From the NCBI GenBank assembly GCA_043812655.1, contig JBDRLW010000003.1, positions 21,125-85,124 of the forward strand: 64,000 bases of DNA, written 5' to 3'. The first letter of the stretch is position 1. The number at the start of each line of letters is the position of its first letter. The notes below the pieces were generated by a model. That model did no database searches. It saw nothing but the letters and a program-made list of their open reading frames with translations, and had not been told where the DNA came from. The position numbers were made by a program, and so were the translations under genes. This document shows positions 1 to 64,000 of the stretch, piece by piece. Origin of the DNA: a bacterium (GTDB taxonomy: Bacteria; Margulisbacteria; WOR-1; O2-12-FULL-45-9; XYB2-FULL-48-7).

Positions 1-132
1 GCCAGATATTTCTTATAAAATATACGGCGTAGAATAATACCAAGATGCCCCGGGAGCCAGGTTAAGCCAAAAATAATCCACTCGTATATTTCAGATAATA
101 GTATATATACAATCTTCACTTTTATTTTCTCC

Positions 133-1224
133 TTATAGATTCATATCGCCGTCGATTCCAGAGACCCATACACTTTTATTGGGCAATATATTATTAGGTG
201 ATTTTGACCAATAAGTCATGTGGTCAAAGCTTCTAATTATCGGTTTATAATCAAGCAATTCGTTCATTAATTCTGCTCGATAGCCGAACACCTCAAGGAT
301 CGCCATCGATTTTTCCTTGGCAATTTGATAGGCAGACCTGACCAGAAACTGGTAAACATCTATCCTCCCTGAAATAAATAAAAGGTCAGTTATTATCATC
401 CGTTTCTCCCCACCCTCTCCCCTTCCACAGGTTTTTAACATCAGATAACCAAGGATTTCACCGTTCTTATCTTTACAGACAAAGGAGCAGGCTTTTCCTT
501 TCAGCTTCGGCAGGTTAAAATGACGCCAATTCATAAATTCTTTAGTTCTTTCGTGGGTAATCCCCATATCTTTCTTTATCTGATCCCAAAACCGATCATA
601 TTCTTCCCCGAACTTTTCTACAGAATGTAAACTGAAATCTTTAGCTGGAGCTGTGATCATATGTCCCTTTAGCCTTAGAATAATGCTAAGTAGAAAAGCG
701 ACGATTCTCCCCACGGGGGTTGCAAACAGCTTGGCCGATCTGCTTTTGAGAAAAGCATATGTATCGACTATCCAGATGAATTTACGTTGGTATCCTACTA
801 TCGCCACTGGCGCCATTTTTAGTCTTTTACACATTAAGCTGGCGATTTTATTAGCTGTTGTATCCAATAACCAAACATCAGCATCTCGCTTACCAAACGC
901 ACGAAAAAGATCTAAACTATTTGACGATGCGGATGGATCTACCACCCAGGTAGAAACAGAATTTGCAGGATATAAATCTTCACCAGCTCTAAGCATTAGA
1001 GGGATATAGCTGATAAAGCCCTTAACTTCTTGCTGCTCATTCTCTAACACCCAACCAAGCAAGTCTTTTTCCGATCTAAACGGTGATTCCCAACGGTAAC
1101 GCCAGAGATCGGCAAACTCTTCGAATGAAGAACCTTTGACTTCAGGAAAAACTATTAAAGAAAGAGCCCACAAATCACTTAGATCTTCTTTCTTCGCTGC
1201 ACGTAATTTTATATTTTTATCCAT
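133..1224 (-). CDS. GNAT/FemAB-like (BioF2-type) acyltransferase, duplicated GNAT fold
   Basis: 363 aa. Two-lobed, acetyltransferase-like composition. Last gene of the minus-strand glycan operon. Family assignment by recognition only. Confidence 0.4.
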   Translation of the reverse strand: MDKNIKLRAAKKEDLSDLWALSLIVFPEVKGSSFEEFADLWRYRWESPFRSEKDLLGWVLENEQQEVKGFISYIPLMLRAGEDLYPANSVSTWVVDPSASSNSLDLFRAFGKRDADVWLLDTTANKIASLMCKRLKMAPVAIVGYQRKFIWIVDTYAFLKSRSAKLFATPVGRIVAFLLSIILRLKGHMITAPAKDFSLHSVEKFGEEYDRFWDQIKKDMGITHERTKEFMNWRHFNLPKLKGKACSFVCKDKNGEILGYLMLKTCGRGEGGEKRMIITDLLFISGRIDVYQFLVRSAYQIAKEKSMAILEVFGYRAELMNELLDYKPIIRSFDHMTYWSKSPNNILPNKSVWVSGIDGDMNL

Positions 1225-1229
1225 TTCAA

Positions 1230-2090
1230 TTATCCTATATACGCATATTTCAGGCGGGTTAAATGGTTTTTCTTATTCTTAAGCGCTCGAATAAAACTTG
1301 GACTAGTACTGCGATCAACTTGGTCTATCAGGCTTACTCCTGTTATTTTTGGAGAGACCAATGATATCCGATCAATAACCCTCTTCCCCTGATTAAAGGT
1401 CCCTCCATTGATCGTATAAATCCGATTAACTCTTTTTTTTACCCAATTCAAAGCACCAAAAGTATAAAGTCCGCACGGAAGGCTAAGATCATTGACATAT
1501 TCTAAATTATTATCGATAAAGAACTGCTTGTTGTTAGATAGTTCGCTTTCCCACTCAATCTTAGATTGCATAGTCATCGGCTGATGATGATGGCTATGCA
1601 AGCCTAAATGGACATTGTGATTATTTCCAAAGTCGCGCAGCTCTTTTAAATTAAAAGGCCGATAGAAGTCATTTTCCAGTTTGCTATAGAATTTTTTATG
1701 GTCATACCTAGAATACAACTCTCTTGAACTAGCTTCACCAAAGGGATATGCCGCTTCACAGTTTTCTTCCCATATATCCCAGATAAATGGCTTTCCGGTA
1801 ATAATATTGTATGAGTTAACAAACAAAATTAATGGGACCGCATATTCCTTGCAGATTGAAAGCACATTAATATTGTTATAATAACCATCGTCAAACGTAA
1901 TTACACAGTTATTATTATCATGTTTTAATTCCCAAGGTAGGCTAAAGCAATATTCACGCGCCAATAACTTTTCAAACAATTCCCTTAATTCGCTTTTTGA
2001 CACAAAAAGTTCTTGATGTGGACCATCGATTAATGCCCCATCTTCGTATATACAATGAAATAATATACAGATATTCTTCGCTAATTGCAT
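1230..2090 (-). CDS. polysaccharide deacetylase (NodB homology domain) family protein
   Basis: 'VITFDDGYYNN' resembles the NodB TFDDG catalytic motif. His-rich 'HLGLHSHHHQ' fits metal ligands. Start overlaps the upstream gene by a few nt, consistent with an operon. Confidence 0.5.
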   Translation of the reverse strand: MQLAKNICILFHCIYEDGALIDGPHQELFVSKSELRELFEKLLAREYCFSLPWELKHDNNNCVITFDDGYYNNINVLSICKEYAVPLILFVNSYNIITGKPFIWDIWEENCEAAYPFGEASSRELYSRYDHKKFYSKLENDFYRPFNLKELRDFGNNHNVHLGLHSHHHQPMTMQSKIEWESELSNNKQFFIDNNLEYVNDLSLPCGLYTFGALNWVKKRVNRIYTINGGTFNQGKRVIDRISLVSPKITGVSLIDQVDRSTSPSFIRALKNKKNHLTRLKYAYIG

Positions 2091-3991
2091 ATTAATAGTT
2101 CCCGGACCCGCTTAATGGCCTTCCCATCACAGAACGGATCGATTAATGGCGAACCTTTCGGAATGGGATTTTGGTATCCCCCCGATTTTACATTCATGAT
2201 TTCAATAATTTTCCGTTTTAGCTCTTCATAACTATGAGTTGTCACGCTGCCCATTTTGCCGTAAGGAGTATTACGGTATTTCCCTAACGGATCGTGCCAT
2301 ATAGCCGGCTTATTCGCACTCAGCGCCTCAAAGGTCGTGGATGTATAAGGAAAAGAAACAATCAAATCTGCCATGTTCATTAACTTGGCAGCGTCAGTTT
2401 GATTGGTGTATTGCTTGATCCGTTCATGGGTATACATTTTTTCATAAAGGGAAAGCAAGACCGGACTAAGGATCGGGTCAAGCTTGGCATGATAGTTTGG
2501 GTCACAAGCCTTTTTCTCCTTCAATAATATGGTTACGGCAGGAAAATCTTTTGCCAGCTTATAAAAATGCTCCGCAAAAGCGATCCCTTCACTATAGGAG
2601 GTAAAACTATTTCTGGTATATGTTGTATCAAATACCGATATAATAAACCGTTCATCACAGCTTCTGTGTTTATTACTTATCTGGCCAGCCCACAAACATC
2701 CCACTTCATGGGTCTGGTCAAATGAACCGTGATGTTGGCTATAAAAACGGCTGATACTTTTGTTCCAGGAAAGAAGATGATTATAATTAAGGTAAACCCA
2801 AAAAGGATGAAGAACCCCTAGATCCTTATTTTCATCCCCAAAATTACCAGAATTCATCGAATCAATAAAATACCAGGTTTCTATCCCTAATTCGTTTAAC
2901 GCAATGTTACGAGCGATGTGTTTAATTCCAAAATCACAATTAGTAATAAAATGTTTAAGTGAGATCGACCGCAGTACCTTTCCCCAGCGCAGATACTCTG
3001 CCAACGCAATTGATGCGCATTTTATTTCGCGACCATTCCTTATTGGTCTCTCAAGTATTGAAAGCCATAACAACTTTACCCATAATGAAACGTGAGAAAA
3101 ACCTCTTTTTATGCTTGGCAAAAAAAAGACATCCCCCTTCAGCTTATTAATTTGGCTCAGCTGCCCTGCATTAAGCGAAATGAGAGGCAAATACACGACC
3201 TCTTCTGCCTTGATATTGATGCCATCAACTAAAAAATCAGCCCTGCGATTGTTATTTCTCAATTGGCGATCCCCAAGAACCGCAAATCCAAACTTATATG
3301 AAGCCTTATGTTTTATTGCTTTTTGTCTTTGTATAGATAATAATCCGCTGACAATAGTTTGCAATGTTAATCTTGACATCGAAATAAAGCTCTGCTTGAT
3401 ACTGCTAAATACCCCAAGCAGATAACTGATGAATGGAAAAACAACTCTTCTATGCTCGTATATTTGTTGGCTACTCAGGCAAGTTAACTTGTGTAAATAT
3501 AAATATTCTGGGACATTTGATTCACAATAAAACACAATCGATTCGCAGGGAAACAGATGTTCGAGCTTATTGACCATCATATTAATCGAATAAGTCTTAC
3601 CAAGCTGATCACACAATTCCTTACGAAATATCTCTTCGGCTTTCTTTGAATTTAAGAAACTGCAGGTTGATTCAAATAGTTTCGTATGCGCTTCGCGATA
3701 CTTAGGAAAAATGCTCTCCACGGTTTTTACCGCCTTATCAGCAGCGCGAGGATACAGCTCTTGAGGATTGAAGCCTTTTGCGCCTATCAGCTGGATTCTC
3801 CCTTTTTCTATAAGCTTCAAAATATAATCCGGGAGTTCACGTGGATAAAAACGGGCTTTCCTTTTTTCTTCATGGTGATAGGCATGAAAGGGCTCAATTA
3901 CCAAGATCTTCCGGCCAAGAAACAAATACAAATGGATTATCCACTTGTGCCATTCTGTTGGAGACTCAAAAATGATCAATTTATTTTTCAT
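2081..3991 (-). CDS. putative glycosyltransferase; either a capsule-biosynthesis KpsC/KpsS-like enzyme or a Maf-like nonulosonic-acid transferase
   Basis: 636 aa soluble protein inside the glycan operon with no recognisable GT-A DxD motif. Size and context fit either a beta-Kdo-type transferase or a Maf-like transferase. Speculative. Confidence 0.3.
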   Translation of the reverse strand: MKNKLIIFESPTEWHKWIIHLYLFLGRKILVIEPFHAYHHEEKRKARFYPRELPDYILKLIEKGRIQLIGAKGFNPQELYPRAADKAVKTVESIFPKYREAHTKLFESTCSFLNSKKAEEIFRKELCDQLGKTYSINMMVNKLEHLFPCESIVFYCESNVPEYLYLHKLTCLSSQQIYEHRRVVFPFISYLLGVFSSIKQSFISMSRLTLQTIVSGLLSIQRQKAIKHKASYKFGFAVLGDRQLRNNNRRADFLVDGINIKAEEVVYLPLISLNAGQLSQINKLKGDVFFLPSIKRGFSHVSLWVKLLWLSILERPIRNGREIKCASIALAEYLRWGKVLRSISLKHFITNCDFGIKHIARNIALNELGIETWYFIDSMNSGNFGDENKDLGVLHPFWVYLNYNHLLSWNKSISRFYSQHHGSFDQTHEVGCLWAGQISNKHRSCDERFIISVFDTTYTRNSFTSYSEGIAFAEHFYKLAKDFPAVTILLKEKKACDPNYHAKLDPILSPVLLSLYEKMYTHERIKQYTNQTDAAKLMNMADLIVSFPYTSTTFEALSANKPAIWHDPLGKYRNTPYGKMGSVTTHSYEELKRKIIEIMNVKSGGYQNPIPKGSPLIDPFCDGKAIKRVRELLICN

Positions 3992-4887
3992 TATTTGTCA
4001 TAAGCTTTTGTCCTTGTATTTTTAAATCTTAGCAGACCATCTTTTATTCCTGGCAATCTACACGCAAAGAGTTCATTAAACTTTTTTAATGATAAGGAAA
4101 GATCTGGTTGCCGTTTCACCTTAAACGATCCGGGCAACATCTTCTCGGTAGTTATCTTGCTCGAATCTAGCCCAAATATTTCTGCCAAGGCTATCCCAAA
4201 TTCATATTTTGAACACCTCTCCGATCCGGCAATATTGATCTTTCCCTTGAAATCAGATTTGATAACCAGATCAATCGCCTCAATTAAAGCTGTAACCTCT
4301 ATTGGGGTAAAATAATAATCGGTAAATAGTCTAATATTTCCTTTCCTTTTAATCTCGCCATGCAACCATTCCGCAAAAGTTGGTTTATGGCTAGCATGGC
4401 TCCACCCATAGAAGTTCGTGCGTACCATAACGACGTCATCATGGACTTCCAAACAAATATTTTCTGCCTGGACTTTAGTCGCGCCGTAGTTGTTTATCGG
4501 AGCCGGAGTAGCGTCTTCGCTATAATAAGATTCTTTACCATCAAACAGATGGTCCGTTGAAATATGGATCATTCTCGTCCCATACCTGGCTGCCGCCCTT
4601 ACAATATTTTCAGCCGTCTGGACATTAATCTTGTAAGCAAGCTCTCTATTTACCTCGCATAGATCCAAATCAACCAATGCAACGGTATTAATAACAATCT
4701 GTGGTCTGGTTTTAGCAAAAAGCCCTTCAACTGTTTCCTTATCTGTTAAATCTGCCTGCCAATATGGCAATTCAGGAATAACAGGAGTTTCAGATAAGTC
4801 CGTTCCAATCATTTTGATCCCCTTGGCATTATAATATTGCGCTATATTGTTGCCTAAAAAACCATTTACTCCAGTCACCAGTATCAA
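3991..4887 (-). CDS. NAD(P)-dependent sugar nucleotide reductase/epimerase, dTDP-4-dehydrorhamnose reductase (RmlD)-like
   Basis: N-terminal Rossmann 'MILVTGVNGFLGNNI'. Catalytic 'YGATK' (YxxxK). Length about 298 aa, typical of the RmlD family. Confidence 0.55.
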   Translation of the reverse strand: MILVTGVNGFLGNNIAQYYNAKGIKMIGTDLSETPVIPELPYWQADLTDKETVEGLFAKTRPQIVINTVALVDLDLCEVNRELAYKINVQTAENIVRAAARYGTRMIHISTDHLFDGKESYYSEDATPAPINNYGATKVQAENICLEVHDDVVMVRTNFYGWSHASHKPTFAEWLHGEIKRKGNIRLFTDYYFTPIEVTALIEAIDLVIKSDFKGKINIAGSERCSKYEFGIALAEIFGLDSSKITTEKMLPGSFKVKRQPDLSLSLKKFNELFACRLPGIKDGLLRFKNTRTKAYDK

Positions 4888-4903
4888 TTTAGTCCGCCTC
4901 CTC

Positions 4904-5803
4904 TCAATCGTTTCGTCTTGCTACAACAAAAATGTTTCCTGCCGCGATCGGGAATGATATTGAACCAATCCCAATTTTCTTACAAAAACTTCTAATGATT
5001 GAACCTATTTTATTTTTTAAAAGCATTCTCATCCAATAATCAAGCGGGTAACTATTTTTAATATTCCCAACCTGAAGCACTTTAAGCCCCGCATTTTCAC
5101 ATAAGCGCTTTAAAGTATCCTTATTGAACAGGTATGTATGTTCGACATCAATTATGGGGGATTTCTCCCCCAAAACCATAGCTTGAAGGCCTTTTACATT
5201 ATGGGTAATAAAATAGACAATTCCTCCAGGCTTCAAAAGATCGCGGCAAATCTTAACTGTCTCAACAGGATCACTTAAATGATCCAGGGTCTGAAAAGAA
5301 CAAATTAAATCAAAATATTTGTTTTGATATATTCCTCGGTCAAAGAATCCTGAGTAAATATTCCCCTTGATATCTGAATTGGCCTTAGCCTTAGCGGCCA
5401 GACTGGGTTCGCATCCAAAGACCTCCTTAAATCCAGCCCCCAATAATTTCTCAAGAAAAAACCCACTGCTGCACCCAATTTCCAGCGCAACCCCATTATT
5501 TATCTTGCTTATGAATGGTTTTAAGTGCCGCAGATAATCTTTAGCAATTACCCCAACATACTCATCAAAGGTTACTCCGCTTTGAGAATACAATTTAGAT
5601 AAGCTATCATCACCAAGAATATTTCTTGAAAAAACAAGCCCGCACCTCTGACAACGAACGATCTTGTAGTGAAAATGCTCAGTAATTCTCCTCGCTGAAA
5701 ACACTTCAGGAGTCAGATTCTTCAGCTTAAAGGTTTGTGGATATAATTCAACAATCTCCTCATTATCCTTGCAAAACAAACAATGCTTTTTGACATAATT
5801 CAT
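4904..5803 (-). CDS. class I SAM-dependent methyltransferase with N-terminal Cys4 zinc ribbon (sugar C/O-methyltransferase-like)
   Basis: CxxC...CxxC ('CLFCKD...CQRCG') at the N-terminus. SAM motif I 'ALEIGCSSGFFLEKL'. The architecture matches sugar C-methyltransferases found in glycan clusters. Confidence 0.55.
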   Translation of the reverse strand: MNYVKKHCLFCKDNEEIVELYPQTFKLKNLTPEVFSARRITEHFHYKIVRCQRCGLVFSRNILGDDSLSKLYSQSGVTFDEYVGVIAKDYLRHLKPFISKINNGVALEIGCSSGFFLEKLLGAGFKEVFGCEPSLAAKAKANSDIKGNIYSGFFDRGIYQNKYFDLICSFQTLDHLSDPVETVKICRDLLKPGGIVYFITHNVKGLQAMVLGEKSPIIDVEHTYLFNKDTLKRLCENAGLKVLQVGNIKNSYPLDYWMRMLLKNKIGSIIRSFCKKIGIGSISFPIAAGNIFVVARRND

Positions 5804-5823
5804 ATTTATTAGCCTCCTTATGA

Positions 5824-7809
5824 CTAACGCTGGTTCTTAATAAAAGCATCAATCTCCTCGGGAGTATTAAAACACTTTCCTCCGTAACGGATTGATCTGC
5901 GAATATATTTTGGTCTTTTTTTCGTTTCTTCAAATATTTTTGAAAGATACTCCCCAATAATTGCGATCGCTAACATTTGTATTGAACCGAAAAATAAAAT
6001 GGCAATAATTATTGTCGAGAGTCCTTGTGAGACCGAATTAAAGAATATCTTTGATAGTATTTGCCATATTATTGCCATAAATGAAACCACGGCCAGGCTA
6101 CTACCAAGGTAACCCAAAAACTCTAACGGGACAAAACTAAATGAAAATATCGCTTTTTTTGCCCACCAAATATTTTTCCGCCAATTGTTTGTTGTTGTGC
6201 CAAACAACCTTTCCGGCCTTACATAATCAACCCCGATTTGCTTAAATCCAACCCAAGCCCTTAACCCTCTCAAATACTGGTCGGTTTCTGGAAGATTTAG
6301 CAGTTCATTAACAACTTTGCGATCAATTAGAGAAAAGTCTCCCGCATCTAAAGGGATAGGAATATATGAAACCCCTCGAAATATTTTATAAAACAACTTA
6401 TAAAACATGTTTAAGATTCTCGCAGATTCTCTTTTAACCCTCCGCCCATATACAACCTCAAATCCCTCTTGCCATTTATTAAATAATTCTGGGATAACTT
6501 CGGGAGGGTCCTGAAGATCTCCATCAAGTAAAATAACGGCATCACCGGAGGATATCTCCATCCCAGAAAGAAATGCGCTTTGAGAGCCAAAATTCCTAGA
6601 ATGCTCAATTGCAATCACATGATTGTCTTCATCCACAATTTTCAATAGCACTTCATTTGTATTATCTGGACTTGAATCATTAACAAATATAATTTCGTAA
6701 TCAACTTTAATTCCAGAAAATGACTTTGTTAGGCGCTCCCACATTACAGGGATAGCCTGAGCATCATTGTAACAAGCAACAATCGCAGATATTTTCTTAG
6801 GAATTGTTGCCGCCTTTTTAGCTTTCGGAATAAAAACAGATCGCTGATCCTTTGTCCAAGCAATTGTTTTCGAAAGCCCCTCTTTTAACGAAGCCTTTGC
6901 TTCCCAACCTAAGATCTCTTTTGCATAGGAAGGATCGCCATACCAATCTTTAACATCCCATCTTCTATTTTGCATCGTATTCCATTGGGGTTCTTCCTTC
7001 AGATCAAACAACTCTTTAATCTGTTGAACAATATCTCTCATTGTTGTTTTCTTCCCGGTGGCAATATTTAAGACACCACCAGGCAGTTTTTTTACCCCAA
7101 CACTAGCAGACAATATTATTGCTTCAATAACGTCATCTATGTATAAAAAATCGCGTGATATGTCAGGATTAACTAAAACAGGATATTTACCTTCCATGCC
7201 GTTTTCAATAAGTTTTGGAATTAATCGATCCGGTTCCTCCAGCGGGCCATAGACAGAATATAATCGCAGGCTTAACGTAGGGAGTTTTTTTACTCGACCA
7301 AAATACTTTACCATCAATGAAGAAGCAATCTTGGAAACAGCATAATGACTATTTGGGATTAAATCACCATCTTCTTTGGGCGCAGAAGCATTTAATCCAT
7401 ATTCAGAAGAGGAACCAGCCTGGATATAGGCAGAAAAGCCTTCACGAGCTGCCGCCTCAAGAATACAAGCAGTCGCGACAACGTTTGTGTTATAAATCAG
7501 ATTAAAACCACTTTCCTTGGAATAAGCTCCATATGCAGCCAAATTAATGATAGTTTTAAAGGAATACTTTTTTAAAACACTTGATGTTGATGAATGATTA
7601 TTGATATCTGTCCAAATGATATTGTCCGGTTTTATATCGACAAGCCGCCAAGGATGTCCTTTATCATGAGTTATGCCAAAACAATCATTCCGTACACTTA
7701 AGATTGCCTTAAACAGATTGGCCCCAATAAAGCCCCCAACTCCAAAAATAACAATCGGCCCATCTAAAGCCTTAATTTCACCTATCAATTGATCGCTAAA
7801 TATTTTCAT
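5824..7809 (-). CDS. fusion protein: N-terminal NAD-dependent sugar epimerase/dehydratase (ArnA C-terminal-domain-like) plus C-terminal GT2 polyprenyl-phosphate glycosyltransferase (ArnC/DPM1-like) with C-terminal TM helices
   Basis: Rossmann 'VIFGVGGFIGANL' and 'YAVSKIA' (YxxxK) at the N-terminus. GT2 signature 'IIFVNDSSPDNT' and DxD 'LDGDLQD'. Two C-terminal hydrophobic helices. Confidence 0.6.
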   Translation of the reverse strand: MKIFSDQLIGEIKALDGPIVIFGVGGFIGANLFKAILSVRNDCFGITHDKGHPWRLVDIKPDNIIWTDINNHSSTSSVLKKYSFKTIINLAAYGAYSKESGFNLIYNTNVVATACILEAAAREGFSAYIQAGSSSEYGLNASAPKEDGDLIPNSHYAVSKIASSLMVKYFGRVKKLPTLSLRLYSVYGPLEEPDRLIPKLIENGMEGKYPVLVNPDISRDFLYIDDVIEAIILSASVGVKKLPGGVLNIATGKKTTMRDIVQQIKELFDLKEEPQWNTMQNRRWDVKDWYGDPSYAKEILGWEAKASLKEGLSKTIAWTKDQRSVFIPKAKKAATIPKKISAIVACYNDAQAIPVMWERLTKSFSGIKVDYEIIFVNDSSPDNTNEVLLKIVDEDNHVIAIEHSRNFGSQSAFLSGMEISSGDAVILLDGDLQDPPEVIPELFNKWQEGFEVVYGRRVKRESARILNMFYKLFYKIFRGVSYIPIPLDAGDFSLIDRKVVNELLNLPETDQYLRGLRAWVGFKQIGVDYVRPERLFGTTTNNWRKNIWWAKKAIFSFSFVPLEFLGYLGSSLAVVSFMAIIWQILSKIFFNSVSQGLSTIIIAILFFGSIQMLAIAIIGEYLSKIFEETKKRPKYIRRSIRYGGKCFNTPEEIDAFIKNQR

Positions 7810-8710
7810 TAATCATTCCCTTTATTGCTTTAATTAGACCATTTCCAGCAAGGTTGTTTTCTTCCTGATGCCATTTTTGACTTCCTACCCTTCCAGAAGG
7901 GTATCCATTTGCATGAAGATTATGATACTTAATCGGATAACTTATTTTACCCAAAAGAAGCTGAGCAATTGTTTCATTCAATCCGCATTGGCCCTCATGT
8001 TCTTCAATCGTAATTAGCTTCTTCTTGTTTTCTAGACTTGATAAAAGAGCCTCAGGTATCTCATGAATGGGAAATAATCCCACGGACCAAAGCTCAATCT
8101 CGTCTAATAAGTTTTTTTCTTGTAAATCGAATAGATTTAATAATGTTGGCCCTGTTCCAATAATTACAATGCTTTTCCCTTCCTTGATTTTCCTCCATTG
8201 TTTAAATCGATCGATCGGAAAACTTAATTTTCTGGAATTATTTAGTCGCAGATAATTTGGGGCAGGATCGTTCATCATCATGCGCACAACGTCTTCAACA
8301 TCAGAAGCAATAAGGGGAACATAAACCCTCATATTCGGCAACACACGCATGACTGCAATATCTTCCAAAACATGATGTGTACATCCCATAATCCCGTACC
8401 CATAACCTCCGCCATTACCAACAATTTTAACCGGCAGGTTATGCAGGCAAACATCGTTCCTGATCTGTTCATATGGCCGCAAGACCGTAAAAGGCGCAAT
8501 AGAATAAACCCATGGAATAAATCCTTCATATGCCATCCCAGCGGCAACCGTAATCATATTTTGTTCCGCAATTCCTGCATTAATAAATTGACTCCCAAAA
8601 GCAACCCTAACTTCCTCTAAAGCCATATACCCCAGGTCTCCGGTTAAAAATATCATATTTAAATAATCTTCTTTTAAATTAATAATGCTGTTGGCAAGAT
8701 CAGTTCTCAT
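7796..8710 (-). CDS. transketolase C-terminal (pyrimidine-binding) subunit of a split transketolase
   Basis: 304 aa with transketolase Pyr-domain-like sequence, paired with the adjacent TPP-binding subunit. Split transketolases are common in glycan loci. Confidence 0.65.
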   Translation of the reverse strand: MRTDLANSIINLKEDYLNMIFLTGDLGYMALEEVRVAFGSQFINAGIAEQNMITVAAGMAYEGFIPWVYSIAPFTVLRPYEQIRNDVCLHNLPVKIVGNGGGYGYGIMGCTHHVLEDIAVMRVLPNMRVYVPLIASDVEDVVRMMMNDPAPNYLRLNNSRKLSFPIDRFKQWRKIKEGKSIVIIGTGPTLLNLFDLQEKNLLDEIELWSVGLFPIHEIPEALLSSLENKKKLITIEEHEGQCGLNETIAQLLLGKISYPIKYHNLHANGYPSGRVGSQKWHQEENNLAGNGLIKAIKGMINENI

Positions 8711-9533
8711 TTTTCGCTCCTAATCGTTCATATTCGGCGTCAAGATCGCTGCACGCTCGAGCATAGTTTTCTTCATTCATCGGCAAATAGTGCCAATCAA
8801 TGGTATTTTCCATATAACTTATACAATGGCCTTTAATTGTATTACAGATTATAACTTTGGGTAAACTTTTAGCCTTCCCATCACTTAAACACTGATCCTT
8901 CGCCGCTGACAAAGCATCAAAAGAATGGCCATTTGCTGATGCTACATAAAAACCAAATGATTCTAGTTTCATTTGTAATGGCTCCAAAGCCATGACCTCC
9001 TCAGTTCGTCCAAAACCTTGGATATTATTCCTATCTATCAACCAAATGATATTGTTCAATTTATGATGAGAAATAAACAGGGCAGCCTCCCAAATACTTC
9101 CTTCATCCAGCTCTCCATCCGAAGTAACACAAAAGAACATTCTATTTTCCCGCTTAATTTTTGACGCCAGAGCCCTCCCTGCCGAAAGTGACAAACCATG
9201 CCCTAAGCTGCCGGTCGCAAAAGGGATTCCCTTGATTTTATTAGCTGGTGGATGCGCTCCTAAGTAGGTCCCATTCTTATAAAATGAATTAATTTCTTCA
9301 TCCGATATTGTCCCACACTCCGCTAAAACAGAATAGAGCACCGCCGCCGCATGTCCCTTGGAAAGAATAAGACTATCACTTTCTTCCATCCATGCTAGCT
9401 TTAAGAATACTAATATCTCTGTGCATGAAAGCGAGCATCCAATGTGGCCAGCATTATTGTCACGATACATTTTAAGGAATCGCTTTTTAACAGAATGCAC
9501 CTTGTCAATATATTTACTTTTCCCTAAGCTCAT
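8700..9533 (-). CDS. transketolase N-terminal (TPP-binding) subunit of a split transketolase
   Basis: 277 aa. 'GHIGCSLSCTEIL' and 'SKGHAAAVLYSVL' match the transketolase N-terminal TPP-binding region. 'GSLGHGLSLSAG' is a TPP GDG-like motif. Confidence 0.7.
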   Translation of the reverse strand: MSLGKSKYIDKVHSVKKRFLKMYRDNNAGHIGCSLSCTEILVFLKLAWMEESDSLILSKGHAAAVLYSVLAECGTISDEEINSFYKNGTYLGAHPPANKIKGIPFATGSLGHGLSLSAGRALASKIKRENRMFFCVTSDGELDEGSIWEAALFISHHKLNNIIWLIDRNNIQGFGRTEEVMALEPLQMKLESFGFYVASANGHSFDALSAAKDQCLSDGKAKSLPKVIICNTIKGHCISYMENTIDWHYLPMNEENYARACSDLDAEYERLGAKNEN

Positions 9534-11086
9534 CTTTGCCCTACCTTATTATAGTCAAACGCCCACATCCCATTACCGCGCGTAGTTAATATCCCTACCT
9601 TCTTTTTAGTATCAAGAACTATATATCTGCCGCCAATATCCGCTAAAATGTAATCTAGATGCTTGCCAGATGAATAGTCAATAACATCTAAATACCCTTG
9701 TAAAAAATTGTTTACAAACAGTAATTTTCGACTCTCATCAACCGCAAGCGACCTGACAAACATATGAGTATTTATTCTTTTTGTCCACCCTCCTAAATTT
9801 AAATCGTATATATAGACATTCCCCCACTGCGCTGCAACAAAAAGCAAATTACTATCTTTTGCATACTCCATCCATGAAATAATGTTTGGGCCTCTAATCT
9901 TGTCATCATACTTATATTTAATCGCTCCCTTATCAAGGGGCAAGGTGATTTCTTTTATCAATGCCAACGACTTTCCATTTAAAATCATGACCAGCGGCTT
10001 ATCCGGAACAAAGATCGCTATGTTATTGTTTTTCAATATCCGAGCCCCCCAAATTAAATATGGGGCTTCTTTTTCAGCGATTATTGTCCCATTGACATTT
10101 ACGACTGAAATATATCCCGCTTCAGCCATGACAACAATTCTATTGTTTCGGTAGTCTAATAGGACTGAACCATAACCAGAACTCTTCAAGAGCTTCCTGC
10201 TCCAAACAAGCCTTTTACTTTTCAGATTCACTTTATTCAAAGATAAATCATATCGATCGTAATAATAAATGTAACCGTCAATTATAATGAAGTTATGCAA
10301 GTCATAGATACGCATATATGGCTTTGACTCAAGAGATTTATTGTCAAAATAGAATAATCCGCACAAGCCATCAAGTGCATAGTTATTAGAATAGTAAATC
10401 CCTTCATCGTTCAAGGAAGAGGCGTAAAATATATAATCAGAATAAGCCGGCAATCTTTCGCTGCTAATTGCGTCAGATACAATAAATAATTGGTAAAACA
10501 ACAAACAAACCATAAGCCCCAAGTAGATTATTGACGGAACAATGCTTAATTTCTGTGAATATTTAGCTATGATCTCTCTTTGTGATCGGTAGAAGAACAA
10601 GTCGCTTACTGGAAAGGCATAACGCATAAAAAGCTTAAATAGCCTTGTTTTCTCGATCGTTTTGCTAAACATATTTAACTGTGCATTTGCTAAAAAGAAA
10701 AGAAATAATATCATTGCTGACAACTTATTTTCTGGCCTAAAAGTCACAAAGAATAACAGAACGCTAAATATAATAAATGAGACGGAAACAACATCGTATA
10801 ATTCTAAAGATGACATTTTACCCTTAACATATCCCAATCCTTCCAGGATACTAAGATTTAAAAATAAATATATAATTACAAATATCGATGTTTTCACCTG
10901 AAAAAGATGCGTGCTCAATAAATGTCCTGTTAGCAGCGTTTTCATGACGGACCCATGGTAACCTTGCATCAAAATCATATTAACCACAAAGAGCTTGCTC
11001 AACATGAATAATGCTAGAATTGCGGTAATCAATACAGGAGTACGATATACAAACAATAATAATTTAATTTTACTCGTTTTACCCAT
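9530..11086 (-). CDS. integral membrane protein (about 5 N-terminal TM helices) with C-terminal beta-propeller-like repeat domain; function unknown
   Basis: N-terminal 200 aa strongly hydrophobic. The C-terminal ~300 aa is rich in Y/D/N/G repeats (YIYDLN, YLDVIDYSSG) suggestive of YVTN/WD-like blades. Operonic with the flippase. Confidence 0.4.
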   Translation of the reverse strand: MGKTSKIKLLLFVYRTPVLITAILALFMLSKLFVVNMILMQGYHGSVMKTLLTGHLLSTHLFQVKTSIFVIIYLFLNLSILEGLGYVKGKMSSLELYDVVSVSFIIFSVLLFFVTFRPENKLSAMILFLFFLANAQLNMFSKTIEKTRLFKLFMRYAFPVSDLFFYRSQREIIAKYSQKLSIVPSIIYLGLMVCLLFYQLFIVSDAISSERLPAYSDYIFYASSLNDEGIYYSNNYALDGLCGLFYFDNKSLESKPYMRIYDLHNFIIIDGYIYYYDRYDLSLNKVNLKSKRLVWSRKLLKSSGYGSVLLDYRNNRIVVMAEAGYISVVNVNGTIIAEKEAPYLIWGARILKNNNIAIFVPDKPLVMILNGKSLALIKEITLPLDKGAIKYKYDDKIRGPNIISWMEYAKDSNLLFVAAQWGNVYIYDLNLGGWTKRINTHMFVRSLAVDESRKLLFVNNFLQGYLDVIDYSSGKHLDYILADIGGRYIVLDTKKKVGILTTRGNGMWAFDYNKVGQR

Positions 11087-11128
11087 TTTTAATCTCCTCT
11101 AATTCTAGCAAATTCAGATAATGATCAA

Positions 11129-12661
11129 TCATGATATTCTACCTTCGATCTCATCCATCATTTCCTCTTCTTCAATTGCAAGACTAAAGCGGTTTAATGG
11201 CCGTCTGAAAGCCTGATTTAATACCCTTTTGAGAACAACAAAATCGGTCAGTCCCAAACCAATAACAGAATACACAACGAGCGCAAAGGCGGAAATTATC
11301 CAGGAAAGCAATAAGGATACTGGAAAAGCAAGGAAAACAAGTTTGGTTACAACCAGAATCCCTATCCCCAGCAAGGATACTAGCGTAATTTTCTTCCAAG
11401 GATATATAATCCTTAATATTTTCACCGACACCATTTCGGCAATAATAAATGTCAGCAAATATGCAAATACTGTCACCCAGGCAGCACCTAATATACCCCA
11501 TTTTGGGATTGCAAATATATTAAGTGCCACACTTGTGCCTCCGGCGATTAAAGTAATGATCGGAATAAGATAGGTGTGCTTTTTGAAAAACAATGGGCTG
11601 ACAGCAAACATATACAGGCCTCTAAATATACTCGAAAATACAAGGATCCCAGCTACTCCGGATGCCGCATAATAGGCCTGGGAAGCCATTACTTTAAGTA
11701 TCAGGCTGGAAAATAAAATAAAACCCAGAACCATTGCCAGCACTGCAACATACCAATAGCCGATAATATCCGCATTAATTGCGATAGCCTTATTTTCGTT
11801 TTTTTCTGCTGATTCAATAAAATATGGATTGTAAGCCATATTAAAACAACCAACCAGCAGCAATGGCACCGAAGCGATGCGGCTGGCTAGGGAAAATAGC
11901 CCGATATCAGAAAGAGGCACAAATTTCTCTAGTATAATTTGATTTGCCCCGGTAAACATGAAGGTGCCTAATGAATGAGGAATTAGAGGTAAAGAATAGG
12001 CTAAAGCCAGCGGAACAAAGCCCCAAACAAACCTCCTGCAAAACCAATCTCTAATCAACCAAAAAGCCACCAGGCAACCAATTAGGGCCGCCAATAAGTT
12101 TGCCCAGAAAAAACCCAACATCCCAACCTGTTTATAAACAACAAGGTAAACCGAAAGCAAAATAGTCGCTAGTAAAACAACGACATTTAAAACAAAGAAA
12201 TGTTTGGCCATTTGCATAACTTTAAAAATGGCTGTCGGCGCTTGATAAAGAGCAATCAGCACAACAGTAATCAAAGACAAACGAAAATAAGGTTGATAAG
12301 TTAACCCGCTATTAGGGTAGACAAAGCTAACAAGCTGATTACCAAAAAGCTCTAAAAGCAGGAAGCTAGCGATCATCATTGCAATCATTATTAAAATAAC
12401 TGTGCTTAGAAACTCCCTAGCCTTTTGTTTTTCACCTTTTGCTATAAACTGCAATACATATCTGGCAATCCCACTTTGGAGCTGCAAAGCAATAAATATT
12501 CCGACAATCGCCGTGAAAGAGCTTACCAAGCCAATAACGGCATATTCTGCCGGCGTCAAATATCTTGTATACAAAGGCAAAAGAAAAAAACCAGCTACAA
12601 GCGGCAGGATCAACGCAATTGTATAAATACCAGTATTAGTCAATATTTTCAGTTTTGACAT
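11129..12661 (-). CDS. wzx: oligosaccharide/polysaccharide flippase (Wzx, MOP superfamily)
   Basis: 510 aa with about 12-14 predicted TM helices. Composition typical of the Wzx/RfbX family. Located in the glycan operon. Confidence 0.6.
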   Translation of the reverse strand: MSKLKILTNTGIYTIALILPLVAGFFLLPLYTRYLTPAEYAVIGLVSSFTAIVGIFIALQLQSGIARYVLQFIAKGEKQKAREFLSTVILIMIAMMIASFLLLELFGNQLVSFVYPNSGLTYQPYFRLSLITVVLIALYQAPTAIFKVMQMAKHFFVLNVVVLLATILLSVYLVVYKQVGMLGFFWANLLAALIGCLVAFWLIRDWFCRRFVWGFVPLALAYSLPLIPHSLGTFMFTGANQIILEKFVPLSDIGLFSLASRIASVPLLLVGCFNMAYNPYFIESAEKNENKAIAINADIIGYWYVAVLAMVLGFILFSSLILKVMASQAYYAASGVAGILVFSSIFRGLYMFAVSPLFFKKHTYLIPIITLIAGGTSVALNIFAIPKWGILGAAWVTVFAYLLTFIIAEMVSVKILRIIYPWKKITLVSLLGIGILVVTKLVFLAFPVSLLLSWIISAFALVVYSVIGLGLTDFVVLKRVLNQAFRRPLNRFSLAIEEEEMMDEIEGRIS

Positions 12662-12673
12662 ATCTAAATCTCA

Positions 12674-13189
12674 TTATGGCTCGATCCTAAACATTATCTG
12701 TCGATCATTAACAATATGATCTGTAATAAATCCGACGTTCTTAAATAGTTTCTGCGAAGCTAGATTATCAACATCGACCCCCGCCTCTATTTTCTTCAGT
12801 TTTAATGAGAAAAACGCATAATTAATAACCTCTTTTAATGCTTCAGACGCATAACCCTTCCCCCAATATGCCTTGTCCCCGATCGCAATGCCAACCGTGC
12901 CAAACCCATTCTCCCGATCGATTGATGAAAACGTTATATTTCCGATATGCTTCTCGTTAGTTTTGTCAAAAACACCAAGTAGCAACCGCTCCTTAACCCC
13001 TTCATAGGATCGGACATAGGCTTGCACCATATCAATATCTTGTCTTATATCCTTAACCGATAGGAAGTGATTGACCTCAGGATCATTCAACCAATCGACA
13101 TAGCGTTGTGTAACATCAACAACCTTTAACGGCCTAAGATTGACTCTATTGCCGCTTATCATCTTATGCGGCATCCCTATAATATTCAT
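12674..13189 (-). CDS. GNAT family N-acyltransferase
   Basis: 171 aa. GNAT motif A-like 'VGIAIGDKAYWGKGYASEALKEVINYAF'. Confidence 0.6.
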   Translation of the reverse strand: MNIIGMPHKMISGNRVNLRPLKVVDVTQRYVDWLNDPEVNHFLSVKDIRQDIDMVQAYVRSYEGVKERLLLGVFDKTNEKHIGNITFSSIDRENGFGTVGIAIGDKAYWGKGYASEALKEVINYAFFSLKLKKIEAGVDVDNLASQKLFKNVGFITDHIVNDRQIMFRIEP

Positions 13190-13685
13190 GCGCCAACATG
13201 CTAATTATGATCGTATCCATATATTTGCCATCCCAAAAAGTCGCTTCTCTCATAATTCCTTCCTGAATAAAACCACATTTTAATGCGAGCTTAACCGCCC
13301 CCTCATTAAAAGCAAAAGCTTCCCCCCAAAGGCGGTGTAAATTATATTCACCAAACCCCTTCCTCTTAAAAAAATCATAGATTTCAATCCCTAAAGCAAC
13401 ATCTTCGGTAGGACTAATTGATTGACCAAGATAATACGAAATTTCCGCAGAACGATCTTTCCAATTAATATGCGTTAAGCCACAGAGCCCAACCGGCTTT
13501 TCATCCATCAGAATCAGGAACATGTCATCCACCTTAGAAGTAGAAACCCTTTCAAACCAGTTATTTTGGTTGACCATATTAAGAAGCCTATATTCGCGAC
13601 AATACTTCCTAACCTTTTCTTGATTCCTCCAATCTCTTAGTAATGGAAGGTCCTCCCTTTCCATTTGCCGATACTTAATATCCAT
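13164..13685 (-). CDS. GNAT family N-acyltransferase
   Basis: 173 aa, GNAT fold. 'IEIYDFFKRKGFGEYNLHRL' is motif-A-like. Overlaps the downstream GNAT gene, consistent with an operon. Confidence 0.55.
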   Translation of the reverse strand: MDIKYRQMEREDLPLLRDWRNQEKVRKYCREYRLLNMVNQNNWFERVSTSKVDDMFLILMDEKPVGLCGLTHINWKDRSAEISYYLGQSISPTEDVALGIEIYDFFKRKGFGEYNLHRLWGEAFAFNEGAVKLALKCGFIQEGIMREATFWDGKYMDTIIISMLAHEYYRDAA

Positions 13686-13705
13686 TTCATCCTCCTTTAA
13701 AATAA

Positions 13706-14404
13706 TTACAAACCGCCATCAATGGCTATTTTCGCTCCGTTGACATAAGGAGATCTGATTAAAAAATCAATTGCATTAACGATATTTGAGACTTTCCCAA
13801 ATGATTTTGACGGAATCTTATCTAAGATACTCTTTTGGTCATTTTCACTTAGCGTTTCAATTAAACCAACATCAAAATAACCCAACACCAACAAATTCGA
13901 AGTAATATTAAAACGCGCATATTCCTTTGCTAGGACACGTGACATACCAATCAGCCCAGTTTTAGTTGTGGAGTATGCAATGGTGCCTATCCGTCCCTCC
14001 ATGCCTACAACGGAAGAAACATGAACAATACGTCCCCAGCGTTCGTTAATCATAATAGGAAGCAAGGCCTTGGTCAGTAAAAAATCACCTTTTAAATTAG
14101 TTGCTAGCACTTTATCCCAATCAAGCTCGGAGTAATTAGCCGCCAATGCATCAATACTAGACGCTGCCAAATTAATTAAAGTAACTTTTTTTAGCTCACT
14201 TCTACGCTTCTCCACAAATGCATTTATAGCCGTAGAGTCAGTGATATCTAATTTTTCAATTGAAAACCCGTTCATCGCAATCACTTTTGGCTTGGTTTTA
14301 TTGTAAATCCCAATAACCTGATCCATTGCCAATAATTTGCTCAAGATTTCTTTTCCGATTCCACCAGACACACCGGTTAGAATGATCATTGATTTTCTCC
14401 CCAC
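13706..14404 (-). CDS. SDR family oxidoreductase, 3-oxoacyl-ACP reductase (FabG)-like
   Basis: 'ILTGVSGGIGKEI' matches TGxxxGIG. Catalytic 'YSTTKTGLIGMSRVLAKE' matches YxxxK. Confidence 0.65.
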   Translation of the reverse strand: MGRKSMIILTGVSGGIGKEILSKLLAMDQVIGIYNKTKPKVIAMNGFSIEKLDITDSTAINAFVEKRRSELKKVTLINLAASSIDALAANYSELDWDKVLATNLKGDFLLTKALLPIMINERWGRIVHVSSVVGMEGRIGTIAYSTTKTGLIGMSRVLAKEYARFNITSNLLVLGYFDVGLIETLSENDQKSILDKIPSKSFGKVSNIVNAIDFLIRSPYVNGAKIAIDGGL

Positions 14405-15351
14405 TTAATCAAACAACCGCCCCAAGACAAGCCTACTCCAAACCCAATTAACATAACTTGATCCCCCTTTTTTAGACGCTTCTGTTCGGCGGCATCCTTA
14501 AGGGCGATCGGAATTGAAGCGGAAACAGTATTACCAACCTTTTGACAATTGATAAAGACTTTTTCTTCTGGCAGCTGTAGTCGACGAATAATATTTTCCA
14601 TAACAAGCTTGCTGGCTTGGTGAAAAACAAATAAATCAATATCTTCAATGGTTTTCCCGGCTTTTTCTAATAAAGAATTAACACACTTGGGGACCCTATC
14701 CATAGTAAACATAAAGACCTTCGCCCCGTCCATGACCAACTTATCCCCTTCCTCTTTTCTAGCCCCGCTTGATGGAACAATTAAGCTACTAAAGCCAGAG
14801 CCGTCAGTCCCCAACTCAAAGGGGCCAAGCAAGTCAGCTTTGCTCTGGGCTAACACGATTGCGGCTCCTCCATCACTAAATAATGGTCGACAGGTTCGAT
14901 CTGATTTATCAATATATTTTGTATAAGTTTCACTGCAAACGATCAACCCTTTCCTTGCTATTCCGGCCTCTAGCATCGAACCACCAATGGCCAGAGCGTA
15001 AACAAAACCTGAGCAACCAAGATTGACGTCAAAAGCAGCACAATCCTTTTTAATCCCCAGACGATCCTGCAGAATACAAGCTGAAGTTGGCAAGGCATAG
15101 TCAGGTGATTGCGTAACCATAATAATAAAATCAATATCATGCCTTGAATGAACAGATGAAAACAACTTTTCCGACGCAATTAATGCCAGATCAACAGCTG
15201 TTTGCCCTGGCTCAGCTATATGACGGACATAAACACCTGTTTTCTTCTCAATATCATCAATCCGCCAATCCGGATTATCATTTTTAAGAACCTTCCCATC
15301 CTCAGTTTTTTCAGGAAGATAGTATTCAATTGCCTGTATCTCAACTTTCAT
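14386..15351 (-). CDS. 3-oxoacyl-ACP synthase III (KAS III, FabH-like)
   Basis: Active-site Cys context 'DVNLGCSGFVYAL' and 'FVFHQAS' (His). Asn region in 'GNTVSASIPIAL'. Length 321 aa. Confidence 0.7.
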   Translation of the reverse strand: MKVEIQAIEYYLPEKTEDGKVLKNDNPDWRIDDIEKKTGVYVRHIAEPGQTAVDLALIASEKLFSSVHSRHDIDFIIMVTQSPDYALPTSACILQDRLGIKKDCAAFDVNLGCSGFVYALAIGGSMLEAGIARKGLIVCSETYTKYIDKSDRTCRPLFSDGGAAIVLAQSKADLLGPFELGTDGSGFSSLIVPSSGARKEEGDKLVMDGAKVFMFTMDRVPKCVNSLLEKAGKTIEDIDLFVFHQASKLVMENIIRRLQLPEEKVFINCQKVGNTVSASIPIALKDAAEQKRLKKGDQVMLIGFGVGLSWGGCLIKWGENQ

Positions 15352-15371
15352 TATTGCCTACTTATAAATAT

Positions 15372-15617
15372 TTATATTAAGCTATTATCTTTCAAGATGT
15401 GCATAATCCCCTTAACCGAATTGGCCGTCGCCATCTCTTTTATTGCTGCGATCTTTCCATCAAAAAGCTCATCTAATGATGAAAGAATCGCCAAATGCCC
15501 TAAAGAATCCCATTCTTCCAACCCTCCGACCATGCTATCTAACGTCAATTTTTTACCTTTGAGGCTCAATGCCTTTTCCATCGCCGCTAACACTTCACTC
15601 TCTGTTTTATTTACCAT
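15372..15617 (-). CDS. acyl carrier protein-like (phosphopantetheine attachment)
   Basis: 81 aa acidic helical protein. 'LTLDSMVGGLEE' resembles the ACP DSL/DSM Ser attachment motif. Confidence 0.5.
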   Translation of the reverse strand: MVNKTESEVLAAMEKALSLKGKKLTLDSMVGGLEEWDSLGHLAILSSLDELFDGKIAAIKEMATANSVKGIMHILKDNSLI

Positions 15618-15635
15618 AACAAACCTCCTTATAAT

Positions 15636-16361
15636 CTAACTATTATAGGCAACATAAATATCAGTAAAACAAAGGACCAGGCCAAACTTCTCTGTAAATT
15701 GGACATATCCCCTTTGTTGCAGCGCTTTTAATGCCCCAAGATGTTCGCTCATCTCTTTGGGGAGCGGCCATACATCATGGGCTAAACGTTCAACATGTGA
15801 AAAATGATCGTTAGCAACTTTAACGATTTTATCTACATCAGAAAAGGAAATAATCGGGAAAAATAATCGGCCACCATGATTAAGATACTTTGCTGCTTGT
15901 TGAATTACTTGAACGATAAGAAATGTTCCATCCGCCCCAGCAACACAAGGAACATTGTTGAACCAAGGGGAAATTTTTGCCGCTTCTTCAGAAACCCCAG
16001 AAATATCATCAACAATGCAATCAAATTTTTCATCACTCCACGGCTCAAAAAGAGATCCGGCTCTTGCCTCCACAGGACAATTATACTTTTTAGCATTGAG
16101 ATTGACTGATTCAACCGCTTTTTCGCTCAGATCTGACGCATAGAGGGATCCTTCTATTAAGCCTAGTTTATGCAACGCTATTCCAACCGCGCCACAACCA
16201 CACCCAAGGTCAACCGTTTTTCCAGGGCTTTTAACATATCCCTTTACAGCCTTAACTAAACTTTGGCTAGTTCCAGTTGGAACAAATACTCCTGCCGGCA
16301 CATTTAACAATAATTCTTCGGATGGTCCATACTTAAAAGTATAGGAAGCCTGTTCTAGCAT
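15636..16361 (-). CDS. class I SAM-dependent methyltransferase
   Basis: SAM motif I 'VDLGCGCGAVGIAL'. Motif post-I acidic 'YASDLS'. Confidence 0.5.
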   Translation of the reverse strand: MLEQASYTFKYGPSEELLLNVPAGVFVPTGTSQSLVKAVKGYVKSPGKTVDLGCGCGAVGIALHKLGLIEGSLYASDLSEKAVESVNLNAKKYNCPVEARAGSLFEPWSDEKFDCIVDDISGVSEEAAKISPWFNNVPCVAGADGTFLIVQVIQQAAKYLNHGGRLFFPIISFSDVDKIVKVANDHFSHVERLAHDVWPLPKEMSEHLGALKALQQRGYVQFTEKFGLVLCFTDIYVAYNS

Positions 16362-16373
16362 ATTAATTCCCCC

Positions 16374-17402
16374 TCATATTGATTTCCAAGTTATCCACTC
16401 ATCAGCCTTAATGGATCTTTTTGTTTTTTTACCGACAACTTTATCAAAATATTTCGGCTGAATACCAAAACTTGGTCTTTTAACAATCAGCATTTCATCT
16501 TTAATAATTGTCCCTTTCGGGATTTCTGTTTTAGCGTGGATACTGCGGCGACCAATTTGATAATTCTCCATCTCACAAGCTCTTGGGCCAAGTTTTTTAC
16601 CTGACCCAATCGCTGCTTCAACCTCACGGATTTGGCTTACAAGCGCTTTTAATTCTTTCGGCTCAACAGCAAAGGGATGATCGGGCCCCTCCATCTTTTT
16701 ATCAAGCGTAAAATGCTTTTCGATTACTTTCGCTCCCATCGCAACGGCGGCAACAGAGATATGAATTCCCAAGGTATGATCTGATAAACCAGAAATAACA
16801 CCAAGAGAACCGCTAATATTCTTCATTGCGGATAAATTCATAATTTCGGCCTTTGCCGGATAAGCGGAAGCGCACTGCAGGAAAATAACTTTCTTATTCC
16901 CTGCGTTAATACAGGTTGAATAGGCATCTTTAATTTCTTGCATTTTTGCTAGACCGGTAGATATGATTATTGGTTTTTTTTTCTTTGCAATAAATTTGAT
17001 CAAGGGAATATCAACCAACTCAAAAGAGGCGATTTTATATAGATCCACGTATGGAGCTAGTTCATCAACCGCCTCCGCGTCAAAAGGAGTGGCAAAGAAC
17101 GTTACATTCTTTTTATTGCAATAGGCTTTAAGCTCAGGAATCCATTTACGCGGCAGTTCAATGTCTTTTATCATTCTCCATAAGTCTTTTTTGTAATAAG
17201 AATGACGTGGGACATTTTTAGAATACAGCTTTTCAGCTGAATAAATCTGAAACTTAACCGCATTTGCACCAGCCTCTGCTGCTTTATCGATCAGCTTTTT
17301 TGCAGTTCTTAAGCTCTTGTTATGATTTGCCCCAATATCTACAATAATAAAGCATGGATCGTCCCCGCCAATCATAATGTTTCCAACTTTAATTCTGTTC
17401 AT
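16374..17402 (-). CDS. N-acylneuraminate-9-phosphate/nonulosonic acid synthase family (NeuB/PseI/LegI-like) with C-terminal SAF domain
   Basis: 'IGGDDPCFIIVDIGANHNKSLRTAKKLIDKAAEAGANAVKFQIY' matches the NeuB N-terminal TIM-barrel signature. The C-terminal 'SAF'-like region has the 'IKDEML' pattern. Confidence 0.75.
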   Translation of the reverse strand: MNRIKVGNIMIGGDDPCFIIVDIGANHNKSLRTAKKLIDKAAEAGANAVKFQIYSAEKLYSKNVPRHSYYKKDLWRMIKDIELPRKWIPELKAYCNKKNVTFFATPFDAEAVDELAPYVDLYKIASFELVDIPLIKFIAKKKKPIIISTGLAKMQEIKDAYSTCINAGNKKVIFLQCASAYPAKAEIMNLSAMKNISGSLGVISGLSDHTLGIHISVAAVAMGAKVIEKHFTLDKKMEGPDHPFAVEPKELKALVSQIREVEAAIGSGKKLGPRACEMENYQIGRRSIHAKTEIPKGTIIKDEMLIVKRPSFGIQPKYFDKVVGKKTKRSIKADEWITWKSI

Positions 17403-17410
17403 GTTTGTCG

Positions 17411-18721
17411 TTAATCCAACCTCTTAAACCCTGCATGGCAAACCGGCCCCTTTAAACTAGACTCCACCTTAGCCGACTGAATGGCACTGGCTATAACAGC
17501 AAATGCTTCATCCACTGCAAAAAGATACTTATCTACAATCTCCGGCGAATGGGCAAAGGACGCGTAGAAAGAATTTGTCGCTAGGCACCCTTTTTCAAGC
17601 ATAATTTGGGTAAATAAGGTTTTTATGGCCAGAGCATTATCGTATTTGAACGAAAAATGACCCAATGGTGGAATTCCTTCAACAGAGATGATAATTCGAT
17701 GTTTTTTCGCCAAGTTGTCCCATCCCGCTTGGACCATTTTTCCAATCTTGATCAAATGCGCCGGCACATTTTCTTTTTGCATTTTCGCAATTGTTGCCAG
17801 AGCGGCCACCGGCCCAATTCTTTCTGTCCAGTATGTACTACTAATAAAGCTCTCCTGGGCCACCTGCATTACTGATTTTTTACCTATTATGGCGGCCATC
17901 GGAAATCCGTTACTGATCCCTTTGGCAAATACTGCGATATCCGGCTCAAACCCATATTTTAAATGTGCACCACCAACATTTAACCGCCAACCAGAACTTA
18001 CTTCGTCACAAATCATCACGATCCCCAGCTCCTTGGTTGTTTTTCTAATCGTTTCAATAAAACCAGGCTTCGGTTCATGATTCCTAACGGCTTCGGTAAC
18101 AACACCGGCAATTCTTCCCTTATATTTATTTAGGAGTGCCAAATATTCTTCTGTGTCATTGTAAATAAATGGTTTCGCTGTTCCCTTTAATCCTCTAGGT
18201 ACCCCTTTTGGGGAAAGCCCTGGCATTAAATGTCCGTCTAAGGCCGCATCATCCGCTAAGTTTGATGATAAGTACCAATCATGCCAACCGTGGTATCCTG
18301 AAAATAAGATAACATCCTTGTCAGCGGCCGCTCGAGCAATCCTGACCGCAATGCTCATCGCCTCTCCACCGGTTCGGGAATATCTAACCATCTCCGCCCA
18401 AGGATGTAATTCACATAAAAGTTCAGCTAACTCAACGTCTTCATAGCAATTTAAAGTTGTAGATGACCCTTTTGCAATAGCCTGAGTTACTGCGGCATTA
18501 ACATCGTCATCCGAATAACCCAAGATACTAGCGCCTACTCCCATAAAACTCATATCAATATATTTTTCACCATCAAGATCCCAAATCTCACACCCTTTTG
18601 CTTTTTCATAGTACGCAGGCCAGAGGTCGGGCAGATGCATCTCTGGTCTTTTTGATAAAAGTTGGGTTCCTCCAGGGATAATTGTCTTTGCTTTGTTATA
18701 TAAGTCTTGTGAAATCCCCAC
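17411..18721 (-). CDS. class III PLP-dependent aminotransferase (glutamate-1-semialdehyde aminomutase-like)
   Basis: 436 aa. 'GGTQLLSKRPE', 'RYSRTGGEAMSIAVRIARA' and 'CDEVSSGWR' are HemL/class-III-like motifs. Confidence 0.7.
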   Translation of the reverse strand: MGISQDLYNKAKTIIPGGTQLLSKRPEMHLPDLWPAYYEKAKGCEIWDLDGEKYIDMSFMGVGASILGYSDDDVNAAVTQAIAKGSSTTLNCYEDVELAELLCELHPWAEMVRYSRTGGEAMSIAVRIARAAADKDVILFSGYHGWHDWYLSSNLADDAALDGHLMPGLSPKGVPRGLKGTAKPFIYNDTEEYLALLNKYKGRIAGVVTEAVRNHEPKPGFIETIRKTTKELGIVMICDEVSSGWRLNVGGAHLKYGFEPDIAVFAKGISNGFPMAAIIGKKSVMQVAQESFISSTYWTERIGPVAALATIAKMQKENVPAHLIKIGKMVQAGWDNLAKKHRIIISVEGIPPLGHFSFKYDNALAIKTLFTQIMLEKGCLATNSFYASFAHSPEIVDKYLFAVDEAFAVIASAIQSAKVESSLKGPVCHAGFKRLD

Positions 18722-18723
18722 TA

Positions 18724-19653
18724 TTAGTTCCCCACCTTTGTTGCCATGCCTAGTTTTTCCTTATAGATGTCAATTAGGTGCTGGTAAATAAGATCTACTC
18801 TCTCATGTTGGAATGCTACAAAACTTAAATTTAATTTTTCGATTTTTTCCAGATCACCAATCGATTGACGAATTTCCTGAAAATTATTCAGACTATCAAC
18901 GCCAATAATGACTTTATCTACATATTTATTAAGTAAAACAAAATTAATACATAAAGCCACTTTTGAGATGTGTTCTTGGGTAGAAAGCCGGCTAAGCTCT
19001 TCCACCTTATCCTTAATGGCAATCAAGGGACCGGTAAATTCAGCCTGATTACGAAAAGCAATCCCTTGCAGGAAAACCGACCGCACATTGATCTCAATGC
19101 CTAAACCATGTAATTTCTCAAAATATGGCCCAAATCGCTGATCAAACACACTATAAGGGACCTGAACAATATCTAAATTAATGCCTTGTTCAAGAAGTAC
19201 ATCAAGCTCATCCGGCGAATAAATCGATAAACCAATTTTTTTTATCCTCCCTAGCTTTCTTAACTCTACAAGCTGCGGCCATAATCCCGGATTATCGATA
19301 TGATATTGATAATTATGGATCAAATAACCATAAAACGAATCAACCCCCAATGTATCTAGTGAAGTTTGAATTATCGCTTTAACTTCAGTAGCAGAAACGT
19401 TACCAGCTTTTGAGATAATACTAAAATATTTTTTATTAGCTTTAATATATTTTCCAATAACAGCCTCGCTCTCCCCATATAGGGCAGCCGTATCAAGCGT
19501 ATTTACCCCGGCTTGGGCTGCCACATCTAATATTTTAAAAACATCATCAATCGGGACTTTTCCCCGTTGATTATTAATCCCATAATCAAATCCAAATTGG
19601 GCGGTTCCTAAAGTTATCCTATTCATTACTTCCATATCCGCCCATGCCCCCAA
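18724..19653 (-). CDS. aldo/keto reductase
   Basis: 'LGTAQFGFDYG', 'LDTAALYGESE' and 'KIGLSIYSPDEL' are AKR signature regions. Confidence 0.65.
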   Translation of the reverse strand: MGAWADMEVMNRITLGTAQFGFDYGINNQRGKVPIDDVFKILDVAAQAGVNTLDTAALYGESEAVIGKYIKANKKYFSIISKAGNVSATEVKAIIQTSLDTLGVDSFYGYLIHNYQYHIDNPGLWPQLVELRKLGRIKKIGLSIYSPDELDVLLEQGINLDIVQVPYSVFDQRFGPYFEKLHGLGIEINVRSVFLQGIAFRNQAEFTGPLIAIKDKVEELSRLSTQEHISKVALCINFVLLNKYVDKVIIGVDSLNNFQEIRQSIGDLEKIEKLNLSFVAFQHERVDLIYQHLIDIYKEKLGMATKVGN

Positions 19654-20390
19654 TCCACCCCAATCTCTTCTACGGGTTTGCGAAGTTGCTTGTTTTTATC
19701 CCAATAATCAATAATTTCTTCGAGCTTAATCAGTCGATCCTTCCCCTTTAAGTCCCTATAGATGTAGCGACAAAACACTAAGTCTTCTGGGTAATCTACG
19801 GTTATCCGAATATCCGATCTTCTTAATTTTGATTCCGGACTTACCATCAAAACCTTAAAATCATCCTGATTATCAAAGATATAGGAGGTAATTAATTCTT
19901 TGTTGCGCTGTGTTCCATTCTTGTGGGATTTTTGCATCGATCCAAGGTCCATAATTGCAAAACTCGCCCCGTCAGGAAGCTCAGAAATGCTAGATAAGTG
20001 TAGCTTATCTTCAACGAACTTGGCAAATAACTCGTCGATTCGATCGTAATATAAATATGGGGATTCGGTTGAGTCAAGCAAGGCAACCTCAGTTCCAAAT
20101 TTTTTAGCCGCCTCAATAATCCTGCCAAGCATGTCTTCTTCACTGCCAAACATATAGTTCCATCCCTGTTTTTCGGCTAATTCGGCAAACCCATAATTTT
20201 GCTTCCCTTCTGCAATGGCTAGGCAGATTGAATCAACACTCTTAATCTGCTTAATGTGTTTAACTAGGTATTCAAGAATTGTTATCCTATTTTCAATGTC
20301 TAGAAATTGTAGGGGTTTCCCATACAAACGGGTTCCGCCCACCCGGCAAGGTAAAATAGCATCAAATTTAATGTTCTTCATTTTTTCCAT
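19626..20390 (-). CDS. cytidylyltransferase, acylneuraminate cytidylyltransferase family (SpsF/PseF/NeuA-like)
   Basis: N-terminal 'AILPCRVGGTRLYGKPL' matches the nucleotide-binding motif of SpsF/NeuA-type CMP-sugar synthetases. Length 254 aa. Confidence 0.55.
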   Translation of the reverse strand: MEKMKNIKFDAILPCRVGGTRLYGKPLQFLDIENRITILEYLVKHIKQIKSVDSICLAIAEGKQNYGFAELAEKQGWNYMFGSEEDMLGRIIEAAKKFGTEVALLDSTESPYLYYDRIDELFAKFVEDKLHLSSISELPDGASFAIMDLGSMQKSHKNGTQRNKELITSYIFDNQDDFKVLMVSPESKLRRSDIRITVDYPEDLVFCRYIYRDLKGKDRLIKLEEIIDYWDKNKQLRKPVEEIGVDWGHGRIWK

Positions 20391-20399
20391 TTATGAAAG

Positions 20400-21188
20400 T
20401 TAAAACAAGCTTTTTGAGATGCCTCCATCGATCTGGATCGTCGTTCCTGTTATACCACAAGCCTGTTCAGAGCATAAAAATGTAACCAAATCACCCAATT
20501 CTTTTGGTTCCTGGTATCTCCTTAGAGGTAGATCCTTTACCGCATTCTTTTCAAATTCTTCGACCGTAATATTTTGTTTTTTTGCCGCATTAGTCATTAG
20601 CTCAATTGCCCTGTCAGTTTTAAAAGCACCCGGACATATATTATTAATTGTAATATTATCTTTGATCAATTCCCTAGATAGAGATTTCGCCATACTAATA
20701 ACCCCAGTTCTAAAAACGTTTGAGAGGATTAGAGTTTCGGCTGGTTCTTTAACCGTTAGCGAGGTGGAATTTATAATTCTCCCCCATTTATTCTCCTTCA
20801 TCACCGGAATTACCAGGCGACACAGCCGAACAACATACATCAATAATGAATTAAAGGCTTTTTCCCACTCCTCATTCTTAAGATCAAAAAAGCTTCCTGG
20901 AGGTGGACCACCCGAATTATTCACTAATATATCAATTCGGCCAAACTTATTAAGGGTTTCCTTTACGATTCGCTCGTTATCAGTTTGCGATGACATATCT
21001 GCTTCTAAAGCTAAAACACTTACCCCAAGATCAGCCAGCTCTTTTCTGGTTGTATCTAGCGAGGGACGGTCATTTGCACAAATCGCTATGGCCACTCCTT
21101 CCTTGGCAAGTTGAAGAGCACACCCTTTACCCAAGCCCTTACTCGCTCCCCCAATTAACGCAACTCTGCCTTTTAATTTTAGATCCAT
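20400..21188 (-). CDS. SDR family oxidoreductase
   Basis: 'GRVALIGGASKGLGKG', 'NNSG' and a YxxxK region are classical SDR features. Confidence 0.65.
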   Translation of the reverse strand: MDLKLKGRVALIGGASKGLGKGCALQLAKEGVAIAICANDRPSLDTTRKELADLGVSVLALEADMSSQTDNERIVKETLNKFGRIDILVNNSGGPPPGSFFDLKNEEWEKAFNSLLMYVVRLCRLVIPVMKENKWGRIINSTSLTVKEPAETLILSNVFRTGVISMAKSLSRELIKDNITINNICPGAFKTDRAIELMTNAAKKQNITVEEFEKNAVKDLPLRRYQEPKELGDLVTFLCSEQACGITGTTIQIDGGISKSLF

Positions 21189-21190
21189 AA

Positions 21191-22207
21191 TTATTTACTC
21201 CTTAAGTCAGATGGCTTGATCTCTTCATCGCAATTAATATCTTGTAATGCAATTCGGCCGATAAGCTCCATAAACCTTAAAGGCTCAAGGCCAGTCCCCG
21301 GTCGTTTAAATTCAAGATCGCTCCGCTCAATCGCTTTCCCCTTAGGTATCTTTTTTGCAGCAACGATACTTCTACGCATAATCGAGCGATCAATCATTTC
21401 TCCAGGTGCTAACACCTTATTTTTAATATTCATACTTTCCTTCATTTTAACGGCTAAGCCAACGGCCTGCTTCATTTCCTCCGGCTCAAGACATACGTGC
21501 CAATCAGGTCCTTTTTCAGCGCGGGATAAAGCAATATGCTTGGAAACAATATCGGCTCCGGCAGCTACTGCAGCCGCCGGTCCCCAAATCGCGGAGGTAT
21601 GGTCAATATATCCGGCCGGGAGAGCATATTGCTCTTTAATCGCCGAAAGATAACCTAAAGAAGTATGTTCAATCTCAACCCCATGTTCACCGCTTGCCAT
21701 CGTATGTTGGCCATGCAACAGTGCAAATTCCGCCTTACCTAGGGTTCTTATCCGATTTAAAGCCCATTCAACTTCAGTCACATTAGCTAATGGTAGACTA
21801 AGGAAAAAGGGCAAGCCACTATCACGAACAGCATCGATCATATCTGGGTTGGTCAAATCGGATGCATTAATATTAAAGCCTGAGCAACCAGCTTTAGCCA
21901 ACGGCTCTACTAGTTTATGACTTAAAGTCGTTGCAATAAAGCCTAATCCCTTATTTTGCGCAGCTGCAATCAAGTCCCGATGCTGTTCGTCAGAAAATTC
22001 ACGCCCCAAATATAGTACATAGCCAGGGTTACTCTTTACATAAAAATCCCCTGCACGGGCTAATTGAAACTCAATCGCATCTGCTCCGGTCTTAGCAACG
22101 ACATCGACCATAGCCAAGGCTCTTGTAAAGTCTCCAAGATTTGCCTGACCTTCCTCTATCATAAAAAAAAGCTTATCGGCACCTATCTGTTTGTCCCCTA
22201 TTTGCAT
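21191..22207 (-). CDS. second NeuB-family nonulosonic acid synthase paralog (TIM barrel plus C-terminal SAF domain)
   Basis: 'GADKLFFMIEEGQANLGDFTRALAMVDVVAKTGADAIEFQL' is a NeuB-like N-terminus. The C-terminal SAF-like 'IAAKKIPKGKAIERSDLEFKRP' is present. Confidence 0.65.
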   Translation of the reverse strand: MQIGDKQIGADKLFFMIEEGQANLGDFTRALAMVDVVAKTGADAIEFQLARAGDFYVKSNPGYVLYLGREFSDEQHRDLIAAAQNKGLGFIATTLSHKLVEPLAKAGCSGFNINASDLTNPDMIDAVRDSGLPFFLSLPLANVTEVEWALNRIRTLGKAEFALLHGQHTMASGEHGVEIEHTSLGYLSAIKEQYALPAGYIDHTSAIWGPAAAVAAGADIVSKHIALSRAEKGPDWHVCLEPEEMKQAVGLAVKMKESMNIKNKVLAPGEMIDRSIMRRSIVAAKKIPKGKAIERSDLEFKRPGTGLEPLRFMELIGRIALQDINCDEEIKPSDLRSK

Positions 22208-23331
22208 CTAACCACCTTGTTAATTACCTCAATCACCCTAGCAATATCTTTATCGCTCATTTTCGGGAACATCGGGATGGAGAGCGCTTTTCCGTAGAAA
22301 TCTTCCGCCCTGGGGCATAAACCGGAAGTATATCCCAGTTTCTGATAATAAGGTTGAAGATAAACGGGAATATAGTGGACATTAACGATGATGTCGGCCG
22401 CCCGTAATTCGTTAAAAATTCGCTGTCGGTCCTTGACTATTAAAACATACAGATGATAGGCAGATCTTGCCTGCGCAGACTCATTAATAACGGTGATCCC
22501 AGCATTATGACTAAACGCTTCATTGTATATTAAAGCAATCTCTCGACGGCGGTCGACAAATTCATCCAATTTCGCTAGCTGACTAATCCCTAAAGCGCAC
22601 TGGAGATCACTCAGCCGGTAATTTAAACCCAACTCATTCATCTCATAGTACCAGACCCCGTCATTTTTTGTTAAGTATTTGTCATCCCGTGTTATGCCAT
22701 GAGACCTGAATAATTTCAATTTCTCGTATAATTCTTCATTATTAGTCAAGACCATCCCCCCCTCACCAGTCGTAATGTGCTTTACAGCATGAAAACTCAA
22801 GATCGTCATGTCAGAATATTTACATGAGCCGATCTTACTCGCTTTGTATTCCGCCCCCAGTGCGTGCGCTGCGTCTTCGATCACAATCAAATTATTAGCC
22901 CGAGCGATGGCCCAAATCTCTTCGAGATCGCACGGATTTCCCGCAAAGTGGATAGGAATAATGGCTTTTGTTCTGGCAGTTATTTTCTTCTGTATTTCTT
23001 GAGGATCGATATTAATGGCGTCGCCCTGGACATCGGCAAAGACCGGCCGGGCACCGCAATACATAACGCAATTAGCTGAAGCAACAAACGTTATGGGGGA
23101 AGTAATGACCTCGTCACCGGCGGTGATCCCAGCCGCTAAACAAGCAATATGCAAGGCCGAAGTGCCGCTGTTAACCGCGACCCCATATTTTGCGCCGCAA
23201 TATTCAGCAACTTTTGATTCGAACTCATTTACCAGGGGTCCCTGTGTGAGATTAGCCGACTTTAAAGCGGCCACGACCGCTTCAATATCATCATCGTCAA
23301 TCCACTGCGTGGCATAGGGTATCTTATCCAA
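22198..23331 (-). CDS. DegT/DnrJ/EryC1/StrS family PLP-dependent sugar aminotransferase (PseC/ArnB-like)
   Basis: 'AVNSGTSALHIA', 'DAAHALGA' and 'LSFHAVKHITTGEGG' (PLP-Lys region) are typical of DegT-family enzymes. Confidence 0.75.
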   Translation of the reverse strand: MDKIPYATQWIDDDDIEAVVAALKSANLTQGPLVNEFESKVAEYCGAKYGVAVNSGTSALHIACLAAGITAGDEVITSPITFVASANCVMYCGARPVFADVQGDAINIDPQEIQKKITARTKAIIPIHFAGNPCDLEEIWAIARANNLIVIEDAAHALGAEYKASKIGSCKYSDMTILSFHAVKHITTGEGGMVLTNNEELYEKLKLFRSHGITRDDKYLTKNDGVWYYEMNELGLNYRLSDLQCALGISQLAKLDEFVDRRREIALIYNEAFSHNAGITVINESAQARSAYHLYVLIVKDRQRIFNELRAADIIVNVHYIPVYLQPYYQKLGYTSGLCPRAEDFYGKALSIPMFPKMSDKDIARVIEVINKVVRCK

Positions 23332-23333
23332 GT

Positions 23334-24320
23334 TTAAGCCCCTATCATTTTATTGAGTTGCGGTATCGTAAGCCATTCATTGTTCGTGTCACTACTGTAA
23401 TAAAAATCCGCCTTGACCTTTTTACCCCGGGGATGATTGTTTGAGTCCCACCAGTTAAAGTCAGGTTCAATCACAAAACAATCATCAAGCTCTACCGTGT
23501 GCCTGGCGTCATCGGCCGAGATCATCACTTCGTGAAGCTTTTCACCCGCCCGGATGCCAATGAAGTTAACTTTACAATCAGGAGCGACGGCCTTTTTAAG
23601 GTCCATTATGTTCATGCTCGGAATCTTGGGAACAAAAACCTCTCCGCCGTGCATCCTCTCAAAATTCTTCAGTACAAACCTGACCCCCAGTTCCAGTGTT
23701 ATCCAAAACCGCGTCATCCGCTTATCGGTTATCGGGATAACCCCTTCTTTCATTTTCTCTCTAAAAAATGGAACCACACTCCCCCTGCTGCCTACTACAT
23801 TCCCATATCTAACAACCGCAAACCTGGTTCCTTGCAATCCCGAATATGAATTAGCGGCGGTAAATAATTTGTCAGAACAAAGCTTTGTCGCTCCGTAAAG
23901 GTTCACTGGATTACAAGCTTTATCAGTACTTAAGGCTATGACCTTTTTCACTTTGTGCTGCAGTGCCGTTTCGATAATGTTCATTGCTCCTAATACATTG
24001 GTTTTAATCGCTTCCGAGGGATTGTATTCCATAGAAGGGACGATCTTTAATGCGGCAGCATGAACAACATAATCAACCCCCGACATAGCTAAAGAAAGTC
24101 GTTCTTTATCCCGCACGTCTCCAATAAAAAATCGAACATTTTTGTCTTTTTCATAACCTTGCTGCATTTCAAATTGTTTCATCTCATCGCGGCTATAAAT
24201 AATTAGTTTTTTGGGCTTATATTCTTTCAATACTATTTCTATAAGTTTTTTACCGAACGAACCAGTTCCTCCTGTCACCAGTACAACCGCACCATCAAAA
24301 CAACCTTGCTTTTTATTCAT
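23334..24320 (-). CDS. UDP-N-acetylglucosamine 4,6-dehydratase (PseB/FlaA1/CapD short form)
   Basis: 'VLVTGGTGSFGKKL' Rossmann motif and 'YGATKLCSDKLF' (YxxxK). Length about 328 aa fits the PseB/FlaA1 family. Confidence 0.75.
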   Translation of the reverse strand: MNKKQGCFDGAVVLVTGGTGSFGKKLIEIVLKEYKPKKLIIYSRDEMKQFEMQQGYEKDKNVRFFIGDVRDKERLSLAMSGVDYVVHAAALKIVPSMEYNPSEAIKTNVLGAMNIIETALQHKVKKVIALSTDKACNPVNLYGATKLCSDKLFTAANSYSGLQGTRFAVVRYGNVVGSRGSVVPFFREKMKEGVIPITDKRMTRFWITLELGVRFVLKNFERMHGGEVFVPKIPSMNIMDLKKAVAPDCKVNFIGIRAGEKLHEVMISADDARHTVELDDCFVIEPDFNWWDSNNHPRGKKVKADFYYSSDTNNEWLTIPQLNKMIGA

Positions 24321-24540
24321 CTAATTTCTCAACCACCTTTTTATATGCTTTTTTTACCTTACTTGGGAGTGTCGGGTTCAACATTGCCAGTAATTCATGC
24401 CCAAGTATCCGATATTGGCCCCCGATCTTACCAGCGCGCAACACCCCCTTCTTTATTAAACGGCGGAAAGTGGAATCGGAGATCTTGAGCAGTTTTTGTG
24501 CTTCTTCCGAAGTATAAACTTCAGCTTCTTGAAGTATCAT
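24313..24540 (-). CDS. helix-turn-helix DNA-binding protein, excisionase/MerR-like family
   Basis: 75 aa. 'YTSEEAQKLLKISDSTFRRLIKKGVLRAGKIGGQYRI' matches the excisionase-family HTH pattern. Confidence 0.5.
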   Translation of the reverse strand: MILQEAEVYTSEEAQKLLKISDSTFRRLIKKGVLRAGKIGGQYRILGHELLAMLNPTLPSKVKKAYKKVVEKLDE

Positions 24541-24605
24541 GTTGCTATTATAAATAGGTATGCAAAACTTGTCAAGAGGCTATCAATAGTAGTCAACAGT
24601 AGTCA

Positions 24606-25514
24606 CTAATTGGCGGCTATCTTATGCCAATATTCTTGAATAAATAAGAAGAACACGCCAGCAAATAATCCGAGCGCCACCCCGATCATCACATTCAATT
24701 TAGTCCGTGGCCTACTCTTCGACTCTGGTTTTTCAGCTTTATCAACTACGGAAAAAGGTGGGATTTCTTTTGAAGCCTCAAGCTTGTTAGATTCCTTTTC
24801 CCGGCGCAACATAGTGTAAATAGAATTATATATCTCATAATCTCTTTGCAACCCACTTTGCCCCCCACCGAGAGGACTCCCTACAGAAGATAGCGGAACT
24901 AATTTCAATTTATCTTCAACTACTTTTAAATCCTTCTCCACTCGTGGCAACTCCTGTTCAATATATTTAAGTTTTTTTTGAGTTTCGGTAAAATTAAGCT
25001 CATTCCAATAATACTCTATAGCACTAATAAAACCATCGGCAACATCGGCCGCCAGCTGCGGTTCATTCGCTTCAACCTTAAGCTCTAAGATATTCCCATT
25101 CATTTTTGGCGGTTTCAGCATCCCTCTAACCGCTAAAACCAGATTTTTCCTTTTAAGTTTTGGGTTATCCCACCCTTTTATTCTTTTGGTTAGATCAAGA
25201 TCGTCAAGCACCTTAGCCGCTACTACTTTACTTTTTAAAAGTTCCGTAATGTCTCCCGCTCCTCCTCCTCCTCCTCCTCCTAAATTGACACCCAGCATGC
25301 TAGCCATCCCAGCATATTGCGATAAATTCCCGCCACCGCCCGAGCGGAATAAAAGAGTCGTTTTAGCTTCATAAACCAGCGGCTGCCTAAAGCTATAAAA
25401 TAAAGCCGCAATCGCAACAAATAATGTTACAAGCGCGATCGTTTTCCATTTTTTTAATATTACTTCAAGATATTCCCGCAAGTCAATTTCGTCGTCGTAA
25501 GATTCATTTGTCAT
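24606..25514 (-). CDS. wzz: polysaccharide chain-length determinant (Wzz/PCP family) with internal poly-Gly tract
   Basis: N-terminal 'REYLEVILKKWKTIALVTLFVAIAALFYSF' is a Wzz-like N-terminal TM segment. Central coiled region present. C-terminal TM 'IGVALGLFAGVFFLFI'. Confidence 0.6.
   Translation of the reverse strand: MTNESYDDEIDLREYLEVILKKWKTIALVTLFVAIAALFYSFRQPLVYEAKTTLLFRSGGGGNLSQYAGMASMLGVNLGGGGGGGAGDITELLKSKVVAAKVLDDLDLTKRIKGWDNPKLKRKNLVLAVRGMLKPPKMNGNILELKVEANEPQLAADVADGFISAIEYYWNELNFTETQKKLKYIEQELPRVEKDLKVVEDKLKLVPLSSVGSPLGGGQSGLQRDYEIYNSIYTMLRREKESNKLEASKEIPPFSVVDKAEKPESKSRPRTKLNVMIGVALGLFAGVFFLFIQEYWHKIAAN
25259..25283. repeat. (CCT)n trinucleotide tract encoding poly-Gly within wzz
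   Basis: 'tcctcctcctcctcctcctcct' read directly. It encodes the GGGGGGG run in the Wzz ORF. Confidence 0.7.
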
Positions 25515-25520
25515 CGTTTA

Positions 25521-25653
25521 GGCCTCCTTTAACTTATGAACTTAGGAACTAAAGAACGAAAAAACTTAGAAACTAAGGGACTAAAGAACTTAAAGACTTA
25601 AAACCAAGGGACTAAAAAACCAAAGAACTTAAAAAACAAAAGAACCTAGGAAC
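25521..25653. repeat. AAGAAC/ACTAAAGAAC-word-rich degenerate repeat (left inverted repeat of the TA/four-helix-bundle cassette)
   Basis: Read directly: 'gggactaaagaact...gggactaaaaaaccaaagaactt...aggaacttaagaac'. A reverse-complement copy lies at 27011-27050. Confidence 0.55.
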
Positions 25654-26052
25654 TTAAGAACTGCGAGTCATGCCATCCTTGCGAACTCTAGATGTAAAAG
25701 CTTTGAGTTGGCGGAAAATGTTTTCCGCTTTACTTAAGTACAATTTATGGTCAGCATCAATAATGTATCCATCGTCCAATGCCGCGTCCAAACAAGCCAC
25801 CACTTCACCAACCGAAGTTAAAGCTGTATTGAGAAATCTGCTAAAATCAACATCCGAATATCTTTCCGATCCTTCGGCAATATTTAGTAGGATTGAGTCC
25901 ATGGCTCGCCATAATTGTGAAGTTAAACAATATTGTTCTTCTTTAGGGAATTTTTTCTTGCTTAATTGTTTTAATCCAACCCTAAATTCGCGAGCATCTT
26001 TGTATACCGGAAACTCTCTAAATCTAAATACGCTTATTGTTTTTTCGTTCAT
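25654..26052 (-). CDS. four-helix-bundle protein (23S rRNA intervening-sequence protein family, PF05635/TIGR02436-like)
   Basis: 'FPKEEQYCLTSQLWRAMDSILLNIAEGSERYS' matches the conserved family core (FPKEE...L.SQ.RRAa.Si..NIAEG). Confidence 0.7.
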   Translation of the reverse strand: MNEKTISVFRFREFPVYKDAREFRVGLKQLSKKKFPKEEQYCLTSQLWRAMDSILLNIAEGSERYSDVDFSRFLNTALTSVGEVVACLDAALDDGYIIDADHKLYLSKAENIFRQLKAFTSRVRKDGMTRSS

Positions 26053-26067
26053 AAGTTCATAAGTTTA

Positions 26068-26736
26068 TCAGTTTATAAGTTCTTCAGTCTTTCCGTTCTT
26101 CATGATAAAATCAATTACCCGACCAAACGAATCATCAATGAACCGTTGGTCACGGTAAGTTATTAGTTGCTTTAGCTCTGGCTGATAAACATCTTTTATG
26201 AGTTGGCAACGCTCAAGCAATATTGGCAATTTCCCCTTAAAAACATCTAAATTCGCGATAAGCTTCTCCCTATCTTCATCTATCACTACTGCCAGGTCAA
26301 AAATATCCCGGCTTTTAAACTGTTCCGCCCGATAAAATATTTTTTTGACTATTATCTCCGGCGGGGTTTCAATGTTGATTTGATAACGTCCAACCTTCAT
26401 CTTTCCAATTGGCTCCTTGGTCAAATAAGGAGCGGCAATAAAATCAATAAAAACATCACCCTTTAACTTTATTTTGAGATAATTAGATTGTTCTTCCGCT
26501 CCAGCATAATCCTTGTCGCTTTCCACATGATCATTTAAACGTGGCGATAAACACGTTAAATATTGTACGTCGGTCAAAAAAATGTCTATGTCCTTACTGT
26601 AGCGGTGATGATAATAGGACATCAACGCCGTCCCTCCGCCAAACGACCATTTATTGACCGGTATTTGTGCTGATTCCAGGTAAGCAATAGCTTTCAATAA
26701 AATTTTTTCCCACTTTTCAGTTCTATTATTTAGCAT
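26068..26736 (-). CDS. nucleotidyltransferase, AbiEii/AbiGii toxin family (type IV TA toxin-like)
   Basis: 'WSFGGGTALMSYYHHRYSKDIDIFL' matches the AbiEii GGTAL...R.S.DID NTase core. Confidence 0.6.
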   Translation of the reverse strand: MLNNRTEKWEKILLKAIAYLESAQIPVNKWSFGGGTALMSYYHHRYSKDIDIFLTDVQYLTCLSPRLNDHVESDKDYAGAEEQSNYLKIKLKGDVFIDFIAAPYLTKEPIGKMKVGRYQINIETPPEIIVKKIFYRAEQFKSRDIFDLAVVIDEDREKLIANLDVFKGKLPILLERCQLIKDVYQPELKQLITYRDQRFIDDSFGRVIDFIMKNGKTEELIN

Positions 26737-27004
26737 ACTTGAAATACTCCTCGAACATAAGGTTGCGATAATATTTTCTCACGTTTTTTTTATAATAATT
26801 CAATGTTTGTAGCGCCGTCAACTTATGTTTCTTAATAAAACTCAGGATCGTGCTTAATGGTAATTCCGTAAAAAAAGCAAAGATATGGGCGTAATACTCG
26901 GCTTTCAATAAACCACTTCGAATGAGAGCGGCCGCCGTTTCCTCAGAAATCGGCTTTTTAACTGAAATATTGATAATGGAAAACAATGAATTATCTTTTT
27001 TCAT
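26726..27004 (-). CDS. small protein upstream of an AbiEii-like NTase; putative cognate antitoxin
   Basis: 92 aa, overlapping the NTase start. It shares a 'FIKKHKLTA'/'FAKKHGRQF' motif with the small ORF at 28692-28928. Confidence 0.3.
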   Translation of the reverse strand: MKKDNSLFSIINISVKKPISEETAAALIRSGLLKAEYYAHIFAFFTELPLSTILSFIKKHKLTALQTLNYYKKNVRKYYRNLMFEEYFKYAK

Positions 27005-27010
27005 TTTTTC

Positions 27011-27050
27011 AGTTCCTTCGTTCTTTGGTTCTTTAGTCCTTTGGTCTGTT
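27011..27050. repeat. right inverted repeat of the cassette (reverse complement of the AAGAAC-rich repeat)
   Basis: Its reverse complement 'gaacagaccaaaggactaaagaaccaaagaacgaaggaac' matches 25608-25650. Confidence 0.55.
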
Positions 27051-27161
27051 CTTCCTCTTCACCATTCATTATTCACGATTCACTTAATCCTTACCATGGC
27101 TCGACAGGCTCGCCATCCCAGCCATCCCGAGCTCAGTCGAGGGACTTACTACTTAATCTTT

Positions 27162-27995
27162 TTACTTCTTAATCACGCTATATAACGTCAAGCCAAGCAT
27201 GATCGTATTAACAAAGCCGGCAAAATCGGAAAAGTAAAAGAAATTCCCTGGGACATTAATCACATCGCCCCCTAGTATTTCCACATCATTTTTCGAGTCC
27301 CCATCATAAATGATCCTTGAGGCATTGATATATTTTTTATCAGGTTTTCCGTTTGCCTGCCTGGCAATTGTCACCGAGCCTAAAAGAGCCTTGGGGCTTG
27401 GCCCGCCGGCAAAGCTGATATAGTCAGACAACTTTTTACCTGGCAAATATTCAAACCGTCCAACCTTGTTCACTTCCCCATAAACGGAAACGTATTTTTT
27501 TTCGCCCATAAAAACCGGTTGGGCGCTATCCCCTGTCGCGTAGATATTAACCATTCTCGGTTGGATCAGCCGAAACGAAAAAACATATTTTTCCTTGTAC
27601 CCGCTTTTTATTTTTTTATCGATCGCTTTTTTGGCTTCAACAATAGAAAGTCCAAGCAGGTTGATCGCCCCAACTTTTGGGAAATAAATTGTCCCTCCCG
27701 GTTCAATCGTAAATATCTGATCGAGAGACATTTCATCTTCTCCAATGATCAGATTAGCAGAAACTATATCGCCAGGGCCAAGCTTATAGGTATTAACATC
27801 GATCGCGTCACCAACATAATCAGAAGTTACTGGCAAGCTAGAAGCTGGATTAGCCGCCGCATAAGCCCTTTTAACATCAGGAATTTGAAACCCCGAGTTT
27901 TTTAGATCATCCAAATTAACAGCAAAAATCGGAGAGCTCAATAAAATTATATTAATAACAAGAAAACTAGCTATATGCTTGATGATCTTTTTCAT
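27162..27995 (-). CDS. wza: polysaccharide export protein (Wza-like: Poly_export plus SLBB domains) with signal peptide
   Basis: N-terminal signal 'MKKIIKHIASFLVINIILLSSPIFA'. 'LGPGDIV' and 'IEPGGTIYFPKVG' are Poly_export/SLBB-like. Confidence 0.6.
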   Translation of the reverse strand: MKKIIKHIASFLVINIILLSSPIFAVNLDDLKNSGFQIPDVKRAYAAANPASSLPVTSDYVGDAIDVNTYKLGPGDIVSANLIIGEDEMSLDQIFTIEPGGTIYFPKVGAINLLGLSIVEAKKAIDKKIKSGYKEKYVFSFRLIQPRMVNIYATGDSAQPVFMGEKKYVSVYGEVNKVGRFEYLPGKKLSDYISFAGGPSPKALLGSVTIARQANGKPDKKYINASRIIYDGDSKNDVEILGGDVINVPGNFFYFSDFAGFVNTIMLGLTLYSVIKK

Positions 27996-28043
27996 AATCT
28001 CCCCCCCCCATTGATTTTATTTTACCAGATATTAGGCACATAT

Positions 28044-28688
28044 TTAGCCTGCCTCCTTGATCTTGTTGCGGAAAAAAGCGGCAATAGTCTTTGGTGCAGC
28101 CGGCTGTTCGCTTAGGTAACGAAGCTTTTCATCGACAACAATATCACCAGTAAATGCCAACTGCTCCAGGAACATCCGCTCGCTAAAGACCTCTCCATAT
28201 TTCTTTTTGGCTATATCAGTTATTTGATCAAGCGCGAGAAAATTATTTTTTACCATGACATAAAGATCAAAATAATCACGGTAATTACCGCGTCGGCCCA
28301 AAGCATATGCCTTGGTCGCCGCGATATCCTTGATCGATAATAACGGTAAATTTCCTGTTGTTTTCACCAATGGAAAAAGCGGTCGCCAATAATAATTCAA
28401 GAGCGTAATTTTAATATTGCCATCTAGAACTATTGTCAACTCATCAGCCGTATCGACTAGAGTGGTAAGATGATATTGGCGCAGTCCGCCCAGAAGTTTT
28501 CTTTTAACGGCAAAGGTAATATCCTTATCACGAAAAAGGTCGAAATCGAGTGACTCACGATGTCCTATCTGCAAAGCTAAAGCCGTACCACCGGCTAGAT
28601 AATAATCATGGCCTAATACTTTATTGAGCCTGGAAAAAACTGTCTTTCTTTCCGGATCAAGTATTTTCCAAAATAATTTTTTATTCAT
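28044..28688 (-). CDS. nucleotidyltransferase, AbiEii/AbiGii toxin family (second copy)
   Basis: 'YLAGGTALALQIGHRESLDFDLF' is the AbiEii NTase core motif. Confidence 0.6.
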   Translation of the reverse strand: MNKKLFWKILDPERKTVFSRLNKVLGHDYYLAGGTALALQIGHRESLDFDLFRDKDITFAVKRKLLGGLRQYHLTTLVDTADELTIVLDGNIKITLLNYYWRPLFPLVKTTGNLPLLSIKDIAATKAYALGRRGNYRDYFDLYVMVKNNFLALDQITDIAKKKYGEVFSERMFLEQLAFTGDIVVDEKLRYLSEQPAAPKTIAAFFRNKIKEAG

Positions 28689-28691
28689 TAT

Positions 28692-28928
28692 TTATGCAAA
28701 CAAAGCCTTAGCGAAAGGCAAGATACTTTTTCGGCTGAATTGCCTGCCATGTTTTTTGGCAAAATTATAGACCGATTTCCTTCCCAATTTCTTTGCCAAA
28801 TAACGCAAATGTTCCATCCTTCCTTTTTCCAAAGCCTGGAAGAGGATCGTATCCCTGTCCTTTTCCAGGGACATTTTATCAAAATCAGCAAACCATAAAA
28901 TTGACTTGAAATATAACGGCAGTCTCAT
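28692..28928 (-). CDS. small protein upstream of the second AbiEii-like NTase; putative cognate antitoxin
   Basis: 78 aa, 3 nt upstream of the NTase. It shares the KKH motif with the 26726-27004 product. Confidence 0.3.
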   Translation of the reverse strand: MRLPLYFKSILWFADFDKMSLEKDRDTILFQALEKGRMEHLRYLAKKLGRKSVYNFAKKHGRQFSRKSILPFAKALFA

Positions 28929-28932
28929 GATA

Positions 28933-30039
28933 TTATTTTACCAGATTTTCAAGATACTTTCCAATCGCCAAACAACTTGTCAACCCGGGACTCTCTATCC
29001 CAATCAAATTAATAAACCTTGGACAACCATTTTCTTTCTCTTCCTTGATCACAAAATCCCTAAACCCATCGTTTGGACCTTGAAGTTTTGGCCGCATTCC
29101 CGCTGTATCTGGCGCCAGCATCGCTTCATCGACCCAAGGCAAATAGGTTTTAACCGCTTGATAAAAATCTTTCCTTTTAGCTGGATCTACATCATAATAA
29201 ATTTTTTCGACATATTCAGTATCCGGCCCCAGTCTAATGTACCCATCAAGATCAAGAGTAGCATGCACTCCAAGCCCATGTCCCTGTTCATGCGGCACCG
29301 GATAAACCAGATGGTTTAATTTCCCTTTAGACCCAGTTACCCCGAAATAATCACCTTTACAATAATAGAGCCTGTAACCAAGCTTATCAATATCAAACCC
29401 GGCTAACTGCGCCATTTTATCGGCGTTTAAACCAGCACAGTTGATCACCCATTCACTCTGAATACTTTCCCCATTCTGATCAGTTAAAACATACCCATCC
29501 CCTTGTTTCTTTATCTCTTTTGTCTCGCTTCCAAACGCGAACATAACCCCGTTCTTCTCGGCTTTTTTATTTAAGCAATCCATTAAACCATGAGAATCAA
29601 TGATCCCCGTCGAACCGGAAAAAATACCGTTCAACGCAAAAACATTTGGTTCGAGAGCCAAAACATCTTCTTTTGTCAATAATCTTAGATCAGGGACCCC
29701 AACCGAAACAGCATTATTATAAATTGATTCTATTTTTTTGGCTTCAGCTTCGTTGGTTGAAATAATTATCTTGCCGCATTTTTTATGCTTCACACCATTT
29801 TCCGCACAAAACTGATATAAAAGTTTGTTACCTTGAAGACATAAAAGACTTTTCAATGAGTCTTTAGGATAATAAATCCCAGCGTGGATAACTTCACTAT
29901 TGCGGCTGCTAGTCTCTTGGCCAAAGCTATCATGCATCTCAAAAACTACGATATCGCCATCAATTTTTTGTGATAAGGCTTCGGCGATCGCAAGTCCAAT
30001 AACGCCGGCTCCAATTATTGATACTTTGACATTGTCCAT
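28933..30039 (-). CDS. FAD-dependent oxidoreductase (DAO family; L-2-hydroxyglutarate oxidase-like)
   Basis: 'VSIIGAGVIGLAIA' dinucleotide-binding motif. Length 368 aa. 'GLRP' and 'IGIESPGLTSCLAIG' at the C-terminus are typical of LhgO/DAO enzymes. Confidence 0.6.
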   Translation of the reverse strand: MDNVKVSIIGAGVIGLAIAEALSQKIDGDIVVFEMHDSFGQETSSRNSEVIHAGIYYPKDSLKSLLCLQGNKLLYQFCAENGVKHKKCGKIIISTNEAEAKKIESIYNNAVSVGVPDLRLLTKEDVLALEPNVFALNGIFSGSTGIIDSHGLMDCLNKKAEKNGVMFAFGSETKEIKKQGDGYVLTDQNGESIQSEWVINCAGLNADKMAQLAGFDIDKLGYRLYYCKGDYFGVTGSKGKLNHLVYPVPHEQGHGLGVHATLDLDGYIRLGPDTEYVEKIYYDVDPAKRKDFYQAVKTYLPWVDEAMLAPDTAGMRPKLQGPNDGFRDFVIKEEKENGCPRFINLIGIESPGLTSCLAIGKYLENLVK

Positions 30040-30041
30040 AT

Positions 30042-30461
30042 TTACCCCATCTGTCCCGCCTTCGGCGGGACATCTTCCCCTTGGTAAGGGGAAGAATATA
30101 AGGAATTATCAATCTTATCTCGAATACTAGCAATCACTTGTTCAAGATTATTAAAAACCTCTTCATTTGTAAAACGAATGAAATTGATTTCTAAACATTC
30201 TATCAATTTCTGTCGTGCTTTATCATAATTGCGTTGATTTCTACTAAGATGATAACCACCATCAATTTCAATTCCCAACCTGACTTCTGGTGAATAAAAA
30301 TCAATCACAAAACCCTTAATGCTATATTGTCTTCGGAACTTATGCCCATTAACTTTTCGTTTTCTTATTTGTTCCCATAATATTTTCTCGGCTTCCGTCA
30401 TATTCTTACGCAGTATTTGTCTTTTTTCTCGATCACGACTTCTATTATATATCTTTGTCAT
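30042..30461 (-). CDS. DUF559 endonuclease-domain protein (Vsr/PD-(D/E)xK-like)
   Basis: 'LRKNMTEAEKILWEQIR', 'FRRQYSIKGFVIDFY', 'LGIEIDGGYH' and 'YDKARQKLIECLEINFIRF' are the conserved DUF559 blocks. The C-terminal tail reads through a flanking inverted repeat. Confidence 0.65.
   Translation of the reverse strand: MTKIYNRSRDREKRQILRKNMTEAEKILWEQIRKRKVNGHKFRRQYSIKGFVIDFYSPEVRLGIEIDGGYHLSRNQRNYDKARQKLIECLEINFIRFTNEEVFNNLEQVIASIRDKIDNSLYSSPYQGEDVPPKAGQMG
30073..30093. repeat. inverted repeat flanking the DUF559 gene (left copy), containing palindrome CCCCTTGGTAAGGGG
   Basis: 'cttccccttggtaaggggaag' read directly. Its partner 'ctcccccttaccaagggggag' lies at 30497-30517. Confidence 0.65.
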
Positions 30462-30496
30462 AAACGCTGATTCTCCCCTATCTTTAACGCCGATAT

Positions 30497-30517
30497 CTCC
30501 CCCTTACCAAGGGGGAG
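30497..30517. repeat. inverted repeat flanking the DUF559 gene (right copy)
   Basis: Reverse complement of the core of the 30073-30093 repeat. Confidence 0.65.
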
Positions 30518-30539
30518 ATTATAGAGGGGGTAATCCATG

Positions 30540-33500
30540 TCACGAAGTGACAGAGGGGGTATGATAATCCTGCAGTGCCTTAACATCAAACCCTTTCTTC
30601 TTCGCGGCTTCAATGCCATTAACCGTAGCCTGGGCGCCAGAGATGGTGGTAATAAGAGGAATGTTATGCATAACCGCAGCGGAGCGGATCTTGGTTTCAT
30701 CAACCTTGGTCTGCTTGCCGCCAGGAGTATTTATTAGAAGTGAAATCTCCCCTTTATTAACTAAATCAAGAATGTCATTGCCACTTTCGCTTAATTTTTG
30801 AATAACTTCACAATCAATCCCGTTCTTCTTTAATACTCCGCCCGTCCCAGCCGTAGCCACAATGGAGAAGCCTAGGTCAGCCAATTTTTTAACAATATAA
30901 ACGATCGACCGCTTATCCCGGTTGTTGACCGAAACAAAGATCTTCCCCTTTAATGGTAAATTCTGCCCTGCCGCAATCTGCGACTTCATAAAAGCAGTCC
31001 CAAAATCGTTATCGATCCCCATCACTTCACCGGTTGAGCGCATCTCGGGACCCAAGATCGCATCGGCTCCAGGGAAACGATTAAACGGAAAGACCGCTTC
31101 TTTAACCGAGACATGTTTAGGCTCAACTTCGGTTAAAATCCCTTGCTGTTTTAGCGTTTTGCCAATCATCACCTTGGTCGCCACTTTGGCCCAAGGAACA
31201 CCGGTTGCCTTGGAGACAAAGGGAACGGTCCGTGAAGCCCGGGGATTGACCTCCAAAACATAGACCCGATCATTCTTGACCGCGAATTGGATATTCATTA
31301 AACCTTTAACTTTGAGCTCTTTAGCCATGGCATAAGTATTATGCTTAATGGTTTCAATGATATCGGCGCTTAAAGAAAATGGGGGTAATGAACAAGCGGA
31401 ATCTCCCGAATGGATCCCCGCTTCTTCGATATGCTCCATGATACCGCAAACCACCGTCTGCTTCCCATCAGAGACCGCGTCAACATCAACTTCGATCGCG
31501 TCTTCCAAAAACTTATCGACCAAAACTGGATGTTCAGGCGAAACTTGAACTGCTGTTGACATAAATTCATCTAGGTCTTTATCGTCATAAACAAGCCGCA
31601 TTGCCCGGCCGCCTAAGACGTACGAGGGCCGGACCAAACAAGGATAACCGATCTTTTTGGCGATCTTCCGCGCTTCCTTGGTTGAGTAAACGGTCCCGTT
31701 TGGCGCTTGATGCAATTTTAATTTTTTAAGCATGGCCGCGAAGCGTTTGCGGTCTTCCGCCCGGTCGATCTGCTTTGGGGAAGTCCCAATTATTCTTGCC
31801 CCTGCTTCTTTTAAAGGCAGAGCCAGATTCAACGGCGTTTGGCCGCCAAACTGGACAATGATCCCATCAGGCCTTTCTTTTTCAATGATACTTAGAACAT
31901 CTTCCCGCGTTAATGGTTCAAAATAAAGTTTGTCGGAAGTATCATAATCGGTCGAAACCGTTTCGGGGTTGGAATTGACCATGATCGATTCGATCCCTTC
32001 TTCCCGCAAGGCGAACGAGGCATGGACGCAGCAATAATCAAATTCGATCCCTTGCCCGATCCGATTCGGACCGCCGCCTAAGATCATTACCTTCTTTTTT
32101 TGGGTTCGCTTTACTTCATCTTCTTGCTCATAAGTCGAGTAATAATAAGGCGTGTAAGCTTCAAACTCAGCCGCGCAGGTATCGACCAGTTTATAAACTG
32201 GCGCGACCCCAAGCGCATTTCGCTTGGCATAAATTTCTTTTTCGGTTTTCCCGATCAAATAAGCCAGCTGTTTATCAGAAAATCCGCATTGCTTAGCTTG
32301 ATACAACAAATCTTTCTCTTCTAATATTCCCGGACCTTGGACCTTGATCCTGGTCTCTTCTTCTATTATCTCAACGATATTTTCTAAGAACCACGGATCA
32401 ACCTTGGTCAATTCATAGACCTTTTTTACCTGCATCCCCGTTTTAAGAGCGTGCTTAATATAGAAAATCCGGCGGTCATTGGGTGTCTTTAACTTTTCAA
32501 TTAATAATTCTTCTTTGATAAATTCTTTGCCGTCAGCCCCCAACCCCGCCCGGCCAACTTCGAGCGAGCGCAAACCTTTCTGCAGCGCTTCTTTAAATGT
32601 CCGCCCGATCGCCATCGTTTCACCAACCGACTTCATTGAGGTGCCGATTACAGCCGGAGTATCGGGGAACTTCTCAAACGTGAACCGGGGGATCTTCACT
32701 ACGCAATAATCGATCGACGGCTCAAACGAGGCCGGAGTTTCTTTGGTTATATCATTGGGGATTTCATCTAATGTATAGCCGACCGCCAACTTGGCCGCGA
32801 TCTTGGCGATCGGAAAACCGGTCGCTTTTGATGCCAAGGCTGACGAACGGGAAACTCGCGGATTCATTTCAATTATCACCATTCGCCCGGTATCTGGATG
32901 GACACCAAATTGGATATTGGAACCACCGGTTTCAACCCCGATCGCTCGGATCGCCGCTAGCGACTGGTCACGCATCTTTTGGTATTCTCTATCGGTTAAG
33001 GTTTGTGCTGGTGCCACAGTGATCGAATCACCAGTGTGAACCCCCATCGCGTCAAGATTCTCGATCGAACAGATAATGACAACATTATCTTTCTTGTCAC
33101 GCATCACCTCAAGTTCGTACTCTTTCCAACCAGTCAGGTCTTCTTCAATTAATACTTCGGAAGTCGGTGAAAGTTCCAGTCCTTTGCTCACTACTTCTTT
33201 ATATTCTTCCATCGTGTGGGCAACGCCAGAACCAGTGCCGCCAAGCGTAAAACTGGGACGAATAATAACTGGTAAACCAACACCATCGATCTTTTTTAGA
33301 GCTTCTTCAATCGTCTTGGCAAAAAAGCTCTTCGGAAGATCAAGCCCCGCTTCTTCCATCGCTTTTTTGAAGAGTTCTCGATTTTCCGCTTTTTTGATCG
33401 CTTTAACATCGGCCCCGATCATCTCGATCCCATATTTATCAAGGATCCCTGTTTCGGCAATCCCGATCGCGGTATTAAGCGCTGTTTGTCCGCCAATTGT

Positions 33501-33764
33501 CGGCAAGATCGCCTGCGGCCGCTCTTTTTCAATGATCTTGCAGCACATTTCCACCGTGATCGGTTCGATATAAGTCCGATGCGCCATTTCGGGGTCGGTC
33601 ATGATCGTGGCTGGGTTGGAATTAATTAAAACAATCTCATACCCTTCTTCGCGCAAGGCTTTACACGCCTGCGAACCAGAATAATCAAATTCGCAGGCCT
33701 GACCAATTATGATCGGCCCCGCGCCAATGATCATTATTTTTTTTATGTCCGTCCTCTTAGGCAT
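30540..33764 (-). CDS. carB: carbamoyl-phosphate synthase large subunit
   Basis: N-terminus '[34 protein letters not shown]' is the canonical CarB start. The ORF-track start 'MSRDM' extends into a repeat. Two ATP-grasp halves and an MGS-like C-terminus give about 1074 aa. Confidence 0.9.
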
Positions 33765-34890
33765 GTCTCGACTCACTTCGTTCGCTCGACATTAAACTTG
33801 CGAAGTCATTAAACAAGTAATGGGCATCATGCGGTCCTGGTCCCGCCTCCGGATGATATTGGACAGAAAAGATCGGTAAGGTTTTATGTTTCATCCCTTC
33901 AACTGTCTTATCATTTAAATTAATGTGGGTCAGCTCGACCGTTCCTTTGGGAATGGAATCGATATCAACAGCAAACCCATGGTTTTGGGCAGTGATAGCC
34001 ACTTTTCTCGTCTGCAAATCCATAACCGGTTGGTTGCCGCCATGATGGCCAAACTTTAATTTATAGGTCTTGCCGCCTAAAGCTAGCCCTAACAATTGGT
34101 GTCCCAAACAGATCCCAAAGATCGGTTTCTTCCCGATTAGTTGTTTAATATTTTTGATCGCGTAAGTCACCGCCGCTGGATCAGCTGGCCCGTTAGACAG
34201 GAATATCCCGTCTGGATTCATGGCCATGACTTTTTCCGCCGGAAAATCGGCGGGGACAACAGTGACTCGACAACCCGCCGCAACAAGATTATTTAGAATA
34301 CTAAACTTGATCCCATAATCATACGCCACCACATTAAATTCAGGCTTTCTACATTCATTGGTCATTGGAAATTGGTCATTGGTCATTTTCCACTCATGCG
34401 GCTCTTTACAAGTAACGGTCTTAACCAGATCAACCCCTTCAACTCCCTGACAATTTTTGGCTCTCCTTATCAAATGCCTTTCATTTAAATCAACTGTCGA
34501 GATTATTCCTTTCAAAGAACCCTTTGTCCGCAGCCGCCGAGTTAACATCCGGGTATCGATCCCTTCGATCCCCACGATCCCATATTTTTTAAGATAGTCG
34601 CCAAGCCCGCTGGTCGAGCGGAAATTTGAAGCTATCCTTGAATTTTCCCTGACAATAAAACCTTCGCATTGGGGGATGGTCGACTCCAGGTCTTCTTCAT
34701 TAACACCGTAATTGCCGATCAAGGGGTAAGTCATCGTTACGATCTGGCCTTTGTAGGAAGGATCGGTCAAGATTTCTTGATAACCAGAAAGAGAGGTATT
34801 GAAAACGATCTCCCCGCTCTTCTCACCCTCGGAGCCAAAAGAGCGACCATGAAAAACCGTCCCATCTTCTAAAGCTAAAACTGCTTTCAT
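33757..34890 (-). CDS. carA: carbamoyl-phosphate synthase small subunit (glutamine amidotransferase)
   Basis: '[19 protein letters not shown]' is the canonical CarA start, chosen over the longer track ORF. The GATase triad region 'GICLGHQLL' is present. The C-terminal residues run into the hairpin repeat. Confidence 0.85.
33764..33789. repeat. GC-rich hairpin repeat family 'GTCTCGACTCACTTCGTTCGCTCGAC' at the carA/carB junction
   Basis: Read directly. Related copies occur at 38584-38608 and, in reverse complement, within 63797-63838. Confidence 0.55.
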
Positions 34891-34974
34891 TTTGTCATAA
34901 AAAAAGCGCCTGGCAAAAAACTCCACGCGCTTAGTCCCATTAAAGCAAAATTATAACAGCTTTAAGTTGTCCGG

Positions 34975-35799
34975 TCAAACTGAGAAGATCTCAACCCCAC
35001 TATCAGCAGTTTCAACATAATAACTTCGACCATATTCTTTGCGGATCTCGCGTAATTTTTTATCATCAGCCGGGAAACCAAAGACGCTCGAGCCACTTCC
35101 CGACATCTGCGCAAAAGTACAACCCAATTCCAGCATTCGATCCTTAACTTTTTGAATGACCGGATATTTCTTTATCACTACAGATTCTAAATCGTTCTTA
35201 CTACCTTCATTTTTCATTTTGCATTTTTCATTTTTCATTTGACTCTCATCCCATGCGTCATATGCCCATTTTGTAGAGACCTCAACTTCAGGAATTACTA
35301 AAAGGTAATTACGCGTTTCGTTTAACGTATTACGCGTTACCCTTTCCCCCCGCCCCTTCACCGTACAATTCCCCCCCATAATGCAAAAAGGAACATCGGA
35401 ACCGATCTTAGCGCCTACGACCATTAGCTCTTCCTGGCTAAGCTTCTTACCATATATATTATTAAGGCCGACCAAAACCGCGGCGGCATCTGCCGAACCC
35501 CCAGCCAGCCCTGCCCCCACCGGGATCTGCTTCTCAATATATATCTTTATTCCGCTACTCCCTACCCCCTGCACCCTAAAAAACTCTTCTGCCGCCTTAT
35601 AAGCTAAATTCTTATTATTAGTTGGTAGCTGTAAATTGGTCGTAATGACTTCAATGCCGGAGTCAATTGGAGTTAATGTAAGAGTATCAAAAAGAGTGAC
35701 CGACTGCATGACCGACTCGAGTTCATGGTAGCTATCTTGGCGAGTCCCCAGGATTTTAAGCGAGAGGTTGATCTTGGCAAAAGCTTTAAGCTTCAGCAC
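34975..35799 (-). CDS. ispE: 4-(cytidine 5'-diphospho)-2-C-methyl-D-erythritol kinase
   Basis: 'KINLSLKILGTRQDSYHELESV' N-terminus and 'PVGAGLAGGSADAAAVLVGL' GHMP-kinase motif. It contains an extra in-frame tandem repeat 'KMKNEKCKMKNE'. Confidence 0.8.
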   Translation of the reverse strand: MLKLKAFAKINLSLKILGTRQDSYHELESVMQSVTLFDTLTLTPIDSGIEVITTNLQLPTNNKNLAYKAAEEFFRVQGVGSSGIKIYIEKQIPVGAGLAGGSADAAAVLVGLNNIYGKKLSQEELMVVGAKIGSDVPFCIMGGNCTVKGRGERVTRNTLNETRNYLLVIPEVEVSTKWAYDAWDESQMKNEKCKMKNEGSKNDLESVVIKKYPVIQKVKDRMLELGCTFAQMSGSGSSVFGFPADDKKLREIRKEYGRSYYVETADSGVEIFSV

Positions 35800-36075
35800 T
35801 TATTTGTTTTTGTTAAAAGCGATCATCAAGCGTGATTTCAAGCGGGCTGCTTTATTCGCATGGATGATCCCGCGTTCGGCCGCTTTATCAAGGATAGAAA
35901 CAACTTGCTTCAGTTTATCGGCCGCCTCGGCAATTTTACCAGTGATCGCGGTCCTGGCAGCCTTAATGGCTTTCTTTATGGTATCTTTTTCTTTGATATT
36001 GCGTGCGCGCCGCTTCTTGGTCTGGCGGACGTTCTTAATTCCTTTTCGTTTAACAACTTTTTTCTTTTCTGCCAT
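35800..36075 (-). CDS. rpsT: 30S ribosomal protein S20
   Basis: 'MAEKKKVVKRKGIKNVRQTKKRRARN...' is a typical S20 N-terminus. Start taken at the internal Met (MAEKK) rather than the longer track ORF. Confidence 0.85.
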   Translation of the reverse strand: MAEKKKVVKRKGIKNVRQTKKRRARNIKEKDTIKKAIKAARTAITGKIAEAADKLKQVVSILDKAAERGIIHANKAARLKSRLMIAFNKNK

Positions 36076-36110
36076 TTTTCTCCTCCTAAACAGGATCAAC
36101 TACAATTGAC

Positions 36111-37004
36111 ATGATAACACAAATAATAGTAAAATATCAAGCTAGATTGAGTATAAGCGATTGGTTTAAACGAAAAAAGCTGGCTCAGGAAGCCACCGCA
36201 ACCCGCGCCCGACTAGATATCCCCAATAATTTATGGGTCAAGTGCGGTCAGTGCGGTACGGCTATTTATAAGAAAGATCTGGAAGCCAACCAAAAAGTTT
36301 GCCCCAAATGTGAATTTCATTTTAAGGTGAGCTCGGCCGAAAGGATCGCCCAGTTATTTGAGCCGGAAAGTTTTGTGGAGATCAACCACGATATTACTTC
36401 GAAAAACTTCCTTGATTTCTCCGACACTAAAAATTACACCGCCAGGATCGATGGATCGATCGCTAAATCAGGGCTGAAAGACGCCATCGTTACCGGCACC
36501 GGCAAGATCGGCCAGCATGAAGTCGCCTTTGGCGGGATGGATTTTTCTTTCATGGGGGGAAGCATGGGTTCGGTCGTCGGGGAGAAAATTGCCCGATTGA
36601 TAGAGGTCGCTGTTGAGCAGAAGATCCCGGTCATTATTGTCTCAACCTCCGGCGGGGCCAGGATGCAGGAAAGCATAATGTCGCTGATGCAAATGGCTAA
36701 AACTTCCGCTGCCCTGGGACGCCTGCGGGAAAACGGCCTCCCCTATATTTCAATTTTAACCGACCCAACAACCGGCGGCGTTTCCGCCAGCTACGCCATG
36801 CTGGGCGATATTAATATCGCGGAACCGGGCGCTCTTATCTGTTTTGCCGGTCCCCGGGTAATTGAACAAACGATCAGGCAAAAACTCCCGCCCGGTTTTC
36901 AACGGGCTGAATTCTTGCAAGAGCACGGGATGATCGACGTAGTGTGCTCAAGAAAACATTTAAAAGAAACATTAACAAGAATATTAAAATTCTTTAAAAA
37001 TTAG
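36111..37004 (+). CDS. accD: acetyl-CoA carboxylase carboxyltransferase subunit beta
   Basis: 'SDWFKRKK' N-terminus. Zn ribbon 'CGQCGTAIYKKDLEANQKVCPKCEFH'. 'GGMDFSFMGGSMGSVVGEK' is the CT-beta motif. The true start may be the TTG at about 36147. Confidence 0.85.
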   Translation: MITQIIVKYQARLSISDWFKRKKLAQEATATRARLDIPNNLWVKCGQCGTAIYKKDLEANQKVCPKCEFHFKVSSAERIAQLFEPESFVEINHDITSKNFLDFSDTKNYTARIDGSIAKSGLKDAIVTGTGKIGQHEVAFGGMDFSFMGGSMGSVVGEKIARLIEVAVEQKIPVIIVSTSGGARMQESIMSLMQMAKTSAALGRLRENGLPYISILTDPTTGGVSASYAMLGDINIAEPGALICFAGPRVIEQTIRQKLPPGFQRAEFLQEHGMIDVVCSRKHLKETLTRILKFFKN

Positions 37005-37018
37005 GTAACGATGGAACC

Positions 37019-37080
37019 TGAGAATGAAATTCTCGGTTCCATAGAAAACCGGAACCGCGACTTTTAGTCGCAGGTTCCGA
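37019..37080. repeat. double-hairpin intergenic element (terminator-like) between accD and accA; inverted copy upstream of rho
   Basis: Two hairpins, 'ggaacctgagaatgaaattctcggttcc' and 'ccgcgacttttagtcgcagg'. The reverse-complement version is at 38856-38930. Confidence 0.5.
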
Positions 37081-37094
37081 ATAAAGGAATTAAA

Positions 37095-38066
37095 ATGGCA
37101 AAAATAAATAATAACAAACCAAAACTCCTCCTCGAAAAACCGCTGGAGGAGCTTTACGCTAAGATCGAAAAATTAAAAGTCCTTCAGGAATCCGGCAAAA
37201 TGGACATGACCGAGGAGATCAAAATGCTGGAGAAAAGGATCGAAAATACCCGTAAAGAAATATTCTCCAAGATTACGCCGATCCAATGCGTCCAAGTTGC
37301 CCGTTACATTATGAGACCGACTACGCTTGATTATATCGATCTGCTATTTAAAGACTTTGTTGAACTCCATGGCGATCGTAATTTTTCTGACGATCCAGCT
37401 TTAGTTACCGGGATCGCCAATCTCGATGGCCGCTCGGTCATTGTGATGGGCCACCAAAAAGGCCATTCAACCAAAGAAAATATTGCCCGCAATTTTGGGA
37501 TGGCAAATCCTGAAGGCTACCGCAAAGCCCTCCGGCTAATGCGCCTGGCCGAGCGTTACAACAAGCCGATCATTTCTTTTGTTGATACGCCGGGAGCATA
37601 TTGCGGTTTAGGCGCTGAAGAACGTGGCCAAGCCGAAGCGATCGCTAAAAACCTTCGGGAAATGGCAGAGCTGACTGTCCCCTTTATTTCCATTATTACT
37701 GGTGAGGGTGGCTCTGGAGGGGCGCTAGGAATAGCGATGGGAAATAAAGTTTTGATGCTTGAATATTCAATTTATTCGGTGATCTCCCCCGAAGGCTGCG
37801 CCTCGATCCTTTTCCGTGACGCATCACGCGCTAATGAAGCGGCTAATGCGATGAGGATCACCGCGCCAGACCTGCTTGAACTCGGGGTAATTGATGAAGT
37901 GATCAAAGAACCGATCGGCGGCGCGCACAACGATCCGGCCTTTATGGCCAAAAATATCAAGGCCGCCATTTTAAAACATCTAGAACCGCTTCTCTCCCTC
38001 TCTCACCGCGAGCTAATAGCCGACCGGTACAACAAATACCGGAAGATGGGAATTTTTAACGGATAA
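37095..38066 (+). CDS. accA: acetyl-CoA carboxylase carboxyltransferase subunit alpha
   Basis: 'ARHPQRP'-like 'VARYIMRPTTLDYI', 'DTPGAYCGLGAEERGQAEAIA' and 'GEGGSGGALG' are canonical AccA motifs. Confidence 0.9.
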   Translation: MAKINNNKPKLLLEKPLEELYAKIEKLKVLQESGKMDMTEEIKMLEKRIENTRKEIFSKITPIQCVQVARYIMRPTTLDYIDLLFKDFVELHGDRNFSDDPALVTGIANLDGRSVIVMGHQKGHSTKENIARNFGMANPEGYRKALRLMRLAERYNKPIISFVDTPGAYCGLGAEERGQAEAIAKNLREMAELTVPFISIITGEGGSGGALGIAMGNKVLMLEYSIYSVISPEGCASILFRDASRANEAANAMRITAPDLLELGVIDEVIKEPIGGAHNDPAFMAKNIKAAILKHLEPLLSLSHRELIADRYNKYRKMGIFNG

Positions 38067-38080
38067 ATATTTGGTAAATG

Positions 38081-38260
38081 CCGCGGAGAGGAATTGAACC
38101 TCCATGGGTTTAACCCCGCTAGCTCCTGAAGTCCCGCTTCATTAATATTTTATCATAATGACTTGCGGGATCCCGACGATTACATTATTATCATATCTTA
38201 ATGACCGTCGGGACTAGTGCGCCCGCCTTCGGCGGGTAAATCTGCCAGATAATAAACTTG
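38081..38260 (-). pseudogene. 5'-truncated tRNA-Leu-like pseudogene carrying two short hairpin insertions
   Basis: Minus strand reads TGGCAGA, then insert tttacccgccgaaggcggg, then CGCACTAG, then an 88-nt insert with the tcccgacg...cgtcgggatccc hairpin, then CTTCAGGAGCTAGCGGGGTTAAACCCATGGAGGTTCAATTCCTCTCCGCGGCA. Confidence 0.5.
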
Positions 38261-38270
38261 CTTCTTCAAA

Positions 38271-38354
38271 TGCCCAGGAGAGGAATTGAACCTCCATGGG
38301 TTTAACCCCGCTAGCTCCTGAAGCTAGTGCGTCTGCCAGTTCCGCCACCTGGGC
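38271..38354 (-). tRNA. tRNA-Leu (anticodon CAG)
   Basis: The reverse complement folds as a class II tRNA. Acceptor GCCCAGG/CCTGGGC, anticodon loop TTCAGGA, long variable arm, T-loop TTCAATT. Confidence 0.85.
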
Positions 38355-38424
38355 ATTTGAAGGTGGAAATATTCTCTCATAAATTGACTGCTGATTCAAG
38401 ATATTTTTCTGAAAAAAAAGGAGA

Positions 38425-38486
38425 TAGTTCCGCTTTACCCGCCACAGGTGGGTTTACCCGCCGCAGGCGGGCATAGCGGCATAAAA
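38425..38486. repeat. duplicated tRNA-Leu 5' end (GCCGCTATG) followed by hairpin element CCCGCC-N-GGCGGG-TAAA
   Basis: Minus-strand read: TGCCGCTATG, then cccgcctgcggcgggtaaa, then cccacctgtggcgggtaaagcgg. Confidence 0.45.
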
Positions 38487-38571
38487 TGCCGCTGGCCGGA
38501 GTTGAACCGGCACGGGGGTTAACCCCACTTGATTTTGAGTCAAGCGCGTCTGCCAATTCCACCACAGCGGC
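38487..38571 (-). tRNA. tRNA-Leu (anticodon CAA)
   Basis: The reverse complement is GCCGCTGTGGTGGAATTGGCAGACGCGCTTGACTCAAAATCAAGTGGGGTTAACCCCCGTGCCGGTTCAACTCCGGCCAGCGGCA. The anticodon loop CTCAAAA gives CAA. Confidence 0.85.
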
Positions 38572-38700
38572 ATTTCGACTCCGTCTCGACTCACTGCGTT
38601 CGCTCGACGTCGCTCAATGCCGAGAGAAGCCGAGACATTCCACTTTACCCGCCTGCCTACCGGCAGGCAAGCCGTAGGCGGGCACAGCGGCACGACAACT
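38572..38700. repeat. composite repeat upstream of tRNA-Leu(CAA): CTCGAC-family hairpin plus duplicated tRNA 5' end interrupted by palindromic hairpin CCCGCCTACGGCTTGCCTGCCGGTAGGCAGGCGGG-TAAA
   Basis: Minus-strand read: TGCCGCTGTG, then cccgcctacggcttgcctgccggtaggcaggcgggtaaa, then GTGGAAT, then gtctcg...cgagac, then the intact tRNA. The same palindrome in opposite orientation is at 44720-44760. Confidence 0.5.
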
Positions 38701-38855
38701 ATGGTGAGTATAGCAAAATAATTAAAGCTTGACAATAAACTATCTTATAATGTATTATAAAGATGTCCCAATAAACGACCACATTTTACAATTTTTTCTT
38801 AATGACAACAAAATTAACAATTTCTCAATCAAACAAAAACAAGTTTATCTAACCT

Positions 38856-38930
38856 GCGACTAAAAGTCGCGGTTTCGTTTATCCAAATGGAACCGAGGCT
38901 TTCAGCCTCAGGTTCCAAAACAAATCACTC
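38856..38930. repeat. double-hairpin element (inverted copy of the 37019-37080 element) in the rho leader
   Basis: 'cctgcgactaaaagtcgcgg' and 'ggaaccgaggctttcagcctcaggttcc' are reverse complements of the accD-accA element hairpins. Confidence 0.5.
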
Positions 38931-38942
38931 GAGGAGGAAGAA

Positions 38943-40187
38943 ATGGATATTGTAGAGTTAGAAGGTAAGACCCTGCCCCAATTATACGAGGTCGCCAAAG
39001 GTTTGAACATTGCCAACCTGCGGCAATTAAAAAAGCACGACCTGGTTTTTAAGATCCTCGAAGCCCAGACCGAAAAGAACGGCCACATTTTCACCAAAGG
39101 GATCCTAGAGATCCTGCCCGAAAATTATGGTTTCTTGCGGACCGGCGGCTATCTCCCCAGCCGGGAAGACGTTTATGTTTCGCAAACCCAGATCCGCCGC
39201 TTTGATATGCAAAACGGTGATTTTGTCACCGGCCAGGTCCGGCCGCCTAAAGAGGGCGAAAAATATTATAGTTTGCTGAAGATCGAAGCGATCAACGGCG
39301 AAAATCCGGAAGGGGCGAGACAGCGCATACCATTTGACAGCTTAACACCAATTTTCCCCAACCGCCGCTTTGGTTTGGAATTTCCCGGTTGCCCCATGGC
39401 TTGCCGGTTGATTGACATGGTCGCGCCGATCGGCGCCGGCCAAAGAGCAATGATCGTCTCGCCGCCAAAGGCCGGTAAAACCACGGTCTTGAAAAATATC
39501 GCTAACTCGATCACTGAAAATTTCCCTGAAACCCTGATCAAAGTCTTACTGGTTGATGAACGGCCGGAAGAAGTGACCGATATGCAAAGGTCAGTTAAAG
39601 GCGAAGTCGTTGCTTCAACTTTTGATGAGCCGCCGGAGGACCACATTAGGATCGCCGAATTATTACTGGAAGCTTGCAAACGCTTAGTTGAAGCAGGCAA
39701 AGATGTCGTAATCCTCCTTGATTCGATCACCCGCTTAGCTCGGGCTTACAATTTAGTTACCCCACCCTCCGGCCGGACGCTGTCCGGCGGTCTTGACCCG
39801 ACTTGTCTCCACCGGCCAAAGCGCTTCTTCGGCGGCGCGCGGAATATTGAAGAAGGCGGCAGTTTAACGATCATCGCTACTGCTCTAGTTGAAACCGGCT
39901 CCAGGATGGACGATATTATTTATGAAGAGTTCAAAGGAACAGGTAATATGGAACTCCACCTCAACCGTAAGCTGGCTGACCGGAGAATTTTCCCAGCGAT
40001 CGACGTGCGGCTCTCCGGCACCAGGCGCGAAGAGCTCCTAATGGACGATAAGGAACTGAAAAAGATGTGGCTCTTGCGCAAAGTGATGGACAATTACGAG
40101 GCGGTTGAAGCGACCGAACAATTAATTGAACGGCTCAAAACCTTTAAGACTAATAAGCAGTTCTTTGATTCGGCTGATGTAAAGTAA
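38943..40187 (+). CDS. rho: transcription termination factor Rho
   Basis: N-terminal '[18 protein letters not shown]' Rho-N. Walker A '[18 protein letters not shown]'. 'Q-loop/R-loop' regions. Length 414 aa. Confidence 0.9.
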
Positions 40188-41049
40188 TTTGATTTAACTT
40201 TCCAAATTGAAACAATTCAACTTGCGAAGCAGGTTTTTCAGTACCATTTTCATCTTGTATAACAAATAATTGGCTTTCTGGATATGGCACTTTCCCCCAG
40301 GCGAATTGGAGCTTTTGGAAATAGGCAACTCCTTTATTTCTTAACAATTCCTTTTCTCCCCTTGATTTGAACGCATTATTATTTAATAACCTATAAATAA
40401 AACTATAAGCATAAGCAGAGGCGAAAAATTCGGTCGTAAATTTAGACGTCTGTCTTCCAACTTGTTCGACAATTTTTAAATACCCAAGCTGACAAATTAA
40501 TGCTACGGCTAAGTTGATCGCCTCAATTTTTTCAGTATTTTTAAAACTGCTGCGCAACAAGATAGCTTTGGTTGGTTTTCTCCTTTCACGGGAAGGATCA
40601 ATCGCCCCATTCTTTTCCAGGCAATATTTAATGTTCTGTATTACCGTTCCGGAAATTGGCAGAAACCCTTGACGATTCTCCATTGCTTCCCCCAAATAGG
40701 TTGAAAAACCAACGTAGCGGCAATAGGATTTCAAATCCATCCGATAAAACACTTCCGCCTTTTCAACAATATCTAATATTTCTTTGGGCAAATTCCCTGC
40801 GCGTAAAATCAGGACGGTATCACCAATACTCTGTTCAGCAGGCCGCATAGCTTGCCTTAATTCAGAAAAACTCAAGCCGTGTTTCCTTTGCGCTGGGGAA
40901 AGCCTAACTATCCGAAAATCCAGTGTCCTTTCCACTAATGAAATGTCTCTTCCTTGCCCGGGCAGTCTCTCAATTTGAATTTGCGATGCTTGAACAGCCC
41001 CGTTTTTCCCCCAACGTATTCTACCTTTGCCGCTTATTCTTGTATTCAT
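40150..41049 (-). CDS. hypothetical protein (no recognisable motif), operonic with the upstream PEP-utilizing enzyme
   Basis: 299 aa. Starts 2 nt after the stop of 41051-43396. No P-loop and no obvious catalytic motif. Confidence 0.4.
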   Translation of the reverse strand: MNTRISGKGRIRWGKNGAVQASQIQIERLPGQGRDISLVERTLDFRIVRLSPAQRKHGLSFSELRQAMRPAEQSIGDTVLILRAGNLPKEILDIVEKAEVFYRMDLKSYCRYVGFSTYLGEAMENRQGFLPISGTVIQNIKYCLEKNGAIDPSRERRKPTKAILLRSSFKNTEKIEAINLAVALICQLGYLKIVEQVGRQTSKFTTEFFASAYAYSFIYRLLNNNAFKSRGEKELLRNKGVAYFQKLQFAWGKVPYPESQLFVIQDENGTEKPASQVELFQFGKLNQITLHQPNQRTAY

Positions 41050-41050
41050 A

Positions 41051-43396
41051 TTATTTTATTCCCTCGATCATGCTAATGCTTTTGGCTTTTTTCCTTACGT
41101 TTAAATAACTCACCGGCCTTGGTGACTTAACTAATTCTCCAATAACGGTCCTGGTATCATAATGCTTGCTTTTTTGAGCTAAGCGAACTAATAACTTTCT
41201 AACTTCCATCGCATTTTTTTGATCCAATAAAGCTTCAATTAATGGCTTTTTTAATTTCCGCTCAAATTTTTTCCATTCCCCATAATGAAAATATGATAAC
41301 AAATACTTTATCTGGTTTTGCCAGGCAGGATTCATGCTCAACGAATCTATCCCCATTAAAGTTAATACTAACGCTCCTAATGGGTCTCTAGCCATTTCCC
41401 CGCAAAAACCAATTCTACCTTTATGCCTTTCTTGATATAACTTTGTTAATAACCCATGAGCTGCTAATTTTTCTTTTTCCGAAACTTTACTAGCCGATAA
41501 AAAGGCCGTAAAATCAGCTTCAGGCTCTTTCATGATTATATAAGCATCTCTAGTTACCTTTAACAAATATCCATGTTTCTGCAGCTCATTTTTCAGCGGT
41601 TCAGACCAGCTGGCAATTTCTTCCACCTTTATGGAACCCTTAACGCCTTTAATCGCCTCAAATATATACCCTAATACTTTTGGTGACAGCCAATCATATT
41701 CCATTCCGGTCATTAGTTTTGCTCGATCATCAATCTCTAATACCGCGGCAGTTAGATCATTGCCCCCAATAGAAAACACCTGGCATTTTTGGGCGATCGC
41801 TTCAATATTTTCTACTGCTTCTGGCGTCTCAACCATAGCGCCAAGCTGAATGAATTGGCTGACACGTCGCTGATCAATAGTGTAATCGGTAATTAAATCA
41901 GTCTCATATTTTTTTACTAAATGTGCGACTTGCTCAACCTGTTCAGGGGTCCGGATCATTGGGATAATAACAGAAACCTTTTTCCCTGCTAAACCATCTT
42001 CATCTGGATAATATTTCAGACGATCACAAGCAATCAATAGATCCCTGATCTGATCCCTTAAAATGGCTTTCCCTTTGTCAACTTGTAGCAAAAAATCAAC
42101 CCCTCTTTTCCCTTGCGTAAAATCATCAAAAGTGCTTTCCGCTTTTGGATACTTATCCTTATCCACGTCAAAAAAGCGAAAAACAATATCTGTCGTTGCT
42201 TCAATAGCATTAATAAATTGTCTTATTAAAGACGGATTTGTTGGTCTCCCCAGCGTATAATGATCTTCCGTGCGATAAAGACCAACTTCTTGAGTCTGCG
42301 CCCCCTCACTCCCCATATTTTCCATGATCTTTGGCAACGGTAAACGTTGATCATCTCCAGATAACCCTGTCCAGTGTGTGTCTGCATACTTCTTTGCTTG
42401 AGCCATCGCATCACCGATCTCTTTATTCATTAAACTAATATTGCGATCATCAACATTCACCACAACTTGTCCTGTATGGGGGTTCATTATTACTTTTACT
42501 TCCGGATCTATGTGCGCAAATACTTTTTTGGCTTCTGACATCAAAACTACAGGAATCCCGCGATTAAATGCCAATAAATATGGATGGCTTGCCAAACCCA
42601 TAAATTGATGGTCAAAAATAAAGCCTCTCGCCCCAAGATGAACATGAGATTGAATCTCTCCCCAAGCAAGATAATCAGCTACTAAATAATAACCTGTTTG
42701 CTGTATGGGACAATTAACGCCATCAATATGCGCCAATAATCGGGGCAAATACAACTCTGCGTCCTTGTATTGCTCCTGTTGCCGCATGTGTATTGGGACT
42801 TGGCTATTAAATATAATCCTTAACTCTTTTAACTTCCTATATATTGAAGCTCGATCATTAGGTTCTACCAGTTTTTTTTCTTGTAACAATCTTGATTTAT
42901 CCACAACATCTCTTTCTGTCTTATTAAACAAATCAACTGAAACCTGAAGAAAAGCCTTAAAAGAAGCAACAAATTGCGGCCATACCGTTTCAAATGCTTG
43001 ATGGGCAGAAATATTCTGCTGTTCAATCATCATTTTAGATTGTGTAGCCGCTTCTTTAATCACATAACCAAAGGCCTCATCTTTTTTATATGCTTCAACC
43101 AATGAATCTATTTTTTTAAGTTCATCCTCTTTTTTAATCGGCAGTAATTGATTATTCGTACCGCAAACAACCTGATCGATCAATAGACAACTGGGTAAAA
43201 CATAAGCTGGGTTTTTATCTAGAGGTATTTGTTTCTCTGGTGGAGGCAAAACTCCATTCCCTCGACCAGTAAAAGTCAAATTTTTTGTAAGTGGCCGGCG
43301 CTTTGAAAATGAATGGTTTTCTTTTCGTACTACTCCGTTTATTATCTTACTAAGGGTCATATTAATACTCCTGATCATTAAATAGCATTCAACCAC
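41051..43396 (-). CDS. PEP-utilizing enzyme, PTS enzyme I (PtsI/PtsP)-like, with a novel ~230-aa N-terminal extension
   Basis: Mobile His domain 'LGARGFIFDHQFMGLASHPYLLAFNRGIPVVLMSE'. EIC TIM-barrel blocks 'LYRTEDHY', 'FRFFDVDKDKYP', 'IIPMIRTPEQV', 'GAMVETPEAV', 'FSIGGNDLTAAVLEIDDR' and 'FCGEMARDP'. Confidence 0.6.
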   Translation of the reverse strand: MVECYLMIRSINMTLSKIINGVVRKENHSFSKRRPLTKNLTFTGRGNGVLPPPEKQIPLDKNPAYVLPSCLLIDQVVCGTNNQLLPIKKEDELKKIDSLVEAYKKDEAFGYVIKEAATQSKMMIEQQNISAHQAFETVWPQFVASFKAFLQVSVDLFNKTERDVVDKSRLLQEKKLVEPNDRASIYRKLKELRIIFNSQVPIHMRQQEQYKDAELYLPRLLAHIDGVNCPIQQTGYYLVADYLAWGEIQSHVHLGARGFIFDHQFMGLASHPYLLAFNRGIPVVLMSEAKKVFAHIDPEVKVIMNPHTGQVVVNVDDRNISLMNKEIGDAMAQAKKYADTHWTGLSGDDQRLPLPKIMENMGSEGAQTQEVGLYRTEDHYTLGRPTNPSLIRQFINAIEATTDIVFRFFDVDKDKYPKAESTFDDFTQGKRGVDFLLQVDKGKAILRDQIRDLLIACDRLKYYPDEDGLAGKKVSVIIPMIRTPEQVEQVAHLVKKYETDLITDYTIDQRRVSQFIQLGAMVETPEAVENIEAIAQKCQVFSIGGNDLTAAVLEIDDRAKLMTGMEYDWLSPKVLGYIFEAIKGVKGSIKVEEIASWSEPLKNELQKHGYLLKVTRDAYIIMKEPEADFTAFLSASKVSEKEKLAAHGLLTKLYQERHKGRIGFCGEMARDPLGALVLTLMGIDSLSMNPAWQNQIKYLLSYFHYGEWKKFERKLKKPLIEALLDQKNAMEVRKLLVRLAQKSKHYDTRTVIGELVKSPRPVSYLNVRKKAKSISMIEGIK

Positions 43397-43464
43397 ATAT
43401 TTATCGCCTTATTATTCAATTAATTTCACTTCTTTTTGGCTTTCTAGCCTGTTATAATCAAGTT

Positions 43465-44706
43465 ATGTTTGGAATAAATGAAGTCGAGAGAGAAATAGGG
43501 TCAAGGGTCCAGGGTCCAAGGTCCAGAAGAATTAGCAGCATCTCCATCGATTCCCGCACTGTCCAACCCGGTGAACTATTTATCCCGATCAAAGGGGAGA
43601 AATTTGATGGGAATAAGTTTATTAAAGACGCTCTAGCCAAAGGGGCTTTTGTCGTCGAAACAAAAGACGGGCTAACCGCCCTGCACCAGCTCGCCGCTTA
43701 CCACCGCAGTAAATTTGATCTTCCGGTCATCGCCATCACCGGCAGTGTGGGGAAAACGACGACCAAAGACATGCTTGCCTCGATCCTCTCCCAAGCGATG
43801 CCAACCTTAAAGAACGAACAGAACTATAATAATGAAATAGGCGTCCCCCTCACCCTCCTTAAGCTGACCAAAAAGCATAAAGCCGCGGTAATTGAGATGG
43901 GCATGCAGGGAAAGGGAGAAATTGAGCTTTTGGCCAAGATCGCCAGGCCAACTATCGCCATTGTTACCAATATCGGCGAAGCCCACCTTGAACAACTGGG
44001 GACTAAAGCTAATATTGCCAAAGCTAAAGCCGAAGTCTTTAAATTCCTAAAAAAAGAAGATTGGGTGGTGATCAACGCGGATGATGAATACTACGAACAT
44101 TTAGTAGCCAGGGTCCAGGGTCCAGGGGCCAGGGTAAAAACCTTTGGTATTATTGAGAAGGCTGACATTAGAACAAAAGAATTGACGGGGATCAATCTGC
44201 CGCTGCCCGGCGAACACAACATTTATAACGCCCTGGCGGCGATCGCGGTGGCGAAAATCTTAAAAATTAAAAAGCCAGCCATTAAAAAAGGGCTGGAAAC
44301 TTTTAAGCCTTCCAGCAAGCGGATGGAAGTGATCAACCGGCCAGACGGGACAAAGATCATTAACGATACCTATAACGCTAATCCCCAATCAATGGCGGCA
44401 ACCCTAAAAGTCTTAGCCGGTATTGAGCGGCCAAATGTAAAAAGGATCGCAGTCTTGGGAAGTATGCTGGAACTTGGCAAACGCTCCAAAGCCGCTCATG
44501 CCAAGATAATTAAACTGGCCAAACAATTAAAGATCGACAAAGTCTTAACTTTTGGCGAATTCTGGCCAAGCCTGGCTCCAGCGGAAAAAACCAAAAAGAA
44601 CTTAATAAAAAAATTACGGCAATTAATAGCGCCTCGTGATATAATTTTAATCAAGGGCTCCCGGGGAATGAGGATGGAAGACGTGGTCGACGCGATCAGA
44701 ACTTAA
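43465..44706 (+). CDS. murF: UDP-N-acetylmuramoyl-tripeptide--D-alanyl-D-alanine ligase
   Basis: 'SIDSRTVQPGELFIPIKGEKFDGNKF', P-loop 'ITGSVGKTTTKDM', 'NADDEY', 'EHNIYNALAA' and 'INDTYNANPQSM'. Confidence 0.85.
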   Translation: MFGINEVEREIGSRVQGPRSRRISSISIDSRTVQPGELFIPIKGEKFDGNKFIKDALAKGAFVVETKDGLTALHQLAAYHRSKFDLPVIAITGSVGKTTTKDMLASILSQAMPTLKNEQNYNNEIGVPLTLLKLTKKHKAAVIEMGMQGKGEIELLAKIARPTIAIVTNIGEAHLEQLGTKANIAKAKAEVFKFLKKEDWVVINADDEYYEHLVARVQGPGARVKTFGIIEKADIRTKELTGINLPLPGEHNIYNALAAIAVAKILKIKKPAIKKGLETFKPSSKRMEVINRPDGTKIINDTYNANPQSMAATLKVLAGIERPNVKRIAVLGSMLELGKRSKAAHAKIIKLAKQLKIDKVLTFGEFWPSLAPAEKTKKNLIKKLRQLIAPRDIILIKGSRGMRMEDVVDAIRT

Positions 44707-44709
44707 CGT

Positions 44710-44774
44710 GCCGCGGTGGCCCGCCTACGGCTTGCCTGCCGGTAGGCAGGCGGGTAAATGGAACTGGCTGGCAC
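44710..44774 (+). pseudogene. tRNA-Leu 5' fragment (GCCGCGGTGG...GAACTGGCTGGCAC) interrupted in the D-arm by palindromic hairpin element
   Basis: GCCGCGGTGG, then cccgcctacggcttgcctgccggtaggcaggcgggtaaatg, then GAACTGGCTGGCAC. The acceptor 5' strand is complementary to the ...CCGCGGCA end at 45013. Confidence 0.45.
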
Positions 44775-44803
44775 TTACATCCCGAAGTTGAATGCAATTT
44801 TTT

Positions 44804-44887
44804 GCCGAGGTGGTGGAACTGGCAGACACACCAGCTTGAGGGGCTGGCGCCGTTAAAAGCGTAGGAGTTCAAATCTCCTCCTCGGCA
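44804..44887 (+). tRNA. tRNA-Leu (anticodon GAG)
   Basis: GCCGAGGTGGTGGAACTGGCAGACACACCAGCTTGAGGGGCTGGCGCCGTTAAAAGCGTAGGAGTTCAAATCTCCTCCTCGGCA. Class II cloverleaf with anticodon loop TTGAGGG. Confidence 0.85.
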
Positions 44888-44913
44888 TAAAAATTGCTTT
44901 CAAATTCAGAGAT

Positions 44914-45013
44914 GGAGGTTCTCCCGACGGACATTATAATAGAATAATGATGAAATCGTCGGGATCCCGATTTCCGCCAAAGGCGGAACATCGGGAAAGT
45001 CCTCTCCGCGGCA
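44914..45013 (+). pseudogene. tRNA-Leu 3' fragment (T-arm plus acceptor, GGAGGTTC...CCTCTCCGCGGCA) with a hairpin element inserted in the T-loop
   Basis: GGAGGTTC, then tcccgacggacattataatagaataatgatgaaatcgtcgggatccc-gatttccgccaaaggcggaacatcggga, then aagtCCTCTCCGCGGCA. The same 3' end sequence as the 38081 fragment. Confidence 0.45.
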
Positions 45014-45016
45014 TTA

Positions 45017-45664
45017 TTAATTTGCCTTTTTTCTTAATCCCGAAACTGTTGTAAAACTATACCCCTTTTTCTTTAGATCTTTGATCATTATTGGCAGGGC
45101 CTCGACTATTTGCCGGCTATTATCATGCATCAACACTACCGAGCCATTCCGCACCAGGGAAGTAACCCTTTTGGCGATCGAAGCCGCCGTTCGCATCCCC
45201 TTTTTTGGCTGGTAGAAATCGTCAGCGTTCGCGTTCCATAACACGATCTCATAGCCCGCTTTTTCGATCAGCTTTCTTTTAGAATATGGTAATCGCCCGT
45301 GCGGCGGGCGGAAAAGAACAACCTTTTTATTAGTAGCCTTCATGATCAAAAGGGAAGTCTCTCTAATCTCTGCCAGCGTTTTCTTATCATCCATCTGGTC
45401 CAAGGACGTATGGCTGTAGGTGTGGTTCCCGATCTCGTGCCCGTCCGCGCTTGCCTGGCTGACAAACTGCGGATTATCCTTAACTTTCCAGCCGATCACA
45501 AAAAAGGTCACCGGGACATTTTCCTTTTTCAGTATAGGCAAGAGCTTATCGATGACGCCAGGCGTTGGCCCATCGTCAAAAGTTAAAGCAACCTGCTTTT
45601 TCGCGCTCGCGGAAAAAGCTAAACATAATGCCAAGATCAAGATAATGGATATTTTTCTTACCAT
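45017..45664 (-). CDS. secreted polysaccharide deacetylase (NodB homology domain)
   Basis: Signal peptide 'MVRKISIILILALCLAFSASA'. 'LTFDDGP' catalytic motif. 'HTYSH' and 'FRPPHG' are NodB motifs. Confidence 0.75.
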   Translation of the reverse strand: MVRKISIILILALCLAFSASAKKQVALTFDDGPTPGVIDKLLPILKKENVPVTFFVIGWKVKDNPQFVSQASADGHEIGNHTYSHTSLDQMDDKKTLAEIRETSLLIMKATNKKVVLFRPPHGRLPYSKRKLIEKAGYEIVLWNANADDFYQPKKGMRTAASIAKRVTSLVRNGSVVLMHDNSRQIVEALPIMIKDLKKKGYSFTTVSGLRKKAN

Positions 45665-45807
45665 ATAATAAAACCAGTTTTCATTATAGCACTATAATAA
45701 AATAAACATTGATCCCTCATTACTCATTACTCATCCCTCCCTTGCTTCTATAAAAAGTATTCGGTATAATCAAAACAATTGTTAAATCGATCGGTGGTAA
45801 ATTAAAT

Positions 45808-47283
45808 ATGGTTACTATGTGGACAAAAGAAACCTTAAAACAGCTTATTAAAGAAAAATTGAACGGCGATCTTTTTATTGTCGCTTCAAACCGCGAGCCG
45901 TATATCCATAAAAGCGGCCCTGAAGGGATCGAATGCATTAACCCGGCGAGCGGCTTGACCTTGGCGCTTGACCCGGTCTTGCGAGCCAGCGGCGGCGTTT
46001 GGGTCGCGCACGGCAGCGGCGATGCCGACCGCAAGGTCGTGGACGAAAAATGCCGCGTGCAGGTCCCTCCCAAAGACCCAAAATATGCCTTAAGAAGGGT
46101 CTGGCTAAATAAGGCCGAAGAAACCGGTTACTATTACGGTTTTTCCAATGAAACTCTTTGGCCGCTCTGCCATATTGTTTACACCAAGCCAAATTTCGAT
46201 GAGTCGGACTGGCTCCACTATAAAGCTGTCAACGAAAAATTCGCCAAAACTATTTTGGATGAGGTTGGCGACCGAAAAGCTTTTGTTTTTATCCAGGACT
46301 ATCACCTCACGCTGGTACCAAAGATGTTAAGGGATGCTAATCCAGAGATTAAATCCGCCCTTTTCTGGCATATCCCCTGGCCAAACCCGGAAGCCTTCCG
46401 CATCAATCCCTGGAAAGAAGAAATATTGTGGGGAATGCTGGGCGCCGACTTGCTTGGTTTTCATATCCACTATCATGTCGACAATTTTTTAAAGACGGTT
46501 GACCAGACCCTAGAGGTCAGGGTCGATAAGGTCGGGACATCTGTGGTTTCCGGCGGCCGGGAAACATTGGTCAAGCCTTTTCCCATCAGCGTTGACTATG
46601 CACAGATCCAAAAAGATGCCAACGCCCCCGAAACTAAACAATTGACCAGCAAACTTAAGAAAGAATATAACCTTGGCTCGCAATTTATCGGGATCGGCAC
46701 GGACCGGATCGATTACACCAAAGGGATCGTCGAGCGGTTTAACGCCGTTGATAAATTATTCGAAAAGTACCCGGAATACGTTGGTAAATTCACCTTTATC
46801 CAAGCGGGCGTCCTAAGCCGGATCCACATCCAAAAATATAAAGACCTCAATGATGACATTAACGCGACCGTTGAGCGGATCAACTGGAAATACAGCAGTG
46901 ACAGCTGGCAGCCGATCGTCATGATCAGGCGGCATTTCACCCAGAAAGAATTAATGGCTTTGTACCAGATGGCCGATGTTTGCCTCGTTTCTTCACTGCA
47001 TGACGGGATGAACCTGGTGGCCAAAGAATATGTCGCGGCGGCTGACGCCAGCAAAGGGATGCTGGTCCTGTCACAATTCACCGGGGCGGCAAGAGAATTG
47101 ACGGATGCTATCTTGATCAACCCTTACGCTCCAGATAGCTTTGCCGAAGCGATCAAGTCCGCGATCGAAATGCCGCAGGAAGAAAGGGAACGGCGGATGA
47201 ATAAAATGAAAGAAGACGTCGCCGAGAATAATATTTACAAGTGGGCCGGCAAGATCATTCAGTCCCTCCTCAGGCTCTCCTGA
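45808..47283 (+). CDS. otsA: alpha,alpha-trehalose-phosphate synthase (GT20)
   Basis: 'FIQDYHLTLVPKMLR' and 'LFWHIPWPNPEAFRINPWKEEIL' are canonical OtsA blocks. 'VNPYAPDSFAEAI' matches the C-terminal motif. Confidence 0.85.
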   Translation: MVTMWTKETLKQLIKEKLNGDLFIVASNREPYIHKSGPEGIECINPASGLTLALDPVLRASGGVWVAHGSGDADRKVVDEKCRVQVPPKDPKYALRRVWLNKAEETGYYYGFSNETLWPLCHIVYTKPNFDESDWLHYKAVNEKFAKTILDEVGDRKAFVFIQDYHLTLVPKMLRDANPEIKSALFWHIPWPNPEAFRINPWKEEILWGMLGADLLGFHIHYHVDNFLKTVDQTLEVRVDKVGTSVVSGGRETLVKPFPISVDYAQIQKDANAPETKQLTSKLKKEYNLGSQFIGIGTDRIDYTKGIVERFNAVDKLFEKYPEYVGKFTFIQAGVLSRIHIQKYKDLNDDINATVERINWKYSSDSWQPIVMIRRHFTQKELMALYQMADVCLVSSLHDGMNLVAKEYVAAADASKGMLVLSQFTGAARELTDAILINPYAPDSFAEAIKSAIEMPQEERERRMNKMKEDVAENNIYKWAGKIIQSLLRLS

Positions 47284-48292
47284 CTATAAATAACAGATAC
47301 CAGCTGCCGATAACAGTTAGGATGATCAATAATGAATTCCAAGAAAACCGCATAAATAATTTCTCTTTTGACTTATTAATGATCGCAACAATGACCAGGC
47401 AAAGGCAGATCACGCCGGCCAGCGCGGTTAAGATGTTCAGGCTGGAGACCGCGCTTAGTAATGGCGCCTGGCGGTAAAACGGGTCAATTACCGAGATCAG
47501 GGCGATGTTAAAAAGAACAGACCCTAAAAGGCTGCTGATAGCCATATCCGGCGCCCCCATCCGCATGGCTGAAGTGGAAACGGTCAACTCCGGCAAAGTC
47601 GTGATCAGCGACAAGATTATGCTGCCGACGAACGTAGCTCCCAATCCGGTCTGGATCGCCAAACTATTGCCCAGGGTTGAAAGCCAGATGCCAGCCACCA
47701 CCACTAGCGCGCCAAAAAAAACGAATTTAGCCAAAACTGAAGCAACTTTCTCTTTGGTGTAGATATTTTCGACCTCAAGTATTTTCCCCTTCTCAAAAAT
47801 AAATATTTGCCTTTGGCCGATCAAATAAATGATGATGACCGCCAGTGTAAATACGTGCCCATTGACTATTGAAGAAAAGAAGATCCCCAGGCAAACTAAG
47901 CCCAACAGTAAAATGGCAAAACCGGCCGATAGAACGTGGCCAAGGTCAAGCTTGCTAAAAACCGACTTGTTCTTGTAAAGGTAATCCATAAAAGCGACCA
48001 GCAGCAAGTTCATCAGGCAAGCGCCAAGAAGATTCCCCACCCCCAGGTCTGGCTTGCCGACAAAAGTCGCGGCGCTCAAGCTATTTGAAAGTTCGGGGAG
48101 AGAAGTGATCGTAGCGAGCAGAACGATCCCGATCCAGCTTCGGCTCAAATTTAATTTTTCGGCCAGGATATCGGCATACTTGGTCAGTAAACTGGCCGCG
48201 ACAAAGATGATCCCGGCACAAAGAAATAATTCTAAAAACAGGGGCATATAAGGATGATACTTAATATTAGCCTTTTTGTCCAACGTAAACAT
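47270..48292 (-). CDS. Ca2+/cation antiporter (CaCA family, YrbG-like) membrane protein
   Basis: About 10 TM helices. Two alpha-repeat motifs 'GNSLPELSNSL' and 'GSIILSLITTLPELTVS'. Confidence 0.6.
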   Translation of the reverse strand: MFTLDKKANIKYHPYMPLFLELFLCAGIIFVAASLLTKYADILAEKLNLSRSWIGIVLLATITSLPELSNSLSAATFVGKPDLGVGNLLGACLMNLLLVAFMDYLYKNKSVFSKLDLGHVLSAGFAILLLGLVCLGIFFSSIVNGHVFTLAVIIIYLIGQRQIFIFEKGKILEVENIYTKEKVASVLAKFVFFGALVVVAGIWLSTLGNSLAIQTGLGATFVGSIILSLITTLPELTVSTSAMRMGAPDMAISSLLGSVLFNIALISVIDPFYRQAPLLSAVSSLNILTALAGVICLCLVIVAIINKSKEKLFMRFSWNSLLIILTVIGSWYLLFIVRRA

Positions 48293-49364
48293 GTGCTATA
48301 CTAAAAAAGGAGGTGTTGATTTGTCTGATTTATACAATATATTAAGCAATCGCCTTTATTTGGTCGCGGGAATAACTTATCTATTTTGGATATTGTTTTG
48401 CTGGATCTTTGTCGGGTATTTTAACCAGTTTGTCGGCAAGCTGGTAAGGAAGACTGAATCCAGGATCGACGATGTCTTGTTGCGTGAGGCAAAGCTTCCG
48501 CTCTGGTTAACCCTGATCGTCCTCGGGTTCTTTGTTGTTTCCAAGACTGTGGGGCTCCCAAACCAGGTAGCGCTCCGGGTCGAGCGTATTACCGGGCTCA
48601 CGATCGTTTTTGTCCTTATTTATTTCATCGCCAGGCTGCTATTGAACATGGCCAAGTTGGCGGCGGAAAAAAATGCCGGGATAAGGAATATCATGCCCAC
48701 TTTTTCGCGGCTGGCAAATTTAGTCGTCTGGGGAACTGGCCTTCTGATGCTGATGGATATTTTTGGGATCTCCGTAACGCCGGTCTTGGCTTCTTTGGGC
48801 ATCGCGGGTTTGGCTGTTGGTTTGGCCCTCCAAGATACGCTCAGTAATTTTTTTGCCGGTATTTATATTTCCGTCAGCCAGCCAGTGAGGCTCGGTGATT
48901 ATATTCAGCTGGAAAATGGCCTGAACGGCTACATAACGAATATTGGCTGGCGCGAAACCAGGATCAAGACCTTGCCCAATAATATGGTCATCGTCCCTAA
49001 TTCAAAATTATCCCAGTCGATCGTCACTAATTATTATCTGCCTCAGGCCGAAATGGCCTGTTTGGTGCAAGTCGGCGTTAGTTATGACAGTGATCTGGCC
49101 AAAGTGGAAAAAGTTACGGTTGAAGTCGGCCGTGAAGTTTTACAGAAAGTCTCCGGCGGAGTAAAGTCGTTCGAGCCTTTTATCCGCTACCATACATTCG
49201 CTGATTTCAGCATTAATTTTACGGTGATCTTGCGGGTCCTTGAATTTACAGACAAGTATTTAGTGACCCACGAATTCATCAAGGCCTTGCATCAGCGATA
49301 TAAACAGGAAGGCATCCAGATACCTTTCCCGATCAGGGATATAAACATCAAAAAAAGCGGATAA
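48276..49364 (+). CDS. mechanosensitive ion channel family protein (MscS)
   Basis: N-terminal TM helices followed by the MscS beta-domain 'PVRLGDYIQLENGLNGYITNIGWRETRIKTLPNNMVIVPNSKL'. Confidence 0.7.
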   Translation: MSNVNMCYTKKGGVDLSDLYNILSNRLYLVAGITYLFWILFCWIFVGYFNQFVGKLVRKTESRIDDVLLREAKLPLWLTLIVLGFFVVSKTVGLPNQVALRVERITGLTIVFVLIYFIARLLLNMAKLAAEKNAGIRNIMPTFSRLANLVVWGTGLLMLMDIFGISVTPVLASLGIAGLAVGLALQDTLSNFFAGIYISVSQPVRLGDYIQLENGLNGYITNIGWRETRIKTLPNNMVIVPNSKLSQSIVTNYYLPQAEMACLVQVGVSYDSDLAKVEKVTVEVGREVLQKVSGGVKSFEPFIRYHTFADFSINFTVILRVLEFTDKYLVTHEFIKALHQRYKQEGIQIPFPIRDINIKKSG

Positions 49365-49368
49365 AAGC

Positions 49369-50745
49369 TCAAGAAGATTCAGTTTTTGCCAAATACTTTT
49401 TTGGGATCTCCCCGGCCAGTGCCAGCGCCACTTTGGTCAGTAAAGGTCCGATAAGTTCATAGATGATCACCGATGACAGGACGATGGTGATGATCACCGC
49501 TCCGATCTCCGGAAGTTTGGCCTCCACTGACATTGACACTCCGATCGCTACCCCAGCTTGCGGGATCAAGCTGATACCTAAGTATTTTTGGACAGGGGCC
49601 GGCTCTTCAGTTAACCTGGCGCTCCAAAACGCGCCAATAAATTTACCAATGACCCGGGAAATAATATAGACAACGCCGACCAAGCCGATCTGGTTCAAGA
49701 GGCCAAGGTGTAACATCGCTCCGGAGATCACAAAAAAAGCGACGTAAAAAGGCGGACCGGTTAATTTTAGGCCATCCAGCACTTTCCGCCCTTTGGTCGA
49801 GATATTAACAATCGTGGCGCCAACCGCCATTGTCGTCAAAAGCGGAGAAAGATTAAAAGTAGTGGCCGCGCCAACGCTAAACAGGACCCCTCCCAAGATG
49901 ACCATTAGTTGCTCATTATCGTTTTTAGTCGACTGCTCCCAAAGGTTAAGAGCGTAACCGATCAATATCCCAAAGGCCAACGATCCAATGATCACCCAGA
50001 ACGGTTCAATGAAAAAAGTGATAGTGCTAAGCAGGTCCAGAGGATTTGCCCTGGCGGCAACGATCATTTTAGTTATAGAAAAGAATATATGGAAAAGCAG
50101 CAAGCAAAAGATATTGTTTAAGGCCACGACCGCGAGTAAGACATCCGTTAACCTTCCCCGGCTGCGATATTCCCTGACGACCATCAGGGTTGCCGCCGGC
50201 GCGGTGGCGGTGGCGATCGCCCCGATCAAAAGCGCAATATGCAAAGGCTGGCCTAGCATGAACATTGCCCCTCCTACTATTAAAAAGGCGCCTAAAACTT
50301 CGGCGAGCGCGATGTAAATAACTTTAGGCCCGACAGCAATAAAGTGTTTAAGCTCAAATTCCGCGCCGATCGCTAAAATTATCAGGCCAAGCGTAAATTC
50401 GCTGATCACTGTCACATTGCTGATCGTTTCGCTGGTCATTAAACCCAGGACTGAAGGGCCGATCAAAATGCCGGCGACCAGGTAGCCGGTCACTTTCGGT
50501 ATTTTAATATTTTGGGCAAGCTCTCCCATGATCAGGCCAAAGAGCAAAGTCAGCGCGACCGCCATGATGCTGTTCATCGGACGGAAAAAACGAGTGGCCA
50601 GAAAACCCAGGACAAGGATAAAGCCGATGATAATAATAAAATCGCCGGTTTGCGGCAGACGCCGGATGGTCTTTAAATAATTGCGCAGCCGTTTTAAGCG
50701 GTCGATCATGCCGTCAATTATAAACACAATTAACGGCCAGGGCAA
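49369..50745 (-). CDS. cation:proton antiporter (CPA family Na+/H+ or K+/H+ exchanger)
   Basis: 458 aa with about 12 TM. Sodium/hydrogen exchanger family-like composition. C-terminus lacks a TrkA domain. Confidence 0.65.
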   Translation of the reverse strand: MPWPLIVFIIDGMIDRLKRLRNYLKTIRRLPQTGDFIIIIGFILVLGFLATRFFRPMNSIMAVALTLLFGLIMGELAQNIKIPKVTGYLVAGILIGPSVLGLMTSETISNVTVISEFTLGLIILAIGAEFELKHFIAVGPKVIYIALAEVLGAFLIVGGAMFMLGQPLHIALLIGAIATATAPAATLMVVREYRSRGRLTDVLLAVVALNNIFCLLLFHIFFSITKMIVAARANPLDLLSTITFFIEPFWVIIGSLAFGILIGYALNLWEQSTKNDNEQLMVILGGVLFSVGAATTFNLSPLLTTMAVGATIVNISTKGRKVLDGLKLTGPPFYVAFFVISGAMLHLGLLNQIGLVGVVYIISRVIGKFIGAFWSARLTEEPAPVQKYLGISLIPQAGVAIGVSMSVEAKLPEIGAVIITIVLSSVIIYELIGPLLTKVALALAGEIPKKYLAKTESS

Positions 50746-50776
50746 ATGTTTTTAATTTCTGTTATAATAACTGGCA

Positions 50777-51496
50777 ATGCGCTACCTATTATTGCTTGAT
50801 TACGATGGCACCTTGGCCCCGATAAAAAAACACCCAAAACTCGCCCGTCTTTCTCCGCCCAGAAAAACATTTTTGCGCCAGCTGGCTAAACATCCAAAAA
50901 TAAAGATCGCGGTGATCTCAGGCCGAAAGTTGTCAGACCTAAAAAAAATGATCGGCCTCCCCAAGATCATCTATGTCGGCAACCATGGGTTTGAGATCGA
51001 AATTAATGGGAAACATAAAACCCACCCTGCCGCCAGAAAGATCATCCCGACTCTCAAGCGGATCAAGGCGATCTTAGCCAATAAGCTCAAAGTTAAAGGG
51101 GCCTGGGTTGAAGATAAAGACCTGACCCTGACCATTCATTACCGCCAAGCAGCCAAGAAGAGGTTAAAAGAATTTTATCAGCTATTTGATCAATTAACTA
51201 AACCCTGGCAAGGAAAAATAAAGATTACCAAAGGCAAAAAGGTCTTCGAGATCCGCTCACCCTTTGACTGGGATAAGGGAAAAGCGGTAGAATGGCTGAT
51301 CGCTAAATTAAAAATGGAAAATTACCTGCCGATCTATATTGGCGATGATAAAACGGATGAGGATGCCTTCATCGTTTTAAAAGGCAGGGGCAAGACGATT
51401 CACGTTGGCAACGGAAAGACCCTAGCTGAAACGCGGGTTAAAAATATTAGCGGCGTTTACGGTTATTTAAGAGGACTTTATAATGATGCGAGCTAA
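50777..51496 (+). CDS. otsB: trehalose-6-phosphate phosphatase (HAD-IIB)
   Basis: 'LLLDYDGTLAPI' HAD motif I with DxD. 'YIGDDKTDEDAF' motif IV. Confidence 0.75.
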   Translation: MRYLLLLDYDGTLAPIKKHPKLARLSPPRKTFLRQLAKHPKIKIAVISGRKLSDLKKMIGLPKIIYVGNHGFEIEINGKHKTHPAARKIIPTLKRIKAILANKLKVKGAWVEDKDLTLTIHYRQAAKKRLKEFYQLFDQLTKPWQGKIKITKGKKVFEIRSPFDWDKGKAVEWLIAKLKMENYLPIYIGDDKTDEDAFIVLKGRGKTIHVGNGKTLAETRVKNISGVYGYLRGLYNDAS

Positions 51497-52178
51497 GGCT
51501 CCTTTTACTTTCTATACCTCATCACAGCTAGTTGAGATCACTGGCCGAAAAGCCGCGACCCTGAAAGAATTTCTGGGAACCATCAAAGAGATCGAAGAGC
51601 CTTCGATCTTCTACCATGTCCACCATGCCTTCCGGGAGCACCAGTTCGCGCCCGGCCTTTATACCAACGACTTCGCGCATTGGGTCGCCGATGAATTAAA
51701 TGAAAAAGCCCTGGCCGAAAAACTGGCCAACATTAACCTCAAGGATTACTTGGAAATAAACTCCCTGCGGGCAAAGATCGTTGAAATAATCACCAACCAT
51801 TTAAAGACCAATCCCGATGACAACAGCAACCTTGTAGCCAAGCATAAGTTTTATTTCTGTAAAAATGTTGGGGTTGTCATGAAGACCAAATGCGCCGCCT
51901 GGGACCTGGAAGAGTTTTGTGAGATGCTGCGCCGGGTCGGCCTCCGCTCCCTTTTCTTCCATTTTTTTGAGGCCCGCCTAAGGCTGGGGCATAAGACCAA
52001 TGACTTTTCCGATTGGATCAAATTTAATTTTAATAACGACAAGCTAGCGCGGCAGATCGAAGCTTTGGACCCCTATTTATACACGATGGACCAGCTCCGG
52101 GACCAGATCATCAGTTTGATCCAAGGAAAAAAAGAGGATCTGGTCAGCAAAATAATAAAATGGCTAAAAATAGGATAG
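51483..52178 (+). CDS. hypothetical protein, conserved-looking, embedded in the trehalose locus
   Basis: 231 aa, no recognisable motif. Overlaps both neighbours, consistent with translational coupling between otsB and the treT-like gene. Confidence 0.4.
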   Translation: MMRAKAPFTFYTSSQLVEITGRKAATLKEFLGTIKEIEEPSIFYHVHHAFREHQFAPGLYTNDFAHWVADELNEKALAEKLANINLKDYLEINSLRAKIVEIITNHLKTNPDDNSNLVAKHKFYFCKNVGVVMKTKCAAWDLEEFCEMLRRVGLRSLFFHFFEARLRLGHKTNDFSDWIKFNFNNDKLARQIEALDPYLYTMDQLRDQIISLIQGKKEDLVSKIIKWLKIG

Positions 52179-53389
52179 AAGAATATTCAAAGATAATCCG
52201 GCCGCAAAATTTTGATGAGATCATGCTTTTGGCCGAAAAAGTCAAGGGCCGGCGCATTAAGATGGTCAACGCGACCGCGGTCGGCGGAGGAGTGGCGGAA
52301 ATATTGACCCGCGTCGTCCCGCTTTTTAACGATCTTGGGATCAAGACAAAATGGGAAGTCATTAAAGGGAGCGGTGAATTCTTTGGAGTAACTAAAGCTT
52401 TTCATAACGCCCTCCATGGGAGTAAAGCTGATATTACCGAACAAATGTTGAATATTTTCAACGAAACCACGAAAGCCAATATTGCCGAAATGAATTTTGA
52501 AGAAGATGTTATCATCATTCATGACCCCCAGCCCGCTGGTCTGATTGAAGCCAAAGAAAGATCAAAAGCCAAATGGGTCTGGCGTTGTCATATCGATACT
52601 TCCCACCCGCAAGCTGATGTCTGGGGTTTTCTCAAGAATTACGTCGGGAAATATGACGCTTCTATCTTTTCGACGCCTTGGTTCGCTAAAGAACTGCCGA
52701 TACCGCAATATTTTATTTATCCGGCGATCGACCCTCTCGCCGAAAAAAACCGCGATTTGCCGGCCCACGAAGTGAACGCGATCATGCAAAAATACAAGCT
52801 CGACCGGTCCCGCCCGATCATTACCCAGGTCTCAAGATTCGATTATTTAAAAGACCCTCTGGGAGTGATCGAAACATATAAACTAGTAAAAAAACATCTT
52901 AATTGCCAGCTGGTGCTGGCTGGCGGCGGAGCCAGCGATGATCCCGAGGGCGGCCAGGTCTTAAATGCGGTCCAAGAAGCGGCCAAAGGGGATCCTGACA
53001 TCCATATTTTATTGCTCCCGCCGTTCGCTGACCTGGAAATTAACGCCCTGCAACGGGCTTCGACCGTGATCTTGCAAAAATCGCTGCGGGAAGGCTTTGG
53101 CTTAACCGTCACCGAAGCTTTATGGAAGGCCAAACCGGTAGTAGCTTCAGCCGTTGGAGGGATAACTCTTCAGGTTATCCATAATTTTACCGGAATGCTG
53201 GTCCATTCAATTGAAGGCGCGGCCTATCAGATCCGATATTTGATCAATAACCCTCAAGTTGCCAAAAAGTTGGGAGAATATGGCAGGGAACATGTCAGGG
53301 AAAAATTCCTGATAACCAGGAAGATCCGGAATTATTTGCTCCTGCTTATTGCCTTAGAAAACCCCGGGAAAGATGTTATCCAGTTGTAA
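52160..53389 (+). CDS. GT4 glycosyltransferase, trehalose glycosyltransferring synthase (TreT)-like
   Basis: 'VNATAVGGGVAEIL' near the N-terminus resembles the TreT 'STxxGGGVAEIL' motif. C-terminal GT-B EX7E region 'EGFGLTVTEALWKAKPVVAS'. Confidence 0.55.
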   Translation: MAKNRIEEYSKIIRPQNFDEIMLLAEKVKGRRIKMVNATAVGGGVAEILTRVVPLFNDLGIKTKWEVIKGSGEFFGVTKAFHNALHGSKADITEQMLNIFNETTKANIAEMNFEEDVIIIHDPQPAGLIEAKERSKAKWVWRCHIDTSHPQADVWGFLKNYVGKYDASIFSTPWFAKELPIPQYFIYPAIDPLAEKNRDLPAHEVNAIMQKYKLDRSRPIITQVSRFDYLKDPLGVIETYKLVKKHLNCQLVLAGGGASDDPEGGQVLNAVQEAAKGDPDIHILLLPPFADLEINALQRASTVILQKSLREGFGLTVTEALWKAKPVVASAVGGITLQVIHNFTGMLVHSIEGAAYQIRYLINNPQVAKKLGEYGREHVREKFLITRKIRNYLLLLIALENPGKDVIQL

Positions 53390-53442
53390 TGCCATATGGG
53401 GTTGACGGGTGCAAGTTTTTTGTTTATGATACCGATAAATAA

Positions 53443-54180
53443 ATGGAGGAGCATTTGACTTTTAAGCTCGCGCAAATTGATGCCACCTTCCCTCGCCTGC
53501 AACCGGATAATAGTACGCAAACCAACTCGAACCAATCATTCGACGAGAAATTAAAATTCGCCCAAGCCCGGCTGGGCGGGATCTTTGGCCAATTCGGTCC
53601 TTTTTTTTCTTATCCGCCGAATTTATACTTTTCTTTTGAACAACCAGAAAGTGACTATAAAACTTACGAGATCCCGGAACAATATAAGGCCCAGACGGAA
53701 AAAAACAATGATGCGGCTAAAGATATCAGTACCAGGAACGATCATACTCCCCATATTTTTGAATCTTTGCCGACACAAACCATCAGCAAACAAACGCTTC
53801 AACAGCTGTTAACCCAAACCGGTTGGCTGGTGCCAAATATGGAAGCCTCACCTAGCATGTTCCAAGCCTTCCTTGACGGGAAATTAGCCCCTAAGCTTGA
53901 TATGCAATCGCTGATCGACCAAATAGCCGAACAAGTTAAAATGGTCAAAGGGAAAGGAAAAACAGAATTATCGATGACGCTTAAACCGGCCGAGCTGGGA
54001 GACATCTTATTAACATTGACATCTAACGCCGGCGCGGTTTCGATCCAGATCCAGGCAACCCAAGAAACAAAGAAATTAATCGACGCTAAAAAAGAAGAGC
54101 TTGAACGGGCGCTAAAAAGCGCTAAAATAGAGCTGGCCCAATTAAAGATCATGGAGGTGAAGCCGTATGTCGATGTTTGA
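53443..54180 (+). CDS. fliK: flagellar hook-length control protein FliK-like (Flg_hook domain)
   Basis: C-terminal 'LKPAELGDILLTLTSNAGAVSIQIQATQETKKLIDAKKEELERALKSA' matches the Flg_hook consensus (L.P.eLG.v.v.l....v.v.f.a....). Confidence 0.5.
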   Translation: MEEHLTFKLAQIDATFPRLQPDNSTQTNSNQSFDEKLKFAQARLGGIFGQFGPFFSYPPNLYFSFEQPESDYKTYEIPEQYKAQTEKNNDAAKDISTRNDHTPHIFESLPTQTISKQTLQQLLTQTGWLVPNMEASPSMFQAFLDGKLAPKLDMQSLIDQIAEQVKMVKGKGKTELSMTLKPAELGDILLTLTSNAGAVSIQIQATQETKKLIDAKKEELERALKSAKIELAQLKIMEVKPYVDV

Positions 54181-54988
54181 TGTCATGTCCCAGGCCAAAA
54201 ACGCGATCGATGCTTATAACCAAGCCCTGCAGGTCAACTCGGCTAATATCGCCGGCATGAATGTCCCCGGCTTCAAACGGATTGACGCTTCTTTCCAAAC
54301 TATTTTTGAAAGAGTCCTCTCCCAGGGAACGGCGGCAAGCAATAATATGGGTGGAACTAATCCGCGGCAAGAAGGATCCGGCATCTCTCTTTCCAGTGTT
54401 GCCGTTGATTTTTCCAACGGCCAAACAACGACCGGCGCACCGCTTGATTTAGCCATTTCCGGTTCAGGGTTGTTCGTTGTCTCTCCCGACGGCGGCAATA
54501 CTTATTTGTATTCCAGGGTCGGTAATTTCCAGATCAATAGTGCTGGCAATTTAACTTCAAATGGGATGCAGGTTTACGGCTTTAATTCTTCCGGTGCGGT
54601 CACTCCGATCACCGGCCTTCCTTCCGGCAATAAGTCTAATTACCAGTGGCAGCCAGATGGAACACTAGAATATACTTCAGACGGCGGCACCACATACACT
54701 TCAACCGGTTACAAGATCGCCTTAACTTACTTTGCTAATCCTGGCGGTCTAGCACAGGCTCAAGGTTCATCTTTTAGGGAAACCATTGCCTCCGGTTCTC
54801 CCGCCACCTTTGGAAATCCTGGCGGAGTTTATGGTACAGTGAGCGGCGGCTTTATCGAACAATCAAATGTTGTTTACCTGACCGAAACTATCAATTCTCT
54901 TGAATTGCAAAAAGCGCTCAACGGTAATTTAACAGTAATAAAAATGGCGTCGGACTTGATCACCAGTTTCATCCAAAAGTTAGGATAA
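54167..54988 (+). CDS. flagellar hook/rod protein (FlgE/FlgG family)
   Basis: N-terminal 'VNSANIAGMNVPGFKR' Flg_bb_rod motif. 'DLAISGSGLFVV' hook-like. C-terminal 'IEQSNVVYLTETINSLELQKALNGN' Flg_bbr_C. Confidence 0.65.
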   Translation: MSMFDVMSQAKNAIDAYNQALQVNSANIAGMNVPGFKRIDASFQTIFERVLSQGTAASNNMGGTNPRQEGSGISLSSVAVDFSNGQTTTGAPLDLAISGSGLFVVSPDGGNTYLYSRVGNFQINSAGNLTSNGMQVYGFNSSGAVTPITGLPSGNKSNYQWQPDGTLEYTSDGGTTYTSTGYKIALTYFANPGGLAQAQGSSFRETIASGSPATFGNPGGVYGTVSGGFIEQSNVVYLTETINSLELQKALNGNLTVIKMASDLITSFIQKLG

Positions 54989-54997
54989 GCTATATAA

Positions 54998-56218
54998 ATG
55001 GCTGAAAGAACTGCCGGTAAACCGGAAATTAGCTCGCAAAAAAGGGCGATAAAACTACCGCCGGCGATCGGTGATTGGACCACCTATCACCCTCCGCAGA
55101 TCCTGGTCAAAAAAGTTAAGACCGGGCTTTACGGTTTTGACCGCTTATCCGAAGAAGAATTGGATCATGTCCTCCTTATCCACTACCGTTTTATCGAACA
55201 ATTGTTCAAGCAATTCAAGACCGACCTGCGGCTGGGCATTGAATTTTTCTCTTGCCAGGTAGAACAAACTACTTACCTGAATTTTTTAAGGAAGATCACT
55301 GACCCTGTCACCCAGGGAAAAATTAAACTTGAAGGGTTCCACGATCCGGTCCAGCTATTTTTTGACCTTAATCTCACTAACTCCCTGATCAACCACGCGC
55401 TTGGCAGCAGCGACCTAGAACCAATAAACCGGTCTTTAACCGAAGCCGAAACAGTAGTCTTAACGACCGCTTTGAACGAATATCTCCCCCACTACACTAA
55501 AAACTTTGAACAACCGACCCTCGCGGCTGAATATGTCCTGGTCAGTTCGCCCGATGTAACCCTCGACCAATCGATCAGCCCGGCTTCAACTTTTGTTTTC
55601 TTTTTGGCTGAAGTAGCACTGAACGATAACCCGGCCGGTAAAATTATCTTTGGCTACCCGGTCGCTTTGCTAAAAAACCTGCTTAAGACTTACCAGGAAA
55701 AGACCGCGGTCAAGCCGCTTAATTTCAACCGTTTAAGTTCCGCCGCCTTGAATAAGATCAAAGTCCCAGCCAAGGCGATCTTGGGGACCACGACACTTTT
55801 AATGTCCGAACTTCACTCGCTGGAGGTCGGAGACGTAGTTTCGCTCGATACCGCGATCAACTCGCCGGTAACTTTGTCGCTTGGCAACTTGCTTAAAGTT
55901 TTATGCCAGCCCGGCCAAATAAATAAAAAGAAATCGGTCCGGATCGCCGGCTTTGAAGCTGAAGAAAAATTAGAGCTTGAACCACCGTTGCAATTCCCTG
56001 AAGCAGAGGAGGAACAAGGCATAGGTGAAGACACAGGCGTAGGCGTGGGCATAGGAGAGACAGAAGACCAAGCCGAAGAAAATGAGACAGAGGTTTTACC
56101 GGAAGAAGAAGAGGAAGAATTCAAAGAAGAAGACCTCTTCCCCGAAGATTTTGAAGAAGACTTAAGCGAAGAAGAAGAAGAAGAAGAAGAAGAAGAAGAA
56201 GAAAAGGAGGGTTCATAA
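54998..56218 (+). CDS. fliM: flagellar motor switch protein FliM-like with C-terminal poly-Glu tail
   Basis: 'DRLSEEELDHVLLIHYRF' resembles the FliM 'LSQDEIDALL' region. Position precedes fliN. Acidic EEEEEEEEEEEE tail. Confidence 0.5.
   Translation: MAERTAGKPEISSQKRAIKLPPAIGDWTTYHPPQILVKKVKTGLYGFDRLSEEELDHVLLIHYRFIEQLFKQFKTDLRLGIEFFSCQVEQTTYLNFLRKITDPVTQGKIKLEGFHDPVQLFFDLNLTNSLINHALGSSDLEPINRSLTEAETVVLTTALNEYLPHYTKNFEQPTLAAEYVLVSSPDVTLDQSISPASTFVFFLAEVALNDNPAGKIIFGYPVALLKNLLKTYQEKTAVKPLNFNRLSSAALNKIKVPAKAILGTTTLLMSELHSLEVGDVVSLDTAINSPVTLSLGNLLKVLCQPGQINKKKSVRIAGFEAEEKLELEPPLQFPEAEEEQGIGEDTGVGVGIGETEDQAEENETEVLPEEEEEEFKEEDLFPEDFEEDLSEEEEEEEEEEEEKEGS
56168..56206. repeat. (GAA)13 trinucleotide microsatellite at the 3' end of fliM, immediately upstream of the fliN ribosome-binding site
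   Basis: 'gaagaagaagaagaagaagaagaagaagaagaagaagaa' read directly, followed by 'aaggagg' and ATG at 56218. Confidence 0.85.
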
Positions 56219-56508
56219 TGGAAGTGCAAAATGTTAAATTTCCCGACCTGCCGGAAGGTGAAAAGGGAGAAAAGATGGAGGCCAGGGCGCTGGGTGACGT
56301 CCCGGTAATGGTCACTGTCGAACTGGGCGGCGCCCAATTATCGCTCAAAGAGATCCTTGATTTTTCCGAAGGGTCTATTGTTGAGCTCAATCGCTTGGCT
56401 GGAGAACCGCTCGACCTGAAGGTCGGCGGCCAGGTGGTGGCACAGGGAGAAGTTGTGGCGGTTGACGATTATTATGGTTTGCGGATCACTAACGTGGTGA
56501 TGAAGTGA
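56218..56508 (+). CDS. fliN: flagellar motor switch protein FliN (SpoA domain)
   Basis: 'VPVMVTVELGGAQLSLKEILDFSEGSIVELNRLAGEPLDLKVGGQVVAQGEVVAVDDYYGLRITNVV' is the canonical FliN C-terminal domain. Confidence 0.8.
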   Translation: MEVQNVKFPDLPEGEKGEKMEARALGDVPVMVTVELGGAQLSLKEILDFSEGSIVELNRLAGEPLDLKVGGQVVAQGEVVAVDDYYGLRITNVVMK

Positions 56509-56795
56509 CGACAGAGACCCTGGTGCTACAATCGTCCCCGATCATTACGACCGGCTATATTATGCAAGTGTTTCTTTCCCTTTTGATCGTCGTGGCCCTG
56601 ATCTACGTCGGCGCCAAGTATCTTTTGCCCAAGTTCAAGGTTGACAGCCGAAGTAAGCTGATCAAGATCGTCGACCGCGTCTACCTGGAGCCGCAAGTTA
56701 GCGCTTACATATTAAAGGTCGGCAAAAAAGCCTGGCTCTTGGCGGTTAGCAATAAACAGATCACCAAAATTGACCAGGTCGAAGAGGAGTTTTAA
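56505..56795 (+). CDS. fliO: flagellar biosynthesis protein FliO/FliZ-like (single TM)
   Basis: 96 aa with one TM 'VFLSLLIVVALIYVGAKYLL'. Position between fliN and fliP. Confidence 0.45.
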   Translation: MTTETLVLQSSPIITTGYIMQVFLSLLIVVALIYVGAKYLLPKFKVDSRSKLIKIVDRVYLEPQVSAYILKVGKKAWLLAVSNKQITKIDQVEEEF

Positions 56796-57460
56796 TGGCA
56801 CCGCTTGATTTTAACCAGCTCCTCGCTTCGCCCCAATTTTCTAACAGCATCAATGTGATCCTCTCGCTCGCTATGATCTCGCTGATCCCTTTCTTTTTGG
56901 TCTCTGTCACTTCATTCTTGCGGATCATTATTGTTTTCTCGCTTTTGCGGACAGCGATCGGCACCCAGCAAGTCCCGCCCAGCTCTGTTCTGCTTGGGCT
57001 AGCGCTTTTCATGACGGTTTTTATCATGTCGCCGGTCTGGCAGGAGATCAACACTAACGCAGTTATCCCTTACAACACTAAAAAGATCTCGCAGGCCAAA
57101 GCCTTTGAAGTCGGCTCAAAACCACTGATGCAATTCATGCTCAAACAGACCAGGGAAAAAGATCTAGCGCTTTTTGTCCAGTTCTCCAAGATCCCGCCGC
57201 CCAAAACCGCCGACCAAGTCCCGTTCTATGTTCTAGTCCCGTCCTTTATGATCTCGGAGCTTAAAACCGCTTTCCAGATCGGCTTTTTGCTCTTTATCCC
57301 ATTTGTTATTATTGACCTGGTCGTCGCTAATATTTTACTGTCACTCGGCATGTTCATGTTGTCGCCAGTCATGGTCTCCCTTCCTTTCAAGATCCTTTTA
57401 TTTGTCCTGGTCGACGGTTGGAATTTGATCACCCGCGGCCTGCTGATGAGTTTTAAATGA
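56795..57460 (+). CDS. fliP: flagellar type III export apparatus protein FliP
   Basis: 'LLRTAIGTQQVPP', 'LALFMTVFIMSPV' and 'GFLLFIPFVIIDLVVANILLSLGMFMLSP' are FliP family signatures. Confidence 0.85.
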   Translation: MAPLDFNQLLASPQFSNSINVILSLAMISLIPFFLVSVTSFLRIIIVFSLLRTAIGTQQVPPSSVLLGLALFMTVFIMSPVWQEINTNAVIPYNTKKISQAKAFEVGSKPLMQFMLKQTREKDLALFVQFSKIPPPKTADQVPFYVLVPSFMISELKTAFQIGFLLFIPFVIIDLVVANILLSLGMFMLSPVMVSLPFKILLFVLVDGWNLITRGLLMSFK

Positions 57461-57726
57461 ACCAAGATTTTGCCGTAAATGTTTTGTATCAGGCCATTTA
57501 TCTGACGCTCCTTATTTCCGCTCCAGCCGTCGGCATTGGCCTCTTGGTCGGTTTTATTATCAGCCTCTTCCAGGCGGTTACCCAGATCCAAGAGCAAACG
57601 CTAACCTTTGTCCCTAAAGTGATCTCGGTTTTATTAATGATCGCTTTTACTTCGCCTTGGATCTTTTCCATGATCGTTGATTTTACCAACACCCTCTGGA
57701 GCGCTATTCCTAACATGGCCAAATGA
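57457..57726 (+). CDS. fliQ: flagellar export apparatus protein FliQ
   Basis: 89 aa. 'LISLFQAVTQIQEQTLTFVPK' matches the FliQ consensus. Confidence 0.85.
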   Translation: MNQDFAVNVLYQAIYLTLLISAPAVGIGLLVGFIISLFQAVTQIQEQTLTFVPKVISVLLMIAFTSPWIFSMIVDFTNTLWSAIPNMAK

Positions 57727-58496
57727 TCATCTCGAGCATCCAGCTAACGGCTGGACTTTTGATCCTAGCCCGGATCGCCGGCGTTTTTATCCAAGCCCCA
57801 TTGTTTAGTTCCAGAAGCTTCCCCATGCAAGCCAAAACGGCTTTCGCAATTTGGCTGGCTGCCCTGCTCTGGTTCGTTACTCCTATTTCGCCAGGATTGC
57901 CAACTGATTTTTTTTCATTCGTTATCGCTTTAACGTTTGAAGTTATTATCGGCTACTTGATCGGTTTTGTCTGTTATATCATTTTTATCGCCCTGCAATC
58001 AGGCGGCGAAATTATCGACCTGCAAATGGGGTTATCCGTCGCGTCGGCCCTTGACCCGGTCTTTGGCGCGGTCATTTCGGTCATTGGCCGCTTGATCTTT
58101 TTTGTCACACTGCTTATTTTTATTACTTTAGACGGGCACCACCTGCTCCTTTCCGCTTTTCATCAAAGCTTCACACTTATTCCAGCCGGGAAGATCCCTA
58201 ACCTTATGTCTTACGACTTATTTAACCAGCTGATGGGCCTCGGAACAATGCTCTGGTTAACCGCGATCAAGATCGCCGCCCCCATTATCCTTTTAATATT
58301 TTTGGCCGATTTTACGTTTGGCATCGTTTCGCGCGTCGCTCCTCAAGTTAATGTCTTCATGTTAGGTTTCCAGATCAAGCCGATCTTGGGTCTTTTTGCT
58401 ATTTCCCTCCTTAGCCCCTTTCTGTTAAGATACGTAGAGAAATTAATTGAAGTGATGGGGTCAGAAGTCCTCAAACTTCTAACCATTATCAAATAG
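57723..58496 (+). CDS. fliR: flagellar export apparatus protein FliR
   Basis: 257 aa polytopic protein. 'GLSVASALDP' and 'LIPAG' resemble FliR motifs. Confidence 0.8.
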   Translation: MIISSIQLTAGLLILARIAGVFIQAPLFSSRSFPMQAKTAFAIWLAALLWFVTPISPGLPTDFFSFVIALTFEVIIGYLIGFVCYIIFIALQSGGEIIDLQMGLSVASALDPVFGAVISVIGRLIFFVTLLIFITLDGHHLLLSAFHQSFTLIPAGKIPNLMSYDLFNQLMGLGTMLWLTAIKIAAPIILLIFLADFTFGIVSRVAPQVNVFMLGFQIKPILGLFAISLLSPFLLRYVEKLIEVMGSEVLKLLTIIK

Positions 58497-58508
58497 AAGG
58501 AGAGAAAA

Positions 58509-59609
58509 ATGGCCGAAGGCGGCGATAAATCAGAAGAACCAACGCCCCACCGCCTGCGCGAAGCCCGGGAAAAGGGCCAGGTCGCCAAAAGCAAGGAAAT
58601 TACGACTGCTTTTCTGCTTCTTCTTTCCTATTTTATTTTCCGCTATTTAGGCGAATTTATGTGGCGCAACCTAGTGGAAATGGCCCAAGGAATATTCCAG
58701 CTTATTCCACAGGCTAAAGAGTTCAACCTTTCTTTTGCCGGTTATGTTATGCTGATCGGCCTGCGGGCCATGGCGTTTGTCCTCCTCCCTATTTTAGGGT
58801 CGGTTTTTCTCATCGGTTTTTTAGCGGAGGCGCTGCAAACCGGTTTGGTCTTTGCCGCTGATCCCCTAAGCCCAAAAATAGAAAGGATCAACCCGCTCGA
58901 AGGGTTTAAGCGGATGTTTTCAATCCAAGGGTTTGTTGAGCTTTTAAAATCTCTTTTAAAGATCATCATTGTTTTCTATATCTCTTGGTACGCTTGTAAA
59001 GATGACCTCCCTTACATTATTGTTTTGATCGAAGCCCATCCTTGGGACGCGCTCGTCTTGGGCGGTGACATTGCCTACCGGATCGCGATCAGGGTCGGCA
59101 TGTTCTATATTGCCATCGCCATCCTGGATTATTTTTACAAACGCTGGGAATACATGCGTAATCTCAAGATGACCAAACAGGAAGTGAAGGAAGAATATAA
59201 GCGGCTGGAAGGAGACCCAATGGTCAAGCAAAGGATGCGCGACCTCCAGCGCCAGGTAGCCCAACAGCGGATGATGTCGGCTGTGCCCAAAGCGGACGTG
59301 GTCGTCACCAACCCCACCCATTTGGCGATCGCCTTAAAATACGACGTCGCAAAAATGAAAGCGCCGGTCGTTTTAGCCAAGGGGGAAAGAAAGATCGCGG
59401 AAGAAATCCGGCGCATTGCCGAAGCCCATGAAATAAGCATTGTCAGGAATGAAGTTCTAGCCCGGTCAATTTATAAAACGACCAGAGTTAACCAAGAAGT
59501 TCCCGCCGATCTTTACCAGGCGATCGCTGAAGTCCTAGCGTACGTTTACAAGATTAAAAGAGACAGGGAAGCCAGGAAAAAAGCGTCTATTGCCCTGGCT
59601 CCCAGGTAG
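58509..59609 (+). CDS. flhB: flagellar export apparatus protein FlhB
   Basis: 'MAEGGDKSEEPTPHRLREAREKGQVAKSKE' N-terminus. NPTH autocleavage site 'VVVTNPTHLAIAL'. Confidence 0.85.
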   Translation: MAEGGDKSEEPTPHRLREAREKGQVAKSKEITTAFLLLLSYFIFRYLGEFMWRNLVEMAQGIFQLIPQAKEFNLSFAGYVMLIGLRAMAFVLLPILGSVFLIGFLAEALQTGLVFAADPLSPKIERINPLEGFKRMFSIQGFVELLKSLLKIIIVFYISWYACKDDLPYIIVLIEAHPWDALVLGGDIAYRIAIRVGMFYIAIAILDYFYKRWEYMRNLKMTKQEVKEEYKRLEGDPMVKQRMRDLQRQVAQQRMMSAVPKADVVVTNPTHLAIALKYDVAKMKAPVVLAKGERKIAEEIRRIAEAHEISIVRNEVLARSIYKTTRVNQEVPADLYQAIAEVLAYVYKIKRDREARKKASIALAPR

Positions 59610-59629
59610 GTATATAATCGAGGGAAATC

Positions 59630-61717
59630 ATGGCAGCACCTGGACTTGACCTAAGGGATATCCGCAAACTTTTCTCGACCGGCGATTTCATGGTTGCCGG
59701 CGTTCTTGTTGTCATTATCGCTTTGATGCTGGTTCCCCTTCCCCCTTTCTTCCTGGATATTTTACTCACGATGAACATTGCTTTTTCACTTGTCATATTA
59801 CTAGTGGCAATGTATCTAAAAGAGCCGCTGGAATTCGCCTCCTTCCCCTCGATCCTCTTGATAGTTACGGTCTTGCGCTTGGCCCTTAACATCGCGGCTT
59901 CCCGGCTCATCCTTTCTAATGCTTATGCCGGCCAAGTGGTCGAGGCTTTCGGTAATTTCGTCGTCGGCGGAAATTATATCGTTGGCACGATCATTTTTAT
60001 CATCATTACGATCGTTAATTTCGTTGTCATCACCAAAGGTTCGGAGCGGGTAGCCGAAGTTGCCGCCCGGTTCACCTTGGACGCGATGCCCGGCAAACAA
60101 ATGTCGATCGATGCCGATCTCAACGCCGGACTGATCGACGCGACCGAAGCCCGGGGAAGACGGCGGAAGATAGAACAAGAGGCAACTTTCTTTGGCAGTA
60201 TGGACGGTGCCAATAAATTTGTCCGTGGAGACTCTATTGCCGGCATCATTATCGTCATAGTAAATATTTTGGGTGGTGTCCTGGTCGGCTGGCTTCAGCT
60301 AGGGATGGCTCCGCTGGAAGCCCTCTCAATCTATGCCCTGTTGACCATTGGCGCCGGGCTGATCGCCCAGGTTACCGCCCTGCTTATCTCGATCGGCACC
60401 GGTTTAGTCATTACCAAATCTGCCTCGGAGCTTAGCCTTGGCAACGACGTCTCCAAACAACTTTTTGCCCAGCCAAGAGCTTTCGCTTTCGTCTGTCTGA
60501 TCCTTGGCATCTTTGCGATGATCCCGGGATTGCCAACTGTCCCCTTTTTAATAATGGCGTCAGCTTCCGGCGCCTTAGCGCTTGTCTTACTGCGCGCCCA
60601 ATCGGCGTCAGAAGAAGCAAAGGTCGTGACCGAAGAGGTCTCCGCCAAAGATGTCCTGAAAAAACCGGAAAGCATCCTTGGCACGCTCGGGCTTGATCCG
60701 CTCTCCCTAAAAGCGGGGCGTAATTTGATCCCGCTGATCGACCCTGGCCAAAAAGGCCCGCTGCTTGAGCGGATCACTTTGATCCGTTACAACATCGGCC
60801 AGGAGCTTGGGTTTGTCATCCCCGGAGTCCGGGTCATGGATGACCTGAGCCTGCCGCCGCAGCAGTATACCGTTGAGATCCGAGGGACCAAAGTCTCGAA
60901 CGGTGAAGCTTATGTCGGCAGCCATCTAATTGATATGTCGCTCGCCCAAGCCAAGGCCAAAAAACTTTCTGGCATTGAAGCCAAGGACCCATTATCAAAT
61001 GACCTGGTCACTTGGGTGCCGGATGATCTTCTTCCCCAACTGCAAAAGCTGGGGATCACCGCTAAGCCACCAGTTGATGTCATCTCCGACCATTTCTCGG
61101 AGATCGTAAAGCGTTACGCCGACGAAATAATGACGAGGCAAAATGTCCAGTCGCTCATTGAATTAGTTAAAAATAATAATGCCGCGATCGTCCGCGAGCT
61201 TATCCCCGACCTCTTATCTCTCGGCCAAGTGCATAAAGTCTTGCAGCTCTTGGTCAGGGAGCGCGTTTCTATCCGCGACCTGTCAACGATCCTTGAACGT
61301 TTAGCTGATTATGCCCATCTTTCAAGAGATATTAATATTTTGGCCGAATACGTCAGGCAATCGCTGGCAAGGCAAATATGCGAAGCTTACACGGATAAGA
61401 AAGGGGTTATTACGGTCGTCACCATCGATCCGGGCTTGGAAGAAACCTTGATCGGTTCGATCCACCAATCAGAGTATGGTTCTTTCTTGGCGGTCGATCC
61501 CAATGTCGGCGAAAAGATATTGGTCCAAATTTCCGGCCACATCCAAAACTTTAAACGCTTAAAACTTAAGCCGGTCATCCTTTGCTCCCCAAGATTACGG
61601 CCGCACTTTAAACGCTTTATAGAAAGAAGCTATCCTGACCTGGCCGTCCTTTCTTATAATGAAATTGTCCCGCAAGTCAAAGTCCAATCGATCGGCATGA
61701 TCGGGGTCGAGTCATAA
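59630..61717 (+). CDS. flhA: flagellar export apparatus protein FlhA
   Basis: 695 aa. 'FVVITKGSERVAEVAARFTLDAMPGKQMSIDADL' and 'RGRRRKIEQEA' match the FHIPEP conserved region. C-terminal cytoplasmic domain present. Confidence 0.9.
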   Translation: MAAPGLDLRDIRKLFSTGDFMVAGVLVVIIALMLVPLPPFFLDILLTMNIAFSLVILLVAMYLKEPLEFASFPSILLIVTVLRLALNIAASRLILSNAYAGQVVEAFGNFVVGGNYIVGTIIFIIITIVNFVVITKGSERVAEVAARFTLDAMPGKQMSIDADLNAGLIDATEARGRRRKIEQEATFFGSMDGANKFVRGDSIAGIIIVIVNILGGVLVGWLQLGMAPLEALSIYALLTIGAGLIAQVTALLISIGTGLVITKSASELSLGNDVSKQLFAQPRAFAFVCLILGIFAMIPGLPTVPFLIMASASGALALVLLRAQSASEEAKVVTEEVSAKDVLKKPESILGTLGLDPLSLKAGRNLIPLIDPGQKGPLLERITLIRYNIGQELGFVIPGVRVMDDLSLPPQQYTVEIRGTKVSNGEAYVGSHLIDMSLAQAKAKKLSGIEAKDPLSNDLVTWVPDDLLPQLQKLGITAKPPVDVISDHFSEIVKRYADEIMTRQNVQSLIELVKNNNAAIVRELIPDLLSLGQVHKVLQLLVRERVSIRDLSTILERLADYAHLSRDINILAEYVRQSLARQICEAYTDKKGVITVVTIDPGLEETLIGSIHQSEYGSFLAVDPNVGEKILVQISGHIQNFKRLKLKPVILCSPRLRPHFKRFIERSYPDLAVLSYNEIVPQVKVQSIGMIGVES

Positions 61718-61964
61718 ATGTTTACAATTCCCCCCGCCTTTGCTACAATATCAAGGCCTTGACAATACGACGGATAGACCAATCAAAATCAAAAGAGTTA
61801 CGGAAGATCGGCCGCGCCGGCATAGAAGATGCCCCGCCAGCCGGTATCTCTCCAGTTTTACGGGCTTCCTGGCGCTTTGCCAGGGACACAGCCGAAAGAT
61901 TTAATAAGGAACTGCTAAACGACCGGACAAAAGAATTCCTTAAAAGTTTAGCTAGAAAGTTCTC

Positions 61965-62555
61965 ATGACCACGCGCCGTGAAGTTGAAGACCGCATAGTC
62001 TCCCTTATCCGCGAACAATTCCTAAAGCATAGCGATGAAACGCTTGAAAAATATAAGAACCAGATCAATGCTACCGTTAGATGGTATGTCTCCACCCTGC
62101 CCCGCCATATCGCTTCTTCGGAGGCGCATGACCTGGAATCGGAAGCCAAGATCGCGTTCGTCGAATGTTTAAAGACCTGGGACCCGCGGAAAGGCAATTT
62201 GTGGACGTATGTCTCGGTCCGCCTCAAAGGCTCGATGCAGGATTACCTCCGCAAGCGCGGCGGCGACCCGGTGGCCGGCCTGTACGAATTCGTCGCTTCG
62301 GCCGCCAATGTCTACATGGCTTTTAACAAGAAGAATATTGTCCATGAAGAAGTCGATAAGCTCTCAAACCTGGATTCGGTCATGAAAGACTTTTCAAACA
62401 AAGAAAAAACCGTGCTGGAAAATTATTATCAGAATGACAAGACCTTTAAAGAGATAGGCAAAGAGATCGGCCTTTCCGAATCGCAAGTTTCGCGCATTTG
62501 CAAAGAAGCCACTCTCAAATTGAAAAAAGGTTTAAAAGCCGAAGACGAAGAATAA
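61965..62555 (+). CDS. sigma-70 family RNA polymerase sigma factor, FliA/WhiG-like (short form)
   Basis: The region-2-like 'IAFVECLKTWDPRKGNLWTYVSVRLKGSMQDYLRK' and the region 4 HTH 'TFKEIGKEIGLSESQVSRICKEATLKLKK' are both present. 196 aa. Lies downstream of flhA. Confidence 0.6.
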   Translation: MTTRREVEDRIVSLIREQFLKHSDETLEKYKNQINATVRWYVSTLPRHIASSEAHDLESEAKIAFVECLKTWDPRKGNLWTYVSVRLKGSMQDYLRKRGGDPVAGLYEFVASAANVYMAFNKKNIVHEEVDKLSNLDSVMKDFSNKEKTVLENYYQNDKTFKEIGKEIGLSESQVSRICKEATLKLKKGLKAEDEE

Positions 62556-62557
62556 TT

Positions 62558-62581
62558 GGGGCCCCCAGGATCAGAGGCCCC
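62558..62581. terminator. GC-rich hairpin, candidate bidirectional terminator between the sigma factor gene (+) and the Cys-rich peptide gene (-)
   Basis: 'GGGGCCcccaggatcagaGGCCCC', a 6-bp GC stem, sits right after the stop at 62555. Confidence 0.5.
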
Positions 62582-62601
62582 AATCGCTAGTCACTCCCCA
62601 G

Positions 62602-62826
62602 TTATTTCACGCAATGAGTTTTACTTTTGTGACAATTTTTTGGACAACCGCAATCACGGCATTTTTTAGCAGGATCGCATTTGGTTTTGTCACAAGTTTG
62701 GCAGAGCTTCACTGGACAATTGCCGGCCTGGCATTTGGCAAGAACTGGTTCTTTTACCGCGGCCAGAGCAACGCTTCCGCCTAAGATCAAAGCCAAGAGA
62801 AGTGAAGACAATATCGTTTTTTTCAT
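62602..62826 (-). CDS. small secreted cysteine-rich protein (12 Cys in about 50 mature residues)
   Basis: Signal peptide 'MKKTILSSLLLALILGGSVALAAV'. Mature part 'CQAGNCPVKLCQTCDKTKCDPAKKCRDCGCPKNCHKSKTHC'. Confidence 0.45.
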   Translation of the reverse strand: MKKTILSSLLLALILGGSVALAAVKEPVLAKCQAGNCPVKLCQTCDKTKCDPAKKCRDCGCPKNCHKSKTHCVK

Positions 62827-62876
62827 AAGAGACCTCCTAAATTTTATTTGATCAGGATCAGTACAAATGGCTGGTC

Positions 62877-63188
62877 TTAAGCTAAAGGCGGGCCATTGGG
62901 AGGGTGCAAGATCTTATTTTGCACCGAAGAATAGAGAGGAGCTATTTCTCTGACTTTAAAAAGAGCCGAAATTTTTAAGATCGGCATGGCTTTATTCGAA
63001 GCGGCAAGGCTAGTTAAATGCAGCGTTGGCGTTTCAAATTGGCTATCGGCTACTTTATCTTGCGCCGACTCCATCGAGCATTGGTTGGTTTCATGATGGC
63101 AACAATTACAATGGGTTTGCGTATAACAGACCGGCTGGCTAATTAAAAAAAACGGCAAAAGATAGGCAAGGCACATCTTTTTAAGCAT
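62877..63188 (-). CDS. putative secreted protein with Cys/His cluster
   Basis: Hydrophobic N-terminus 'MCLAYLLPFFLISQPVCY' and a 'HCNCCHHETNQC' cluster. Weak ORF support. Confidence 0.3.
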   Translation of the reverse strand: MLKKMCLAYLLPFFLISQPVCYTQTHCNCCHHETNQCSMESAQDKVADSQFETPTLHLTSLAASNKAMPILKISALFKVREIAPLYSSVQNKILHPPNGPPLA

Positions 63189-63307
63189 GTTATAAGTGTA
63201 GGCATTAAAACTGATAAAAGCAAGGGTTTACAGACAAATCTTGAGTTGTTTAATGATGATCAATGTTGTCGCTGCCAATCTTTTAGTGTAAAATGATGAC
63301 TTATCAT

Positions 63308-63380
63308 GCGGGAGTAGCTCAGCTGGTAGAGCTTCTGCTTCCCAAGCAGACGGTCGCGGGTTCGAACCCCGTCTCCCGCT
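63308..63380 (+). tRNA. tRNA-Gly (anticodon CCC)
   Basis: GCGGGAGTAGCTCAGCTGGTAGAGCTTCTGCTTCCCAAGCAGACGGTCGCGGGTTCGAACCCCGTCTCCCGCT. Anticodon loop TTCCCAA. Confidence 0.85.
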
Positions 63381-63388
63381 TTTTTATT

Positions 63389-63459
63389 GGCGGCATGGCC
63401 GAGTGGTTAGGCAGCGGTCTGCAAAACCGTTTACTCCAGTTCAAATCTGGATGCCGCCT
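63389..63459 (+). tRNA. tRNA-Cys (anticodon GCA)
   Basis: GGCGGCATGGCCGAGTGGTTAGGCAGCGGTCTGCAAAACCGTTTACTCCAGTTCAAATCTGGATGCCGCCT. Anticodon loop CTGCAAA. Confidence 0.85.
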
Positions 63460-63482
63460 TGTGTTATAATTATTGTATTGAT

Positions 63483-63649
63483 GCGCGCTTAGTCCCGACG
63501 ATTCGACTTGCGTCGAATGTCGGGATCCCGATTTCCGCTGTAAGCGGAACATCGGGACTCAGCTGGTTAGAGTACTTGTCCCGATGGTCATTAGAATAGA
63601 TAGTAATGGAATCATCGGGATCCCGAGGCTGAAGCTACCATTATTGCGC
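63483..63649 (+). pseudogene. duplicated tRNA-Val 5' fragments (acceptor plus D-arm) interrupted by two 'TCCCGACG...CGTCGGGATCCC' hairpin elements
   Basis: GCGCGCTTAG, then insert 1, then TCAGCTGGTTAGAGTACTTG, then insert 2 (63579-63645), then the intact tRNA-Val. Confidence 0.45.
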
Positions 63650-63723
63650 GCGCGCTTAGCTCAGCTGGTTAGAGTACTTGCTTGACAGGCAAGGGGTCAC
63701 AGGTTCGAAACCTGTAGCGCGCA
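63650..63723 (+). tRNA. tRNA-Val (anticodon GAC)
   Basis: GCGCGCTTAGCTCAGCTGGTTAGAGTACTTGCTTGACAGGCAAGGGGTCACAGGTTCGAAACCTGTAGCGCGCA. Anticodon loop TTGACAG. Confidence 0.85.
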
Positions 63724-63745
63724 ATAATGGATTAGTTTACTCGGG

Positions 63746-63851
63746 ACTTGACAGGTGCCTTGACTTAGCTCGGCACAGGCAAGGGGTCACAGGTTCGCCT
63801 GCCCCGAGCGAGGAACGAAGTGACGAGTCGAGGGGAAACCTGTAGCGCGCA
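63746..63851 (+). pseudogene. tRNA-Val 3' fragment copy (anticodon loop to acceptor) with insertions in the anticodon loop and T-loop
   Basis: CTTGACAGG, then tgccttgacttagctcggca, then CAGGCAAGGGGTCACAGGTTCG, then cctgccccgagcgaggaacgaagtgacgagtcgagggg, then AAACCTGTAGCGCGCA. The T-loop insert is the reverse complement of the CTCGAC-family repeat. Confidence 0.45.
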
Positions 63852-64000
63852 TTTTTATTACCCCGCTCGCTGGAAGGCGTAAAACTCTCCACCATTAAAA
63901 CAACCCCTATCTGTAAAATCTCTTGGTGGGAAAAGTCGGTCATTACTGCAACGACAAGAAATTATCCAGGTCCCCGGTTTTAATTCCAATAAAGCTTTTC

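Follow-up and report, generated by a model that had tools for sequence, protein, structure and literature searches.

A small DUF6922-type protein encoded next to a short AbiEii-family nucleotidyltransferase: a putative toxin-antitoxin-type gene pair in a margulisbacterial polysaccharide-export cluster

The window analyzed here, a stretch of 64,000 nucleotides from contig JBDRLW010000003.1 of a member of the Margulisbacteria (GCA_043812655.1), carries two genes for AbiEii-family nucleotidyltransferases (NTases) at a short distance from each other, each of them preceded by a small open reading frame. For the pair located at 28044-28928 on the minus strand this raises three questions: what the two proteins are, whether they belong together, and whether the pair is a copy of its neighbor. 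We consider it reasonably probable that 28044-28928 encodes a two-gene module of the toxin-antitoxin type, resembling MenAT and AbiE, a function that is read from sequence and genomic context. The 78-aa protein is probably the antitoxin of the 214-aa NTase, which it would bind and neutralize.

All genes of the locus are located on the minus strand. The most 5' gene in the listed order is a DUF559 endonuclease-like gene (30042-30461), followed by the gene of a FAD-dependent oxidoreductase (DAO, 28933-30039). Then come the 78-aa ORF of the putative antitoxin or partner (28692-28928) and the gene of the 214-aa NTase, the putative toxin (28044-28688). A wza-like polysaccharide export gene (27162-27995; Poly_export and SLBB domains, EpsE and PEP-CTERM export models) lies between this pair and the first pair, which consists of a 92-aa ORF (26726-27004) and the gene of a 222-aa NTase (26068-26736). 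Next to it we find a gene for a four-helix-bundle "23S rRNA IVP" protein (25654-26052), wzz (24606-25514), an HTH_17 gene (24313-24540) and, further downstream, sugar-modification genes. The distance from the stop codon of the 214-aa NTase gene to the start of the wza-like gene at 27995 is 48 nt, in agreement with the roughly 50 bp given in the first-pass annotation. The 78-aa ORF lies directly upstream of its NTase gene, as had been described, with a gap of only 3 nt (TAA ATA ATG). In the first pair, the NTase gene overlaps the 92-aa gene by 11 nt. Both pairs thus show the bicistronic same-strand order of an AbiE-type operon, with the small gene directly upstream of the NTase gene. Both NTases are named "nucleotidyl transferase AbiEii/AbiGii toxin family protein" by NCBI, and both small ORFs are hypothetical. 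No Shine-Dalgarno sequence is evident 5' of the 78-aa or the 214-aa gene; a promoter-like site is located at 28964-28935 on the minus strand.

The assignment of the larger protein to the AbiEii family had been made from its sequence and is borne out by the model searches. The 214-aa protein, which contains the previously quoted peptide AGGTALALQIGHRESLDFDLF, matches PF08843 (AbiEii) with 52.6 bits and an E-value of 8e-14 at a cutoff of 22.5. It is also matched by the PADLOC AbiEii models, down to 4.6e-8. In an alignment of both NTases of the window and their relatives, the residues G33, G34, R44, S46, D48, D50, K126, D138 and D141 are invariant. G33 and G34, R44 and D48-F-D50 correspond to motifs I and II, with the consensus hG[GS]x9-15DhD and an Arg, K126 corresponds to motif III, a Lys in a hydrophobic context, and R137-D138-Y-F-D141 matches the +DxxD definition of motif IV (PMC3985639). 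The same four motifs are required for toxicity and GTP binding of AbiEii (Dy et al., PMC3985639). The stretch S46-L47-D48, in which the Ser occupies position -2 relative to the catalytic Asp, is invariant in all 20 paired NTase sequences. Judged by their place in the motifs, and not from an alignment with MenT1 itself, S46 and D48 together with the 15-residue spacing from K126 to D141 mirror T39, D41, K137 and D152 of MenT1. T39 of MenT1 is the site of auto-phosphorylation (PMC11375011). Searches with the NTase sequence or the NTase profile found no PDB chain, the solved MenT, AbiEii, MenA and AbiEi structures included. The NTase gene shows a dN of 0.29 at 63% identity, where dS is saturated. 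Judged by these sequence features, the 214-aa protein is a DUF1814/AbiEii-family enzyme with an intact catalytic center.

For the 78-aa protein, 46 homologs were found at 62-100% identity, and all of the named ones belong to Saganbacteria, Margulisbacteria or WOR-1. Their length is conserved and 19 columns of the family are invariant. Comparison with the counterpart in the related genome L012 gave a dN of 0.13 and a dS of 2.2 (dN/dS about 0.06), comparison with an orphan copy in L010 a dN of 0.09 and a dS of 1.9. The 78-aa ORF is a genuine gene under purifying selection. The first-pass annotation had allowed that the small ORFs might be spurious; since this one is conserved next to AbiEii NTases in other genomes, that concern falls away.

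The only Pfam match of the 78-aa protein is DUF6922 (PF21956), with 20.2 bits and an E-value of 4e-4 at a curated cutoff of 27 bits. The same family is matched by 22 of the 28 close homologs, with a best E-value of 3.3e-6. A canonical DUF6922 protein of 96 aa from a related metagenome contig shows 30% identity to the 78-aa protein (BLASTP, E 9e-9). A joint alignment of the 78-aa family and canonical DUF6922 proteins is colinear, with P4, F7, W12, F16, L29 and G36 invariant. In addition, a profile of the 78-aa family was searched exhaustively against 1.84 billion cluster representatives (E<=1e-3). This yielded 96 clusters, mostly of 75-125 aa, and all ten of those tested belong to DUF6922 above the curated cutoff. 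Because of the matches of the homologs, the BLASTP match to a bona fide member and the results of the profile search, homology to DUF6922 is established transitively, and by sequence the 78-aa protein is a divergent subfamily member of DUF6922. In contrast to canonical PF21956 proteins, the Saganbacteria/Margulisbacteria subfamily of the window protein has its own EKGRMEHL and FSRKS motifs. The longer canonical forms end in a C-terminal tail, which overlaps the NTase gene in them; the 78-aa protein does not have this tail.

An AlphaFold2 model of the 78-aa protein (pLDDT 92.4) is all-helical with five helices. Comparison of this model with structures matched neither an HTH nor any other known nucleic-acid-binding fold. 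The profile of the 78-aa family searched against all PDB sequences returned only unrelated proteins (best E 0.13), and homology to MenA1 (PDB 8AN5) was not found by this search. The fold is without a solved structural relative. The protein is basic, with a pI of 10.4 and a net charge of +10.7, and pI values across the family range from 8.9 to 11.4. Neither the 78-aa nor the 92-aa protein matches AbiEi models of Pfam or PADLOC (E<=0.1). The suggestion in the first-pass annotation that the small partners may be a distinct or minimal antitoxin type is a fair reading of these results. The proposed HMM search of the small proteins led to DUF6922, below the cutoff, for the 78-aa protein and to no match for the 92-aa protein, and to AbiEi for neither. 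DUF6922 gave no match in viral contigs, in PLSDB (tblastn) or in PHROGs, which were searched for phage or plasmid carriage, and the 78-aa protein has no PADLOC match. Since viral contigs, PHROGs and PADLOC gave no matches for the small protein, a role in defense is not indicated. No mention of DUF6922 or PF21956 was found in the literature searched. On the Aquifex ece1 and Campylobacter p16192 plasmids, short AbiEii genes are preceded by small ORFs. These were considered as further DUF6922 members and rejected, as the hhalign probabilities of 5.6% and 30% are only suggestive.

The co-occurrence of the small ORF family with PF08843 NTases, which had been proposed as a check, was analyzed with local HMMs in 39 distinct genomic contexts, which were collected by looking up individual homologs and by scanning sets of genomes and metagenomes. 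In 34 of these, the gene immediately downstream of the DUF6922-like one encodes an NTase of the window type, at a spacing of -52 to +57 nt. A truncated NTase is located downstream in two more (L055, and L049 with a fused and truncated gene), and three have no NTase. Among these orphans, L010 follows a Fic gene in a wzz locus and L018, from Daviesbacteria, precedes a gene for a LigT-like 2H phosphoesterase; the third is L058. The hosts belong to several phyla and include Saganbacteria/Margulisbacteria, Gammaproteobacteria, Rhodothermales and candidate-phyla-radiation (CPR) MAGs. The flanks of the pair vary and contain flagellar genes, HEPN/MNT clusters, a peptidase gene, ribosomal genes or polysaccharide loci. 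The small proteins and the NTases diverge in parallel: their pairwise distances are correlated with a Mantel r of 0.86, a value that none of 2000 permutations exceeded. The small protein is the better conserved of the two, with a mean identity of 68% compared with 58% for the NTase and a higher value in 93% of the comparisons. The association of the gene pair is strong and spans phyla.

Two further features of the relatives are relevant here. In the relative P0070, an N-terminal domain is fused to DUF6922 and the gene overlaps an NTase gene of the window type. This domain gave weak, consistent matches to winged-helix families (TrmB, PadR, ArsR and HVO_A0114; E 0.009-0.07) and, by sequence, is a probable wHTH. 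A fusion is also present in P0043, which was counted among the cases of decay. The order of the DAO gene, the 78-aa gene and the NTase gene is common to L012 and L025, and in L025 a wza-like gene is again the next one. As the position of the pair after the DAO gene is constant in three related genomes, the pair is not visibly mobile within this lineage.

Several DUF1814 toxins have been described. MenT1, MenT3, MenT4 and AbiEii attach nucleotides to the 3' ends of tRNAs and halt translation (PMC10435456, PMC11375011, bioRxiv 10.64898/2026.01.19.700257). Their antitoxins come from families that are unrelated to each other. One of these antitoxins, MenA1, has 68 aa, so that a short antitoxin for a toxin of this family is already precedented (PMC10435456). 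MenA1, MenA3 and AbiEi all induce auto-phosphorylation of their toxins (PMC11375011; bioRxiv 10.64898/2026.01.19.700257). The module of the window is most similar to MenAT1 of Mycobacterium tuberculosis, which consists of the MenT1/Rv0078A toxin and the 68-aa MenA1/Rv0078B (PDB 8AN5) and thus of a short toxin and a very short antitoxin. In both cases a short DUF1814 NTase is encoded after a very short helical partner without a recognizable DNA-binding domain. Both NTases have the phospho-acceptor position in [ST]-x-D as well as a Lys and an Asp 15 residues apart. In contrast to MenAT1, the 78-aa family and the NTase profile match no PDB chain by sequence. MenA1 is built of one long and one short helix and is partly disordered, whereas a compact domain of five helices is predicted for the 78-aa protein. 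The 78-aa partner is not a homolog of MenA1, and its family is catalogued only as a DUF.

AbiE of Streptococcus agalactiae and Lactococcus and the MenAT3 and MenAT4 systems combine a COG5340 antitoxin with a DUF1814 toxin. They share with the window module the PF08843 NTase with motifs I-IV and the bicistronic operon in which the partner gene is located upstream. The NTase described here is shorter (214 aa), and phage defense is not indicated for it. AbiEi is a protein of about 200-300 aa with an N-terminal wHTH, whereas the partner found here has 78 aa, no wHTH and no AbiEi match. The P0070 fusion, with its probable N-terminal wHTH followed by DUF6922, resembles AbiEi, in which an N-terminal wHTH is combined with a C-terminal neutralizing domain. 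Neither of the two upstream proteins of the window (78 and 92 aa) fits the description of a COG5340 AbiEi antitoxin. As AbiEi is absent, the module is not AbiE in the strict sense.

By analogy with MenT1, MenT3 and AbiEii, the 214-aa NTase would attach nucleotides to the 3' ends of tRNAs and block translation. The 78-aa protein is proposed to bind the NTase and to hold it inactive. This could occur by occlusion or by induced auto-phosphorylation of the conserved Ser46, two residues before the predicted Mg-binding Asp48. The positive charge of the 78-aa protein may in addition allow binding to nucleic acids, for example to its own promoter. Support for the role as an antitoxin comes from the gene order, the close coupling of the two genes, the statistics of their association, the fusion with a wHTH and the pattern of decay. 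Among the relatives, the small gene is kept while the NTase is lost or truncated, and purifying selection still acts on the orphan in L010. The small gene being kept where the NTase is lost or truncated is the pattern expected of an antitoxin and its toxin.

The main rival explanation is that the DUF6922 protein is a nucleic-acid-binding accessory protein or regulator, either a transcription factor of the operon or a specificity factor for RNA or tRNA, and that the NTase is a non-toxic enzyme which acts together with it and modifies RNA or nucleotides. In favor of this explanation is the degree of conservation. Antitoxins usually evolve faster than their toxins. The higher conservation of the small protein therefore speaks against a function as an antitoxin or is at least unusual for one. 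The strong basicity, which extends over the whole family (pI 8.9-11.4), suits nucleic-acid binding and inhibition alike; the structural comparison, however, revealed neither an HTH nor another known nucleic-acid-binding fold. The orphan copies under purifying selection, with DUF6922 adjoining other enzymes of RNA-end or nucleotide transfer such as the LigT-like protein (L018) and Fic (L010), hint at a function that is not strictly tied to the NTase. The stable chromosomal position in the polysaccharide locus of related genomes would also fit an accessory protein. On the other hand, every characterized member of PF08843 is a growth-inhibiting toxin (PMC3985639, PMC7450476, PMC10435456). Moreover, the truncation of the NTase with retention of the small gene in L055 and L049 fits the decay of a toxin, and the small gene is located upstream and tightly coupled as in toxin-antitoxin operons. 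We regard the accessory or regulatory function as unlikely, while it is the most serious competitor of the toxin-antitoxin module. Far less probable is a decaying, non-functional remnant or a spurious small ORF. Decay does occur in relatives (the truncated NTase of L055, the fused and truncated gene of L049 and the fusion of P0043), and a Shine-Dalgarno sequence is not evident before either gene of the window. Against this, both ORFs are full length with all catalytic residues intact, the small gene has a dN far lower than its dS, and the NTase gene has the dN of 0.29 given above at saturated dS. The 46 homologs of conserved length and the confident AlphaFold2 model (pLDDT 92) likewise argue for an intact module.

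It was also proposed in the first-pass annotation that the two pairs are paralogous and build a tandem defense or addiction islet. On this reading they would have been formed by local duplication of one module of small partner and NTase. The first pair exists as described. Its 222-aa NTase matches PF08843 with 46.8 bits and an E-value of 4.5e-12 and has motifs I-IV. The 92-aa protein belongs to a separate, rare family with three homologs and has no match in Pfam, NCBIfam or PADLOC. With the syntenic protein of L007 it shares 65% identity (dN 0.28, dS 1.8), and the ORF is a genuine gene. Its AlphaFold2 model is of low confidence (pLDDT 62) and too poor for a fold comparison. The presence of two PF08843 genes on the same strand within 3 kb, each with a small upstream ORF, speaks for this reading, and L012 likewise has two pairs of small partner and AbiEii gene in the same polysaccharide locus. 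In L012, however, the pair upstream of wza has a canonical DUF6922 partner and not a homolog of the 92-aa protein. The shared F(A/I)KKH motif is literally present at the identical residues 56-60 of both small proteins, as FAKKH and FIKKH. It is a match of five residues, in which most proteins of the 78-aa family have Asn in place of the His, and it is no evidence of paralogy. Between the 92-aa and the 78-aa protein, BLASTP gave no alignment at E<=100, and hhalign of the 92-aa family with two DUF6922 alignments gave probabilities of 4.4% and 1.3%. Within the window, the family HMM of each small protein matches only its own protein. The BLASTP match of the two NTases is confined to a 24-residue catalytic motif (E 9e-4), with about 20% identity in the alignment, so by sequence the enzymes are distant superfamily relatives only. 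In Saganbacteria CG08, the pair of 92-aa protein and NTase is also located between wza and the IVP/wzz genes, and the second pair is absent from this site. A system call by PADLOC is impossible because no AbiEi is present. A local duplication is thus largely refuted and very improbable, and this idea should be dropped. Because of the small partners, which are unrelated at every level compared, the low identity of the NTases (about 20%) and the different synteny, the two pairs are independent lineages of DUF1814 modules within a conserved polysaccharide-export cluster, for which "islet" is an overstatement. The same locus in related genomes also gathers Fic, DUF4160/DUF2442, HEPN/MNT and IVP genes.

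The two-gene toxin-antitoxin module proposed for 28044-28928 reveals no new kind of system; what would be new is the type of antitoxin. A more general proposal, which we make only tentatively, is that DUF6922 is a family of antitoxins, so far unrecognized, that serves a clade of short DUF1814 NTase toxins in several phyla. It would be a compact, basic five-helix domain that works by itself in a minimal version or is joined to a wHTH in an AbiEi-like version, and it would induce auto-phosphorylation of the conserved Ser near the catalytic Asp. If this is true, the proposed "type VII" control extends to a third, unrelated antitoxin fold, and a Pfam family of unknown function gains a function. 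DUF1814 toxins (AbiEii/MenT) are widespread translation inhibitors, and a third, tiny and structurally distinct partner family would offer a clean test of the idea, put forward in recent work, that antitoxins without structural kinship all cause their toxins to auto-phosphorylate. The partner family spans from CPR-like lineages to Proteobacteria, and a protein of 78 aa is easy to express and to crystallize with its toxin. AbiEii-like genes without an AbiEi neighbor are not necessarily solo toxins, and current tools for finding defense and toxin-antitoxin systems, such as the PADLOC models, overlook such pairs.

The module is bracketed exactly by a 22-nt direct repeat. Its upstream copy, TGATATTATTTTACCAGATTTT (28928-28949), overlaps the last codons and the stop of the DAO gene, and its downstream copy, TGATTTTATTTTACCAGATATT (28012-28033), is located between the NTase stop codon and the ribosome-binding site of the wza-like gene. 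The copies are identical at 20 of 22 positions, and none of 3000 shuffled versions of the flanks reached this match. The repeat is absent from L025 and L012, relatives with the same gene order. A fresh target-site duplication was considered and rejected: the repeat is statistically real and is not read as a recent duplication of this kind, because relatives have the same order of DAO gene, small gene and NTase gene, with or without wza, and no repeat. It contains the DAO stop codon and the extended -10-like sequence TGGTAAAAT on the minus strand, and it may represent a duplication of this element. In L041, a canonical pair of DUF6922 and NTase genes is flanked by 54-nt direct repeats with 52 of 54 identical positions, a hint at cassette-like behavior of such modules.

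Canonical DUF6922 genes, which encode about 100 aa (loci L020-L023 and L035-L048), overlap with their 3' end the start of the NTase gene by a constant 49-52 nt. The overlap encodes, in different frames, the conserved C-terminal tail of the longer canonical DUF6922 protein, CLQKPYSPIPFGLSS, and the conserved N-terminus of the NTase, MFTKALLPDT. Unlike these proteins, the 78-aa form of Saganbacteria has no C-terminal tail, and its gene does not overlap the NTase gene. The two families were also found joined. In P0153 (L049, 339-914) and in P0043, DUF6922 continues in frame into the N-terminal part of an NTase, which comprises motifs I/II and is then truncated. Both proteins have the look of fusions in decay, and they confirm that the DUF6922 and NTase families are linked. 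A different fusion is P0070 (185 aa; L051, 1-1070), in which a probable winged-helix domain is fused to DUF6922. Its gene overlaps an AbiEii-type NTase gene, a layout which resembles AbiEi.

Short AbiEii-family NTases with an upstream ORF are also encoded on the Aquifex aeolicus plasmid ece1 (L053, 1260-2064) and the Campylobacter plasmid p16192 (L054, 1220-2157). These NTases consist of 206-219 aa and show 29-31% identity to the NTase of the window (214 aa). The upstream ORFs, of 82-93 aa, overlap the NTase genes and are unannotated. A W-x-D ... FW pattern common to these ORFs recalls DUF6922; the relation of the ece1 and p16192 ORFs to DUF6922 was not significant (hhalign 5.6% and 30%).

DUF6922-like genes also occur without an NTase. 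In a Daviesbacteria MAG (L018, 3001-3877) such a gene is directly followed by a LigT-like 2H phosphoesterase gene. In a Saganbacteria-like wzz locus (L010, 771-1756) its sequence shares 4 nt with the end of a Fic gene, and purifying selection on this copy persists.

The module of the 78-aa gene and the NTase gene is exactly flanked by two copies of a 22-nt direct repeat (28012-28033 and 28928-28949), which are identical at 20 of 22 positions, a match equalled in none of 3000 shuffles. Within the repeat lie the stop codon of DAO and an extended -10-like TGGTAAAAT. Relatives that have the same gene order lack the repeat. On L041, a metagenome contig of 1.1 kb, a canonical DUF6922 and NTase pair lies between 54-nt direct repeats (20-73 and 998-1051; 52/54 identical), giving a cassette-like arrangement.

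Around the first pair, repeat arrays with an 8-nt period (AACTNARG / GTTCNTNN) were observed at 25531-25666, 26039-26097 and 27005-27046. The window contains 15 occurrences of this pattern, compared to 0.17 expected. About 16 units form one array in the wzz/IVP intergenic space. Inverted arrays are located at the IVP/NTase1 junction and immediately upstream of the 92-aa ORF. The arrays combine into imperfect inverted repeats of 26-35 nt, which enclose the IVP gene and the whole block of IVP, NTase1 and 92-aa ORF. These may represent an RNA stem, as in rRNA intervening sequences, or the boundary of a mobile unit.

Two candidate sites of expression control were noted. A run of nine C (28001-28009; G9 on the coding strand) is part of the Shine-Dalgarno-like GGGGGAG that immediately precedes the start codon of wza; this homopolymer might serve for slipped-strand phase variation of polysaccharide export. 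The 78-aa gene contains, within its final codons and close before the NTase start, a small GC hairpin with a T-run after it (28705-28719, minus strand), which could attenuate expression of the putative toxin; such sites are hardly enriched over shuffles (7 found, 4.2 expected).

Finally, a 24-nt palindromic element occurs near both ends of the DUF559 gene, which encodes a Vsr-like endonuclease. One copy (30072-30095) is located within the 3' end of the gene and the other (30496-30519) upstream of it, and the two are 92% complementary to one another.

Follow-up and report, generated by a model that had tools for sequence, protein, structure and literature searches.

A stand-alone DUF559 nuclease gene between inverted intrastrand triplex motifs: a candidate selfish cassette in bacteria

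BoxC, PIT and TM repeats, on record since the 1990s, have been listed from hundreds of bacterial genomes, where they mark unstable loci. The three names stand for one element, the intrastrand triplex motif (Holder 2015, NAR 43:10126, PMC4666352; Hoyne et al. 2000, as cited there). In this class three blocks follow one another, a pyrimidine arm, a complementary purine arm and a mirror purine arm; the first loop has 3 nt, the second is commonly TTA-like and T is tolerated opposite A-T pairs. The repeats are intergenic, occur in multiple copies in cyanobacteria and enterobacteria and are often arranged as inverted pairs. The motif forms a stable triplex in vitro and no stable triplex was detected in duplex DNA in vivo; no mobilising activity is known, and neither a function nor an origin was found for the repeats (PMC4666352). 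The same paper describes TM loci as hypervariable among E. coli strains and names no associated protein; the terms 'endonuclease' and 'DUF' do not occur in it.

A small nuclease-type gene flanked by inverted palindromic repeats is known from the REP-RAYT systems (REPtrons, REPINs; PMC3116915), in which the genome also contains dispersed copies of the repeat, the type of repeat varies along with the gene and inverted doublets without a gene exist; the gene encodes an HUH Y1 transposase. Homing endonuclease genes are another kind of selfish nuclease gene, spread through DNA breakage and repair. DUF559 proteins share a PD-(D/E)xK subgroup with Vsr (PMC3424549), databases call relatives 'very-short-patch-repair endonuclease', and a DUF559 protein from Caulobacter behaves like Vsr (PMC12907096). 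Our literature search brought up no paper connecting DUF559 or YcjD to hairpins, BoxC or triplex repeats; the association between DUF559 and TM described below appears to be unreported so far.

We analyzed a DUF559 gene in a 64-kb stretch of bacterial DNA, which in its whole length is called the window here. With moderate confidence we interpret the segment summarized in Table 1 as a compact selfish cassette, in which a stand-alone DUF559 nuclease gene lies between inverted intrastrand triplex motifs, and we read it as analogous to REP-RAYT.

Table 1. Positions of the cassette and its parts in the window.
Feature	Position	Strand	Description
Whole cassette	30043..30561	-	~519 bp; left composite end, DUF559 gene, right composite end
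Outermost left module	30539..30561	+	hp2' GTCAC-GAA-GTGAC (30539-30551) and second mirror arm AGAGGGGGTA (30552-30561)
O1, left-end mirror arm	30522..30532	+	TAGAGGGGGTA; mirrors hp1 purine arm after 2-nt linker
hp1, left-end hairpin	30495..30519	.	ATCTCCCCCTT-ACC-AAGGGGGAGAT; 11-bp stem, 3-nt loop
Shine-Dalgarno-like AGGGGAG	30473..30479	-	11 nt upstream of DUF559 start codon; putative, from the sequence
DUF559 gene	30042..30461	-	Vsr-like PD-(D/E)xK nuclease ORF, 139 aa; domain aa 12-117 (nt 30111-30428)
hp1', right-end hairpin	30073..30095	.	TCTTCCCCTT-GGT-AAGGGGAAGA; gene strand reads TCTTCCCCTT-ACC-AAGGGGAAGA
hp2, right-end second hairpin	30052..30072	.	TGTCCCGCC-TTC-GGCGGGACA; gene strand GTCCCGCC-GAA-GGCGGGAC
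Right-end mirror arm	30043..30052	-	AGATGGGGTA; mirror of AAGGGGAAGA with two A-to-T changes

The product of the gene matches the Pfam family PF04480 (DUF559) with 97.7 bits against a cut-off of 20.6 (E 4.7e-28), and its domain corresponds to profile positions 5-108 of 109. Residues D54, E65, D67 and H71 are invariant in 20 homologues and, judged from what is known of the Vsr family, are the predicted catalytic residues. The closest solved structure is PDB 3hrl, a structural-genomics DUF559 entry labeled 'endonuclease-like protein' (E 1.9e-15 for the sequence alone, 2e-27 for the profile). A related catalytic core is present in the EDxHD/Vsr-like homing endonuclease I-Bth0305I (PDB 3r3p; profile E 2.9e-5), and the phage homing-endonuclease family phrog_3339 gives E 6.6e-7. 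Unlike I-Bth0305I, the window gene is free-standing, intergenic and single-domain (~115 aa) and does not lie inside an intron or intein; it is bounded by structured repeats and not by exon homology. It differs from Vsr in being flanked by repeats, in having no adjoining C5-cytosine methyltransferase gene (the neighbours are carB and a DAO-type oxidoreductase gene) and in giving no match to the Vsr Pfam model at E <= 0.01, where only DUF559, MTES_1575 and PvuRts1I-like_N were listed. An exact database look-up of the window protein returned no record.

The first-pass annotation had described the DUF559 gene as a discrete cassette between perfect inverted-repeat hairpins, situated between carB and an unrelated oxidoreductase, and all of these sequence features are present. 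The gene carB ends at 30540 and the DAO-type oxidoreductase gene begins at 30039; the cassette lies in their junction on the strand common to both genes. One 21-mer of the repeat had been placed correctly (30497-30517), while the other lies at 30074-30094 and not at 30073-30093; the 15-mer of a third hairpin also exists, at 30055-30069 rather than 30056-30070. This hairpin, which had been described as following the repeat, belongs to the right end. The inverted-repeat ends do make boundaries visible, as proposed, but the element runs further out than these hairpins, to about 30043-30561. Furthermore, the hairpins are more than a simple inverted repeat; they are members of the known class of intrastrand-triplex repeats.

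Each end reads, in order, pyrimidine arm, 3-nt loop, purine arm, linker (2 nt or a second hairpin) and outer purine arm, which is the three-block order of a TM. Block 1 is Watson-Crick complementary to block 2, and the outer purine arm is a mirror of the inner one, not its complement, with G opposite G-C and A or T opposite A-T (left end AAGGGGGAGAT followed by TAGAGGGGGTA, right end AAGGGGAAGA followed by AGATGGGGTA). On the + strand positions 30495-30532 constitute a canonical triplex motif as the class is defined in PMC4666352; the loops of 3 and 2 nt are within the 1-6 nt of the ITxF loop rule. The right end is outside this range, since its second loop consists of a T plus a 20-nt hairpin, and the published search criteria would miss it. 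This hairpin, hp2, is a structured linker that joins hp1' to the outer arm, and it would still bring the arms together. Its stem covaries among relatives (CCGCC/GGCGG, ACGAC/GTCGT, AC/GT, CGATG/CATCG) and the closing GTC..GAC is constant. The stems in the window, TCTCCCCCTT/AAGGGGGAGA, do not fit the E. coli stem CCCTCNCCC, and the full TMECO consensus CCCTCNCCC-N3-6-GGGNGAGGG-N3-GGGNGAGGG does not describe them; the window motifs are therefore of the same class but not of the E. coli family. They also differ from the published TMs, which are free intergenic repeats, in being the ends of a gene cassette.

The stems of hp1' and hp1 are perfect over 10 and 11 bp, respectively. Both hairpins share a perfect 15-nt core and their 24-nt arms are 92% complementary; the single difference between the arms is compensated inside each hairpin. 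DNA folding of the two ends gave z = -7.2 and z = -4.3 relative to shuffles, values which refer to hairpins only, as ViennaRNA does not model the triplex. A strict hairpin scan of all 64 kb found only hp1 and hp1'. With at most one mismatch CCCCTTNNNAAGGGG has 3 matches in 64 kb (0.25 expected), the third of which (9926) is mismatched and within a coding region. The outermost arms, AGAGGGGGTA on the + strand and AGATGGGGTA on the - strand, face outward; such 10-mers occur only three times in the 64 kb, namely at these two places and at 30523-30532. The same parts are found in homologous loci (L numbers). Hairpins homologous to hp1 lie 37-90 nt upstream of the start codon in relatives, hp1' is kept in L081, L084, L090, L171, L172, L003 and L001, and AGAAGGGGT stands at the position of the right-end mirror arm in L081, L084, L090 and L172. 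The hp2' hairpin recurs unchanged as the right-end hp2 of L003, where a closely similar outer arm then follows, and in L174 the architecture is complete at both ends.

The ends also contribute to coding sequences. Residues 118-139 of the DUF559 protein are read-through of the right end, as had been suggested for its C-terminal tail, because the Pfam domain ends at aa 117 and the stop codon lies within the hp1' loop in L090, L001 and L002. In the window the stop codon TAA (30042-30044) overlaps the right-end mirror arm. The left module encodes, on the - strand, the final six codons of carB (TPSVTS) and its TGA stop (30540-30542). On the other side the GGGG of the right-end mirror arm is located 5 nt upstream of the oxidoreductase ATG (30039), and this GGGG of the cassette is the ribosome-binding site (Shine-Dalgarno) of the oxidoreductase gene. 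A targeting of insertions to Shine-Dalgarno sequences was considered and dismissed; it is suggestive in 4-6 of 10 near-family copies and the wider set gives no support. A G-quadruplex reading of the G-runs was inconsistent across relatives, and an integron attC was rejected as there is no integrase and no attC-like core. No Rfam family was matched, and a promoter scan gave weak consensus matches only.

Across bacterial phyla, the gene and its cognate repeats travel as a pair. Homologues at 53-73% identity share these non-coding ends and lie next to other genes, in at least four further contexts (beside a glycosyltransferase, a radical-SAM gene, a Mur-ligase-like gene or a different DAO gene). 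The nucleotide similarity to the window ceases at the cassette ends, on the right side at 30035-30044 relative to L081 and L084. Within one genome the cassette can be duplicated, as in the cyanobacterium Oscillatoriales USR001, which contains two copies that are 95.7% identical over ~490 nt and have unrelated flanks. We infer that the window copy has moved as well.

The first-pass annotation had proposed to look for other copies of the repeat, for DUF559 paralogues with the same flanks and for an empty junction in relatives. Homologues elsewhere carry the same ends, but the 64 kb contain neither a second DUF559 paralogue nor a further repeat copy and hence no sign of activity in this genome. 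As to the junction, three oxidoreductase relatives (67-73% identity, the closest available) have no DUF559 gene upstream; since their upstream gene is a different one, they testify to the absence of DUF559 but not to a clean pre-insertion junction. They do not adjoin carB, and the search through them gave no empty site for this insertion. In L090 the DUF559 gene is also directly upstream of a DAO oxidoreductase gene, the product of which is just 50.5% identical to that of the window, so that independent insertion and shared ancestry look alike. A flank-to-flank comparison of the fetched loci for empty sites returned orthologous occupied sites only. Many Microcoleus strains and two Spechtbacteria have the cassette at the same locus, which indicates that it is often stably inherited.

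Compared with an insertion sequence or MITE, the cassette has composite inverted ends but no target-site duplication and no transposase. At 10 ends compared by eye no target-site duplication was seen; no transposase gene adjoins any near-family copy examined, and the cassette contains no known transposase family. We know of no PD-(D/E)xK nuclease of such size that acts as a transposase on its own. The near-family copies adjoin glycosyltransferase, radical-SAM and Mur-ligase genes and show no linkage with a C5-cytosine methyltransferase. Plasmids carry just 7 homologues, all of them distant; on pAQ6 of PCC 7002 the copy has a hairpin repeat of another type, C5/G5, at its flanks, and a cassette-free relative was not found. 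Neighbouring genes are co-oriented in ~72% of cases, which is the same as in ordinary gene strings and thus uninformative.

Outside the window, the pairing of gene and repeat is found again in bacteria that range from E. coli to cyanobacteria. In 80 genome loci the hairpin density within 100 nt of the DUF559 gene was 7.3/kb on the upstream and 4.9/kb on the downstream side; beyond 500 nt it was ~0.1/kb. After de-replication 42 of 73 DUF559 clusters had a hairpin on at least one side, ~40-fold over background, and 28 had it on both sides; ~40% of the clusters are without the strict motif. Viral contigs contained only distant domain homologues without repeats, with one hairpin match in 61 viral DUF559-domain loci (191 kb). 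Stems on the two sides of the gene matched each other in 55 of 67 loci, and stems vary between clades. Stem positions outside detection show Watson-Crick covariation; position 7, for example, is paired in a fraction of 0.86 versus 0.46 expected. At 30.8% of informative sites the outer arm agrees with the mirrored purine arm, as compared with 6.2% for direct repeats, 0.7% for reverse complements and 0.7% for permuted targets. Departures from the mirror are nearly all A-to-T (66 versus 3 other changes at A), and the linker has 3 nt in 144 of 184 cases. Of 78 loci, 47 have the repeats around the gene in inverted orientation and 10 in direct orientation. Relatives in L097, L099, L117, L118, L143 and L160 have a stem of the E. 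coli type, CCCTCTCCC/GGGAGAGGG. Single repeats away from DUF559 genes occur in cyanobacteria.

In E. coli K-12 the sole DUF559 gene is ycjD (b1289), the product of which is 34% identical to the window protein over the full length (E 9e-20). The stop codon of ycjD lies within a degenerate TM, and one of the 23 TMECO copies of E. coli, the intact TMECO #9, follows 168 nt downstream; the chance expectation for this is ~0.005. Among 5426 genomes the ycjD segment alternates at one locus with the eef operon (eefRABCD, an 8-kb efflux operon). The locus is unlike the window in its E. coli-type stem, in a TM on the 3' side only and in a partial duplication of the ycjD 3' end. It represents a replacement (ycjD or eefRABCD) and not a simple insertion, and the presence of ycjD varies among strains.

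The cassette shares with REP-RAYT the single small nuclease-type gene between inverted repeats, and further common traits are the joint variation of repeat type and gene and the existence of inverted doublets that lack the gene. The differences are that the window gene is a DUF559 gene with the Vsr-like PD-(D/E)xK fold and not the Y1 HUH transposase of a REPtron, that its repeats carry an extra mirror (triplex) arm and that the 64-kb window holds no dispersed repeat population; such a population is present in E. coli and apparently in cyanobacteria.

It is improbable, in our judgement, that the hairpins are ordinary expression signals (a terminator, an RNA-stabilising pair or a translational control) around a horizontally acquired accessory gene, with no role in mobility. 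GC-rich stable stems around an ORF in a co-directional gene string would agree with such signals; so would the CCTCCTT/AAGGAGG-like stem sequence of many relatives, which resembles an anti-Shine-Dalgarno/Shine-Dalgarno pair, and the G-rich end 4-10 nt upstream of the next start codon in the window, L084, L090 and L171. However, no T-tract follows any stem, the number of terminator-like sites in 29900-30700 is 0 on both strands, and earlier work, as far as it is cited in PMC4666352, found no promoter or terminator activity of such elements; the bidirectional terminator pair that had been named as the simpler alternative is disfavoured by the same data. Terminators would also not be expected to keep a stem sequence across >10 phyla together with a conserved mirror arm. 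On the sense strand G-T 'wobble' pairs (18) are no commoner than C-A mismatches (22), which argues against selection at the RNA level, and purine-motif triplexes do not form in RNA (PMC4666352).

The nuclease could also belong to the host. As a repair or defence enzyme it would share rearrangement-prone intergenic spots with repeats that are independent parasites or fragile sites, or it would be kept to resolve triplex-stalled forks. The hypervariable TM loci of E. coli (PMC4666352), the swap of the ycjD/TM segment with the efflux operon, DUF559 domains in anti-phage proteins (Hhe, ProA, a methyl-directed restriction enzyme), the Vsr-like Caulobacter protein (PMC12907096) and the cyanobacterial single repeats distant from DUF559 genes all fit a host function. 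We still hold it to be rather unlikely, because the sole two repeats in 64 kb bracket the gene, because their position is stereotyped and their orientation relative to the gene inverted, and because the stem type is equal on both sides of the gene and shifts with the protein clade; the non-coding ends accompany the gene into unrelated contexts, and no cytosine methyltransferase gene adjoins it. A further explanation, that the cassette is moved in trans by an IS200/IS605-type or RAYT Y1 transposase or a hairpin recombinase with DUF559 as a passenger, seems very improbable to us. Both ends have subterminal hairpins reminiscent of IS200/IS605 ends and REPIN doublets, and E. coli has gene-less inverted TM pairs; yet the DUF559 gene itself is the only partner that accompanies the repeats constantly across phyla, none of the near-family copies examined has an adjoining transposase gene, and no transposase or integrase remnants were found near E. 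coli TMs (Holder 2015, PMC4666352).

In single-stranded form such an end could fold into a hairpin with a third strand along it (G*GC, A*AT and T*AT triplets). We speculate that the nuclease might recognise and nick or cut its own folded or palindromic repeats, and that repair or template switching could then copy the cassette, gene-less repeat pairs or single repeats to new sites. The parallels would be REP repeats with the RAYT transposase or a free-standing homing endonuclease. A more general proposal, which we consider possible but doubtful, is that BoxC/PIT/TM have their missing protein partners in the stand-alone DUF559 nucleases. Each clade would recognise and spread its own folded repeat, in a second system of the REP-RAYT type that is unrelated to RAYT and combines a PD-(D/E)xK nuclease with a triple-helix signal. 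The window cassette would then be a minimal autonomous copy, and the TMs that stand alone or in inverted pairs in E. coli and cyanobacteria would represent gene-less derivatives.

DUF559 is a large orphan nuclease family that is present in E. coli K-12, and its pairing with the repeats gives these orphan repeats a candidate protein partner. As the pairing is stereotyped, co-varying and found across phyla, the questions of DUF559 and TM become testable together in a model organism, with ycjD and the 23 TMECO copies. The results also explain why many 'endonuclease domain-containing proteins' end in unusual tails (PPLxKGG, PPPAPPC, SPYQGE etc.), which are read-through of the repeat, and they indicate that such a cassette can rewrite the 3' end of a neighbouring gene and provide the ribosome-binding site of a downstream one. 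The pairing suggests a natural protein with a possible ability to read DNA triplexes or hairpins and, if confirmed, the cassette would represent a new class of minimal selfish element.

The sequence between carB and the gene for a DAO-type FAD oxidoreductase contains a DUF559 gene with composite repeats at both ends (see table). All sequence features described in the first-pass annotation were present, although two of its coordinates were shifted by one base. The C/G-run hairpins at the left end (hp1) and the right end (hp1') are mutually reverse-complementary except for one position, which is compensated inside each stem. Residues 12-117 of the ORF between them match Pfam DUF559 with 97.7 bits. 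Further copies of the repeat, which the first-pass annotation had proposed to look for, were absent from the 64 kb: in a strict hairpin scan hp1 and hp1' were the sole matches. A degenerate repeat pattern gave three matches, with 0.25 expected; the third is mismatched and intragenic. Counting its one-mismatch variant, the 10-mer AGAGGGGGTA has three occurrences in the 64 kb, always at the cassette ends and always pointing outward. Because these 10-mers are confined to the ends, the cassette can be assigned an extent of ~30043-30561 (519 bp with composite inverted ends). When folded as DNA both ends form twin hairpins (z = -7.2 and -4.3 versus shuffled sequences). The left-end region (30495-30532, + strand) is a canonical intrastrand triplex motif whose loops measure 3 and 2 nt; the second loop is replaced at the right end by another hairpin, hp2, a role which explains why its structure is conserved and its sequence is not. 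These data establish the anatomy of the cassette.

Positions of the cassette elements, neighbouring genes and the E. coli ycjD region
Feature	Position	Strand	Description
hp1, left-end hairpin	30495-30519	+	ATCTCCCCCTT-ACC-AAGGGGGAGAT
hp1', right-end hairpin	30073-30095	+	TCTTCCCCTT-GGT-AAGGGGAAGA
hp2, second right-end hairpin	30052-30072	+	TGTCCCGCC-TTC-GGCGGGACA
DUF559 ORF	30042-30461	-	139 aa, between hairpins
carB	end 30540	-	
DAO-type FAD oxidoreductase	start 30039	-	
Left side, outermost module	30561-30539	gene strand	ACCCCCTCT + GTCAC-TTC-GTGAC; then ATGGATT, ACCCCCTCT ATA, hp1
Right side	end 30043	gene strand	hp1', T, hp2, AGATGGGGT
Antisense ORF, carB 3' end	30537-30737	+	66 aa; ATG 5 nt past left-end arm AGAGGGGGTA
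23S-rRNA-IVP four-helix-bundle gene	25654-26052		
AbiEii toxin gene	26068-26736		small ORF upstream
AbiEii toxin gene	28044-28688		small ORF upstream
ycjD, E. coli K-12	1351407-1351760	-	
ycjD downstream segment	1351204-1351420		L175 2205-2420
TMECO #9	1351204-1351239		intact TM

The outermost left module contains the final six codons of carB (TPSVTS) and its TGA stop, while the TAA stop codon of the DUF559 gene lies inside the right outer arm. Since the oxidoreductase ATG follows this stop after 2 nt, the GGGG of the right arm is located 5 nt upstream of that ATG. The cassette contributes both the 3' end of carB and the ribosome-binding site of the oxidoreductase. The left-end arm in front of the antisense ORF also resembles a ribosome-binding site; this ORF is probably spurious. 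Small accessory genes, none with flanking hairpins, are found within 25654-28928 just downstream of the oxidoreductase. Close to the oxidoreductase of two loci from relatives (L085 and L087), AbiEii, DUF6922 and 23S_rRNA_IVP genes are present too; with the same kinds of gene present there, the oxidoreductase neighbourhood seems to gather genes of the AbiEii/23S_rRNA_IVP type. An empty carB-oxidoreductase junction, which the first-pass annotation had suggested seeking in relatives, was not found. Three oxidoreductase relatives (67-73% identity, closer than that of locus L090) have no DUF559 gene upstream, but they follow a gene other than carB and none is a clean empty site. No target-site duplication was seen for the window copy.

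The closest homologues of the window protein (53-73% identity) have C-terminal tails such as SPLQGEDVPPKAGQKG and LPLNKGKMSAAGGQKG, which are translated hp1' and hp2. The stop codon of the ORF is in the hp1' loop in L090, L001 and L002, and this bears out the first-pass claim that the tail of the protein is read-through of the repeat. The near-family copies are located upstream of a glycosyltransferase (L081-83), between an H+-pyrophosphatase and a radical-SAM gene (L084), upstream of a Mur-ligase-like gene (L171), between a membrane protein and a distant DAO oxidoreductase that is 50.5% identical to the one in the window (L090), and on further contigs with neighbour genes that lack annotation (L172, L174). 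At the nucleotide level, L081 and L084 cease to resemble the window at the right end of the cassette. The copies have hp1 in common, in most of them with the ACCCCCTCT arm before it, and their shared right side consists of hp1', T, hp2 and AGAAGGGGT; L174, like the window, has the complete mirror-image architecture at both ends. Variants of the hp2 stem are fully compensated (CCGCC/GGCGG, ACGAC/GTCGT, AC/GT, CGATG/CATCG), and the closing GTC..GAC is constant. Close relatives of the cassette demonstrably occupy different contexts, and the composite ends belong to the DUF559 gene, not to the locus.

Individual copies show further variation. The cassette of L090 (2880-2932) stands directly before the DAO oxidoreductase in a distantly related genome, while the three closer relatives have none; the context shared with the window reflects either an old insertion that was lost several times or two hits on the same kind of gene start. 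In L001 (Margulisiibacteriota, 3380-3480) hp2 is enlarged to ~70 nt with internal hairpins but has kept its closing GTCCC..GGGAC, and the outer arm AGAAGGGGT is likewise retained. Alignment of the 5' flanks revealed a TATAAT box 5-15 nt upstream of the DUF559 start, just past hp1, in L001, L003, L090 and L091, which suggests that these genes have their own promoter with a very short leader. In the copy of the window, the TATAAT box is missing and a Shine-Dalgarno-like AGGGGAG is present instead.

A scan of one genome per species yielded 80 loci with homologues of 41-56% identity. Most have perfect palindromes both upstream of the gene, as a rule 37-90 nt from the ATG, and at the stop codon or immediately past it. 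Each palindrome consists of a pyrimidine arm with a CTT end, a 3-nt loop and a purine arm complementary to the first. Loci of this kind come from phyla that include Cyanobacteria, Margulisiibacteriota, Patescibacteria, Ignavibacteria, Bacteroidota, Nitrospirota, Poribacteria, Calditrichia, Chloroflexota, Armatimonadota and Proteobacteria. Motif density is 7.3/kb in the 100 nt upstream and 4.9/kb in the 100 nt downstream of DUF559 genes, compared with ~0.1/kb at distances >500 nt. When DUF559 clusters were de-replicated at 70% protein identity, 42 of 73 had the strict motif on at least one side and 28 of 73 on both; the other counts take in related cyanobacterial loci, and the de-replicated figures are given alongside. 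Viral DUF559-domain loci contained a single motif in 61 loci (191 kb). The upstream stem matches the downstream stem at 55 of 67 loci, and more distant metagenomic homologues have the variant stems CCCTCTCCC/GGGAGAGGG, CCCCCCTTT/AAAGGGGGG and CCCTCTCCAC/GTGGAGAGGG. Covariation persists at stem positions unused for detection (position 7 paired 0.86 versus 0.46 expected). The hairpin pair brackets the gene in inverted orientation at 47 of 78 loci, with the arms usually directed towards the gene and, in the sub-family of the window, outward. These results demonstrate co-inheritance and co-variation of gene and repeats across phyla.

Two TM-type hairpins (TTCCTCTCCC-AAA-GGGAGAGGAA and CCCTCTCCC-CCT-GGGAGAGGG) lie side by side in an intergenic region (1237-1308) of L087, a locus from a relative of the window organism, and no DUF559 gene occurs within the 11 kb examined; they may be gene-less repeats. 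The Picosynechococcus PCC 7002 plasmid pAQ6 (L170 2780-3560) carries a more distant DUF559 gene with a different repeat nest on both sides, namely CCCCC-N5-GGGGG-YYA-GGGGGC plus a CCCCTAAATCCCC..GGGGACTTTCTACTGGTG unit. The layout (C-run, loop, G-run, 3 nt, G-run) is that of the TM-type repeat, whereas the pAQ6 loop has 5 nt.

Most hairpins are accompanied by an extra G-rich arm, which has no nearby complement and mirrors the purine arm next to it. It is present at ~84% of the hairpins adjoining DUF559 genes and covaries with the purine arm, as in the pairs GGGGAAGA/AGAAGGGG, GGGGGAGA/AGAGGGGG, GGGGGAGG/GGAGGGGG, GGGGAAAA/AAAAGGGG and AAGGAGAGGGA/AGGGAGAGG. Near-perfect matches within 8 nt of the stem were scored on 146 hairpin sides, with only those arms considered that distinguish mirror from direct repeats; 30.8% of the sides matched as mirror, 6.2% as direct repeat, and 0.7% each as reverse complement and as permuted target. 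A linker of 3 nt separates stem and mirror arm in 144 of 184 cases. Deviations from the mirror are nearly all A-to-T (66 versus 3 other changes at A). As read from the sequences, the mirror rule and this bias are the code (G*GC, A*AT, T*AT) of a putative antiparallel purine-motif triple helix.

The same class of repeat has already been described as BoxC, then as PIT elements and then as 'TM' (Holder et al. 2015, PMC4666352). According to that study the E. coli consensus is CCCTCNCCC-N3-6-GGGNGAGGG-N3-GGGNGAGGG, the TM forms a stable triplex in vitro, E. coli K-12 has 23 copies, five of them in inverted pairs, and TMs, which abound in cyanobacteria, are associated with variable loci. Neither 'endonuclease' nor 'DUF' occurs in its text. 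The repeats and the DUF559 family are thus each known; a literature search, mostly outside subscription journals, found no report of the DUF559-TM pairing, the cassette architecture or the hairpin-as-loop variant.

The sole DUF559 gene of E. coli K-12, ycjD, encodes a protein with 34% identity to the window protein. Its stop codon is within a degenerate TM, which gives the tail SPSP*, and the intact TMECO #9 (Table 1 of Holder et al., PMC4666352) follows 168 nt downstream. We estimate the chance of a TM within 300 nt of a given gene at ~0.005 (23 copies in 4.64 Mb). Between the two TMs is a ~55-nt partial duplicate of the ycjD 3' end, which looks like the footprint of a repeat-mediated rearrangement. 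The fabI-sapF site holds ycjD and the TM segment in 3343 of 5426 complete genomes; the remaining genomes, as sampled, have the eefRABCD operon there instead of the ycjD segment (Nissle; PMC12817139). Homology on the fabI side ends ~40 nt before the TM. The ycjD/eef alternation amounts to replacement polymorphism rather than to a clean insertion.

Duplication of a cassette within a genome, elsewhere than in the window, is evident in Oscillatoriales USR001. Its two copies (L016 and L021) are 95.7% identical over ~490 nt, from ~85 nt before the ATG to ~20 nt beyond the stop, and have unrelated flanks; they also share an 80-nt repeat-bearing segment further downstream. A comparison of L016 3353-3492 with L021 990-1069 shows that one copy has a tandem duplication of a ~60-nt unit holding the downstream triplex motif. 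In orthologous Microcoleus loci the stretch bounded by the same two flanks varies by hundreds to thousands of bases, and the repeat arrays seem to evolve more rapidly than the DUF559 gene. Long stable inheritance is also common, since the locus of a copy is conserved among many Microcoleus strains and between two Spechtbacteria, with repeat arrays of varying length.

The closest solved structure to the window protein is 3hrl, a DUF559 protein without assigned function; the profile search extends to 3r3p, which is the catalytic domain of a homing endonuclease, I-Bth0305I. The DUF559 domain occurs in PHROG families whose annotation is homing or HNH endonuclease and in the anti-phage proteins Hhe and ProA. 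The Vsr model did not match the window protein and no methyltransferase gene adjoins it, which indicates that it is not a classical Vsr.

The position of the hairpins around a gene could mean that they are expression signals. This is a weak explanation, because a T-tract and a wobble bias are both absent and the earlier work cited by Holder et al. (PMC4666352) found no promoter or terminator activity. It is plausible that a host nuclease is merely co-localised with independent fragile repeats; such an association fits poorly with the stereotyped, clade-matched and inverted arrangement and with the absence of other repeats in the 64 kb. Mobilisation of the cassette in trans by another enzyme is a further alternative. 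Best supported is the reading as a selfish cassette, whose DUF559 nuclease is functionally coupled to its cognate triplex-type repeats. The nuclease would recognise or cut these repeats, and this activity would drive the copying of the cassette.

Follow-up and report, generated by a model that had tools for sequence, protein, structure and literature searches.

Hairpin-Interrupted tRNA Gene Copies in a Margulisbacteria Genome as Probable Relics of tRNA Gene Replacement

In this work, we describe tRNA loci of a Margulisbacteria genome in which each intact tRNA gene has the 5' piece of an older, same-type copy on one side and the 3' piece on the other, the pieces themselves being interrupted by short hairpins. 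The window, that is, the whole stretch of DNA that was analyzed, spans 64,000 nucleotides. We regard these loci as what probably remains, at the DNA level, of tRNA genes that were replaced, with palindromic mobile elements that target tRNA sequence superimposed on them. This reading draws on direct observations of the anatomy of the loci, the bias of the hairpins toward tRNA sequence, the pseudogene status of the interrupted copies, the polarity of the fragments and the association with a nuclease gene in relatives.

Anatomy of the tRNA-Leu Locus

The minus-strand segment 38079-38691 contains two intact tRNA-Leu genes (CAA and CAG), which the first-pass annotation of this DNA had already proposed and which ARAGORN and Rfam both call, together with three tRNA-Leu fragments (alpha, beta and gamma) interrupted by hairpins that are inserted flush, without target duplication (table 1). 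The leader and trailer of the intact Leu(CAG) are complementary (CTTCAAA / TTTGAAG), lengthening its acceptor helix, and its acceptor type is also found in the relative L124.

Both copies of GCCGCT(A/G)TG that had been noticed around tRNA-Leu(CAA) are present (38683-38691 and 38472-38480), and each is followed by hairpins of the CCCGCC..GGCGGGTAAA type. That of fragment alpha (38644-38682), at first taken for one long palindrome, is a 39-nt composite, made up of a 19-nt CCCGCC..GGCGGGTAAA unit (CCCGCCTACGG^CGGGTAAA) with a separate 20-nt CCTGCC..GGCAGG-type palindrome nested inside. Fragment beta is divided by a tandem pair of 19-nt hairpins (38453-38471 and 38434-38452) and constitutes the 5' end of an older tRNA-Leu, the rest of which is fragment gamma. 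When beta and gamma are joined, ARAGORN calls a Leu(CAG), from which the intact copy differs only at 6 acceptor-stem positions. Gamma, the third Leu-like sequence of the first-pass annotation, is real, and so are the 19-nt hairpin and the anticodon-stem double hairpin described in it; the latter measures 82 nt rather than the 88 nt claimed.

Upstream of the Leu tRNAs, the minus strand has a single good sigma-70-type match, at 38707-38735. This promoter-like site (38735-38707) likely starts the tRNA transcription unit, and 38079-38691 is probably a single transcript, from which RNase P and RNase Z would free only the two intact tRNAs.

Table 1. Features of the three tRNA loci of the window. Sites within tRNA sequence are given as the two positions that flank the insert (e.g., 30/31).
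Feature	Position	Strand	Remarks
Putative promoter	38707-38735	-	TTGTCA, 17 nt, TG-TATACT; 16 nt upstream of fragment alpha
Fragment alpha	38637-38691	-	tRNA-Leu(CAA) positions 1-9 (38683-38691) and about 10-16 (GTGGAAT, 38637-38643)
GAGCGA..GAGTCGAG-type element	38585-38615	-	Spacer between fragment alpha and intact Leu(CAA)
Intact tRNA-Leu(CAA)	38486-38572	-	ARAGORN and Rfam; Rfam 54.7 bits
Fragment beta	38426-38480	-	GCCGCTATG (38472-38480) and GCGGAACT (38426-38433)
Intact tRNA-Leu(CAG)	38270-38355 (38264-38362 with leader/trailer)	-	ARAGORN and Rfam; acceptor type GCCCAGG
Fragment gamma	38079-38248	-	Older tRNA-Leu(CAG), D-loop to 3' end, acceptor type CCGCGGC
Gamma pieces	38241-38248, 38214-38221, 38079-38131	-	tRNA-Leu-like sequence
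Gamma insert 1	38222-38240	-	19-nt hairpin TTTACCCGCCGAAGGCGGG
Gamma insert 2	38132-38213	-	82-nt TCCCG double hairpin at 30/31, anticodon stem
Older tRNA-Leu, 5' piece	44710-44768	+	GCCGCGGTGG ^ TGGAACTGGC, split by 39-nt composite hairpin 44720-44758
Intact tRNA-Leu(GAG)	44803-44888	+	Leader/trailer inverted repeat GCAATTTTT / AAAAATTGC
Older tRNA-Leu, 3' piece	44913-45013	+	TGGAGGTTC (44913-44921) and AAGTCCTCTCCGCGGCA (44997-45013)
TCCCG double hairpin	44922-44996	+	75 nt; T-loop 56/57 of older tRNA-Leu 3' piece
Outer tRNA-Val(GAC), five pieces	63483-63492, 63558-63578, 63747-63755, 63780-63797, 63836-63851	+	Within 63483-63851
Outer Val insert 1	63493-63557	+	65-nt double hairpin at 10/11
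Outer Val insert 2	63579-63746	+	168 nt at 30/31; carries live gene
Outer Val insert 3	63756-63779	+	24 nt
Outer Val insert 4	63798-63835	+	38 nt, GAGCGA..GAGTCGAG type, T-loop
168-nt insert, hairpin 1	63579-63620	+	
168-nt insert, hairpin 2	63621-63746	+	Stem TCCCGAG/CTCGGGA
Intact inner tRNA-Val(GAC)	63650-63723	+	In loop of hairpin 2

The Leu(GAG) and Val(GAC) Loci

The same pattern is repeated at Leu-GAG (44710-45013) and Val-GAC (63483-63851), in agreement with the first-pass remark that the inserts recur at other tRNA loci of the window. The composite hairpin of the Leu-GAG locus is identical to that of fragment alpha, and the intact Leu(GAG) is also bracketed by a degenerate TCCCGAAG../..TTCAGAGA pair. 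The genes neighboring the three loci are accA, rho, a Mur ligase and a deacetylase, the first three being housekeeping genes.

In the Val locus, the joined pieces of the outer copy are called tRNA-Val(GAC) by ARAGORN and are identical to the inner gene at 74 of 74 positions; excision of the inserts therefore gives back the tRNA sequence exactly, without a target duplication. The intact gene lies within the 168-nt insert (fold z = -6.3), in a loop that also holds a leader/trailer inverted repeat (CCATTAT/ATAATGG) around it. That a live tRNA sits inside the Val insert, and that the fragments are the two parts of an older gene which flanks or encloses the live one, had escaped the first-pass annotation.

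The contig was assembled from a metagenome, and repeats and hairpins assemble poorly, such that tRNA repeats and palindromes might have been mis-joined. We consider such an artifact scarcely credible. At least five independent assemblies (L201, L184/L091, L126, L155 and L170) share the nested Val layout, and their sequences differ, with the flanking helix showing compensatory changes; the same layouts occur on dozens of independent contigs from different projects, and the junctions are exact to the nucleotide. Live tRNAs nested in an insert recur for Val, Thr, Lys and Arg, and also in Patescibacteria (L035). The complete identity between outer and inner Val, in a layout common to diverged genomes, weighs against the replacement reading, in that gene conversion or recent re-copying has to be assumed.

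Hairpin Families and Their Bias toward tRNA Sequence

The principal insert, a double hairpin, consists of TCCCGAYG..CRTCGGGA directly followed by TCCCG..CGGGA, and its family extends across Margulisbacteria/Saganbacteria. The remaining families are the 19-nt CCCGCC..GGCGGGTAAA hairpin, the 20-nt CCTGCC..GGCAGG palindrome and the GAGCGA..GAGTCGAG hairpin, the last one being found, besides the Leu locus, in the T-loop of the outer Val, at 33767-33787 and beside tRNAs in relatives. Insert sizes range from 19 to 88 nt, reaching 168 nt with a tRNA inside. The predicted fold consists of two hairpins side by side that directly abut the exon ends, and the window inserts have z-scores from -3.5 to -8.8. 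The 8-bp ends of the TCCCG element (TCCCGAYG / CRTCGGGA) covary between copies (C-G vs. T-A at position 7), and hairpin 2 is often an inverted copy of hairpin 1, around the center GGGA/TCCC.

An Rfam gathering scan of the window retrieved six tRNAs only, with no family match for the inserts. When viral contigs were scanned for the TCCCG element and for the composite hairpin, all matches were chance ones in coding sequence, so that a phage origin is not indicated. Likewise, the search of about 110 loci, of limited sequence, for an ORF-bearing autonomous element bounded by TCCCG repeats yielded noise and nothing convincing.

The window has 4 TCCCG units and 5 exact TTTACCCGCC hairpins, and all nine are inside the three tRNA loci, which make up 2.3% of it; the chance of this is about 2e-15, if placements are independent. 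Counts of the element patterns in the window also exceeded those of every shuffle. Of the 85 unique TCCCG copies in the clade, at least 65 span a tRNA-like junction. The first-pass view of these sequences as small non-autonomous elements aimed at tRNA sequence is supported, their bias toward such sequence being strong. Its proposed target, GTG/GTGG, holds for the small CCCGCC family, inserted at 9/10 and 10/11 (plus one copy at 21/22, in opposite orientation), but not for the other families. Insertion sites overall include 10/11, 15/16, 30/31 and 56/57. The recurrent sites of the TCCCG element are the T-loop at 56/57 (34 copies), which is the commonest insertion point in the clade, the D-loop at 15/16 (13 copies) and the anticodon stem at 30/31. 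The clade loci were collected via the element itself, and the loose-pattern search of genome contigs returned mostly chance matches in high-GC coding DNA, with about 25 of 119 loci being genuine.

It could be argued that REP- or MITE-like palindromes insert at random and are merely tolerated in dispensable tRNA duplicates of a compact genome. About 15-24% of the clade elements are indeed in non-tRNA sequence, the 20-nt palindrome and the GAGCGA..GAGTCGAG hairpin occur elsewhere too (e.g., window 33767-33787 and a coding region of L124), and selection clearly removes insertions into live genes. We find this unlikely, however, given that the same insertion nucleotide recurs across different tRNAs and different genomes, and that several kilobases of ordinary intergenic DNA of the window hold no TCCCG or CCCGCC..TAAA unit. 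Additionally, tolerance alone fails to explain a redundant copy at about a third of the sampled tRNA genes. Targeting of tRNA sequence thus remains our preferred reading.

Interrupted Copies Are Very Probably Pseudogenes

The interrupted copies are very probably pseudogenes and not intron-bearing genes, because excision of the element restores a tRNA detectable by ARAGORN for only 11 of 95 copies and, with a single exception at a contig edge, every restorable copy has an intact gene of the same anticodon within 500 nt. Most interrupted copies are truncated and lack the acceptor strand or an arm.

An intron reading was rejected on account of the few tRNAs restored and the intact twins nearby, and the intron-like processing entertained in the first-pass annotation is not supported. 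The inserts would in that case represent a new type of bacterial intron, whose hairpins are cut by a host endonuclease and whose exons are ligated, leaving the interrupted copies at work. Such introns would account for inserts that are flush with the exon ends and leave an exact tRNA sequence on excision, for stems that covary and for outer Val exons 100% identical to the inner gene. They would also account for full-length copies without apparent damage, namely the outer Lys of L205, the outer Val of the window and of L201, and a tRNA-Pro(GGG) with three inserts (L221), which is without an intact neighbor in the available sequence. Besides the scarcity of restorable copies and the twins beside them, orthologous outer copies decay differently (half of the T-arm lost in L184, C72 changed to A in L120), and the same elements also occur outside tRNA sequence, all of which makes functional introns very unlikely.

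Archaeal bulge-helix-bulge introns and split tRNAs do use noncanonical sites, including the D- and T-arms. The present inserts form two adjacent hairpins instead, with no bulge-helix-bulge geometry (3-nt bulges around a 4-bp helix), in copies that are mostly truncated and redundant with an intact twin. In bacteria, group I and II introns interrupt tRNA genes at defined positions (PMC13011429). Inserts of 19-88 nt are too short and unstructured for either group, had no match in Rfam, and occupy sites other than the anticodon loop of group I introns, whose core takes about 200 nt or more.

Polarity and Alleles of the Displaced Copies

In the clade, 55 of 170 unique intact tRNAs have same-strand fragments of themselves, and only 2 fragments are on the opposite strand. 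The fragments are polar: 5' parts were found upstream in 22 cases versus downstream in 13, and 3' parts downstream in 33 versus upstream in 5 (Fisher p=1e-5). The commonest layout is an intact tRNA, a short spacer, a T-arm with an element and the 3' end. The strand and polarity of the fragments speak for recombination or replacement scars, close to the integration or recombination scars suggested in the first-pass annotation.

Relatives provide the corresponding clean states. The accA-rho spacer of L122, 208 nt long, holds two plain tRNAs, representing the clean ancestral state, and a clean ancestral-type gene with the CCGCGGC acceptor of gamma is found in L122 and L120. In L120, a full-length interrupted copy adjoins the intact one, with insert sites matching those of the window. 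Displaced and live alleles differ in the window Leu loci (acceptor GCCGCGG vs. GCCCAGG) and in L179, L126 and L205, and the T-stems of fragments are internally matched and yet unlike those of the neighboring gene in L214 and L200; no donor-recipient pair was seen among these loci. A simple site-specific crossover in the T-loop was rejected because of these internally matched T-stems.

The fragments could also be att-site scars, left by a phage or island that integrated with a replacement tRNA end and was later deleted, the hairpins being unrelated REP-like repeats. The T-loop, in which many of the 3' fragments begin, was reportedly established as an integrase crossover region (Williams, 2002), and tRNA-Leu genes are often used as integration sites. 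A partial tRNA beside an intact gene is the classic footprint of integrative elements, and one that annotation tools can miscall (PMC9897764). Here, however, no integrase or island accompanies the three tRNA loci, flanked by housekeeping genes as they are, and the fragments are merely 8-150 nt from the intact gene. They are found on both sides of it, with 5' fragments upstream being as common as 3' fragments downstream, and both halves make one old gene around a new one. Furthermore, the hairpins are at fixed positions within tRNA sequence and not in the spacers, and T-stems matched internally are not expected from a T-loop crossover. We therefore deem att scars improbable, and favor replacement of the older gene by the newer one.

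A GIY-YIG Nuclease Gene in Relatives

The loci of the clade contain 13 unique GIY-YIG ORFs (PF01541), most of which end -12 to +30 nt from an intact tRNA on the same strand; one ORF ends 111 nt away from the tRNA, and one reads into it. Upstream of the ORF there is a displaced, element-bearing copy, often cut at the T-loop. The encoded protein consists of the catalytic domain alone (about 80 amino acids), without a DNA-binding domain, and the ORF is not bounded by TCCCG repeats. That relatives carry a nuclease gene in exactly such a setting was an aspect missed by the first-pass annotation.

The co-occurrence of element and nuclease in the clade is biased by element-based sampling, the independent sample being 6 loci found by a protein-based search. 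Five of these six show the triad of a palindrome-bearing displaced 5' copy, a GIY-YIG ORF and an intact tRNA, in this order; they belong to Dehalococcoidia, Elusimicrobia, Patescibacteria and, in two cases, organisms of unknown affiliation. L246, one of the loci found through the protein, carries the TCCCG double hairpin.

In the 64-kb window, neither tblastn nor a six-frame HMM search found a GIY-YIG gene or remnant, and a Pfam scan of 10 window ORFs, including three flanking the Leu-GAG and Val loci, detected no transposase, integrase or GIY-YIG domain. The window thus appears to hold only nuclease-less scars, and for this genome it is the sequences of relatives that suggest a link with the nuclease.

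A Possible Route of tRNA Replacement

Each locus would originally have contained an earlier gene for the same tRNA. Within or beside it, a new intact copy may have been placed, bringing complementary leader and trailer sequences of its own and in some cases another acceptor-stem allele; this arrival would have split the old gene, leaving its 5' piece upstream and its 3' piece downstream. Being now dispensable, the displaced pieces could serve as landing pads for the hairpin families at conserved tRNA positions; hits in the live gene are never seen because they would be lethal.

Cleavage and homing are suggested here by analogy with a phage nuclease, and the movement of the palindromes is conjectural. 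SegB, a free-standing GIY-YIG endonuclease of the T4/T6 phage tRNA cluster, cleaves tRNA genes in the T-loop at RAWTSGAAC, that is, GTTCSAWTY on the other strand (PMC13096335; PMC2330249), and drives preferential inheritance and segmental duplication or amplification of the segment formed by tRNAs and segB (PMC2330249; PMC13096335). The relatives of our genome, unlike the window, resemble it in having a GIY-YIG gene beside its putative target family, with an ORF that abuts a tRNA. They differ from it in that the genes are in chromosomes of uncultured bacteria of several phyla instead of a phage, and each cassette comprises one nuclease gene, one tRNA and one palindrome-bearing displaced copy; cleavage by a protein reduced to its catalytic domain is putative. 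If the analogy holds, the nuclease would break tRNA genes at conserved loops, and the nuclease-plus-tRNA cassette would be copied in during recombinational repair. The palindromes might be inserted at the breaks, or kept because they interrupt direct repeats whose homology would otherwise lead to loss of the cassette. The commonest layout would not be explained by simple T-loop homing alone.

We tentatively raise the possibility of a widespread and so far undescribed selfish system of uncultured bacteria, in which a minimal GIY-YIG and tRNA cassette homes into and replaces the resident tRNA, making the host dependent on it, with the TCCCG palindromes as non-autonomous companions. The palindromes would mark or stabilize the displaced copy and could ferry whole tRNA genes in their hairpin loop.

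Comparison with Other Small Mobile Elements

The TCCCG elements resemble REP/REPIN sequences in being short non-autonomous palindromes, long-lived in a lineage, of which two inverted units form a larger hairpin. They differ in starting with TCCCGA, with no GTAG-type 5' motif, in lying at recurrent positions inside tRNA-like sequence where REPs are extragenic, and in the entire tRNA gene that some copies have in their loop. No RAYT gene was present among the 10 Pfam-scanned window ORFs or noticed near the elements examined in other loci. Bacterial MITEs, such as Correia, RUP and Nezha, are small, non-coding and flanked by terminal inverted repeats. The present elements share this structure, with 8-bp terminal inverted repeats, many copies, nesting and possible promoter-like hexamers, but they lack a target-site duplication and have tRNA loops as their target; a parent insertion sequence with the same ends and a transposase was not found in the same set of loci.

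A further likeness is offered by the very small dispersed repeats of cyanobacteria, the sister group of the host clade of the window. Elhai and coworkers (Genome Res, 2008) are said to have described them as 19-27-nt hairpins that insert flush, nest in one another and reside in conserved RNA genes. Their sequences are different, and to our knowledge neither specificity for tRNA positions nor a link to duplicated tRNAs forms part of that description.

A literature search that covered few subscription journals, and thus counts as weak evidence, turned up no account of bacterial tRNA genes with short hairpin inserts, nor any of GIY-YIG-plus-tRNA cassettes in chromosomes. The combination of tRNA replacement, palindromes and a nuclease gene points to an undescribed mechanism.

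Implications for tRNA Gene Evolution and Annotation

Genes for tRNAs are usually held to be among the most stable parts of bacterial genomes. Should the selfish system tentatively proposed above exist, tRNA alleles in these phyla would turn over by homing and not by ordinary descent. If the nuclease link is true, SegB-type biology, with T-loop cutting and tRNA duplication or replacement, would reach the chromosomes of several poorly known phyla, which would explain the sideways spread of tRNA alleles. The elements would moreover be natural DNA hairpins, short and inserted with a precision of one nucleotide. Among the tRNA genes sampled in the clade, about a third carry pieces of a predecessor, and a mobile hairpin interrupting an ancestral tRNA gene can have the live descendant inside it. 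In metagenome-assembled genomes, the annotation of tRNAs and the calling of pseudogenes will be misled by such loci.

Intact tRNA genes inside older copies

The window has six tRNA genes (called by ARAGORN and confirmed by Rfam), and broken older copies flank or enclose the intact genes at three tRNA loci. The first-pass annotation had described tRNA-Leu fragments with hairpins and considered a reading as scars; the reading was right, and so was the description except in details (all pieces are listed in the table). The large insert in fragment gamma, the third Leu copy, is 82 nt instead of the 88 claimed, and the reported long palindrome consists of a 19-nt CCCGCC..GGCGGGTAAA unit and of a separate palindrome of 20 nt nested within the stem of that unit. 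The phenomenon behind these loci is, moreover, larger and more interesting than that finding.

When joined, fragments beta and gamma form one complete tRNA-Leu(CAG), with six differences from the intact gene between them, all in the acceptor stem; an older copy thus encloses the intact Leu(CAG) gene. Likewise, the intact Leu(GAG) gene is flanked by both pieces of an older copy, and the 39-nt composite hairpin of fragment alpha is found again there in identical form. The most striking nesting is that of Val(GAC), in which five outer pieces, once joined, are 74/74 identical to an intact gene. The old gene has a 168-nt insert at position 30|31, and the loop of this insert's second hairpin contains the intact gene. 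Live tRNAs in a hairpin loop recur for Val, Thr, Lys and Arg, and also in one Patescibacteria locus. At nested loci the leader of the live gene pairs with its trailer and lengthens the acceptor helix (CCATTAT/ATAATGG, GCAATTTTT/AAAAATTGC and CTTCAAA/TTTGAAG in the window), a pairing absent from the clean tRNA genes of the relatives L122 and L124.

AccA homologues assign the contig to Margulisbacteria/Saganbacteria (WOR-1). In L122, which shows the ancestral state, the accA-rho spacer has 208 nt and holds only two plain tRNA-Leu genes, the CAG gene showing the acceptor type of fragment gamma (GCCGCGG). The clean tRNA-Leu pair of L124 has the acceptor type of the window's live gene (GCCCAGG). 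In a third locus, L120, a full-length interrupted CAG copy adjoins an intact one, with inserts at the D-loop/D-stem junction and in the T-loop (56|57), both positions also used in the window. Two back-to-back promoter-like sites with overlapping -35 boxes lie at 38707-38758 of the window, TTGACA-18-TATTAT directed towards rho (plus strand) and TTGTCA-17-TATACT towards the tRNA unit.

Neither chance nor misassembly explains the occurrence of hairpins in tRNA sequence. Three tRNA loci, together 2.3% of the window, contain all of its TCCCG units (four) and TTTACCCGCC hairpins (five), and a profile search of the 64 kb with hairpin 1, the first hairpin of the TCCCG double hairpin, gave no further matches. 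Independent assemblies (L201, L184/L091, L126, L155 and L170) also have the nested Val locus; their sequences differ, with compensatory changes in the flanking helix.

Features of the window and of compared loci (L numbers)
Feature	Position	Strand	Description
tRNA-Leu locus	between accA (ends 38066) and rho (starts 38943)	minus	
Promoter-like site	38735-38707	minus	TTGTCA-17-TATACT; first in 5'->3' order
Fragment alpha	38691-38637	minus	GCCGCTGTG + 39-nt hairpin + GTGGAAT
GAGCGA..GAGTCGAG element	38615-38585	minus	between fragment alpha and tRNA-Leu(CAA)
Intact tRNA-Leu(CAA)	38572-38486	minus	ARAGORN, Rfam
Fragment beta	38480-38426	minus	GCCGCTATG + two 19-nt hairpins + GCGGAACT
Intact tRNA-Leu(CAG)	38355-38270	minus	ARAGORN, Rfam
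Fragment gamma, 5' part	38248-38079 (whole)	minus	CTGGCAGA + 19-nt hairpin + CGCACTAG + 82-nt double hairpin
Fragment gamma, 3' part		minus	after double hairpin: remainder of tRNA-Leu(CAG), ending CCGCGGCA
Older Leu(GAG), 5' piece	44710-44768		GCCGCGGTGG^TGGAACTGGC
39-nt composite hairpin, second copy	44720-44758		
Older Leu(GAG), 3' piece	44913-45013		TGGAGGTTC^AAGTCCTCTCCGCGGCA
Outer Val(GAC), five pieces	within 63483-63851		
Intact Val(GAC)	63650-63723		
Pro(GGG) anticodon-arm palindrome	L226 1468-1484 and 1842-1858; L065 2395-2411		
Palindrome CCTGCCTGCCGGCAGGCAGG	L124 2528-2547; L120 2294-2313; L136 8836-8855; L160 1377-1396		
Triad loci, other lineages	L224 1437-1885; L226 1441-1887; L227 1395-1809; L245 1130-1740; L246 1095-1519		
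Dehalococcoidia triad			Val; anticodon arm replaced by CCCCGAT..ATCGGGG
Elusimicrobia triad			Pro(GGG)-type copy, split around Pro(TGG)
Triad on 1.7-Mb contig			Ala
Patescibacteria triad			CCCGCC..GGCGGG hairpin, GAGCGA/GAGTCGAG-like loop, position 8|9
Groundwater contig triad			Glu; TCCCG double hairpin in D-loop

A family of double hairpins in tRNA sequence

A metagenome scan with the hairpin 1 motif (TCCCGAYG..CRTCGGGA) returned 98 stretches, or 85 unique double hairpins after duplicate removal. A tRNA match of at least 15 nt spans the insertion junction in 65 of the 85, and several of the other 20 are still half-tRNA; the earlier proposal of small elements that target tRNAs is right. Among the 65, insertion took place in the T-loop between C56 and R57 in 34 cases and in the D-loop (15|16) in 13, the rest being at 10|11, at 18-26 or in the anticodon arm. 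The elements insert flush, without duplication, and the site is often the midpoint of a short palindrome (for example TTC|GAA or CAG|CTG).

Much like in REPINs, the second hairpin is often an inverted copy of the first. Related double hairpins with TCCCGAYG ends are found in tRNA sequence of Patescibacteria, Omnitrophota and a MAG labelled Planctomycetales, and no autonomous element carrying TCCCG-repeat ends was found in about 110 loci examined. The anticodon arm of tRNA-Pro(GGG), TCCCGATGGGATCGGGA (TCCCG-ATGGGAT-CGGGA), is the same as the TCCCGAT..ATCGGGA palindrome of the element ends and may be their origin or original target. In a Buchananbacteria locus (L029 2120-2620), tandem units contain a tRNA-Cys that a double hairpin splits between bases 34 and 35 of the anticodon, with 3' pieces alternating with 5' pieces around the element ahead of a single intact gene.

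Interrupted copies as pseudogenes

The inserts had also been considered as possible introns, but removal of the element restored a tRNA recognized by ARAGORN in only 11 of 95 copies. All restorable copies except one, at a contig edge, lie at most 500 nt from an intact gene that shares their anticodon, and in most interrupted copies an acceptor strand or an arm is missing. The strongest case left for introns is a tRNA-Pro(GGG) in L221 (1-235), otherwise intact, with three inserts (D-loop 15|16 and the mirror positions 30|31 and 39|40 of the anticodon stem); it lies at a contig edge, and the 1.9 kb of sequence has no uninterrupted copy. The interrupted copies are pseudogenes, and the intron reading is unlikely.

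Same-strand pieces of the gene itself occur in the flanks of 55 of the 170 unique intact tRNAs of these loci, with a clear polarity: 5' pieces are upstream in 22 cases vs 13 downstream, and 3' pieces downstream in 33 vs five upstream (Fisher p-value 1e-5), opposite-strand pieces being only two. Live and displaced alleles can differ (L179, L126, L205, L214 and the window Leu loci), and genome-specific variants are common to both copies at the window Val and Leu(CAG) loci. Such common variants point to gene conversion or recent copying, and outer Val exons that match the inner gene perfectly would require gene conversion. Simple homing does not account for loci in which an intact tRNA is followed, after a short spacer, by a T-arm carrying the element and then by a 3' end. 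It is only an idea that the inserts are retained for their disruption of direct-repeat homology; uninterrupted segments of the outer Val copy are all at most 21 nt.

A GIY-YIG nuclease beside tRNA genes

A small ORF adjoining an element in a Kerfeldbacteria locus encodes a GIY-YIG domain protein, and the Margulis/Sagan set has homologues of it at 13 unique loci. At most of these the ORF ends -12 to +30 nt from an intact tRNA on the same strand (Pro, Arg, Asp, Ser, Tyr, Ala or Lys), the exceptions being one at 111 nt and one reading into the tRNA. Upstream lies an element-bearing displaced copy, often truncated within or close to the T-loop. The palindrome repeats do not bound the nuclease ORF in the GIY-YIG loci examined.

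Since these loci had been selected by the element, six more were sampled through the protein alone. Five of the six showed a triad of displaced 5' copy with palindrome, GIY-YIG ORF of about 80 aa and intact tRNA, and in three of the five the displaced copy has a perfect mini-hairpin in place of its anticodon arm. In the sixth (Bacillales, L228 1501-1785) methyltransferase genes flank the gene and no tRNA is close by; thus, the family is not always tRNA-linked. Downstream of the Patescibacteria ORF, a tRNA-Asp(GTC) not called by ARAGORN (L245 1443-1740) has about 230 nt inserted downstream of the anticodon, probably a group I intron of the kind recently described in that phylum (PMC13011429).

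SegB of T-even phages, a free-standing GIY-YIG endonuclease in a tRNA cluster, cuts inside tRNA genes (PMC2330249), and its activity, with the mapped motif RAWTSGAAC, drives duplication of the tRNA-plus-segB segment (PMC13096335). This motif is the T-loop on the opposite strand, and the T-loop also holds the palindromes' commonest insertion point and the displaced copies' usual truncation point here. The 64-kb window has no GIY-YIG gene or remnant, and based on its relatives we hypothesize that such a nuclease may have been involved in its genome. Bacterial tRNA genes interrupted by group I and, rarely, group II introns (PMC13011429) and tRNA fragments from integrative elements (PMC9897764) are already known. 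Our literature search, of incomplete coverage, found no account of tRNA genes with short hairpin inserts or of cassettes of nuclease and tRNA in chromosomes; their novelty is therefore probable but not certain.

Other small hairpins

Hairpins with a conserved GAGCGAACGAAGTGAGTCGAG-like loop and a variable, covarying stem occur in the window (33767-33787, 38585-38615 and 63798-63835), one of them outside every tRNA locus, and in L152, L175 and L209; in relatives they often abut the tRNA 5' end. No Rfam family matches these hairpins at the gathering threshold. Several genomes of the clade have scattered copies of the perfect 20-nt palindrome CCTGCCTGCCGGCAGGCAGG, also outside tRNA loci, the L124 copy being within a called GHMP-kinase gene. 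The 3' end of a DUF559 (Vsr-like endonuclease) ORF at 30042-30461 overlaps the perfect hairpin TGTCCCGCCTTCGGCGGGACA (30054-30070), with the CCCGCC..GGCGGG core common to the small tRNA-locus hairpins and without their TAAA tail. A cluster at 25654-28688 contains a homologue of 23S rRNA intervening-sequence proteins (25654-26052) and AbiEii toxin-like ORFs (26068-26736 and 28044-28688).
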